From positions 1 to 39,006 of the IMG/VR virus record IMGVR_UViG_3300020477_000064: a stretch of 39,006 nt of DNA. One strand, given 5' to 3'. A program made the position numbers and the translations under genes. How positions within the stretch are numbered: position 1 is the first letter of the stretch; every line of letters starts with the position of its first letter. The notes below the pieces were generated by a model. The model made no database searches and was not told where the DNA came from. It saw only the letters and a list, made by a program, of their open reading frames with translations. This DNA is from a virus. Lineage: Duplodnaviria; Caudoviricetes. Below are positions 1 to 39,006 of this stretch, piece after piece.

Positions 1-1
1 C

Positions 2-1309
2 ATCCATCCCATCCATCCAATTTAATCTATATCTATTATGTGTGTCCATTAACTGCTTATGTAAATCAGTATTAATAACACCATTTTCAATAATTTTTCC
101 CTCTATACCATAAAGACCTTTTTCTCCTGTAAGATAAGATAGTTCATTCTCATCAAAATATCTTGATAATGGTGCATTAACTCCATTGACTTGAGCTTGT
201 ACCATATCAGACAATCCCCTCATTACACTCTCTGAGATCTGATAATGTTTTTTAAATTTATCATCTGTCATCCCACTATTATTCACTAGCTTAAACGATT
301 GATTCTTTAAATGTATGTTTATTTGTTCATCTTTTTTTTCAATTTGATCTGCATAACTATCAATACCTTCCTCATCATTATTTTGTATTGCAAGATTATA
401 ATTCTGTTGCAAAAAATTCTTTTGAGTATTCAGCTCCGACAATCTACTTATAAATGCGCCAGTTCTTACTCTCGGCATATTATCCTCTACTACTGAAGTA
501 ATATAATTTCTATGGTCTTTTTCTAATTCAACATATCCATCATACAAGTCATCTGAAGATGCAATAGTCTTAGCTCTTAAATCTAATTCAGCTGTCCTGC
601 TTTCATATATATACTTATCACTTAAAGCTTTAATCTTATTATATTCAGCAGCTTTAGTGGCAGCTTGATCTTCAAGGACATCATAAGCCCCTCTTAAATA
701 ACTAAGCTGTAAATTCTCTATCTCAGGAGTACTTGGATTATTATCATGATCTATAGTAGGAGACATATCATATCCTCTACTATCCATATAATTTTCAAAT
801 CCTGACCATGTATAATCAGCAATATCCATGTAATATGGATCGGTACCTCCTCCTAAAATATCAGCTCCCCCCATGAAATAAGAATCAACTTCAGGTAAAG
901 TCACATTTAGAAAAGTATTTACTTCTTGAGATTTAGTTTTATACCAGTCAGCTTCATTGGTCATATCTTGAATAGTATCTTGGTAATAACCATAAATGTC
1001 TTCTTTAGTAGCATTAGCTAAATCAGGAAGATTTCCACTCTGATACAAATCTCCTAAATCAAAACTTTCTTGAGTTGCTTTTTGAAAACTATTTAAAGCA
1101 GTTTCTAATTTAGCTTTTTCACCTTCTATATTTAATAATGCACCCTGAAATTGTTTGCCATATATACTACTAGCAAGGTTTCCAGTCTCTCGTATAGTGT
1201 TCATGGTTGCATTATAACCTTCTACACTTTTTTTATAATCAGCTTCGATGAGACTGGCAGCTAACGCGCCACCATAACCCAATAATTGTTCCTTACTAAT
1301 CTCAGACAT
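2..1309 (-). CDS. putative internal virion (ejection) protein, truncated by window edge
   Basis: ATG at 1309 (MSEISKEQLLGYGGALAASL...) 6 nt after the stop of the previous gene; both ends translated and open (...HNRYRLNWMDGMD); absent from the ORF track, consistent with no stop in the window. Function inferred from position only. Confidence 0.7.
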   Translation of the reverse strand, partial: MSEISKEQLLGYGGALAASLIEADYKKSVEGYNATMNTIRETGNLASSIYGKQFQGALLNIEGEKAKLETALNSFQKATQESFDLGDLYQSGNLPDLANATKEDIYGYYQDTIQDMTNEADWYKTKSQEVNTFLNVTLPEVDSYFMGGADILGGGTDPYYMDIADYTWSGFENYMDSRGYDMSPTIDHDNNPSTPEIENLQLSYLRGAYDVLEDQAATKAAEYNKIKALSDKYIYESRTAELDLRAKTIASSDDLYDGYVELEKDHRNYITSVVEDNMPRVRTGAFISRLSELNTQKNFLQQNYNLAIQNNDEEGIDSYADQIEKKDEQINIHLKNQSFKLVNNSGMTDDKFKKHYQISESVMRGLSDMVQAQVNGVNAPLSRYFDENELSYLTGEKGLYGIEGKIIENGVINTDLHKQLMDTHNRYRLNWMDGMD

Positions 1310-1315
1310 TATATT

Positions 1316-2632
1316 TTAACCTAACTCTTTTTTAATTATATGCGGCAATCCTACTAGTACAAAAACAGGCATTAATATAAGGGCAACACCAACTAATCCA
1401 AAAGTAGCTATTTTACCTAAAACTTTATTTTTTCTAGAATAACCTATTGAATAACTCAGAGGATCTATCCAAAGATTCTTTACAACCCATCCAATATAAT
1501 TAGGATTATCCTTTACTGTATGTTCAACAAATGCGTCTGTACCTCTTTTTACTAGATATCTTATAATTTTACTTTTCTTAGTTAATTTAGCAATAACTTT
1601 GCCCCAAGCATGATATCCTCTTATCCAAGTCTTACCTCTATCAGAACCATCATGGTGAGTTTCTTGGCACCAATCTACGGCCGTTTGTTTTTGCATGTTT
1701 GACCATTCACCAGTATCATTTAAAGCAGTAGATACAACGCAAGGGTTAGTATTGGGATTTGTAGGACTAATGAAATTTATCAAATCTGCAGGGTCTGTTC
1801 CCCCACCAGTAGTTCCACCACCACCACTACCACCACCACATATATTTACATAACCTGCTGGAGGACCTGGATTAAATACATAACAATCTGCGGCATCATT
1901 AGTCCAATGTTGTTCAGTTTCCTCATACCATTGCTCAGCATTGTATAAATGTTCCTCAGTCTCATTGTTAAAACAAACACCGCTACTATTTGCATACTGT
2001 CCTTCAGGACAAGGCTCACCAGAACTATTATATGTTTGTACATCTGCTCCCTGGTAATTCCAACTCCCTTCCGATAAATTAGCATCTAAAGGATTCCCAG
2101 TTCCATAAAAATATGGATTATGAGCACCGACATCAGCATCTAATTGAGGGAATATCCCTCCTTCAAAATCAAAATCAACTGTAGCTCCTGCCGCTCCTGC
2201 ATTAGTAACTATTTGCTGAATTTGGTTTTTAGCTTCTGCAATACGAGCATGCATATCTGCTTCAATTGATATAGTATCTTGGATATTTGCTTGTTTTAAT
2301 TTTTCCATTCCAACATCTACTGCTCGTTCAACAGCTAAATTTTTACCAGACCAACCGCCTCCAACAGATTCAAGTCCAGTATAAGTAGGAGTATAATAAT
2401 CCTCAATTGTATCACTTAATCCTGAAGTCATTGTACCCCAATTACCTCTATATAAGGAGAACAGATCTTGCATATACCTTCCCTCTGCACCAAAATCGCC
2501 TGTAACATCCTGCTGGATATCCATAATTGTTTGCTCCGTCTGTTCCTCAAATTCTTCATCATATCCTTGAAATAAATAGTTTGATGCAGGACCGTATTGT
2601 GCCCAATTCCTAATTTTTTCTAAAATCATCAT
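1316..2632 (-). CDS. putative virion/ejection protein with Gly linker, C-terminal Cys-initiated domain and TM helix
   Basis: 438-aa ORF in late operon; acidic N-terminus, GGGSGGGGTTGGG linker, CVVSTAL...GYHAWG segment, hydrophobic C-terminal helix. Confidence 0.6.
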   Translation of the reverse strand: MMILEKIRNWAQYGPASNYLFQGYDEEFEEQTEQTIMDIQQDVTGDFGAEGRYMQDLFSLYRGNWGTMTSGLSDTIEDYYTPTYTGLESVGGGWSGKNLAVERAVDVGMEKLKQANIQDTISIEADMHARIAEAKNQIQQIVTNAGAAGATVDFDFEGGIFPQLDADVGAHNPYFYGTGNPLDANLSEGSWNYQGADVQTYNSSGEPCPEGQYANSSGVCFNNETEEHLYNAEQWYEETEQHWTNDAADCYVFNPGPPAGYVNICGGGSGGGGTTGGGTDPADLINFISPTNPNTNPCVVSTALNDTGEWSNMQKQTAVDWCQETHHDGSDRGKTWIRGYHAWGKVIAKLTKKSKIIRYLVKRGTDAFVEHTVKDNPNYIGWVVKNLWIDPLSYSIGYSRKNKVLGKIATFGLVGVALILMPVFVLVGLPHIIKKELG

Positions 2633-3568
2633 TTAATTACCTTTAAACCAATCCCATAGAGTAGTTCCTAATTGAAGGGCGGCGGCACCACCCCATCCCC
2701 ATGGTGTTAATGCTAATAATGGAGCAGCAGCTCTTAAATATCTTGTCTCATTACCTTCCCAATCTTGCCAACCACCTTTTTGAGACCAAAGATTATCTTC
2801 CCAACCTTTATCCCCAAAGAATGAAGTCCCAGCAGAAATACCAGTTCCCAAAGCTGTCAATCCCTTACCTAAACTAAATTGCTTTTCATATAAGCCTGTA
2901 TCTGGATTTAATACTAAATTTGAGAGTTTACCTTCGAACATGCCAGTTCCATAGCCTGTAGTTGTATCTGCAATTTGCCTTCCTGAAGTAACAGCACCAG
3001 ATGGATCAACTGTTGACCCCCTTGTATAAACTCCTGGACTAGAAGGTGTATAAGGAGTCTGCCTAGTCCATGGAGCCAAAGTTCTTGCAATATTACCTTG
3101 TTGCATATAGTCTGGATTCATCTGAAGATTTAGACTTGGATTTTGTTTATTAAGCGCTTGTAAATAGCTTAGTTTCTTTCCTTCTCTTTTAGCCATTACA
3201 TTAGGAATTTGGCCTATTAATGACTGAGCTCCTATATCTAAATAACGTGCATTTTCTGCATCTTTCTTATCCTGCTCTCTTTGCTCATAATCTCTCACCG
3301 AAGTCTCATACATATAGTCAATTATAGACGAATCAGACCAATCTTCCTCTAATCTTTCATAATTAATTCCTGGCCCATAAGAAGTCCCACTGTAAGTTGT
3401 AGCATCAGATTCATCCGCGCCGAAGTCTAAATCATCAAATAAAGGAGCACCGCCACCACCGCCGCCTCCTCCTCCAGGTAATACAGTAGACCCTAAAACA
3501 TTCATAAGGCCAACTCTTCTACCTAAATTTATCCCTTTTAAGGGATTGGGAATATATTTACCATTCAT
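2633..3568 (-). CDS. putative internal virion (pilot/ejection) protein
   Basis: Gly-rich ORF with GxxxG/amphipathic C-terminus (GKGLTALGTGISAG..., PWGWGGAAALQLG); likely start ATG 3568 after AAGGAG RBS rather than TTG 3574. Confidence 0.55.
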   Translation of the reverse strand: MNGKYIPNPLKGINLGRRVGLMNVLGSTVLPGGGGGGGGGAPLFDDLDFGADESDATTYSGTSYGPGINYERLEEDWSDSSIIDYMYETSVRDYEQREQDKKDAENARYLDIGAQSLIGQIPNVMAKREGKKLSYLQALNKQNPSLNLQMNPDYMQQGNIARTLAPWTRQTPYTPSSPGVYTRGSTVDPSGAVTSGRQIADTTTGYGTGMFEGKLSNLVLNPDTGLYEKQFSLGKGLTALGTGISAGTSFFGDKGWEDNLWSQKGGWQDWEGNETRYLRAAAPLLALTPWGWGGAAALQLGTTLWDWFKGN

Positions 3569-3638
3569 AATCAACTCCTTTTAGTCACTTAATAATAATA
3601 AAAATAAGCATCCAATACTAGAGATTCTTTATTTTATG

Positions 3639-3740
3639 TTATTGACTATTAATCCAATCTATAATTTCATTTAATTTACTAGTTAATGCTTCTATCATCT
3701 CATCAAAATCTGGTGTATCATTAATATCTATTCTATCCAT
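3639..3740 (-). CDS. small hypothetical protein (33 aa, MDRIDINDTPDFDEMIEALTSKLNEIIDWINSQ)
   Basis: TAATG overlap with the upstream tail-fibre stop; fills the gap. Confidence 0.55.
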   Translation of the reverse strand: MDRIDINDTPDFDEMIEALTSKLNEIIDWINSQ

Positions 3741-5761
3741 TATGTGTCTACCTCTGTATATTCTAAAATTACTTTTGCAGCCATATACATATTATAAGCA
3801 GCAGTTGGCTCAACAAAAGCTATTAATATTTGATTATCACTAAAATCCACATCAAGATCTGCTGCAGTTCCTGATAAAGTCATTGTATAAGCTCTAGCTT
3901 GTGAATAATCATCATTATTTATAGAGCCACCAGAACCTACTTCAACACCATTAGACAAGTCCCCATCTGAATCTATATCATATCTCATTAAAGATACGTT
4001 ATGGGAAGTATTAGTGGCACCTCCTTGTCCTACCCACACTTTACATCCTGTGACTGTAATATCATGCATAGAAGCCCATATACAAGCAACTAAATCATCT
4101 GCTGTTGTAGACACAGTATATGATGTATCTGGAGATGAACCAGTTCCCATTTGAAGTGCCGCCAGAGAATGTCCAGTTGGTATCCCTAGCCAAGTTCCTG
4201 AACCTGCAAGCCTTGCTAATTCACCGCCCCAAACAGCCGTATGTTTTATTGCATCTACATATGCTTTAGTCACTACATCAGCAGCATGCCCAGGAGTAAA
4301 CGTAGATCCATCTGCCAACACTCTAACAGAACCACTCACAGAATCTAATATGATTCCGCCATCTACATCTAATGTTAAATCGGAATCTTCTGAGCCATTC
4401 CCTGTTGTTGCAATAGTTAAATCTCCTGTGTCTGCAACCGCAATTGTAGCATAATCATTTGTATCCGCATTAGCCTCCATCTTTATATGAGTGCCAGCAG
4501 TATTAATATTTAATCCAATATTTGTATCAGCACTATCTACATCTAAATCAATTCCAATAGCAGTATGAGTTCCACTTGTAGCACCTACTACATCAATATC
4601 CATTCCTTTAACACTAGAAGTCCCTAAACTAGCAGAATTAACATCTAGATTTATACCTATATCATTATGAGCTTCAGTCCCTGAGCCTGCCACTGTTCTA
4701 TCGAAATCAATTTGCAATCCTGTTCCATTACTTGCTCCAGTACCAGATAAATTGCTATCTACTAAAAATCCCCATGAAGTAGCAGTAGCAGTATGATTTA
4801 AATAACTACCTCCGCCTACTCCAAAATTGCCAAATACTGACCCCATATCAAATGTAGTACCATTCTGCCCAGTTCCACCACCATAAAGCCATATATCTTG
4901 ACCTCCAGCAGCTAAATATACATCATCTGCAGCGCTAATTTTAATATGACCTCCAGAGCCACTAGATAAAGCATCCATATTCCACAATCTTACTAATCCA
5001 TCATCATCTGTATCCAATAAACCAATCTCAGTTCCCGAACCAAGCATTCTAAATTCAGCAGCAGAGCCACTAGTTGATGGATCAAAAGCAAATCTTATAG
5101 TAGTATTCTCAATGATATTTACTACCCCACCATCTGCTTCGGCTACCAATTCGATATTCCCTGTTCCTTTACCGCCTAATCGTACAGGAATATTTGCCTC
5201 GGTTCCATCCATTGATATAATACCTGTACCTCCACTCGCGGCATTCTTAATAGTCATCCTATTAATTGCAGAAGAAGTAGCTTTTACTTCAATACATTTA
5301 TTACCATTAGCATCTCTTATATTTGCACAACGAATATCTCCATCTGAAGAATCAGTCACATCTCTTACTTTCAAAACCCCTTCATCTTCTTGGAGTAATA
5401 CTCCAGTACCCCCTTTCGAATTCACTAATATTGAAGGAGTAAGCAGCGAAACATCCTTTGCGAAAAATCCAGTATTCTCATACATAGCCTGTATAACAGA
5501 TACTCCATTAGTAGTTACATGCTGCTGAAAATTGATAGGTTTCATTACACGAACAATAGGATCTTTAATCATGGATTTAGTAGCTAATTCGTGCCATTCT
5601 CCAGCCATCTTAAGAAAAGGCTTCAACCCATAAGGAGTATGATAAATAGCTAAATCACCCGTAGCCCCAGAAGCTCTTCTAGGCAATCCTTTTTTAATAG
5701 GAGACCTATCCATTTTTCCAGTGGTCATTCTTCTAATATTAGATTCTAAATCTTTTTTCAT
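3740..5761 (-). CDS. tail fibre/spike protein
   Basis: 673 aa, G/T/S/D-rich beta-repeat composition (IGINLDV, GMDIDV, IGIDLDV), VVTKAYVD motif typical of fibre proteins; follows the nozzle-like gene. Confidence 0.6.
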   Translation of the reverse strand: MKKDLESNIRRMTTGKMDRSPIKKGLPRRASGATGDLAIYHTPYGLKPFLKMAGEWHELATKSMIKDPIVRVMKPINFQQHVTTNGVSVIQAMYENTGFFAKDVSLLTPSILVNSKGGTGVLLQEDEGVLKVRDVTDSSDGDIRCANIRDANGNKCIEVKATSSAINRMTIKNAASGGTGIISMDGTEANIPVRLGGKGTGNIELVAEADGGVVNIIENTTIRFAFDPSTSGSAAEFRMLGSGTEIGLLDTDDDGLVRLWNMDALSSGSGGHIKISAADDVYLAAGGQDIWLYGGGTGQNGTTFDMGSVFGNFGVGGGSYLNHTATATSWGFLVDSNLSGTGASNGTGLQIDFDRTVAGSGTEAHNDIGINLDVNSASLGTSSVKGMDIDVVGATSGTHTAIGIDLDVDSADTNIGLNINTAGTHIKMEANADTNDYATIAVADTGDLTIATTGNGSEDSDLTLDVDGGIILDSVSGSVRVLADGSTFTPGHAADVVTKAYVDAIKHTAVWGGELARLAGSGTWLGIPTGHSLAALQMGTGSSPDTSYTVSTTADDLVACIWASMHDITVTGCKVWVGQGGATNTSHNVSLMRYDIDSDGDLSNGVEVGSGGSINNDDYSQARAYTMTLSGTAADLDVDFSDNQILIAFVEPTAAYNMYMAAKVILEYTEVDT

Positions 5762-8700
5762 TATTTTATTGCTTTAGGTCTATAAGATATTTCCATATCA
5801 TTTATATAATATGCTGCTGGGAATCCATCTACAGGTACTCCCCAGTAATCATTATCACTACCACCACCCCACATCCAATTTTTTCTACATAATATAATTG
5901 AAGCTGCCTTCACGTCCATTCCTAAAGCAAATTTTTCCATCATTCCACCTTCAACATCAGACAGACCACTAGCATGCCTACATATTCCGACAAATCCATG
6001 CCAGTCAGTAGGATCCTGCTCATATGTAGTCTGATGATCCCCGTGAAAACTAACAGGTCGGATAATCCCATCTCTATCTGTATACTGTAAATATATAGCG
6101 ACATCATATTGATATAGACCTTCACTTCCATCATCTTCACCTACATTAAAACTCATATAAAAATGTTTTAATCTCTTTATTTGAGATGCATTATCAAAAA
6201 CAAATTCCTTGCTCTGCCAAAAAGGAGTCCAGGCAGGAGTGCCATCAGCCCCTTCCATATTATGCTCGTGATATGGGTCGAAAAACTGATCATGCCTTCT
6301 CCAATGCCAAATAGTAGATACATCTGACTGAGTAGTATTTATCGAGGAGGCTAAATATCCCAATCTTAAATCAGGAAAATTTATTAAATTTGTAATTTTA
6401 GTAGCATTTTTATGCGCAAATGTTCCTTGGGAAGCAAAGTACCAAGACTCAGTAAGTACATCATATACAAAGATTTGAAGAGAATGGCCTATTATAATTA
6501 TTTTCTTATCTATAGGATCATAACCTATTCTTCTATTTCTAATAGAATCATCATCAGTCTCCTTTATTAATTCTTCAAAATATGTAATGTCTATTAATCG
6601 CACACCTTCTCTTTCAAATAAATTTTTAACACCTTTTCCATCATAAAGGAATACACCTGTTTCATTGAACCAAGCAACACCATTTTCTGTATTGCAAACA
6701 TTATTAGCACTTTTAACTCCTCTATAATCATACATTGCTTCAACGCCTATTGCTTCAACGCCATTAGAAACATTTAATATATATAACTTTCTTTCCTTAA
6801 ATTGCAAAACTCTATCTGCAAAATATTCAAGATGAATTATTTTATCTCCATCATTAGCTGTAACTATAGCTTCATTATCAGCAGGAAACACATCAAATTG
6901 ACCTGGTGGACTTACCATCATCTTATCAGGAAAAGCAATTCCATCTTGTATGACATTTCCAACAACTAATTGCCCATGAACCATTACCGCTGTAGAATAT
7001 CTAACATTTGATAAGAGAGATTCTCTGGAAAATTGATTTAACACTTCAAAAGTATCGAATAGAGGAGGATCATTCAATTCAATGACAACTTTTCCAGGCC
7101 AATATACATTATCAGACAATTCATGGCCCTTGGCTCCAGCAGCATATATTACAGGCCAAGTAGAATTAGTAGTTGTAGATGAAGATGTACTTATCCAACC
7201 TGAAGAATAATCTCCATCATTGCCTAGACCAGCAAAGTCATAGCCAGTAGGGTCTGGATGCATTTGCTTTATCCACCCTCTTCCCGTCCAAGGAGTCCAT
7301 CCCATTTGAGGAGGTATTCTATAACCTTTTTCATAATTAACTTCACATAATAAATACCTGTCATCACGATATTCAGTAGTATGATTCCAATACATTCTAA
7401 ACCCTACTACTCTAGACATGTGATCAGCAGTACCATACTTTGCTATATCGTCTCCTGTCAAAGATATATCTGTTCCATTTGAAGCTACCAGCCCTTCATC
7501 ATTATGATCAGAATAAGCATTTATTTGATTAAAATCTCCTGCCGTTTGAGAATAACTACTATAACCAGATAAATGCGTTGGATCAATATGCCCTCCTAAT
7601 CCTACAGCTATTTTTAAAAGTAAGGATCTATTCCCTGTTTGATTATCAGTATTATCAGAAGCCATCCATCCATCTTTAGTGCCAATATTTGTCCCTGATA
7701 AAGTTATTGCTGTATTTTGTGTAGTAGGATGCAATCTATCCTCAGCTATTATTTCACGAGTTTCTGAACCATCTGCATATACATATGCAAAATAAAATTG
7801 AATAGCTAATCCATCAGCTGTTTTATGTGCAGGCCATGTCCCTGTACCAGAAGAAGAAGACCATTGAACTCCTACAGTTGTTTCTTTAGCTGCTTTTGGA
7901 ATACAATTAGAATGAACACTACTAGTTCCATCACTACCAGATCCCCCATTATACCCTAAAGCATTCTTATCTTTTTCTAGTGAAGTTAATTTTATTACAT
8001 TGGCTCCATGCATTATAGAATCCATAGCTCCGTGATCACTATTGTCTTGACTGCCACCATCTCCATCATAATCAATTCCATCAGTGCTTGAATTGCCTAC
8101 ATGCCAATAATCTCTTACTGCAGGAGTAAACTTATCATAAATTACATCAGATCCTGTAAGATTAGTTCGAGTTGTGTCATTCCAAAACGCATTTTGTCTA
8201 TAAACTTGCCAAGTATCTCCACCTATATCAACATTGAATGCTGAGTCAATATCAGGGAATCTAGTCTTCATATTTAAACTTAAAGGAGCTATTGTTACAG
8301 AATCATAAGCTTTTTTAGTATCATACGCCTTTATTTGATTAGTAAGATTTATAAATTTCCATTCGGGGTAAATCAAATTACCATTCGCATCAGTTATATT
8401 TTCTTCTTCTGTAAATTCATCTGTGAAACTAAAAATTTCAAGCCAATAAGTTTGACTAGCCTGCGATCCACCTGATCCTATTGCAGTATAAGGATTATCA
8501 GTAAGTGTTTTTGCAGCAAAAATATTTCCAGTCTCTGTTGCAACTAACCATATAAAACAATCTTGTTGTTCTAATGCAGCTCCATGATGAATTAAATTTG
8601 AATAATCACTTCCATAAAAATGAAATCCTGCCTCTTCTGAAAACTCATCTATCCAAGCTACACCGTCTGCAAAGTAAGTTCTCATATCTCCTTCTAGCAT

Positions 8701-8853
8701 TTCTTCAAATTTACCCAAAGGTTTTAATCGACCTATAGAAGAACCTTCAAATCCATCTATAAATTTAACTGCACCCTCTGGAATATCTCTAGAAGATGGA
8801 TCATTCATAAGCCCATGATGAAATACATGAATTTTCTGAATTTTCTTAGGCAT
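5761..8853 (-). CDS. tail nozzle/stabilisation protein (P22 gp10-like position)
   Basis: 1030 aa; N-terminal F..GL..D.S.RDIP motif and C-terminal beta-propeller-like region (SPPGQFDVFP, DGDKII.L, GV.S...V, GVFLYDG, IGYDP, FVYD..TESW). Confidence 0.6.
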   Translation of the reverse strand: MPKKIQKIHVFHHGLMNDPSSRDIPEGAVKFIDGFEGSSIGRLKPLGKFEEMLEGDMRTYFADGVAWIDEFSEEAGFHFYGSDYSNLIHHGAALEQQDCFIWLVATETGNIFAAKTLTDNPYTAIGSGGSQASQTYWLEIFSFTDEFTEEENITDANGNLIYPEWKFINLTNQIKAYDTKKAYDSVTIAPLSLNMKTRFPDIDSAFNVDIGGDTWQVYRQNAFWNDTTRTNLTGSDVIYDKFTPAVRDYWHVGNSSTDGIDYDGDGGSQDNSDHGAMDSIMHGANVIKLTSLEKDKNALGYNGGSGSDGTSSVHSNCIPKAAKETTVGVQWSSSSGTGTWPAHKTADGLAIQFYFAYVYADGSETREIIAEDRLHPTTQNTAITLSGTNIGTKDGWMASDNTDNQTGNRSLLLKIAVGLGGHIDPTHLSGYSSYSQTAGDFNQINAYSDHNDEGLVASNGTDISLTGDDIAKYGTADHMSRVVGFRMYWNHTTEYRDDRYLLCEVNYEKGYRIPPQMGWTPWTGRGWIKQMHPDPTGYDFAGLGNDGDYSSGWISTSSSTTTNSTWPVIYAAGAKGHELSDNVYWPGKVVIELNDPPLFDTFEVLNQFSRESLLSNVRYSTAVMVHGQLVVGNVIQDGIAFPDKMMVSPPGQFDVFPADNEAIVTANDGDKIIHLEYFADRVLQFKERKLYILNVSNGVEAIGVEAMYDYRGVKSANNVCNTENGVAWFNETGVFLYDGKGVKNLFEREGVRLIDITYFEELIKETDDDSIRNRRIGYDPIDKKIIIIGHSLQIFVYDVLTESWYFASQGTFAHKNATKITNLINFPDLRLGYLASSINTTQSDVSTIWHWRRHDQFFDPYHEHNMEGADGTPAWTPFWQSKEFVFDNASQIKRLKHFYMSFNVGEDDGSEGLYQYDVAIYLQYTDRDGIIRPVSFHGDHQTTYEQDPTDWHGFVGICRHASGLSDVEGGMMEKFALGMDVKAASIILCRKNWMWGGGSDNDYWGVPVDGFPAAYYINDMEISYRPKAIK

Positions 8854-8977
8854 TTATATATATAACATTAGAAGTCGAACACCACTCGCTAGAATAGCTC
8901 GTTGTAGATGTTTTCAGGTATTTTGAGGCAGGGGTAGTATCCGACTCCCAATATTTTTCTTTCTTCTCTTTAGACAT
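8846..8977 (-). CDS. small hypothetical protein (43 aa)
   Basis: MSKEKKEKYWESD...; TAATG coupling to the upstream gene, overlaps the start of the next gene. Confidence 0.5.
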   Translation of the reverse strand: MSKEKKEKYWESDTTPASKYLKTSTTSYSSEWCSTSNVIYINA

Positions 8978-9186
8978 TATAATTTATCTCTCATCACTTC
9001 TTTAACAACATCTTCAACAGAATCATATACAGCATTTAGTATCTTTTCCTCTGTCTTTTCTGATAAAAACGGAATATCAACATTAGCATTTAACTTATCA
9101 ACTAACTTTTTTTGAAGATCGTCATCAAATATCTTGTCTATTATAGCATCTTTATTCTCGCTAATTAAGTCTTTTAAAAAACTCAT
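8977..9186 (-). CDS. hypothetical protein
   Basis: 69-aa ORF with AAGGAG RBS, tightly packed in the operon. Confidence 0.75.
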   Translation of the reverse strand: MSFLKDLISENKDAIIDKIFDDDLQKKLVDKLNANVDIPFLSEKTEEKILNAVYDSVEDVVKEVMRDKL

Positions 9187-9187
9187 T

Positions 9188-9379
9188 TTATTTCTCCTTG
9201 ATTTGTTGATTGCATTTATTACATATTACAAAATTTCGCATGGGATGAGCCATCTTTTCCAATTCATCTAATCTATATAACACCATATCCATCTGTTCGT
9301 CCAAATTATTCTTTTCGAACACATAGGTCATGATACCCTTAATAACCTTAGGGGTTAAAATTTTTAACACAGGAATCAT
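9188..9379 (-). CDS. hypothetical protein with CxxC
   Basis: 63-aa ORF, TAATG overlap, C-terminal CNKC. Confidence 0.7.
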   Translation of the reverse strand: MIPVLKILTPKVIKGIMTYVFEKNNLDEQMDMVLYRLDELEKMAHPMRNFVICNKCNQQIKEK

Positions 9380-9891
9380 TATACTGATGCTACATAAACT
9401 TCTACATCAACTTCACTAGCTGTAGTACATACACTTATATCAGTAAGGTTCCCTAAATTAGAAACTCCACCACTAGAAACAGTCACAGCGCCAGCATTTG
9501 CCTCTAAAGTAGATGCTACTCCTTCATTTTGGTTTAACATACCATTATAAATAAATGATTGCCCTTTGTCCAAAACTACTGCAGTCTCATCATTAGCAGC
9601 ATTTTTAAGAATTATATGACATTCATTAGTATCATCTAAATTAGAAATTCGAATATACTTTACATCTGCAGCTATAAAAGTTCCAGCAGCGATTGCACTT
9701 CCAAATGATAAAAGTACTTGATCAGCAACTCCTCCTGCAACAGTGACAATTCTTCTACTAACGTCAGTAATATTTGGAATAGTCCAAGCTGACTTGCAAC
9801 CATAATCTCTTCCATCGATAATAATATTCTCACTTAAATTTACAGTCAAATTACTTCCTGTAGTACCACCATATTTCTTTACTCTAGCCAT
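9379..9891 (-). CDS. virion structural protein, paralog of 20244..20714
   Basis: Shares YIRI(S/T)NLDDTN, LDKGQ(S/T)FIYNG and terminal D(V/L)EV(Y/F)VA motifs with the 156-aa ORF. Confidence 0.65.
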   Translation of the reverse strand: MARVKKYGGTTGSNLTVNLSENIIIDGRDYGCKSAWTIPNITDVSRRIVTVAGGVADQVLLSFGSAIAAGTFIAADVKYIRISNLDDTNECHIILKNAANDETAVVLDKGQSFIYNGMLNQNEGVASTLEANAGAVTVSSGGVSNLGNLTDISVCTTASEVDVEVYVASV

Positions 9892-9903
9892 CGATTACTC
9901 CTT

Positions 9904-10200
9904 TTAATAATCTCTTTTTCTTTTAACAAACTTTTCTCTCAACCCATTCCCACTTAAACTAGATAATATCTCAACAATAGCATGATAACTAGCTTTAATA
10001 TCTGCCTGCTTCATTTGCATTTGCTTTTGAGCATCAATTAGTTTAATTACTATACCTTCAACTCTTTCAAAAGACTCTCTTAGTTCTTTTTGTAATTCAT
10101 CTTGTATAAATTTATTCTGTTTCCATATAAAAAACCCAAATGCTATACTCATTGCCACTGGTACTCCAAATGTTTCTAATATCGCGAATATATCCATCAC
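9904..10200 (-). CDS. holin-like membrane protein
   Basis: Single N-terminal TM helix (FGVPVAMSIAFGFFIW), then coiled coil and basic tail. Confidence 0.5.
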   Translation of the reverse strand: MMDIFAILETFGVPVAMSIAFGFFIWKQNKFIQDELQKELRESFERVEGIVIKLIDAQKQMQMKQADIKASYHAIVEILSSLSGNGLREKFVKRKRDY

Positions 10201-10331
10201 CTATTAAACTTATCCATTTGACATTTTCTTTTAGCATCCTTTTCCTTTTTCTCTTTAAAAAAGGTATACACAGAAGCCCCATAGACTCCTAATATGAAAA
10301 ATACAATAATCCCTGTTATTATATCTATCAT
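10197..10331 (-). CDS. small membrane protein (44 aa)
   Basis: MIDIITGIIVFFILGVYGASVYTFFKEKKEK...; ATGA overlap with the phosphoesterase stop. Confidence 0.55.
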   Translation of the reverse strand: MIDIITGIIVFFILGVYGASVYTFFKEKKEKDAKRKCQMDKFNR

Positions 10332-11104
10332 CCTTTAATTAACTCTCCCCATAAAGATGTTTTTCCATCTATTATTTGTATAACATGCACAGTAAAACGT
10401 CCCCTTTCAAAAAAGTCAACAATTGCAAATGCATGTGACCAATTTATATTTCTATGCTCTAACCAATCGTTAGCACTAGGACTCATGTCCTTTAAACATC
10501 CAATACTCCAGGCAGACTTTGGTCCGTCCATATGAGTCATCGAATGCTGTTGTAAATCATGCCAATGCCCATACATTACATTGCAACCCATCTTCCTAAG
10601 ATGATTAGCTGCATGATATTGGCCACCAAACTGATGTCCATGGTAGAAATAAAGCTTCCCTATTTTGAGATGCTTTCCAAATGGGTAATATATATACCCC
10701 CTACCTTTTAGATCTACTGCATTGGCAAATTTATATTGAGGAATATATGGATACTTTTCAACAGCAAGGTTAAGCCAATTATCATGATTCCCTTCTGTGA
10801 TGTATCTCTTTTTGCAATTTGCTTTATCAAGAGATTCATCTATCCAATCCATCCCTGCATTTACCTCTTTTACATCTTCGTCAAAACTTTCTATAAGATA
10901 TTCAAGTGGTGGTGCTTTTTTTCGTTTAAATTTCCAAGCGCTAAAGGCGCTCCACTCTCCCACATCACCTAAATCTATATAGATATCAGGTTTTACTATT
11001 TCAATTGTCTGCTTTAAACAACTTATTGCCTCTGGATCATGCAAAGGAAAGTGTTTGTCAGGAGTTACAACGGCTCTTTTTACAACTCCTTTATCAGACT
11101 TCAA
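10328..11104 (-). CDS. calcineurin-like metallophosphoesterase
   Basis: Motifs DKH, LGD, GNHD, HGH and GHWH in canonical order. Confidence 0.9.
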   Translation of the reverse strand: MKSDKGVVKRAVVTPDKHFPLHDPEAISCLKQTIEIVKPDIYIDLGDVGEWSAFSAWKFKRKKAPPLEYLIESFDEDVKEVNAGMDWIDESLDKANCKKRYITEGNHDNWLNLAVEKYPYIPQYKFANAVDLKGRGYIYYPFGKHLKIGKLYFYHGHQFGGQYHAANHLRKMGCNVMYGHWHDLQQHSMTHMDGPKSAWSIGCLKDMSPSANDWLEHRNINWSHAFAIVDFFERGRFTVHVIQIIDGKTSLWGELIKG

Positions 11105-11107
11105 ATT

Positions 11108-11257
11108 TTACCAACCCATTTCTTTTTTAATCTTAACAGCCAAATAAACAACTGTCGCAATTCCAACTGCAACCTTAACCATTTCAGGCAGCATGGACAT
11201 AAATTGAACTCCAAATCCACCTGCTCCTACACTCGCTGTTTTTAATGTGTCTAGCAT
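11108..11257 (-). CDS. small holin-like membrane protein (49 aa)
   Basis: MLDTLKTASVGAGGFGVQFMSMLPEMVKVAVGIATVVYLAVKIKKEMGW; strong AAGGAG RBS; hydrophobic with basic C-terminus. Confidence 0.6.
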   Translation of the reverse strand: MLDTLKTASVGAGGFGVQFMSMLPEMVKVAVGIATVVYLAVKIKKEMGW

Positions 11258-11266
11258 TATTTCTCC

Positions 11267-12304
11267 TTATTTTACAGATATACGAGGGGACACAACTCTC
11301 CTAATCCCATGCACTCTGCTATTATTACTTTTATTTAGTTGCTCATTAAATTCTTTTATAAAATATTCTCTTAACTTCATATCTCCAGTATCCTCAGCAA
11401 TTCTAGCTTTTAAATAATAAACTAAAGCTTTTGCTTGATATGGAGTAATATCTAATACATCGTCCTCATCATTCAAGACATTAACTCCTGAACGCATAAG
11501 ACAAAAATCTCTATATGCCCTATAAATAATTAGAGTCTCATTATCACTGGCAGTAGTATCAGGTGTACTATCTATTCCTTCAGTAGTAAGAGTATTTTCA
11601 CCTTTATAACAATAATATAAATTTGTCATAAAAATACCTGATGTTGATTCAATTGAAGAATCAGCTTGGACTGCATCTACTTCCCAAAATCCATTATTCT
11701 TTGCAGTCGTTGATTCTATTATAAAAATATAATCTCCAGGACTAAATAAAGAATTTAACCAAATATTACTATTATCATTAGCTACTATTAAAAATTGATT
11801 AGCAGAAGCTCCACCAGTTCCTTCTCCTTTAATATCAAATGCGCTTGTTCCTACAACTTGTTGAACAGCATTTTTAACCTTTGTATAGGTCTTAAGCAAT
11901 CCATTGTTGTATCTTGTTTGTATTTGATGAATACCATTCCATCTATTACTGCCTGAGATATGAACATACTCATCATTAGCTACATTACTATAAGGGGAGG
12001 AAGTCCAATCAGTCGCTCCATCTATATGGCCTCTACAGAAAGTTAAATAACCATCTACTACTGTCCATCCGTTAATATAAAAAGATGTATCTTGTAATTG
12101 CTCAGGAGCGCCCAATTCATATGTTGGTGCATAAGTATATTGTAGCTCTAATCCTTCTGTTGCAGAAACAGTTGGACTTTTAAACTTACCATAATCATCA
12201 GAAGTATTATCAATATCGTCTACCTGCACAAGTGCAAGCTTATTCCCTCTCATATAATATGCATACTGCTTACTCGCCATCAGTATCCACCACCACTGGT
12301 TCAT
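11267..12304 (-). CDS. putative head-tail adaptor/ring protein with inserted beta domain
   Basis: C-terminal helical segment (ALVYYLKARIAE..GD...REYF.KEF) resembling adaptor/connector proteins; true start probably at MASKQY. Confidence 0.5.
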   Translation of the reverse strand: MNQWWWILMASKQYAYYMRGNKLALVQVDDIDNTSDDYGKFKSPTVSATEGLELQYTYAPTYELGAPEQLQDTSFYINGWTVVDGYLTFCRGHIDGATDWTSSPYSNVANDEYVHISGSNRWNGIHQIQTRYNNGLLKTYTKVKNAVQQVVGTSAFDIKGEGTGGASANQFLIVANDNSNIWLNSLFSPGDYIFIIESTTAKNNGFWEVDAVQADSSIESTSGIFMTNLYYCYKGENTLTTEGIDSTPDTTASDNETLIIYRAYRDFCLMRSGVNVLNDEDDVLDITPYQAKALVYYLKARIAEDTGDMKLREYFIKEFNEQLNKSNNSRVHGIRRVVSPRISVK

Positions 12305-12554
12305 GAATCATTCTAGGAATACTTCTATAAGTACTATCTTCATTTTCATGATCTTTACATCTAACATCTAATATTCTAACTAAATCAAAAGGAAGGTCAT
12401 AAAATCTCTTATTTTTAACAATATCTATTTTCCCAGACTTTACATGAGTCTCGCCTATTAAATTCATTTCTTCCAATCCATCTTTAATATAAGCAATAGC
12501 TCGCCCTGTAGCCATTTTAGTACCAACTCTTTCTAATAACTGTTTAACCTTCAT
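12270..12554 (-). CDS. virion protein resembling the N-terminal half of an adaptor
   Basis: MKVKQLLERV...YIKDGLEE...RFYDLPFDLVRILDV pattern (helix pair plus Y.LP.D). Confidence 0.5.
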   Translation of the reverse strand: MKVKQLLERVGTKMATGRAIAYIKDGLEEMNLIGETHVKSGKIDIVKNKRFYDLPFDLVRILDVRCKDHENEDSTYRSIPRMIHEPVVVDTDGE

Positions 12555-14215
12555 CTCTTTCTCCTATCTGATTGTCCCTGTTGTTTAGGTATTCCATAAC
12601 CTACAGCCATTTTAGCAAATGATTCTGCATATTTTGCTTTTAATTCATTCATTCTTCCAAGTGTCCAAGTATACTTTTTCTCAGAAGTCGCAACATTTCC
12701 TTGAACTTCCTTTAAAGCAGCATCAAATGCTCCAATCCATTTTTGAACTTCTGTTTGATGAGCAGCTATTGCATTAGAATATTGCTTTACTATATTTCCT
12801 GCTGTAGCAGTAAGAGCCGACTGCTCTATATCACCCTTTTTAGTATAAATAGCTGTTTTAGAAGATAAGTCTTGTTGTAAATGTCGCAATACTCCCTGAT
12901 AAGCATCATTGTCTACATTCCATCTAGCAATTTGCTTTTTCAATCCTTCACTATAGCCCATAAATGCTGTTTGGACTTTTTTAAGAGCAGGATCAGCCAT
13001 CTCCTCATCATCATCTTCAATAAAATCTTGAATATTCTGCCACGCTTCCGTCATACCTGGGACAGTAAGCCCCCCAAGAAGCCATTCGTCCCCTGCATCT
13101 CCAATAGTACCAGGATCAAAATAATCTGCCACTTTAGGAGCTTTTTTCCAGTCATCCGCAGTATCTGGATTTATAACATCTATCACATCAATAATACTCT
13201 CTGCAGAATCGGTGACACCAGCATCTAAATTAAATTCAGATATAAAATCCGTAATCTCTGGTATAGTGCTAATTTGAGTAGCAATAAGTCCCACCCCTGT
13301 AGCAACACCCTCAAACATTTCAGGTAATTCCGTAGTTATCTGTGCCATTCGCCCTCGTAAGGCTTGTATAGCAGCATACATAACAACCAAATATTCATAT
13401 TTAGATGGAAACTGAGATTTTGCTCCTTCAACTGTTCCTGATTGATGATCAACTTCATCGTAGAAATTATCCAGTTTAAAAACACCTGTACCCTGAGTTG
13501 CTGTAGAGCCTTGCTGTATAGTATGGACCGTATTATTAAAAGAACTCCACCCAGTTGTTTCGTCAGAATAACTACTATCACCATCAACATCTTCTGTAAA
13601 TCCAAACAATCTAACCTTATCACCATCTTCAAATGAATGAGGCGTAGCCACATCACTACTATCTAAACAACGAAAAGTATTATCAGATTGTTGATATTTA
13701 ACATTAGTTTGCGACCTAAATTCCCCAACTCCAATAGTGTGATCTGTACTATTAATATTATAATTAACCATATCAATAAAATAAATCTCTGCTCTATCAT
13801 TATATCCTGTAGGAGCAGGAACTACTTTTACATGCATCCCTTCCCAATACCATCCAGCATTCTTTTTTGAGCGATATTTCAAACTATCTGTAAGCGTAGA
13901 TTCGTACTTGTCCGTCTGAGGAATTCTAACAGCAGGATATAAATTAGTGCTACTAACTCCATCTGATCTAAGTACGGTCACAACTTCTGCACTCTGCATA
14001 CTAATAGTTTGATAATCACTATCTCCTTGCATCACAGTTTTCCCACAGAAAAGCTCTTTTTTAGAAGGATCTAGTTTAATAATAGTAGAAATAACATCTA
14101 TAACTCCATCTGATAAATACTGGTTTAGAATAGGGTCTCCAGCAGGAGCAAAGGGATCAAGAGCTAATTCTAAATGGGCCATTACTTCTATTTGTTCTTG
14201 TAAATTTAAACTCAT
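12551..14215 (-). CDS. virion structural protein (adaptor-like N-terminus, long coiled coil)
   Basis: 554 aa; FP..YEYLVVMYAA motif followed by a helical/coiled-coil C-terminal half. Confidence 0.55.
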   Translation of the reverse strand: MSLNLQEQIEVMAHLELALDPFAPAGDPILNQYLSDGVIDVISTIIKLDPSKKELFCGKTVMQGDSDYQTISMQSAEVVTVLRSDGVSSTNLYPAVRIPQTDKYESTLTDSLKYRSKKNAGWYWEGMHVKVVPAPTGYNDRAEIYFIDMVNYNINSTDHTIGVGEFRSQTNVKYQQSDNTFRCLDSSDVATPHSFEDGDKVRLFGFTEDVDGDSSYSDETTGWSSFNNTVHTIQQGSTATQGTGVFKLDNFYDEVDHQSGTVEGAKSQFPSKYEYLVVMYAAIQALRGRMAQITTELPEMFEGVATGVGLIATQISTIPEITDFISEFNLDAGVTDSAESIIDVIDVINPDTADDWKKAPKVADYFDPGTIGDAGDEWLLGGLTVPGMTEAWQNIQDFIEDDDEEMADPALKKVQTAFMGYSEGLKKQIARWNVDNDAYQGVLRHLQQDLSSKTAIYTKKGDIEQSALTATAGNIVKQYSNAIAAHQTEVQKWIGAFDAALKEVQGNVATSEKKYTWTLGRMNELKAKYAESFAKMAVGYGIPKQQGQSDRRKR

Positions 14216-14225
14216 CTATTCCTTT

Positions 14226-14271
14226 AAAAGCTGCCCACCCCCTAGAGAAGAAGTTCCATAGGGAGCAGGCA
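14226..14271 (-). terminator. intrinsic terminator/attenuator after the capsid gene block
   Basis: Minus strand UGCCUGCUCCCUA...UAGGGGGUGGGCA stem followed by GCUUUU; short U-tract suggests leakiness. Confidence 0.6.
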
Positions 14272-14286
14272 AACTTATTTATTTAA

Positions 14287-14727
14287 CTAGTTTTCAAACG
14301 TCAACTTAGCAGTTGTGTTTTCAGAACCAAAGCAGTACCAATTATCACCATCAGTAATAATTTCAATAAATTGCCCTGGAGCAGCAGTAGCGGCAAATTG
14401 GATTTTTGTATCCGCATTACCATCTCCTACATCTCCAAGACCATCTGCACTACCATCTCTTACATGACCATAGAACTCATCAGCAGCATTGCCTTGAGTT
14501 ATAGTATAAGTTTTGGTAGATGCGACAGTACCTTTGACAATAAATTTACAACCCCAACCAGCACTTAAATCGCTAATTGCTGGCAAGGTTACTGCTATGC
14601 TATTAGTAGTATCATTCAAGAAAAACACAGTACCACTATCACCTACTTTAACTGTATAATCATCTTGAATTTCATACGTTCTAGCATTCCCAAAAGAAGC
14701 TGACGATCCTAACCATTTATTCGCCAT
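14287..14727 (-). CDS. capsid decoration/auxiliary protein
   Basis: DSGTVFFL, TLPA...GW..KFI motifs; paralogous to the adjacent 164-aa ORF; downstream of MCP. Confidence 0.55.
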   Translation of the reverse strand: MANKWLGSSASFGNARTYEIQDDYTVKVGDSGTVFFLNDTTNSIAVTLPAISDLSAGWGCKFIVKGTVASTKTYTITQGNAADEFYGHVRDGSADGLGDVGDGNADTKIQFAATAAPGQFIEIITDGDNWYCFGSENTTAKLTFEN

Positions 14728-14738
14728 TATCTACCTCC

Positions 14739-15233
14739 TTATAGTTGTGCATCACCGAAACATGTAGCTGAAGTACCAGTAGATATTACAAGCCCATCAA
14801 CAGCCCAATTTTCACTATCGATAGCTACAACATGTATTCTAGTACCTGCTAAACCACCAGTAGTTGAACCATCTAGCGTGATATGATCATTAGAACCATC
14901 AGCATCAGCACTAAAAGCATCACCACCGCTTGCCATTGTAGTATTAGTCGAACCAACACCACCTAAAAAACCATCTGTATTAAGAGTATTGGTTGCAATA
15001 ACATGATCAGAGGTTGCAGTTACAGTAGTTATAAACGTAAACTCCAAACCTGCTGATGGTGCTGGTAAGTTAAATTGTGAAGCTCCTGCAGTATCAAATA
15101 GACATACTGCGCCAGAATCTTCAGCCTTTAAAGTATAAGTCACTCCACCATTTGGAATCACATTTACTTTCCCCATACCGAATACATTTATATCTGCATC
15201 GATTTTATTTGCTCCATATAAAGGATTAGCCAT
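14739..15233 (-). CDS. capsid decoration/auxiliary protein
   Basis: MANPLYG start, DSGAVCLF, LPA...GLEFTFI; immediately after MCP. Confidence 0.55.
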   Translation of the reverse strand: MANPLYGANKIDADINVFGMGKVNVIPNGGVTYTLKAEDSGAVCLFDTAGASQFNLPAPSAGLEFTFITTVTATSDHVIATNTLNTDGFLGGVGSTNTTMASGGDAFSADADGSNDHITLDGSTTGGLAGTRIHVVAIDSENWAVDGLVISTGTSATCFGDAQL

Positions 15234-15244
15234 AATTTAACCTC

Positions 15245-16822
15245 CTAGGATTTCCAGATAGCGTGGCATTCAGGCATTGACCATTCCATACCAGCTTCTG
15301 TTAAGATTTGATCTACTCTACGATCGACCCCAGAGTTCTCTAAAGTTTGAACTCCTACGTAGACTGAAGTGTCTCTATTAATACCATTACCGACCAATGG
15401 TCTGTATGCACAGTACTTCATATTAACACCAAGAATCTTAATGTTTGTACCATCTAAGTGAATATTTCTAACTACATTCATATCACCATATACTGTTGAG
15501 AATGTAGTAGAATCAAGACCTAGAACTTTCTTTTTGCCCATTTGAGCAAAATCAGCTCTAAAGTTTGAACCAACACTTAGATTATTATTAAAGTAACCAC
15601 TCAACTTGTGTAGCCAGTTATAAACTTCAGTAGAACAGAAAAAGACTGTTGCTTTACTGTTGTTATATCTAGGATCAAGTAATGCTGACATATCATCAAG
15701 AAAATCATCTTGAGTCTTTGTAGCAACATCTAAACTAAAGATATTACCATTACTTAGAATCCAATCTACAGCACCTTGAGTAGTTCTATAAGCATCACTT
15801 TGAGAACCAAACAATAAAGATTGCTCGATATCCCATTTATGCTCAATTAACTTTTCTTTCCAGATTCGTGCCCACTCATTTCCTTCATATCTTAGTACAG
15901 TAGCTCTGTCTGTATTATCCATAGCCATTGCAGTCTTCCAGATTTGAGTTTGCCCGTAACCTGTATGAAAAGGCTGATCTTTCCATGTTTCAGGATAACC
16001 AGTACCTTTATCAAAAGTTGAACCAACAACATATGCTTTCATGTCTTCTAACCCAGCTGTTGTACCAGAACCTGCTTGAGTAGTACTATAAGTACTATCT
16101 GCAGCAAGTGCAGCTGAAGAATGTCCAGCAAGGAAATTAGTATCAGTTCCACCTACTGAGGCAGCTTTAGCTTTAACTACAGTACACTTAAGCATCATTG
16201 CATCAGCAGCTGAATGAGAATCATAACTACCAGAACCTGTTTGTTCAGTTATAGAATCAATCTTAACAATAGCATAAGTATTAGCTCTACCACCAGCGGT
16301 AGTACTAAAGTTAATCTTAACTAACTGATCTTCCAGAAAAAATCCAGGTGTAGTGCCATTAGCACCGATTTTTATCTCATCTGTTGATTGTCCATATACG
16401 TTAGAAACATTACCAGCAGCAAGATAATCACATGCCATCTTCACATATACTGTATTTCCAGCTGTTTCATATGTATCTAGTTGAGTTGCTAAAGATGAAG
16501 AATTATCTTCAGCCCATGTAGCATTATCATTACTAACACCAATAGGATAAGCATACCTTTTATAGTAAGATTGTCTCCTTTCAGTGAACTTGAATTGTGG
16601 GTCATCCGTAGGTTTTTTTGAAACCATACTTACGAACCGAAAGAACGGATCTTGCGCTAACGCCAATTCAGATACTCTATCACCGAAATTAAACTTACGT
16701 CTAAGATCGCCTGTATCAAGCGTTGCTGAAGAACCATCTCGTCCTGTATCGCTAAACGATCCTATGTTACCATGAGAGGTATACGAGGATTGTCCGCCAT
16801 ATAATACGTCTTCTGCAGCCAT
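15245..16822 (-). CDS. major capsid protein
   Basis: 525 aa after portal and scaffold; HK97-type signatures (QTQIWKT, EHKWDIEQSLLFG, TVYGDMNVVR, D...TEAG); strong RBS. Confidence 0.85.
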   Translation of the reverse strand: MAAEDVLYGGQSSYTSHGNIGSFSDTGRDGSSATLDTGDLRRKFNFGDRVSELALAQDPFFRFVSMVSKKPTDDPQFKFTERRQSYYKRYAYPIGVSNDNATWAEDNSSSLATQLDTYETAGNTVYVKMACDYLAAGNVSNVYGQSTDEIKIGANGTTPGFFLEDQLVKINFSTTAGGRANTYAIVKIDSITEQTGSGSYDSHSAADAMMLKCTVVKAKAASVGGTDTNFLAGHSSAALAADSTYSTTQAGSGTTAGLEDMKAYVVGSTFDKGTGYPETWKDQPFHTGYGQTQIWKTAMAMDNTDRATVLRYEGNEWARIWKEKLIEHKWDIEQSLLFGSQSDAYRTTQGAVDWILSNGNIFSLDVATKTQDDFLDDMSALLDPRYNNSKATVFFCSTEVYNWLHKLSGYFNNNLSVGSNFRADFAQMGKKKVLGLDSTTFSTVYGDMNVVRNIHLDGTNIKILGVNMKYCAYRPLVGNGINRDTSVYVGVQTLENSGVDRRVDQILTEAGMEWSMPECHAIWKS

Positions 16823-16897
16823 ATTCGACTCCTTTTACTTTGCCCTCTTTTCAACTACGCATTATGCGCCTTCAGGTAGGGCGATTACATTCGAATA
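16822..16897 (-). promoter_or_regulatory. structured 5' leader of the major capsid gene
   Basis: UAUUCGA/UCGAAUA outer helix includes the A of the AUG; inner GCCCU/AGGGC and CGCA/UGCG helices; SD AAGGAG lies inside. Confidence 0.5.
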
Positions 16898-16912
16898 GAC
16901 TGTATTAAATTT

Positions 16913-17833
16913 CTATCCGAACAAGTTATCCACGTCATTATCCATTCCAACTAATCCATCAAATATATCATTATCTGGATTCGCTGGTAGACTTTGACTG
17001 TTAGCTCCGCTAGCGCTTGTAGGAATTGTTCGGACATTCTTCATCTGATTCAACATATCTTGTTTAGTAGCATTACGCGTATTTGCACTTGCCTGATCTC
17101 TATTTAAGATATAATTAATATCATCTAGAGTCATTACATGTTGTTGCGCTCTTTGCGTAAACTCCCTAAATTGTTCATCAGTTAAATTATGCTTTTTCTT
17201 AAATGCTTCTTCCTGTGCCCTCATACCTTGAGCCTGTCTAGCCTTTGCTGCAGCCACCTTTTCTCTTTGTAAGATGCCTGAAACTCGTTGACCAACAGCA
17301 CTGTCAATATGTGCTTGATAAAGCCTGCCACTGTCAGATTCAGGATTTTCCATAGCATCTTGAGGGTCGAAAACAAAATCATCATCTAGATTAAGTCTTT
17401 CCTTCAAGGTCTTACTAGGTTTTCCTCCTGATTGCAAATAATCTCGAACATGATCTACAAGACCACTATCTTTTTTCATAGCATCAAGAACAGGAACGAA
17501 TGGTTTTAATTGATTCATTTGCTCTCTCAGCCGAACGGCCTCTCTGCTACTATCTTTGTAGCGTTTTTCCCAATCAGTACCGTTATTTAATTGGGCCTCG
17601 TTGTTGGAGCCACTTCTAGATGTATATCGGGTTGCCTCAGGACTTGCCATATTGGGGCCGACATCTTGTGGGGTTACCTCACTCGGACTATCTTGGATGT
17701 TACCATTAACTTGGTTCTCTAATCCATTAAAGAATGAATTTACAGAGCCATTATCTACTGAAGGCTGCACAGCTTCTTCAATTGAATCGCCTTGCATTCC
17801 AATAGCTTCAGGGTTACTGTTCTTATCACTCAT
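16913..17833 (-). CDS. capsid scaffolding protein
   Basis: Between portal and MCP; disordered acidic N-terminus, WEKRYKDSSREA coiled coil. Confidence 0.75.
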   Translation of the reverse strand: MSDKNSNPEAIGMQGDSIEEAVQPSVDNGSVNSFFNGLENQVNGNIQDSPSEVTPQDVGPNMASPEATRYTSRSGSNNEAQLNNGTDWEKRYKDSSREAVRLREQMNQLKPFVPVLDAMKKDSGLVDHVRDYLQSGGKPSKTLKERLNLDDDFVFDPQDAMENPESDSGRLYQAHIDSAVGQRVSGILQREKVAAAKARQAQGMRAQEEAFKKKHNLTDEQFREFTQRAQQHVMTLDDINYILNRDQASANTRNATKQDMLNQMKNVRTIPTSASGANSQSLPANPDNDIFDGLVGMDNDVDNLFG

Positions 17834-17859
17834 GTCTTCTCCTTTATTTGTTAAGTAGT

Positions 17860-20235
17860 TTAATCATTACTTTTATTTCTTTCCAAATCTTTTTGATAAT
17901 TCTGTAAAGCGTAATCTGCTTGCTGTTGTCTAGTAGCCTCATCATTATCTGCTTGTTTCTGCCTAGTATCAGAGTTTTGAGCCTCCTGTTCATTTCTAGC
18001 ATCAGCTTTCAATTGCATTGTATTTCTTAAATGTTTTTGCTTTGCCTCTGTATCATCAAACTCTCTTTCTATAGAAGATTTAACTTCTTCCTTCTTTTTA
18101 TTAATCTCAACATCAGCTTGCATAATCTTGCCCTTAATACCTGCCTGAACTAATTGTCTTTGTAGAGTTTCTATTGTACCATCCTTGTCTTTCATGGCTT
18201 CTTCCATCTGACTTAATTGGCCTTGCAATTGAGAATATAAACTCTTTCTTTGAACAATATTTTCTTTATTCTTAATATCTGATTCTGCAAGAACAGCAAT
18301 ATCATCTATAACGCCAATCTTCATTAACTCTTTTAATTCTTCTAAATAAGCCCATCTATTAACAGGAAGAGTAGAGCCAGCAATAATCCTAACATCAAAT
18401 TTAGCCTGCGAGTAATCCATTGACTTCCCAATAGCTTCACCCATATCATTATAAATAGGAATATTTATCTCTTGATCCCTTTGCTCAGATATAGCTGAAG
18501 GCTGAATAATTCTAAATCTTTTATGAGCTGTATATATAGATTGAGATACTTGCATAACAACAGTTCCTAATTGTTTCAAAGCAGGTTCGATGGAAGATTT
18601 CATCCATTGCTTTATTCTTCTAGTACCATATTCATCAATAGCAAGCATTCCTCTGTAGGTTTCATGCTGCGCACCTGTATCTCCCTGCATAGCACTATAT
18701 ATTCCTGCTAAATATTCCATATCCTGCTTACCTTCTTGGACAATCTGAAAAAAAGCACTAGCTAATGGGGCAGGCATTACTGGAGTTGGTTTTTCTACTC
18801 CAGGTCTAATTGGAAGCAAAGCTCCTGGAGCTGAAGAATACTTCTCCCATTGCTCTGCATCAATTGATCCCTCTTCATACATCCATCTTAAAGAAGACCC
18901 CAATGAAGCATTATGAACCATTATCTGATGAGCTTTATTTATTTCCATTTGCTTTCCAACAAGTGGAGCTACAGCGCTAATAGGATAAGGAGTTCCAGTC
19001 CATTTAAAATGTAAAGGGACAATTGGATATTGGTCGACATTCATTGGCATTACATTATCAAACAATATCTTATCTCCTGCACAAGCAGTCTGCTTAATTC
19101 TCGTACCATGAAATCTAATAGCATCTACTACATTGCTAGCAAAACTTTCATCTTTCATCATAGTAGAAAACTCTTTTTCAGTAATAACAGTATTTTCTAT
19201 TTTTGAAGCTTGTGCTTGCAATTGACTCATAGCTTCTTTTTGAAATGCTTCCAATTCTGCTTCTACTTGCTTTATAGCTTTCTGCATTTCAAGTTCCATA
19301 CGCTCTGGCAACATCTCACCTTTAGCAACTTCCTGCTCTAATGATGCTTGTTTTTCCATCAACATTACTTGAAATTCTTGCTGTTTTTCTTTAAACATTA
19401 CATCAACTTGCTGTTGAATTTGAGCTAATTGCTCTTCATTAGGCATTAACCTATAAAATAAATTTATATATGGGATTTTTACTTTTTCATATAATTCAAA
19501 GAATTCTACTAATTCATCATCACTACCATCTGGATTATTGGGATTATTAGTTCCTTCTGTAGTATCATTGAATCCAAACAGCTTTTGATCTCTATCCCCT
19601 ACATTTCTAATACTCCAAGATCTTTGAGACTGCTCATCAGAAGACGCCATTTTAATTTTTCTTTTATGGTCAGGATATAATTTCATTAAATGATTTTTAG
19701 GAAGAACTTTGCGGATAAGAATATAAGCTGCATCTCTAAATAACATATCTCTTGATTTTGGATCTACATACAAATCAAATGGCTCAGGTTGCTGTAATAT
19801 AACTTCACCCATTCCATTATCTTTATCAGGATCAACTGTAACCATCATATATCCAACACCCTTTGTAATAGCGTCATTTATAGCATTAGCATATAATGTT
19901 CCACCATCAGAAAGATGCCATATATAATCTGATAAGTCTGAAAATATAGCAGCAACATCTATATCACTACCTTCTGCCCCCACTGCTTGCCATCTTGGAT
20001 TATTAGCAGTAGCATAATAATTTAACATCTCTGTCACAGGTAAAATTCTATTTATTGTAAAAGTAGGCATCCCTTGATCTTCTAATGCCTTCTTTTCGTT
20101 AGAACTTAATTGTTCGTCATGAGCAAACTCATAACCTTTTTGATTTACAAACTCCCATTGTTTTCTAGTCCAATTGTTAGAATTATTATATAATAACCTA
20201 ATCTCTTCAGCTTTCTTTTTTTGACTCTTAGCCAT
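17860..20235 (-). CDS. portal protein (P22-like)
   Basis: 791 aa; TINRI.P, D....G.GY, PFDLYVDP, YPIVP, L...Q.EINK motifs and long C-terminal coiled coil. Confidence 0.85.
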   Translation of the reverse strand: MAKSQKKKAEEIRLLYNNSNNWTRKQWEFVNQKGYEFAHDEQLSSNEKKALEDQGMPTFTINRILPVTEMLNYYATANNPRWQAVGAEGSDIDVAAIFSDLSDYIWHLSDGGTLYANAINDAITKGVGYMMVTVDPDKDNGMGEVILQQPEPFDLYVDPKSRDMLFRDAAYILIRKVLPKNHLMKLYPDHKRKIKMASSDEQSQRSWSIRNVGDRDQKLFGFNDTTEGTNNPNNPDGSDDELVEFFELYEKVKIPYINLFYRLMPNEEQLAQIQQQVDVMFKEKQQEFQVMLMEKQASLEQEVAKGEMLPERMELEMQKAIKQVEAELEAFQKEAMSQLQAQASKIENTVITEKEFSTMMKDESFASNVVDAIRFHGTRIKQTACAGDKILFDNVMPMNVDQYPIVPLHFKWTGTPYPISAVAPLVGKQMEINKAHQIMVHNASLGSSLRWMYEEGSIDAEQWEKYSSAPGALLPIRPGVEKPTPVMPAPLASAFFQIVQEGKQDMEYLAGIYSAMQGDTGAQHETYRGMLAIDEYGTRRIKQWMKSSIEPALKQLGTVVMQVSQSIYTAHKRFRIIQPSAISEQRDQEINIPIYNDMGEAIGKSMDYSQAKFDVRIIAGSTLPVNRWAYLEELKELMKIGVIDDIAVLAESDIKNKENIVQRKSLYSQLQGQLSQMEEAMKDKDGTIETLQRQLVQAGIKGKIMQADVEINKKKEEVKSSIEREFDDTEAKQKHLRNTMQLKADARNEQEAQNSDTRQKQADNDEATRQQQADYALQNYQKDLERNKSND

Positions 20236-20243
20236 TTCTTCTC

Positions 20244-20714
20244 CTATTTAGCCGCAACAAAAACTTCCAAATCTACTGCTGCAGTATCTGCTAAAGCTGT
20301 GATATTTACTAAATCACCTAAAGATAAACTTAATCCACTCCCATCAATAGCATCCATTGTATCTACAACACCTCCAGATAAATCCCCATTATAAATAAAA
20401 GTTTGACCTTTATCTAGCTTTAATGCAAACTCATCATCATTTTCATTTTTAAATGTTAATGTTACATGATTTGTATCATCAAGATTAGTTATACGGATAT
20501 ACAGGACATCACTTTCTATAAATGTGCCTGAAGCTACAGCTGTAGACATTGCAAGGATCTCAACTTCTGAAGCAGGAACATCTATAATTCTTTTTGAAAT
20601 TGTTGCAATATTAGGAATATTAATAATATTAATAGAACCCTGTTCCTTACCATTTAAATTGATAGTTTCCTGTATTTTAACTTTTAAAGTTGAAGCTGTT
20701 AATTTTGTTGCCAT
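20244..20714 (-). CDS. virion structural protein, paralog of 9379..9891
   Basis: Shared YIRITNLDDTN and LDKGQTFIYNG motifs. Confidence 0.65.
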   Translation of the reverse strand: MATKLTASTLKVKIQETINLNGKEQGSINIINIPNIATISKRIIDVPASEVEILAMSTAVASGTFIESDVLYIRITNLDDTNHVTLTFKNENDDEFALKLDKGQTFIYNGDLSGGVVDTMDAIDGSGLSLSLGDLVNITALADTAAVDLEVFVAAK

Positions 20715-20724
20715 ACTATTACCC

Positions 20725-23112
20725 TTATCTTAAAGCTATTATTCTTAAATTCCCATTAGTTTTTTGATTAGTACTTCTTGCATATATAGATTGTATTCCA
20801 TTACTTGAACTTGCACTGGTAACTATATTACCTGAAAATGCAGAATTATAACTACAACTAAACTTCATTTCCGCTCTTTCTGGACCCCATCCAATCCATA
20901 TTGCTCCAGTCTCATAATTTACTTGACCTGTATATATTTTACCATTTCTAGTCCCAGAAGAAGTCCCACTCCCTGCAGCCCTTGCTGGAGTAATCCCTCC
21001 TGAATAAGGCTCTCTATGACGATGGGAACCTCCTGTATGAGGATGCCCTCCATCAGTAGCTGTCTGCCCACCTGAATCCCATTGAATACCATTAGGCCAT
21101 GTAGTTCTAAAATCCGTAGCACCTCCATAAGGATTCCAATTAGGCATATCTCCACCTCCATGATTATGGAAAAGAGCATTTGCTGTAGGATCATATTCAT
21201 TTCCTGGAGCAGGAATACGATGAACATGGTCTGTAGCAACAAATGAATGACTATGATCTCCACCTTGATGATCATGGTCTCCTGACGATCTTTCTCTAGA
21301 AGAAGTCGCTCGCATACCTCCTGCTCTAGAAGAAACATTCTGTCCCCCATTATTTGAACCATATGGACCAAATGCCCATCCACATTCTGGATGATATGTT
21401 GAAAGTTTTATACGGGAATCTTCTGTTATATAAAGATTTCCATTTCCATCATCAAGCATAAAATTCCTAGGATCAATATCATAATCCCCAGTATCAGGAT
21501 TTAAATATTTATCATCAGGGAAATAACTAGGATGATTTTTAGGAGGTTTTCTAGGAAATACCCCAGAACCAAATAATTGAAATTCTGATCCACTTGTACC
21601 TCTAGATAATTTCACAGTTGAAACTCCCGATTTAGGATAACTAGATGTGGTAATAACTCCTCCTAAAGTATGCATATTGGAAGGACTATATATTACCAAA
21701 TCTCTACTTTCCCAATAGAATCTAGGAGAATGATTCTCCGTATCTAACCACCATCTTGGCTCTAATTTAACTAAAGCATCTGCAATATTACTGTAAATTC
21801 CTCCTAATGTTAAATCTTTCCCTGCAGTAAAAGAGATAGTCTCCTTTCTTCCATCACATTCTAAATCAAATCTATAAGAATGTCCTGCAATTAATCCTGA
21901 ATGAGTACTTGAGTCTCCATTTAATCCAAAATAAGCTTTCCCACCTACTGCAAATTTTATAGCAACTGAACCAGGAACAATACCTGTCCCAACAAGAGTA
22001 TTACTTCTTCCAAAGCCACCAGGGAAAACGCAACTTCTATAGGCTCCCCAGGAATTCGTAGTATTCATAGTAGCTACTAACTGAGTAGCAGTTCCTGCAG
22101 ATGCAGCATCAATATCATTTTGAATATGAATAAAAGCTTTATCCATTCCTGAATATAATTGTTTTCTATACGTAACAAAAGTAGTCTCTACGCTACCTCC
22201 ACTTATAAGAGTATTCATTGTTCTATATTGAGAAAAATCTCCTAAATCTCCATCTGTATCTGAAATATAATCTCCATCCGAATCTTCAACTTTAGCTATA
22301 CTATTATCTTGAAGCATATCAAAAGATCCAACATCAGCAATATTTTCATACTGCCCTGAAGTTATTTGATCAACTACTCCACCTCTATTAGGATTCATAT
22401 TTCCATAAAGCCAGTATAATTTTGAATTATCAGCATGCTCTCTATCTATAGTACCAGCTTGACCCCTTTCAACTGTAAGAACAGTAGAACTATCAACAGA
22501 AACTACTTTAATGATTTCAGCTCCTCCAGTACCAGGCCAAGTTCCAACGTCATTTTCGGCATTTATAATTATGTAATCACCAGCTTTAAAATAATAAGCA
22601 TTATTCGAATCTAAAGTTAAATCTGTTTCTCCTGCAGACATTACTTCTGCAGTTAAGATATCTGTTCCATCTGAAGCCTCGACTAGAGAATATCCCTTAT
22701 CTACACCAGTACTATCATTGTCTTTTGTATATGCATTTGCAGCGCTAGTATTTTCGTCAAAATTAACAATACCAGCGTCATTTAACATTATGTACTCTCC
22801 ACAACCTAATAGAAGATTAGTATATACAGCACTACCATTTCCATCTGGAGTTCCATTAGTCCAGGCATCATACTTTAATTGAATCTCTAATCCAGAACTC
22901 CCTTCATTAGCTAACACTAATTGCTTTGCATTTCTGATACTATCTCCTGCAATAGTTTCTGAAAACTTAAAAACCTCTAAAGGAGTATTGCTATTATCTA
23001 CTTCTTTTATCTCATTATATAATTCTGTATATTCTTTGGGAACACCAGCTAATCCTATATTAATATCCCCTGCTCTTAAACTTAATCCTGCTTGTAATTT
23101 TTGCTTAGCCAT
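20725..23112 (-). CDS. large virion structural protein with His-rich (HxH) insert
   Basis: 795 aa; EIIKV...LTVERG..GT...H domain, DDGNGNL and G.VNYETG motifs flanking an HxH-rich segment. Confidence 0.6.
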   Translation of the reverse strand: MAKQKLQAGLSLRAGDINIGLAGVPKEYTELYNEIKEVDNSNTPLEVFKFSETIAGDSIRNAKQLVLANEGSSGLEIQLKYDAWTNGTPDGNGSAVYTNLLLGCGEYIMLNDAGIVNFDENTSAANAYTKDNDSTGVDKGYSLVEASDGTDILTAEVMSAGETDLTLDSNNAYYFKAGDYIIINAENDVGTWPGTGGAEIIKVVSVDSSTVLTVERGQAGTIDREHADNSKLYWLYGNMNPNRGGVVDQITSGQYENIADVGSFDMLQDNSIAKVEDSDGDYISDTDGDLGDFSQYRTMNTLISGGSVETTFVTYRKQLYSGMDKAFIHIQNDIDAASAGTATQLVATMNTTNSWGAYRSCVFPGGFGRSNTLVGTGIVPGSVAIKFAVGGKAYFGLNGDSSTHSGLIAGHSYRFDLECDGRKETISFTAGKDLTLGGIYSNIADALVKLEPRWWLDTENHSPRFYWESRDLVIYSPSNMHTLGGVITTSSYPKSGVSTVKLSRGTSGSEFQLFGSGVFPRKPPKNHPSYFPDDKYLNPDTGDYDIDPRNFMLDDGNGNLYITEDSRIKLSTYHPECGWAFGPYGSNNGGQNVSSRAGGMRATSSRERSSGDHDHQGGDHSHSFVATDHVHRIPAPGNEYDPTANALFHNHGGGDMPNWNPYGGATDFRTTWPNGIQWDSGGQTATDGGHPHTGGSHRHREPYSGGITPARAAGSGTSSGTRNGKIYTGQVNYETGAIWIGWGPERAEMKFSCSYNSAFSGNIVTSASSSNGIQSIYARSTNQKTNGNLRIIALR

Positions 23113-23121
23113 ATTTACTCC

Positions 23122-23895
23122 TTATCCTGGCACGTCTGTTGTATCAAAATCACTATCTGTTAAACCACTTGTTGTTGCATGATGATCATATCCACTATAA
23201 TCTAGAACATTATCAGTCCCTGTTGCATCATCAGAATTTAATCTCCAATAACCTTTCAGATAAGACTTTAATGAACCCGTTTTTGTAAGATCTTTTGGCC
23301 TACCATTATTATATATATATTCTACATCATCAGCTGTAAGACATATATTTTGAAAAAATGCAATTTCACACATAATAGCATCTATAGCATCTGCACTATT
23401 AGCTCCAATTGTTGCATTTCCACTAAAGGCTGCGGGGGCAGAAACTGAAGCTCCTGTTGCATCCAAAGAACCATTTACATAGATTTTACATGTTGTTGCG
23501 CTTACATCATAAGTAAATACTAAATGATACCATATGTCATGATCTACATCAGTATCATTTAATAATGTAGATTGAGCACTACCAGTATCAGTAACTAAAG
23601 CAAACCTTTCACTATCACCACTCAAATCAACATATTGTATCCAAAATCCACCATTATTTACTGCTCCAGCTGAAAAAATAGGATATCCATCTTCATTAGA
23701 CACACTACTAGCATCTGCTGTTAATTTTATCCAACCTGAAACAGAAAAATCTTTAGAATCTACTCTGAAATGACTTGAAGCAGAGCCTCTAGCAATATAA
23801 TCACTGCCAGCCTCTGTAAATGTACATGAAGTTCTGGTTCTATATTGAGTTGGACCAGCAGAAGGCTTTAAAATCCTAGCTCCTAATCCTAACAT
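23122..23895 (-). CDS. LamG/concanavalin A-like lectin domain virion protein
   Basis: FSVSGWIK, WYHLVFTYD, KIYVNG, IGA, YNNG.P, GYWRL motifs. Confidence 0.85.
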   Translation of the reverse strand: MLGLGARILKPSAGPTQYRTRTSCTFTEAGSDYIARGSASSHFRVDSKDFSVSGWIKLTADASSVSNEDGYPIFSAGAVNNGGFWIQYVDLSGDSERFALVTDTGSAQSTLLNDTDVDHDIWYHLVFTYDVSATTCKIYVNGSLDATGASVSAPAAFSGNATIGANSADAIDAIMCEIAFFQNICLTADDVEYIYNNGRPKDLTKTGSLKSYLKGYWRLNSDDATGTDNVLDYSGYDHHATTSGLTDSDFDTTDVPG

Positions 23896-24239
23896 TACGA
23901 TCCTAAATATAAAACTACTTGTGAACCAGTATCAAATGCTACGGCTGTCCATCTCCCATAGATAGTCACGCCTGCGGGCATAGTATCTCCTGCAAATGCA
24001 TCTGAATTAGTTCCAGGACCAGCATCACTATATGTAGGCCATCTTAAAGGATCTTCAGCAACTGTTGCATCAGCTGAATCAAATTTAGAATCGGTTAGGA
24101 ATGTCATTGCGACTACTACTTGTCCTGTAGGCGGGGTATATGTAGAGGTATCGCTTAAATATGCTACCCCTGCTTGTCCTAAGGAAATGTTCTGTGCCTC
24201 TTGCACAGTATATTTGTGAGGTCCTGCGTTTCTACCCAT
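23895..24239 (-). CDS. small virion protein
   Basis: 114 aa with PAGVTIYGRWT motif; AAGGAG RBS. Confidence 0.65.
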   Translation of the reverse strand: MGRNAGPHKYTVQEAQNISLGQAGVAYLSDTSTYTPPTGQVVVAMTFLTDSKFDSADATVAEDPLRWPTYSDAGPGTNSDAFAGDTMPAGVTIYGRWTAVAFDTGSQVVLYLGS

Positions 24240-24290
24240 TTTATTCTCCTTTTGAGTTGTGCTTTAAGGACTTGGTTGTCCGTGAACGCA

Positions 24291-24392
24291 CTATTTTTTT
24301 CTTTTAGTATATTTTCTTTTCTTTCTTTTAGGTTTAACAGGTGGATTCCACCATGCTATAAATGAATTTAACAGTTTCATTGAATCTTTCAT
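24291..24392 (-). CDS. small basic peptide (33 aa, ...PVKPKRKKRKYTKRKK)
   Basis: ATGA overlap with the endolysin stop; AAGGAG upstream. Confidence 0.55.
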   Translation of the reverse strand: MKDSMKLLNSFIAWWNPPVKPKRKKRKYTKRKK

Positions 24393-24790
24393 TTCTTCTC
24401 CTTTATTAATTCAAAGTGGGGGAAATCATCGAACATATTATCATCTACCTCGAAGTTTTTGTTCCAGTCCCCTCCCCAGCGTACATTTATCCCCATTTGA
24501 TTTGCAATACCTAAAACAAAACCAGCAAATAAATGAAACCTTTCTCTATCTTCCCAATCTATCGGATAAGGAACCACGTCCACAGCCATAGATGGGCTAG
24601 CATTGTGACGACCATTAGGATAACGAACTTTTGTCTTGCCTTCTTCGTAGAGAGAATTCTGTCTATCTTTCTTTCTATGTCCTTCAAGTACGCTACAATC
24701 CACATACCTAATAACTTCATTGAACAACATTTGCAAGTCCTTTTCACATGTAGCCAGCCTCTCTTTAGATCGTCTACCAAATTTAGGCAC
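24389..24790 (-). CDS. endolysin, M15 family L-Ala-D-Glu peptidase
   Basis: EGHR..RQ..L, RH......AVD, RWGGDW and D.PHFEL zinc-peptidase motifs. Confidence 0.9.
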   Translation of the reverse strand: MPKFGRRSKERLATCEKDLQMLFNEVIRYVDCSVLEGHRKKDRQNSLYEEGKTKVRYPNGRHNASPSMAVDVVPYPIDWEDRERFHLFAGFVLGIANQMGINVRWGGDWNKNFEVDDNMFDDFPHFELIKEKK

Positions 24791-26265
24791 TATTTCCCAA
24801 CCTCATAATTATCAGTATCACCTTTAACTTGATATTCATCAGTAATTGGTGCACCTACTGCTACGTGAGGACGGCGAATAGGAACTTTTCGTGTAACATC
24901 AGGAATCTTTTTGCCTGTTTTAGGATCAACACCAACTTGAGTTTTATACATCTCAATATCTGGTATTAAATTTTTAACTCTATCCCATCTATCCCCTAAT
25001 AATGTTTGTACATCACTAATGAATTTTTTACCACTCTCCTGAGCTTTTAAACGAGGATATCTTATTGCATCTTGATTCTGAGCAACCAGTTCATTTACTG
25101 CTTCAGTAGCCGCATGATTTGCAGCATTATGTTGAGCCTCTAAAATTAAACTCTCTAAATGCCAAGACTTATCGTCTTTAGTTAGAGTATCATCATCTAA
25201 TAAAATATTTATTGTCTCTACCATATACTCTGGATCAACTGATGGTCCTAGTCTAGTTGACCGTTCATGAGTTCCGCCATAAGGACTAGTTTCACTAACA
25301 ATTTGGTCATGTAACTTCGCTCTTCTGTCAAAAGGACTTTGTAAAATACTTTTAGAGTAAGGATGATGTTCTCCATATCCAGCATCTTGAAACCCTTTAG
25401 TCCATTTACGTTGCTCGTTCATATGCTTCAAATAATCAGACTCAGTATCCAATGGAACTGTTCCTCCGTTATCGAATCTAGGTCTGCCTGTATTGGGGAT
25501 TGATCCACCACGCCAATACTTAGGTCTAACATATCCTCCACCTCTATAAGATGTCTTAGCAGGAATCTTAATAATGCCAGGATCAAAAGGACTCTCTGGA
25601 GTTCCAGGATCAAAACTATAACCCATTTGATTACTAGGAGCCTGAGCACCTGTTTCTGGGCCCACTTCTGAACCTCCTTGAGGAGTAGGTAATGTTCCAG
25701 GAATTAATGGACTCATCGCATTTACTCCCATACCTACTTGTCCACCATATTGATATCTTTTCATTGGTTGATATCCACCCCTTGATTTCATTGGACTAAT
25801 ATGCCCACCATATTTATATTTTTTCATAGGATTTGTCCCTGTTTGGTTTATAGCCTCTAATAAAGGCTTAGTTTCTGGAGTAACAGAATCTGCTTTTACA
25901 ATATATTCTCCACCCTCTGCTTCAATAGGAATTCCCCCTTGATCATGCGAAGGTCCTTGCAAATAACCACCTTCTTGGAATCCATATACTTCTTTAAATT
26001 TATCTTCAGTCCAATTATTCCGTTGCATTATAGCTTTTTTAAATTGTTCTTCTCTTGGAGTCCCTGTCATAGAACGATCAGTACCTAAAATTTCATCTAG
26101 TAAATTATCTATCCTATTTAATTGAGACATTTGAGTCCCTCGTGTCCCCCATGCAACACCATGAGGTCCAATTGTATCAACAATACCAGTGATATCCTTA
26201 GGTACAGATCCACCTCTTCTATATTTTTTCATTCTCTTATTATATTCCTTCACTGGCTCCCCCAC
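24790..26265 (-). CDS. virion protein with repeated (K/R)x(Y/F)xxGG motifs; start uncertain
   Basis: 491-aa ORF; GPSHDQGGIPIEAEGGEYIV motif; frame extends upstream through one TGA to ATG 26328. Confidence 0.7.
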   Translation of the reverse strand: MGEPVKEYNKRMKKYRRGGSVPKDITGIVDTIGPHGVAWGTRGTQMSQLNRIDNLLDEILGTDRSMTGTPREEQFKKAIMQRNNWTEDKFKEVYGFQEGGYLQGPSHDQGGIPIEAEGGEYIVKADSVTPETKPLLEAINQTGTNPMKKYKYGGHISPMKSRGGYQPMKRYQYGGQVGMGVNAMSPLIPGTLPTPQGGSEVGPETGAQAPSNQMGYSFDPGTPESPFDPGIIKIPAKTSYRGGGYVRPKYWRGGSIPNTGRPRFDNGGTVPLDTESDYLKHMNEQRKWTKGFQDAGYGEHHPYSKSILQSPFDRRAKLHDQIVSETSPYGGTHERSTRLGPSVDPEYMVETINILLDDDTLTKDDKSWHLESLILEAQHNAANHAATEAVNELVAQNQDAIRYPRLKAQESGKKFISDVQTLLGDRWDRVKNLIPDIEMYKTQVGVDPKTGKKIPDVTRKVPIRRPHVAVGAPITDEYQVKGDTDNYEVGK

Positions 26266-26324
26266 ATGTTTTTTCCCAACTGGGTGTGGCTTTCCTGAAT
26301 ACGGTCATATATGATATCCTTTTT

Positions 26325-27878
26325 TCATGCTGTCACCCAACTCCTTGGTTGTTTTTTCTTTTTATACCAACCTTCCTTGTTCTCCTCTAATCCAGTTGGT
26401 GGATGCGAATACTTACACGCATATGCTAACGCATCAATAGTGTCATCGTGCGCCATCCTTGGACCAAATGTAATAATTTCCCTATTTAATTCATAATGAT
26501 TCTTTTTTAAATGTATTTGACCGACCGAGAACCTCTGAGCAAGAATTTCTTGTATCCTATCACGCTTACTCATTCTGTTTCCAGGCAATTCAGCTTTAAA
26601 ATTAATTCCAAAGTTGTTTCTACGTCTCATTTCTGAGTAAATAGCTTGAAATATGGGTTTGCTCATAGTAGTATCCTCAATTACAAACATTTGAGGCTTA
26701 TAAAACTCACCTAAATCAAAAATATGATCAACTATACCTTTTTTCCCTGTACCTGGAATAGCTAAGACAGGCAATGTCCTATCTCTTATGTAATCTAAAA
26801 CATATATATTATTATTAGGAGTAACTGCAATAGTTAAAAGTACACTAAAGTCAGTATTCCTTCTTGCACTATCAGTAGCAGGATCAACTCCTACAAAAAT
26901 ATTACAAGGTTGAGGATCTTCTCCATCAGGTATAATAAATGTTAGTCCAGAATCAGCATCCTTCATATAAGTCCCATCCCAATACTTTATATGATCTCGA
27001 GTAAATAATGAATCATCCTCACTCTGCACTTCCATCATATACTCTTGGTAGAATTTATGGGGAGTCCCACTATCTGCATAGAACTTCTTTTTACGTTGCA
27101 TCTCTTTATGACCAAACCACGAAGGCCATAATGGTGTGCCATCTTCTTGTAGCGCTTTATATGTTATTACTTTCCAAGAAAAATCAGCCTTTTCCTTTAA
27201 AGATTGATCATATCCAACTAATATCTTTTGAATGAATGAATCATAGTGTACAGGAGTTCCATTTATTCTTAATCTTCCTGTTTTCGGCTCCAAAGCGGGA
27301 AACACCACTGCAGTAACGAGATTTGAAATCTTTGCACGACTCTCTGGAGTAATAGTATTATTCTCATCTTCAAAATCATCCAGAACAATAAGATCATAAC
27401 GCTTATGTAACTTAGCTCCACCCCTGATTCCCGATAAATTCGATTTCGAAATGAGTTTACAATTGTTTTTAAGCTCGATATCATCTTCAGTCCATTTCCT
27501 TCCCTTTAAATCACCAAAATAGTAACGTATTTTATCATTATATTCTATATGATATTTAATATAGTCCAAATTAGGTACGGATATCTTACTAGATGCAGCA
27601 ACCCAGCCATAAAACAATGGCTCTTCTGCAAACATAAAGTCATGCATAATACTACATTTAGTAAGTACTGTTTTACCATGCCCCCTAGGTAAAATAACTG
27701 CCAGCTGTCTATAGCCATGGTCATTTAATGCATCGCATACTTCATAATGAAAAAAAGGAGTCTCACTCCTCATAAAATCATCTGGTAAGAACAACTTCCC
27801 AAATGCTACTAAATCTGTATATGCTAATCTTAATTCTTCTTCTGCTTCTGAAATATTACGACTATTTATATTAGCCAT
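26325..27878 (-). CDS. terL: terminase large subunit
   Basis: Walker A PRGHGKT, Walker B LIVLDDFE, GT coupling motif, nuclease GVDPA and HDDTIDALAY. Confidence 0.95.
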   Translation of the reverse strand: MANINSRNISEAEEELRLAYTDLVAFGKLFLPDDFMRSETPFFHYEVCDALNDHGYRQLAVILPRGHGKTVLTKCSIMHDFMFAEEPLFYGWVAASSKISVPNLDYIKYHIEYNDKIRYYFGDLKGRKWTEDDIELKNNCKLISKSNLSGIRGGAKLHKRYDLIVLDDFEDENNTITPESRAKISNLVTAVVFPALEPKTGRLRINGTPVHYDSFIQKILVGYDQSLKEKADFSWKVITYKALQEDGTPLWPSWFGHKEMQRKKKFYADSGTPHKFYQEYMMEVQSEDDSLFTRDHIKYWDGTYMKDADSGLTFIIPDGEDPQPCNIFVGVDPATDSARRNTDFSVLLTIAVTPNNNIYVLDYIRDRTLPVLAIPGTGKKGIVDHIFDLGEFYKPQMFVIEDTTMSKPIFQAIYSEMRRRNNFGINFKAELPGNRMSKRDRIQEILAQRFSVGQIHLKKNHYELNREIITFGPRMAHDDTIDALAYACKYSHPPTGLEENKEGWYKKKKQPRSWVTA

Positions 27879-28501
27879 TATTTATCCATATATTCCTCTA
27901 TAGGAATAGCTTTATTACCGATATATCTATAACCAAATTTAAATTCTTTTGAATTAGCTAATTGACTTTTAGTATATTTAGTCTCTGAAGGAGCCGATAC
28001 CCATCCTCTGTCATGATATACTGTTGCTCCTCCTAAAAGATTCCCATATTCCCAGCTAGGTTCTTCATAATTACTACCTGCTATTCCAACATGTAGTCCT
28101 GATGGGCCTCCTCCAGGTAAAGCCACAATATCTCCTACTTGTATATCTTCTTTCTTGTCAATCCTAATAAAATTAGGATCCTTATCTAGCAAATCAGTAA
28201 GCCTACCAGCATTCTCGCTATATGGAATATCTACTCCTGCATCTGCAAAAGACTTACACACAAAAGTAGCACACATATTACTATAATGCTTTTTCTTGTT
28301 AACCCAAACATATGTATCTAAACCTGTATCATGCCTGAACTTAGCAGCATCGGCGATATTTTGATTATCCTTGGGTATCCCTTCAATGCCTGCTATATCT
28401 TTATTTATATCTACAGCAGTCTTATCAGGCTCTGCAGTTTCAAATTGAAAATCCTTTAATACATCAGATTGTATAGTATTTGGATCAAACTCATTCCCCA
28501 T
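27878..28501 (-). CDS. CHAP/NlpC-P60-like cysteine hydrolase
   Basis: CATFV...F..AG, GDIV and HVGI catalytic Cys/His arrangement. Confidence 0.75.
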   Translation of the reverse strand: MGNEFDPNTIQSDVLKDFQFETAEPDKTAVDINKDIAGIEGIPKDNQNIADAAKFRHDTGLDTYVWVNKKKHYSNMCATFVCKSFADAGVDIPYSENAGRLTDLLDKDPNFIRIDKKEDIQVGDIVALPGGGPSGLHVGIAGSNYEEPSWEYGNLLGGATVYHDRGWVSAPSETKYTKSQLANSKEFKFGYRYIGNKAIPIEEYMDK

Positions 28502-29228
28502 CTGTTATTTCCTTACGTTTAACTTCTTCTAATTGATCGTTAGAAAAGCCCTGGAATACCGCTCCAGAGATTTGTTGCACACTTGTTTTAGTCTTATCCT
28601 CCAGATCTAGAATATCGGATAGCTTAAATAAGGCTTTCAACCTTGTCTCCTCCTTTGAGCCGTCAGTAGCCAGGGCTTTTATATTCTCCAATACAAGTTT
28701 ATCACTTATATTCAACTCCTCTAATACAGGTCTTAACTTCTCATTCATACGTGTAGTTATCCTCTCTGTTTTAATTAACTTCCCAGCCTTCACATTTGCG
28801 TAGCTAGGGTTATTTGTAGGAAAGGCTTCTAAATATGCTTGTTGTGGAGTCATTCTTTTGTCCATCCAATAGTGCAAAAACAACTCTTCCCTACTATTTA
28901 AATCTTTACGAGCTTCGACTATATCATCTACGTGGATATCCCCACCAAACGAATATATATTCACTCTTCTTGAAGTATCCATTAAGGTCTTATCAGATAC
29001 TATAAAAGTACCAGTACAAGTACCTATATACCTAACTTGACGGTTCTTGCCCTTTACCTTAAGCATTGAACCTTTTCTTAAGATTTGAATAATACAATCA
29101 TCATCTGCCTTGACCCAATCACCTATGTGACCTTCCCTCCAATCCCTTAAATAATGGATATCTTCAGGAACTTCATCCTTTGAGTCAAAAACTACATGAT
29201 CAATTTTATTTACTTTATATGATCTCAT
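28491..29228 (-). CDS. probable terminase small subunit
   Basis: QQAYLEAFP...YA...A.KL helix-turn-helix segment and RLKAL.KL motif, near terL. Confidence 0.6.
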   Translation of the reverse strand: MRSYKVNKIDHVVFDSKDEVPEDIHYLRDWREGHIGDWVKADDDCIIQILRKGSMLKVKGKNRQVRYIGTCTGTFIVSDKTLMDTSRRVNIYSFGGDIHVDDIVEARKDLNSREELFLHYWMDKRMTPQQAYLEAFPTNNPSYANVKAGKLIKTERITTRMNEKLRPVLEELNISDKLVLENIKALATDGSKEETRLKALFKLSDILDLEDKTKTSVQQISGAVFQGFSNDQLEEVKRKEITDGE

Positions 29229-29260
29229 TGAAACATAAACCTTGCCAAAGGTTTAGGTAT

Positions 29261-29431
29261 TTAAGTTATTCCTACCTCATCTGAAACAACTAAATCTCCA
29301 AGCTCATCATCAAGCTCAATTCTTTCACCCCCTATTTCAAGAAACGCCTTTGCATTATCAATATATTCCTTAATAAATGACACTTCTTCAGTGACAGGGT
29401 CATAACCGATTTTTAATACATATACTTTCAT
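29261..29431 (-). CDS. small acidic hypothetical protein, first late gene
   Basis: MKVYVLKIGYDP...; ATG 29431 has AAGGAG RBS, better than the GTG start at 29470. Confidence 0.7.
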   Translation of the reverse strand: MKVYVLKIGYDPVTEEVSFIKEYIDNAKAFLEIGGERIELDDELGDLVVSDEVGIT

Positions 29432-29553
29432 ATGATCTCCTTTATTGAGTATACAACTCTCCCTGAGCACAATACCCTAAATTTTCTTAACTTTACACTT
29501 CCTTTGAACCAGTAATTAACTCCCATATTCAAATTTATAATAAAGCAATTTTC

Positions 29554-29667
29554 ATCGGTTATTGGGGAAAACTCTGTATCCTATATGGAGAGTAACCCAA
29601 CTTCTGACCCCCTTAGCAGAACGATTTGCACGGGTACTAATTGGGTGATAATCAAATGATTACCGAT
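29554..29667 (-). ncRNA. structured leader/ncRNA at the head of the late operon
   Basis: AUCGGU/ACCGAU closing helix, ACCCAAUU/AGUUGGGU, UUCUG/CAGAA, ACUCU/AGAGU helices; possible GGGG/CCCC pseudoknot. Confidence 0.5.
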
Positions 29668-29672
29668 ATGGT

Positions 29673-29702
29673 AATATATATTAGAAATAAGTTAGAAAGC
29701 AA
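29673..29702 (-). promoter_or_regulatory. candidate sigma70-type promoter for the late arm
   Basis: TTGCTT-N18-TATATT; predicted start site falls at the 5' end of the structured leader. Confidence 0.4.
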
Positions 29703-29844
29703 GAAGGTTTAAAAATTGTGTCATTTTATCGTGTGGTGTTTTTTCAAAGGGTACTCCCCTATCGGGAGATTTCGTAAACCGAATTTACGTTATTTTTGAT
29801 TTGTTATTTTGTGTTTATTTTGAATTTAAATAGGAGATAAAAAG

Positions 29845-30075
29845 ATGAATAGAAATGATAAGTGGCAAAACAATAAAGACTATGGTAGAGCTAGTGATGT
29901 TCAGCTTAATGAAGCACAACGTAGTGCCATAGGTGACTTAGCTATTGCTCACCTTGCCAGTGGGAATTCTGATATGTTTAAGTTAGCTATTAGTTCGTTA
30001 GCTAAGATAGATGTGCAGAATGAAATCAATGCTAAGTTCGATGCTATCTTTGATAGATTGGCTGAGCTTAAGTAA
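29845..30075 (+). CDS. hypothetical protein, first early gene
   Basis: 76 aa, AGGAG RBS. Confidence 0.75.
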   Translation: MNRNDKWQNNKDYGRASDVQLNEAQRSAIGDLAIAHLASGNSDMFKLAISSLAKIDVQNEINAKFDAIFDRLAELK

Positions 30076-30080
30076 GTTTG

Positions 30081-30144
30081 GGTTGACAATGTACAAGGGG
30101 TAACACTATGGGGTGAAAGCCATAGCATCCTTGCGTTGTCTACC
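30081..30144 (+). ncRNA. long intergenic hairpin
   Basis: GACAAUG/CGUUGUC, CAAGG/CCUUG and CUAUGG/CCAUAG stacked helices, loop GGUGAAAG. Confidence 0.5.
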
Positions 30145-30195
30145 ATTATATATACCTAACTTATACCTAACACATAATAAAGTAGAGGGGTCAAT

Positions 30196-30381
30196 ATGAT
30201 TAAACTAGATAATAAATATTACAATGTTAATAACATAGCATCTTTTGGTAAAGTAACCAATAAAGTGACAAAGATTACATTCATGTCTATTACATTTATT
30301 AATACAATAAATGGACAACATGGTATCAATCTACCTTTCAATCAAGATGAATGGGATAGGTTGATAAAACTTAGAAGTTGA
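30196..30381 (+). CDS. hypothetical protein
   Basis: 61 aa, GAGGGG RBS; YYNVNNI motif similar to the 30889 ORF. Confidence 0.7.
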   Translation: MIKLDNKYYNVNNIASFGKVTNKVTKITFMSITFINTINGQHGINLPFNQDEWDRLIKLRS

Positions 30382-30392
30382 TAATAATCGCG

Positions 30393-30441
30393 CCTCCTGA
30401 GCTAATGTGAGGAATGCCTTCGTGGGTGTTAAACTGGCTCA
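30393..30441 (+). ncRNA. small structured element, possible pseudoknot
   Basis: UGAGCUA/UGGCUCA and AAUGCC/GGUGUU helices; CCUC/GAGG crossing helix. Confidence 0.4.
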
Positions 30442-30613
30442 ATAATTAAGCTTCATTGAAGAAGACTATGGTTGTCAACCTTGTAGCACTAAGAATGATC
30501 AACTTAGTGATCTACTAAAGGATGTAAAAGAGAACGTAGATAGAGGGCGTAACACAATGGAAACAAGTCTAGTGAGTAGCTTATCCATAGCAGTGAAAAC
30601 TAGACATTAAACC

Positions 30614-30691
30614 AAGGGATAGGTCGTGGAGTAATGAACCACTATCATACGTATTGTTATGTGTTGATACCTCTGTGGTGATCTGTCCCTT
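30614..30691 (+). ncRNA. 78-nt branched RNA element
   Basis: 12-bp closing helix AAGGGAUAGGUC/GAUCUGUCCCUU, internal GUGG/CCAC and UAUCA..UACGUA/UAUGUG..UGAUA arms. Confidence 0.5.
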
Positions 30692-30695
30692 AAAT

Positions 30696-30757
30696 TAGCC
30701 CCATGAGAGGCTGAACTAATATCTCAAAACGTAGCCCCATGGGAGGCCTGTATCCCA
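30696..30757 (+). repeat. tandem imperfect repeat of an H-type pseudoknot (36-nt period)
   Basis: TAGCCCCATG(A/G)GAGGC at 30696 and 30732, each followed by TATC(T/C)CA with compensatory change. Confidence 0.65.
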
Positions 30758-30782
30758 CTAACCATTAATAAAGGAGTTGATA

Positions 30783-30896
30783 ATGAATGAAGTATTTGAT
30801 TTGTTGTGGTTTATAGATCTATCTATAACTGCAGTATTAAAAGCGTTGTTAGTAATAATAGCTTATAAATATTTAAAAAGGAGTGACAATGGATAA
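30783..30896 (+). CDS. small membrane peptide (37 aa)
   Basis: MNEVFDLLWFIDLSITAVLKALLVIIAYKYLKRSDNG; AAGGAG RBS. Confidence 0.6.
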   Translation: MNEVFDLLWFIDLSITAVLKALLVIIAYKYLKRSDNG

Positions 30897-31155
30897 ACAA
30901 TGGATAATGATTACTGGAGTATTGTACAATTTGAATCACATATATAAGATATATTATGAAACAGCTAATGATATTAATTATTTATGTTTAGTAAGGACAG
31001 ATGATACTGAGATAAGAATACAAATGAAGAATGCTGGTGAATATGTAGTTGAGACATTAAGACCTCAGTTAGCATTTAATAATTTTTGTGATATGTCTGA
31101 GTATCCTGATTATGAAGATAAGAATCTAAAATATCTTCCTGATGATGACTATTAG
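30889..31155 (+). CDS. hypothetical protein
   Basis: MDKQWIMITGVLYNLNHI...; AAGGAG RBS favours ATG 30889. Confidence 0.7.
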   Translation: MDKQWIMITGVLYNLNHIYKIYYETANDINYLCLVRTDDTEIRIQMKNAGEYVVETLRPQLAFNNFCDMSEYPDYEDKNLKYLPDDDY

Positions 31156-31160
31156 TAAGA

Positions 31161-31571
31161 ATTGGTGAGAGTAATGGTGAATAGGTAGCTCCTATTTATT
31201 ATTATGCGTATGAAACCTGTGAACTGTACTGGAAACCAGAGTGGTTGAAGACAGAGGCATTCAGGTATCTGAGGTAAAGGCGTTGTGGCCGCTAACCAGT
31301 CAAATGATTGGCAGCAGGTTAATTTCCCTTGAAGGAGTAGCGTGACTTAAAAATATAAATAGAGAATACTCTGTTTTCCTTGGGCTTACATAAACAACTA
31401 TGGTAACGATGGTGTAGGCTATTTAATCATTAACCTATGATGGGTAATATTGATGTATCTATAGCTAAATAGATATGAGGTATAAGGAGACATCCTAATG
31501 ATGAAACAAGTAATCTGTTATAGTCAAAAGATCTTGCGGGTGATATTCTAATCCCGTCATACCTCACCAAT
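31161..31571 (+). ncRNA. large (~411 nt) structured non-coding RNA candidate
   Basis: No ORF of 60 aa or more; ends pair (AUUGGUGAG/CUCACCAAU); many internal helices; abuts the tmRNA-like gene. Confidence 0.6.
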
Positions 31572-31576
31572 AATTA

Positions 31577-31656
31577 GGGCGTGACAGGTTTCGACCATAT
31601 TTCAATGCTACATTGTAGCCGAGTATGGTACGTGAGTTCGATTCTCACCACGTCCA
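31577..31656 (+). ncRNA. miniature tmRNA-like RNA (tRNA-like domain only, Ala identity)
   Basis: Acceptor GGGCGUG/CACGUCC with G3-U70 and A73; stemless D-loop ACAGGUUUCGA; helix CCAUAUU/AGUAUGG; T-arm GUGAG-UUCGAUU-CUCAC. Confidence 0.8.
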
Positions 31657-31677
31657 CAAATAATAAAGGAGTTGATA

Positions 31678-31806
31678 ATGAACAACGAGAAGAGACGTAG
31701 AAATATTCTTAAGAAACATCATCGTAATTGTTGGTGGATAAAAGAATGGTTTAGACAAGATTTACATTATAATTATAACCAAAATAAAAGGAGCACACAT
31801 GAGTGA
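31678..31806 (+). CDS. small basic protein (42 aa)
   Basis: MNNEKRRRNILKKHHRNCWWIKEWF...; AAGGAG RBS. Confidence 0.55.
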   Translation: MNNEKRRRNILKKHHRNCWWIKEWFRQDLHYNYNQNKRSTHE

Positions 31807-32098
31807 AGGAGCATTAGAATATACATTAATTAAAGAAACTAAAGTTAATGTAGAGGTAAGTGATATAATAAATGAATTAGCTAGCATAGTAGATGATAAA
31901 CTTGATGGTTATTATTTATATGACAGTCAGCCACATTTATCAAATGATGATGATGGTGACAGTATTACAGTTTATTTAAGTGATGATGACTATGTAGAAG
32001 GTAGTCCAGTTGAATGGAAACCATTATTTACTAAAGCTATTAAGAGATTAGCTCAAGATATAGCTGATGGTATTGAAGAAAGAGGACCAGTAGAATAA
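31799..32098 (+). CDS. acidic hypothetical protein
   Basis: 99 aa, AAGGAG RBS, D/E rich. Confidence 0.75.
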   Translation: MSEGALEYTLIKETKVNVEVSDIINELASIVDDKLDGYYLYDSQPHLSNDDDGDSITVYLSDDDYVEGSPVEWKPLFTKAIKRLAQDIADGIEERGPVE

Positions 32099-32110
32099 TT
32101 GTCAACCCAA

Positions 32111-32171
32111 CGAGTAAGCCCAAGGGTAATGTAAGACCTTGATAGAGGCAATCATCCCTAGGGCGAACTCG
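32111..32171 (+). ncRNA. hairpin carrying 18-nt motif AAGACCUUGAUAGAGGCA (copy 1)
   Basis: CGAGU/ACUCG, GCCC/GGGC, AGGG/CCCU, AUG/CAU and CCU/AGG helices; motif at 32133-32150. Confidence 0.55.
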
Positions 32172-32189
32172 ATAACAAGGAGAAATAAA

Positions 32190-32267
32190 ATGGAATTAGC
32201 AGGAATAGTAGTGTTGATAGTAATAGTAGGTTTTGTTTATAACACATTCTTTAAAAAGGAGAAATAA
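32190..32267 (+). CDS. small membrane peptide (25 aa)
   Basis: MELAGIVVLIVIVGFVYNTFFKKEK; AAGGAG RBS. Confidence 0.6.
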   Translation: MELAGIVVLIVIVGFVYNTFFKKEK

Positions 32268-32268
32268 T

Positions 32269-32784
32269 ATGGGGTATGATTTATATGGTGTAAATCCAAG
32301 ACAAGTAAATATGAAAGATTATCCATTGTTAGTTAAATGGGAAAATAAATCATTTGATGAGCGTCAAGAAATGCCTGAAGAAGATAGAAAAGAATATTGG
32401 GATCAGATGCAAGCTAGAGATACTGAGTCTGGTGAATATTTCAGAGCAAATGTATGGTGGTGGCGTAGAATATGGATGTTTACATGTGAAGTATGTGATG
32501 ATGTAATGGATACATGGCAAATAGATGCTGGTGATAGTAATAGTGGTGTTGAAATAGATGAAGAGACATGTGCTAAAATGTTACCATTAATGAAAGAAGC
32601 TGTCAAAGATGGTTCAGCAATGGAATATCAAAAGACAGTAACTGAATATATTGAAAGTGCACCCAAGAAGGATAATGGAATGTATGAAGATGAACATTGG
32701 ATGGCTAATTATCCATTTGATGTAAAGTTCTTTGAAAGTTTCATTACATTTGTAGAGCGTAGTGGTGGATTCACAATATCATAA
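32269..32784 (+). CDS. phage hypothetical protein
   Basis: Start MGYDLYG with AAGGAG RBS; GEYFRANVWWWR and terminal SGGF.I motifs. Confidence 0.8.
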   Translation: MGYDLYGVNPRQVNMKDYPLLVKWENKSFDERQEMPEEDRKEYWDQMQARDTESGEYFRANVWWWRRIWMFTCEVCDDVMDTWQIDAGDSNSGVEIDEETCAKMLPLMKEAVKDGSAMEYQKTVTEYIESAPKKDNGMYEDEHWMANYPFDVKFFESFITFVERSGGFTIS

Positions 32785-32811
32785 ACTTAGCCTTAGCGGG
32801 TTATGTGCACG

Positions 32812-32865
32812 GGGGTGACCTGAAGACCACTCAGAACTAGTCCGATAGTAACTAAGTCTCACCCC
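32812..32865 (+). ncRNA. small branched RNA element
   Basis: GGGGUGA/UCACCCC closing helix; contains CUGAAGA. Confidence 0.4.
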
Positions 32866-32871
32866 AAAGTT

Positions 32872-32976
32872 TGATGTAATCATGTCAGTCACGGACTTTT
32901 AGTCTAAGAGAACCTGTATGGCGCTGTAAGCCTCATGGGCAAGTCCCATGGACGAACAGTTGCATTGATTACATCA
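32872..32976 (+). ncRNA. 105-nt multibranch RNA element
   Basis: Perfect 11-bp UGAUGUAAUCA/UGAUUACAUCA closing helix; GGACU/AGUCU, CUGU/ACAG, GGC/GCC and CAUGGG/CCCAUG arms. Confidence 0.55.
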
Positions 32977-33028
32977 TTAATTTAGGTGATACCAGGGAAC
33001 TGGTGTTTTCTAGTCGAAAAGAAATACT

Positions 33029-33104
33029 GGTGGATATTGACAGGCGAGTAGATACTAGTTAAAGACCTTGATAGAGGCACGATACTAACGAGGGTCAAGC
33101 CACC
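33029..33104 (+). ncRNA. hairpin carrying 18-nt motif AAGACCUUGAUAGAGGCA (copy 2)
   Basis: GGUGG/CCACC, UUGAC/GUCAA, UAGU/ACUA and CCU/AGG helices; motif at 33062-33079. Confidence 0.55.
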
Positions 33105-33146
33105 TTTATTTCTATATCTATAAATATCAACATAAGGAGAAAAACG

Positions 33147-33458
33147 ATGGAATTATTAACAAAATCAATAAAAAAGGTAGCAGAAGAACAGTATGAAAAA
33201 GGTAGTGATATGAGTCAAAAGGTAGTAGCTAAATTCTTTGATCCTGTAGGTAGTTGGACATGGTATCTAATGAATAAAGATCCAGAGTCAGGATATTGTT
33301 GGGGCATTGTAGATGGTATGGCTGTTGAAATGGGTTCATTTATGATAGAAGAGCTTGAAGAACATACTGGACATTTTGGATTAGGTATTGAAAGAGATAC
33401 ATTGTTTGATCCTGTAGAAGCTAATACTATATGGAAAATGTTAAATGAGAGTAAGTGA
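33147..33458 (+). CDS. DUF2958-like protein
   Basis: VAKFFDP.GSWTWY, WGIVDG..VEMGSF..EEL and GLGIERD..F motifs. Confidence 0.75.
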   Translation: MELLTKSIKKVAEEQYEKGSDMSQKVVAKFFDPVGSWTWYLMNKDPESGYCWGIVDGMAVEMGSFMIEELEEHTGHFGLGIERDTLFDPVEANTIWKMLNESK

Positions 33459-33627
33459 ATATATAGATTATATAACCAGAACAGATGTTCATTTAGGCAA
33501 GAATGTAAAGCCTAGTGAATATACTCACATAACAATACGTATGGTACATAAGCGTCAGCGTTATGAGTATCAAAAACAAAGGAGAAAAGATGATATCAAT
33601 AGAAAAAGATTTGCAAAGAATAGTTGA
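33445..33627 (+). CDS. hypothetical protein
   Basis: 60-aa ORF bridging the flanking genes. Confidence 0.55.
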   Translation: MRVSEYIDYITRTDVHLGKNVKPSEYTHITIRMVHKRQRYEYQKQRRKDDINRKRFAKNS

Positions 33628-33748
33628 TATGTGGTGGAAACATGAATTTGATCATTGGGAAGAAAATGCAAATCCTGAAGATCATATATTTCACGCACTA
33701 AATAACATAAAAAACTGGCTAGAAGGCCAAAGGAGAGACAATGAGTAA
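33590..33748 (+). CDS. hypothetical protein
   Basis: MISIEKDLQRIVD...HIFHAL; AAGGAG RBS favours ATG 33590. Confidence 0.65.
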   Translation: MISIEKDLQRIVDMWWKHEFDHWEENANPEDHIFHALNNIKNWLEGQRRDNE

Positions 33749-34271
33749 TAAAATAAGTGTACAACAAAGAAAGTATTTCGTAACAAGAATAGAAAACTCT
33801 ATCAATGATAAGATAGAAACATTAAGACAAAGTAATGCAGCGCAGGTGCAGAATATATCTGAAGCAGCATATAATAAATATCTTAAATTATTAAAAGTTG
33901 ATAAAGACTTAAAGGTATTTGAGAAGCTTGATGCAAGACACAAAAAACTTCAATCTAAGTTAATTCAAGTTTATGAATCTGTTAAATCTAGTCAAATTAA
34001 AAGTGGCAAGGTATCATCTTGGGATAATAATTATCCTCATTTATATACTAGCTCAGATGCTAATACTATTAACGATGGGTATAGATATCTTTGTAATCAA
34101 ACAGCAGTAAAGAATGAAGATGAGACAAGAGAAGGTAAGCTTATTAAGCAGCTTGAAGCTAAGAAAAGAGCTGCAATTGATGAGTTGCATGGTGTAAATG
34201 AGTTAGCTGGTCTTAAAGCTACTGTTAATAACATACTTAAAGGTGCTGATGTGCCTTTGTTAGGAGAGTAA
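33741..34271 (+). CDS. helical hypothetical protein
   Basis: 176 aa, AAGGAG RBS. Confidence 0.8.
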   Translation: MSNKISVQQRKYFVTRIENSINDKIETLRQSNAAQVQNISEAAYNKYLKLLKVDKDLKVFEKLDARHKKLQSKLIQVYESVKSSQIKSGKVSSWDNNYPHLYTSSDANTINDGYRYLCNQTAVKNEDETREGKLIKQLEAKKRAAIDELHGVNELAGLKATVNNILKGADVPLLGE

Positions 34272-34272
34272 T

Positions 34273-34536
34273 ATGTCTGAGAAAAAGGATTATACTAAGA
34301 TATGGAATAAAACAGCTAATGATTTATTATTAGGTAAGAAAATCATTAAAGTAGAGTATATGGGGACTGAAGAAGCTGTAAATGCTATGTGGGATAACAG
34401 GCCTGTAAGAATAATACTTGATGATGGAACCAATATATTACCAATGCGTGATGATGAAGGTAATGATGGCGGTGCTTTATGGTTAGGTAATCATAATTTA
34501 GATGAAGTATTACCTGTCTTAAGAGGAGAAGAGTAA
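34273..34536 (+). CDS. phage hypothetical protein
   Basis: 87 aa; LLGKKI..VEY and P.RDDEGN.GGAL motifs. Confidence 0.8.
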   Translation: MSEKKDYTKIWNKTANDLLLGKKIIKVEYMGTEEAVNAMWDNRPVRIILDDGTNILPMRDDEGNDGGALWLGNHNLDEVLPVLRGEE

Positions 34537-34688
34537 TGAATGAGTGGAGTGAGTGTTGTAATGCACCAGCTTTGTATTGGAAATGTCCTGATGGAGAATT
34601 AGATCCATGGGACTTTTGCTCTGATTGTTTAGAATGTACTAGTTACTATGAAGCTGAAGAACCAAGGGAGGTTAAAGATGAAGACTAG
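34536..34688 (+). CDS. small Zn-ribbon-like protein (50 aa)
   Basis: MNEWSECCNAP...FCSDCLEC; TAATG coupling, GAGGAG RBS. Confidence 0.7.
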   Translation: MNEWSECCNAPALYWKCPDGELDPWDFCSDCLECTSYYEAEEPREVKDED

Positions 34689-34848
34689 ATTATTTGCACC
34701 ATTTAAAAATCAAGAACACCAACAAGAAGCATTTGAAGAGTTATTAAGTAAGATACCTAAGACAAGACAATGGTATTTATGTATGTATCTAGGTCAAATG
34801 GAATCTACAATTGTGGAGGGATACAAAGATGACAAAACAGACAGTTAA
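34678..34848 (+). CDS. hypothetical protein
   Basis: MKTRLFAPF...; GGAGG RBS favours ATG 34678. Confidence 0.7.
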   Translation: MKTRLFAPFKNQEHQQEAFEELLSKIPKTRQWYLCMYLGQMESTIVEGYKDDKTDS

Positions 34849-34951
34849 GGAATGTAAACAATGCGAACAAAGATTTGTTTACTGGTGGTTTGAGGAAGAA
34901 GGAGACATTTGTAAGTTTTGTGAACCTGTAACTATTACTATTGTAAAATAA
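34829..34951 (+). CDS. small CxxC...CxxC zinc-finger protein (40 aa)
   Basis: MTKQTVKECKQCEQRF...ICKFCEP; GGAGG RBS. Confidence 0.7.
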   Translation: MTKQTVKECKQCEQRFVYWWFEEEGDICKFCEPVTITIVK

Positions 34952-34962
34952 AGGAGATTACA

Positions 34963-35142
34963 ATGGGTAAATTAAAAGATGCATTATGGGATTGGCTTGA
35001 AGATTATGGTAATGATTTAGGATACGATTGGGATAATTACCCTGATATAAGTCAATGGGATAATATTAAGATAAATAAAATAACTGCAAGGGAGTATTAT
35101 GAGAACTATAGAAGTGGAAGTAACAGAAAAACACGCAAGTGA
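34963..35142 (+). CDS. hypothetical protein (59 aa)
   Basis: MGKLKDALWDWLEDYG...; AAGGAG RBS. Confidence 0.7.
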   Translation: MGKLKDALWDWLEDYGNDLGYDWDNYPDISQWDNIKINKITAREYYENYRSGSNRKTRK

Positions 35143-35461
35143 AGGAACTCCTGGAGAGGCTGATTGTTGTGCTATTGCTTTAGCAATTCACGAACAAGAG
35201 TTTTCTGGAGAAGAACATATGTTTGCAGAAGTTAATGCTGATGGGACTATCACTGTTATGATGGAAGGAGAATATGAAGAAGAAACTGGGTGTAAACCAA
35301 GAGAAGAATTATATACTTTATATCCTGATGCAAAAGATGAAAATGCTATAACTTTATTTATTGAAGATTATGATGCAACTGGTTCTGTTGAGGATTATGG
35401 AGAACTAAGTTATATGAACTTCCCATATCATTTTAAATTCTTTAGGCCTGCAGATGAATAA
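35099..35461 (+). CDS. acidic hypothetical protein
   Basis: 120 aa; VT..H...G......CAIALAI motif. Confidence 0.75.
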   Translation: MRTIEVEVTEKHASEGTPGEADCCAIALAIHEQEFSGEEHMFAEVNADGTITVMMEGEYEEETGCKPREELYTLYPDAKDENAITLFIEDYDATGSVEDYGELSYMNFPYHFKFFRPADE

Positions 35462-35711
35462 GGAAGACATGATAAGAATGATAGAGTCTGGTGAGAAATT
35501 GCCAGACTACTGTCATGAAGAGTTTGATAATATAATATTCTGTAAAATAAAGGAGAAGAAAGATGTCAAAGTTCATATCAAGCGTACTAGACGAAGCTTC
35601 ACGGATGTTGGTAAATCACCAAAGTTGGGCATATCTAGACAAAATGCCAACAGCAGAACAGTTAGATGTAATCCAGAATTACAACAACGATCCAAGAGAG
35701 CAGACAAGTGA
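35454..35711 (+). CDS. hypothetical protein, long overlap with the next gene
   Basis: Start overlaps the upstream stop; 3' 149 nt overlap the 35563 ORF, so the C-terminal part is doubtful. Confidence 0.45.
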   Translation: MNKEDMIRMIESGEKLPDYCHEEFDNIIFCKIKEKKDVKVHIKRTRRSFTDVGKSPKLGISRQNANSRTVRCNPELQQRSKRADK

Positions 35712-35799
35712 TTATATAGTAGTCGTATTTAAAAAAGATGAAATGGCTGCTAGACATTTTAAAAGATGTGAAGAACTAGGATTAAACCAGGAGGAATAA
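35563..35799 (+). CDS. hypothetical protein
   Basis: 78 aa, AAGGAG RBS, TAATG coupling to the next gene. Confidence 0.7.
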   Translation: MSKFISSVLDEASRMLVNHQSWAYLDKMPTAEQLDVIQNYNNDPREQTSDYIVVVFKKDEMAARHFKRCEELGLNQEE

Positions 35800-35981
35800 T
35801 GGAAGAAACATACGTAGATAAAATAACTAAGATTAAAAACTATGTTGAAGAACGAATGCAACAGATTGATGAACTTGGAAATCATTTTATGAAATTAGGC
35901 ATGTATGACGATGTCAGGCAGGCTGAAATTGAAGGTAGAGGAAATGAGTTAATAAAAATCTATGAAATGATACCAAGATAG
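35799..35981 (+). CDS. hypothetical protein
   Basis: 60 aa, AGGAGG RBS. Confidence 0.7.
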   Translation: MEETYVDKITKIKNYVEERMQQIDELGNHFMKLGMYDDVRQAEIEGRGNELIKIYEMIPR

Positions 35982-36075
35982 TGTATATTTAGCCAGTCGT
36001 ACATGATTTCCTATAATCAGGATAGGGGGGAAGCAAAGAGCTATAAACCCCCCTTTCCACTTTCAAAAGGTATAA

Positions 36076-36273
36076 ATGACTGGAGCAAAATCAGACGAAG
36101 AAATCGCTATTGAAGTATATATGCGTCTATATCTTAATTCTGTCGCAACAGGTGTTGGTAATGAACTTGATATAGGTGTAAAAGTTACCAATAGATTCCT
36201 AAGAATAATTAATCGTAGATTGCAAGTATTACTTAAAAGAATGTATTATAAAAAGAATAGTTTAAGCGTTTAA
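36076..36273 (+). CDS. hypothetical protein
   Basis: 65 aa, AAAGG RBS. Confidence 0.65.
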   Translation: MTGAKSDEEIAIEVYMRLYLNSVATGVGNELDIGVKVTNRFLRIINRRLQVLLKRMYYKKNSLSV

Positions 36274-36294
36274 CAATTTCATAAAGGAGAAGAT

Positions 36295-36783
36295 ATGGAA
36301 GAAACCAAAGTAATGGAGGAGACTGCTGTCCCCCAAATAGAAGAAGTAACCCCCCAATCATGGAAATCAGATAAAATAGATAAACTTGCAGGAGCATTGG
36401 CTAAAGCTCAAGGTGAATTAGATGGTGCATCAAAGAAAAGCACTAATCCTTTCTTTAATTCTGGCTACGCTGATCTGCATGAAGTCATTTCATCAACATT
36501 TCCACATCTTAGTAAATATGGACTATCAGTTAGTCAAGGTAATGAAATAATACCTGGAGCTGTATGTGTAACTACTACATTATTACATGAATCAGGTCAA
36601 TGGCTTAGATCTAAAATTAAAGTTCCTATGGCTAAAGTCGATGCTCAAGGAGTAGGTAGTGCTACTACATATGGAAGAAGATATGGTCTTGCTGCTATGG
36701 TAGGTGTTGCACAAAAAGATGATGATGGAAATTCAATTTCTGGTAACACAGGTTTAACCAGAGGCGTTAACGTTAACAAATAA
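36295..36783 (+). CDS. erf: ERF-family single-strand annealing protein
   Basis: NPFF.S.YADL, TTLLHESGQW and QGVGSATTYGRRYGL..MVG....DDDG motifs. Confidence 0.9.
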   Translation: MEETKVMEETAVPQIEEVTPQSWKSDKIDKLAGALAKAQGELDGASKKSTNPFFNSGYADLHEVISSTFPHLSKYGLSVSQGNEIIPGAVCVTTTLLHESGQWLRSKIKVPMAKVDAQGVGSATTYGRRYGLAAMVGVAQKDDDGNSISGNTGLTRGVNVNK

Positions 36784-36793
36784 GGAGAAGAAC

Positions 36794-37324
36794 ATGGCTA
36801 TAAAAACAATGGCTGGAAGTACATCTGGAGGTAAATTCAACGAAGGATGGCACAGAGTCACTATATCAGACGCTAAATATGGTTCTTGGAATGAAAAGAG
36901 ATATATCGAAACAAAGTTCGAAGGATATCCTGATAATTTCACCCTAAGAATATATGAAGCTATTAATCCAGAGACTCATGAAGAGTTTACTATATCTAGA
37001 TTATTTAAGCTAGCTAATGCTGGTTTAATTGATAAGATAACTTCACCAGATGGTAAAGAAGCAATTCAATATGATGATGAACCTAACAATTTAGTTGGTA
37101 AAGATATCAATGTATTTCTATATAAAAATGCAGAAGGATATAATAGATTATCTGATAGAATTGCTCCTATTGAACAAGAAGGTGAAGTAGTTAAATACAA
37201 CGCTGAACAAGTTCAATGGTGGAAAGATCAAGCTGAAGAACACTGGGTTAAAAGACTTAAACCTCGTGCTGATGCTCCAGCAACGAACCCTACAACTGAA
37301 CAGGAGGAGAATATCCCATTCTAA
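36794..37324 (+). CDS. putative single-stranded DNA-binding protein
   Basis: Follows ERF; beta-rich N-terminus and acidic tail ending EEENIPF, like SSB C-termini. Confidence 0.65.
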   Translation: MAIKTMAGSTSGGKFNEGWHRVTISDAKYGSWNEKRYIETKFEGYPDNFTLRIYEAINPETHEEFTISRLFKLANAGLIDKITSPDGKEAIQYDDEPNNLVGKDINVFLYKNAEGYNRLSDRIAPIEQEGEVVKYNAEQVQWWKDQAEEHWVKRLKPRADAPATNPTTEQEENIPF

Positions 37325-37331
37325 TGTAGGA

Positions 37332-37430
37332 TTAAGTGGGGACAATAACTGGTCCTATAAGTCCTGGCCTCTGTGGAATCATTAGAAGCCAATACAAGTC
37401 AGGCAAAGGAATATGTGAGTCCCCATTTAA
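37332..37430 (+). ncRNA. 99-nt structured intergenic element
   Basis: 12-bp UUAAGUGGGGAC/GUCCCCAUUUAA closing helix, nested UCCU/AGGA, CCUG/CAGG and UGGC/GCCA. Confidence 0.5.
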
Positions 37431-37449
37431 ATAATTATAGGAGATTATT

Positions 37450-37695
37450 ATGACAGTAAAAGAACATTTAATATTGTTTCTGGATTATCATCTAGCTAAC
37501 AATTTAAGATTCAAAACTCATGAGATACAAGAATTGTCAAATAGGGGTAAATTAAAGTTCGGAAAAAGATTAGGTTCTACTGAAACTTACACTAGACAAT
37601 TTAGATATATTAAAGAGGATTTGTATACAATAAACAAGTTAAAATCACCTAATTCTAATGAAGCTATGTGGGAAGTGAGTAGCAAAAATGATTAA
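37450..37695 (+). CDS. hypothetical, possibly winged-helix DNA-binding protein
   Basis: 81 aa basic; S.ETYTR.FR helix and terminal W.V strand. Confidence 0.6.
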   Translation: MTVKEHLILFLDYHLANNLRFKTHEIQELSNRGKLKFGKRLGSTETYTRQFRYIKEDLYTINKLKSPNSNEAMWEVSSKND

Positions 37696-39004
37696 AGAAT
37701 TTGCTTTTGGCACACACAATAGACATCATTTTGGTGAGACTAGTAAAATGGATTCTTATATGAATATGGCACAAGATACATTTATGTCCCTATATGATTA
37801 TGATGACCATGTAATAGATTATGTAAAAAAGAAACAGAGTTTATCAGGATATGACGGCATTATGTATATACCTGATGAATTCATACTAGACGTAGACGGT
37901 TCCAATCCTGAAAATGCGCTTGAGAAACTACAAGGCTTACTATTGTTACTTGAAGACTTAGATGTTACAAGGAAAACATATTTTAGTGGCACTGGATTTC
38001 ATGTCCACATACCTCAAGAAGCATTTAGGTGGAAACCATGTGATGATTTACATTTAAAAGTTAAAGAGGAACTCAAATCCAAAGGCATATTTGACTTTGC
38101 CGATCCATCCGTAACAGACAAAACACGTCTAATCAGAGTTCCGAATACATTAAATACAAAATCTAATTTATGGAAAGTTCAACTTAATGGTAGTACTATG
38201 AACATAAAAGATATAATGGATTATGCTACCACTGCAAAAGAAATAAAAGAACTTGATCATGAATGCGATCCAATATTTGATGTATTAGAAAGAAAGGCAA
38301 AGCCTACTAAAGAGTTTGAAAGAGTCTCTCTTGGTAGGCAGCCTGATCCAGTAAACTATCCTTGTATTCAAACAATGCTTGAAGGAACTGGACAAGGTCA
38401 AAGACATCAAGTTGCCTTGCGATTAGCAGCTCATTTTAGATGGCTATATCCTGAAGATGTTGTTAGAAATGTTATGGATATGTGGAGGAAAAGAGTTGAT
38501 GATCCTACACACCCATTTACTGAAAAAGAAATGGATGGGATTGTAACTAATTGCTATGAAGGGCATGATGGGTCTGGTTATAGATATGGATGTAGCGATT
38601 TAATAATGGATGAGTATTGCATGAATACTTGTAAATTATATAAATCAAAGAAATCTCAAACTATAATGGATGCTAGTAGTATGGAAGATGTCTTTCTAGA
38701 ATTTCTTAATCAAAACAAAAAGCCTATTAATCTTGGTGCATTATATGATCAGGATTTCCCTATCTATCCAGGTGAAGTTGTTATCGTACAAGCTCCACCT
38801 AAATCAATGAAAACTATGTTGTTGCAAAATTGGGTTAACTCCTTTAAAAGACCAACATACTTTATTGAAATGGAAATGAGCCCTAGGCAAATATGGTCTA
38901 GATTTGTTATGATTGAGATGGGATGGAATGATGATGAATTACGAGAACATTACTCTCAATTACAAAGAGGAATGGCTGAAAAGTTTAATTGGCTAACTGT
39001 AGAG
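37688..39004 (+). CDS. AEP primase-helicase fusion, truncated by window edge
   Basis: MIKEFAFG...; AEP motifs LDVD, FSGTGFH and D..R.IR.P; Cys-rich middle domain; Walker A-like GEVVIVQAPPKSMKT and EMEM of RecA/DnaB-type helicases. Confidence 0.85.
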   Translation, partial: MIKEFAFGTHNRHHFGETSKMDSYMNMAQDTFMSLYDYDDHVIDYVKKKQSLSGYDGIMYIPDEFILDVDGSNPENALEKLQGLLLLLEDLDVTRKTYFSGTGFHVHIPQEAFRWKPCDDLHLKVKEELKSKGIFDFADPSVTDKTRLIRVPNTLNTKSNLWKVQLNGSTMNIKDIMDYATTAKEIKELDHECDPIFDVLERKAKPTKEFERVSLGRQPDPVNYPCIQTMLEGTGQGQRHQVALRLAAHFRWLYPEDVVRNVMDMWRKRVDDPTHPFTEKEMDGIVTNCYEGHDGSGYRYGCSDLIMDEYCMNTCKLYKSKKSQTIMDASSMEDVFLEFLNQNKKPINLGALYDQDFPIYPGEVVIVQAPPKSMKTMLLQNWVNSFKRPTYFIEMEMSPRQIWSRFVMIEMGWNDDELREHYSQLQRGMAEKFNWLTVE

Positions 39005-39006
39005 TA

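Follow-up and report, generated by a model that had tools for sequence, protein, structure and literature searches.

An intact tRNA-like domain (TLD) of tmRNA without the message is encoded at positions 31577-31659 of the window, i.e. the whole stretch of 39,006 nucleotides of phage DNA that was analysed. This identification is confirmed, and the fold is not a product of chance. The mini-tmRNA is conserved and under selection; its kind is known, from mycobacteriophage DS6A, and little studied. New are the breadth of the viral family and the uncatalogued large RNA adjacent to the gene. The window represents a linear virus record with a completeness of about 70%, from an AT-rich phage, and its proteins comprise portal, terminase, SU10-type capsid, Erf recombinase and primase-helicase. 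The mini-tmRNA gene is located near the head of a + strand small-gene region. All its elements (acceptor stem, G3-U70, D-loop, P2, UAC, T-arm and CAA) were found where the original prediction had put them:

31156..31574 (+), multi-stem non-coding RNA of about 420 nt, delimited by a terminal helix; ends approximate, a few bases before the mini-tmRNA
31577..31659 (+), gene of the TLD-only mini-tmRNA, 80 nt up to the discriminator, 83 nt with the CAA tail (Rfam RF00023)
31577..31583 (+), 5' strand of the acceptor stem, G3 at 31579 (sequence; G3 in 52 of 52 distinct homologues)
31584..31594 (+), stemless D-loop (alignment to the Rfam consensus)
31595..31628 (+), capped H2/P2 arm in place of the message domain (MFE fold)
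31595..31603 with 31621..31628 (+), helix of the H2/P2 arm, followed inwards by an internal loop and the hairpin 31607-31619 (MFE fold)
31629..31631 (+), connector UAC (family consensus GAC; A334 equivalent kept at 31630)
31632..31648 (+), T-arm (sequence, Rfam match; T-stem positions 2-4 Watson-Crick in 52 of 52 homologues)
31649..31659 (+), acceptor 3' strand 31649-31655 with U70 at 31653, discriminator A 31656, tail CAA 31657-31659
31660..31682 (+), RBS and start of the next small ORF (sequence)

The Rfam tmRNA model RF00023 matches 31577-31659 with 55.1 bits (E 4.6e-20), i.e. above the gathering cut-off of 47, which bears out the predicted identity as a message-less tmRNA TLD. Both ends of the model are matched, and 12 nt stand for 296 model positions. 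According to this alignment, the mini-tmRNA has no pseudoknots, resume codon, tag reading frame or stop codon. The tmRNA 5' and 3' termini are arranged in the standard order, and both the T-arm and the 7-bp acceptor stem are formed, the latter with 7/7 positions paired between 31577-31583 and 31649-31655 including G3-U70 (31579/31653). The MFE fold of the 83-mer is the TLD fold (z -3.77), and none of 200 shuffles was equally stable. P2 is capped by an internal loop and a hairpin with 5 bp and a 3-nt loop. The insert AAU-GCUAC-AUU-GUAGC-C, which had been quoted as the only sequence between the strands of the 7-bp helix, is present; UC before it and G after it had been left out, and they add a bulged C-G pair.

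The D-loop ends with a UUCGA(C)-type sequence. The 3-nt connector keeps the conserved A and has U, not G, as its first base. In cryo-EM structures described in the accessible part of PMC8363625, SmpB contacts A15, U17, C18, G19 and A334 of tmRNA. Positions 31591-31593 in the D-loop line up with U17, C18 and G19 of E. coli tmRNA and would be their equivalents if the numbering is transferred along the alignment. At the position of A15, the mini-tmRNA has a U, and this is the only contact changed in the alignment; the equivalents of U17, C18, G19 and A334 are kept.

Other identities were considered and rejected. A full-length one-piece tmRNA would have an mRNA-like domain with resume codon, tag and stop, which is absent according to both ARAGORN and Rfam. 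In a permuted two-piece tmRNA, the piece with T-arm and CCA would come first; here, the order is standard. A canonical or intron-containing tRNA, which would have a D-stem and an anticodon arm with a 7-nt loop, had been named beforehand as the identity that might score better. ARAGORN called neither a tRNA nor a tmRNA over the whole window, and in Rfam the tmRNA model outranks the overlapping clan match. An amber suppressor would require an alternative hairpin with a CUA loop; this has a loop of 3 nt only and its fold is 4 kcal/mol worse, the loops differ among homologues, and the window genes are normal under table 11. Finally, a split tmRNA with the upstream RNA as message was discarded: Neither this RNA nor five homologues contain a frame with Ala-Ala-stop, and the large RNA is found without a TLD in 8 of 8 homologues.

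The mini-tmRNA belongs to a sizeable viral family. A pattern scan for TLD ends 14-44 nt apart yielded 119 viral loci with 96 distinct sequences. Only those with 7/7 acceptor stems were kept, i.e. 52 distinct sequences from 62 loci. The 44 distinct matches left out have fewer than 7 acceptor pairs, and most of them look like 3' ends of full tmRNAs; one of them, the provirus copy L071, has a longer D-loop and is in truth a TLD-only gene. The 52 homologues are 66-89 nt long, mostly 80-84 nt. A compact class of 66-67 nt (L031, L053, L060, L081, L091 and L141) has one hairpin in place of the capped arm. The connector is GAC in 48, AAC in 2 and UAC in 2 homologues, CCA is genomically encoded in 29 of 52, and the apical loop sequence varies.

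P2 positions 2-6, which the pattern left free, are 93% paired in the 52 homologues and comprise many pair types, compared to a mean of 44% and a maximum of 53% in 1000 cross-sequence shuffles. T-stem positions 2-4, likewise outside what the pattern fixed, are Watson-Crick pairs in 52/52. G3 was found in 52/52 sequences, although A3 would have passed the filter, and no locus was returned when the otherwise unchanged pattern asked for a base other than U at position 70. This argues that alanine identity is under selection. Fifty-two distinct viral homologues with compensated helices and G3-U70 throughout indicate selection and not decay, as the original prediction had held.

For the comparison between viruses and prokaryotes, a stricter sub-pattern was used. 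It matched 32 viral loci, 31 of them TLD-only; in 185,579 prokaryote genomes, it had five matches, two of them TLD-only, and one of these two is identical in sequence to the provirus copy L071. The TLD-only form has a strong bias to viruses. A 73-nt TLD-only gene at L165 3324-3396 (+) is located near tRNA genes on a 13-kb contig of a Saccharibacteria MAG, which is possibly a binned phage contig. ARAGORN called a tmRNA in none of the 40 carrier loci scanned, and two or more tRNAs in 5 of them. A BLAST search of the TLD against 50,697 annotated phages returned short T-arm matches only. Full viral ssrA genes and fragments also exist, and full-length tmRNAs in phages are reported in the accessible part of PMC9004378. 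Among the former are three viral tmRNA genes with tag frames (L001, L002 and L003), whose first 19 nt are the same as in the mini-tmRNA; two are full-length one-piece genes, and the third was marked as permuted by ARAGORN. No description of a widespread phage TLD-only family was found in the literature searched, which covered subscription journals only to a small extent.

The novelty implied in the original prediction does not hold, since the TLD-only tmRNA of phage DS6A is a direct precedent and is reported to inhibit tmRNA. For this RNA, PMC4131195 and PMC11915505 cite Mao et al. 2009; it is listed as 'TLD only' by Hudson et al. 2014 (PMC4131195) and corresponds to tmID 11587 (Phage__Mycobacterium.9) of the tmRNA Website, at about 28478-28560 of JN698994. 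The available text of PMC4131195 states that a molecule similar to the DS6A form strongly inhibits tmRNA, chargeable or not, and offers SmpB titration as a possible cause; that of PMC11915505 reports inhibition of the cell's own tmRNA in E. coli by the DS6A form. Both the DS6A and the window RNA are phage-borne, comprise 83 nt in standard gene order and are identical at 52 of 83 bases. They share G3-U70, the stemless D-loop, the T-loop, a P2 arm whose cap consists of an internal loop and a small hairpin, and the lack of a genomic CCA. In contrast to DS6A, the phage analysed here is unrelated, AT-rich and has an SU10-type capsid; its RNA has a UAC connector and an apical hairpin of 5 bp with a 3-nt loop, and its surroundings are a non-coding RNA island, with a large structured RNA immediately before it.

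The bacterial one-piece tmRNA (RF00023), which acts with SmpB, has the whole TLD in common with the window RNA, as reflected by the score above gathering; unlike it, the window RNA cannot tag or release by trans-translation. Mitochondrial CDS-less tmRNAs (RF02544) and the plastid forms also consist of a TLD without tag frame. As described in the accessible part of PMC11915505, the mitochondrial ones are mostly permuted and re-permuted in Jakoba libera, those from Mallomonadaceae plastids comprise about 65 bp, and certain mitochondria and plastids have kept such message-less tmRNAs along with SmpB. These organellar RNAs replace the full tmRNA, the mitochondrial ones co-occurring with their own SmpB, whereas the viral window RNA would meet a host with full tmRNA.

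Within its own clade, the mini-tmRNA is an accessory gene. TerL of the window phage has at least 1217 homologues. Diverged, intact TLDs are present in six further records whose TerL is related (71-82% identity); these records represent 6 of 35 in the clade, four of the six having been picked because they have a TLD. Among the near-complete clade records not picked for this reason, 1 of 9 carries one. The carriers are scattered over the TerL tree, and no TLD match was found near TerL in the pair of closest relatives that have 9 kb of DNA upstream. Five of the seven clade TLDs align to the window copy at 55-65 of 83 bases, and in two members the connector is even looser than UAC. A genomic CCA is absent from all seven clade carriers, the window included, and encoded in only 1 of 14 tRNA-Met calls at clade loci (duplicates included). 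Therefore, the CAA tail is a habit of the clade and not a sign of decay. Full-length ssrA, whose presence in the relatives would have pointed to a unique deletion in this copy, was found in none of 23 related records. No smpB was detected in five carrier records, two of them at least 90% complete, so the partner would be host SmpB.

In the relative L161, the large RNA is joined straight to the same downstream RBS and the TLD is absent; the TLD thus acts here like a tidy cassette of 79 nt. A 27-nt direct repeat (93%) at 30761-30787 and 31656-31682 comprises the RBS and start codon and flanks a segment that holds the large RNA, the mini-tmRNA and two small ORFs. It could serve module exchange by recombination. 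The original prediction also termed the mini-tmRNA an early RNA. This found no backing in the promoter/terminator scan, which counted 15 promoter-like sites compared to 21.3 expected, with none assigned, or in seven RNA contigs (see below), in which expression of the 83-mer was not seen. Early timing would follow from where the gene is located, at the start of the + strand small-gene region.

The large structured RNA a few bases upstream was absent from the original prediction. The region 31156-31574 is closed by a terminal helix (terminal inverted repeat) and its fold has a z of -3.37, with 1 of 100 shuffles being as good. Pattern scans and profile searches revealed eight more full-length homologues in related phage and metagenome contigs; two distant homologues fold at z -5.72 and -3.31. 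Loci tied to this family of about 400-430 nt are L013, L014, L154, L156, L161, L215, L232, L021 and L022; L157 proved to be a chance match to the large-RNA pattern. In the 9-row alignment, both sides change in 33 of 57 predicted pairs, whereas shuffles gave 18 +/- 2.5 such pairs and slid controls gave 4-12; the significance of this covariation is overstated, because the structure was derived from the same alignment and several rows are close kin.

No Rfam family matched the 420-nt RNA, GOLLD and ROOL included. GOLLD could be rejected, as RF02032 (conserved 3' domain) had no match in the window at E up to 10, while it detects the GOLLD of relatives at 137-186 bits. RF03087 (ROOL) had no match at E up to 10 either, in a scan without a positive-control match, and a supposed likeness of the first hairpin to ROOL was not borne out. 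BLAST of the large RNA against the 50,697 annotated phages returned nothing. Its short motifs are absent from the searched part of the supplements of PMC12286853 and PMC10690425, the remainder of which could list it. The 420-nt RNA resembles GOLLD (RF02032) and ROOL (RF03087) in being a large multi-stem phage RNA near tRNA-like genes and in being seen in RNA samples; it differs from them in that it is shorter than both and had no match to either model at E up to 10. It is a candidate for a new large-RNA family.

Seven RNA contigs from four marine metatranscriptome runs of three studies were placed on a 4-kb stretch around this locus. Six fall inside 31161-31564; of the seventh, only a part of 38 nt matches, and its ends are foreign. 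The four runs were picked for holding part of 30400-32300, the contigs give neither strand nor ends nor level, and the rest of the 4-kb stretch is the only control for DNA contamination. Still, a stable RNA would produce just such a confinement of the contigs to the large RNA in more than one study. The contigs stop at or before 31564, and none of the seven touches the 83-mer; the lack of a contig on the 83-mer is uninformative, because contigs and library preparation lose RNAs so short.

GOLLD was found in 7 of 39 clade records (L248, L250, L251, L252, L259, G046 and G052), in the same island as the 420-nt RNA in the window. Two clade GOLLDs (137 and 142.7 bits) are under the gathering cut-off and therefore missed by routine Rfam scans. 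GOLLD lies within about 550 nt in 5 of the 6 other clade carriers compared to 2 of 29 non-carriers (Fisher p 3.7e-4, to be read with the caveat that the records are not independent, many are fragments and four carriers were picked for having a TLD). In G026 and G067, the TLD starts 13 and 14 nt behind GOLLD, respectively. The sixth carrier, G005, has a 446-nt ORF-poor stretch directly before the TLD. This stretch, L011 5333-5778 (-), is located between tRNA-Met and the mini-tmRNA; its folding signal is weak (z -1.68), and it has no Rfam match. At L250 1050-1144 (+), an odd tRNA-like element with an enlarged D-arm region is located between mini-tmRNA and GOLLD; ARAGORN designates it 'tRNA-Stop'. 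Outside the clade, GOLLD was found in none of 44 carrier records, and a TLD is located directly behind the 420-nt RNA in none of its eight homologues. A census of ORF-free DNA, which is crude because antisense ORFs were counted, found at least 350 nt free upstream of the TLD in 4 of 39 loci. Proximity to phage tRNA islands is a known trait of GOLLD and ROOL (accessible part of PMC12286853), so a shared variable RNA island may explain much of the link between GOLLD and TLD. The proximity of GOLLD in 5 of 6 other clade carriers also suggests that the TLD may serve as a cutting signal in addition.

For the function of the mini-tmRNA, the following reading has roughly an even chance of being correct: The TLD copy is matured by the host, charged with alanine, binds SmpB and enters nonstop ribosomes, where it adds alanine without a tag and damps the rescue-and-tag pathway. 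The mini-tmRNA would be transcribed together with the upstream 420-nt RNA, and an RNase P cut at 31577 would release it and at the same time free the 3' end of the large RNA. Host enzymes would then add CCA to the CAA-tailed RNA and charge it with alanine. RNase P cleavage, charging through the G-U pair and SmpB binding are established for the tmRNA TLD (accessible part of PMC3989591). The charged TLD would bind host SmpB and, in complex with it, could take the empty A site of ribosomes stalled on broken mRNA. Here, alanine would be added without degradation tag or release; TLD together with SmpB allows in vitro synthesis of polyalanine (Shimizu and Ueda 2006, as cited in the accessible part of PMC2481249). 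Consequently, the host pathway would be damped, and the phage may gain from less ssrA tagging. The basis for this reading comprises the fold, the alanine-identity bases, most SmpB-contact bases, the covariation in the family, the lack of phage smpB and the viral bias. The affinity to SmpB may be below that of host tmRNA, because the connector is UAC instead of GAC and looser in two clade members, and because A15 is a U. Inhibition alone does not explain the invariant G3-U70, since the inhibition cited above is independent of chargeability; the invariant pair speaks for an RNA that is charged and put to use at the ribosome as well, and not for a sponge alone. In the literature search listing, no paper was found that reports a benefit to a phage from blocked trans-translation.

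The original prediction had offered three mechanisms, among which SmpB competition is backed by outside experiments. Tag-free rescue is a rather doubtful alternative that shares its chemistry with the mechanism favoured above and differs in the net effect. Here, charged TLD and SmpB would take the stalled peptide in one or more rounds to supplement host rescue instead of blocking it; the peptidyl-TLD would drop off or other factors release it, so that ribosomes are freed and peptides carry an Ala tail instead of the ssrA tag. This would be in line with the invariant alanine identity, the polyalanine synthesis in vitro (as cited in PMC2481249) and the message-less tmRNAs kept with SmpB in some mitochondria and plastids (accessible part of PMC11915505). 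On the other hand, an RNA without stop codon provides no release by itself, and the DS6A form inhibits and does not help in E. coli. Quite unlikely is a TLD whose main job in the clade is to define the end of the large RNA as a tRNA-like site for RNase P and 3' trimming, as ordinary tRNAs could do beside GOLLD. The start of the mini-tmRNA few bases after the 420-nt RNA, the distances of 13-14 nt behind GOLLD in G026 and G067, the position directly behind the ORF-poor stretch in G005, the GOLLD frequency (5/6 clade carriers, 2/29 non-carriers) and the RNA contigs ending at or before 31564 all agree with such a role. However, the TLD follows the 420-nt RNA in 0/8 homologues, GOLLD is present in 0/44 carrier records outside the clade, and cutting needs neither G3-U70 nor the SmpB surface.

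The decoy role, which had also been proposed, is improbable; the RNA would here divert modifying toxins or defence nucleases that target tRNA or tmRNA. The patchy accessory distribution over the TerL tree and the frequent location in phage tRNA arrays (at least two tRNA calls in 5 of 40 scanned carrier loci) would suit a decoy, and nothing specific was found for it. The usual target of tRNA-targeting defence enzymes is the anticodon loop, which the mini-tmRNA does not have; in addition, the apical loop sequence is not conserved, and the invariant alanine identity would not be needed. Covariation largely refutes a decayed remnant of a captured ssrA gene or integration site, which is highly improbable, even though phages carry full ssrA genes and fragments and the genomic tail is not CCA. 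Both ends in standard order and a compensated capped helix are preserved in 52 distinct sequences, seven diverged versions in one clade are intact, and the clade tRNA-Met genes mostly do without CCA, too (1/14 calls has it). Furthermore, no integrase match was found among the 37 window proteins scanned, in a record about 70% complete. A very small share of the probability falls to other roles.

A far-reaching extension of the favoured mechanism is unlikely: TLD-only RNAs would be a widespread, unannotated phage device that hijacks host SmpB for template-free Ala-tailing on stalled ribosomes and, in this abundant clade, forms one ribosome-directed module with GOLLD or the 420-nt RNA, which the TLD matures and works alongside. 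One strict pattern uncovered 52 distinct viral TLD-only RNAs, compared to 9 entries 'standard, no CDS' among 97,179 sequences in the tmRNA database, with one phage case named (accessible part of PMC11915505). If TLD-only RNAs inhibit or divert trans-translation, they would represent a common RNA-only phage route by which ribosome rescue is altered. Tests are easy with an RNA of 83 nt, and TLD-only phage RNAs offer a simple model for the role of message-less organellar tmRNAs. Trans-translation is also an antibiotic target. As for the 420-nt RNA, its compact size and its covariation make it a candidate new family of large RNAs seen in marine RNA samples, and the island that it has in common with GOLLD provides a handle on the unsolved function of large RNAs.

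Several other features of the window were observed. Gene-free DNA at 30443-30664 (+) is 79-85% conserved in L006, L008 and L009 and is possibly another structured RNA or a regulatory region. Behind it, a direct repeat of 16 nt occurs at 30696 and 30732. The early region encodes a DUF2958 protein at 33147-33458 (+). A virion-protein-like ORF at 23122-23895 (-) has a marginal match to a PHROG 'toxin' (E 8e-4), which is far weaker than its match to a structural protein. An exact 18-nt direct repeat (32133-32150 and 33062-33079) and a 21-nt inverted repeat (95%; 30643-30663 and 33526-33546) in the early region are candidates for phage promoter or operator motifs.
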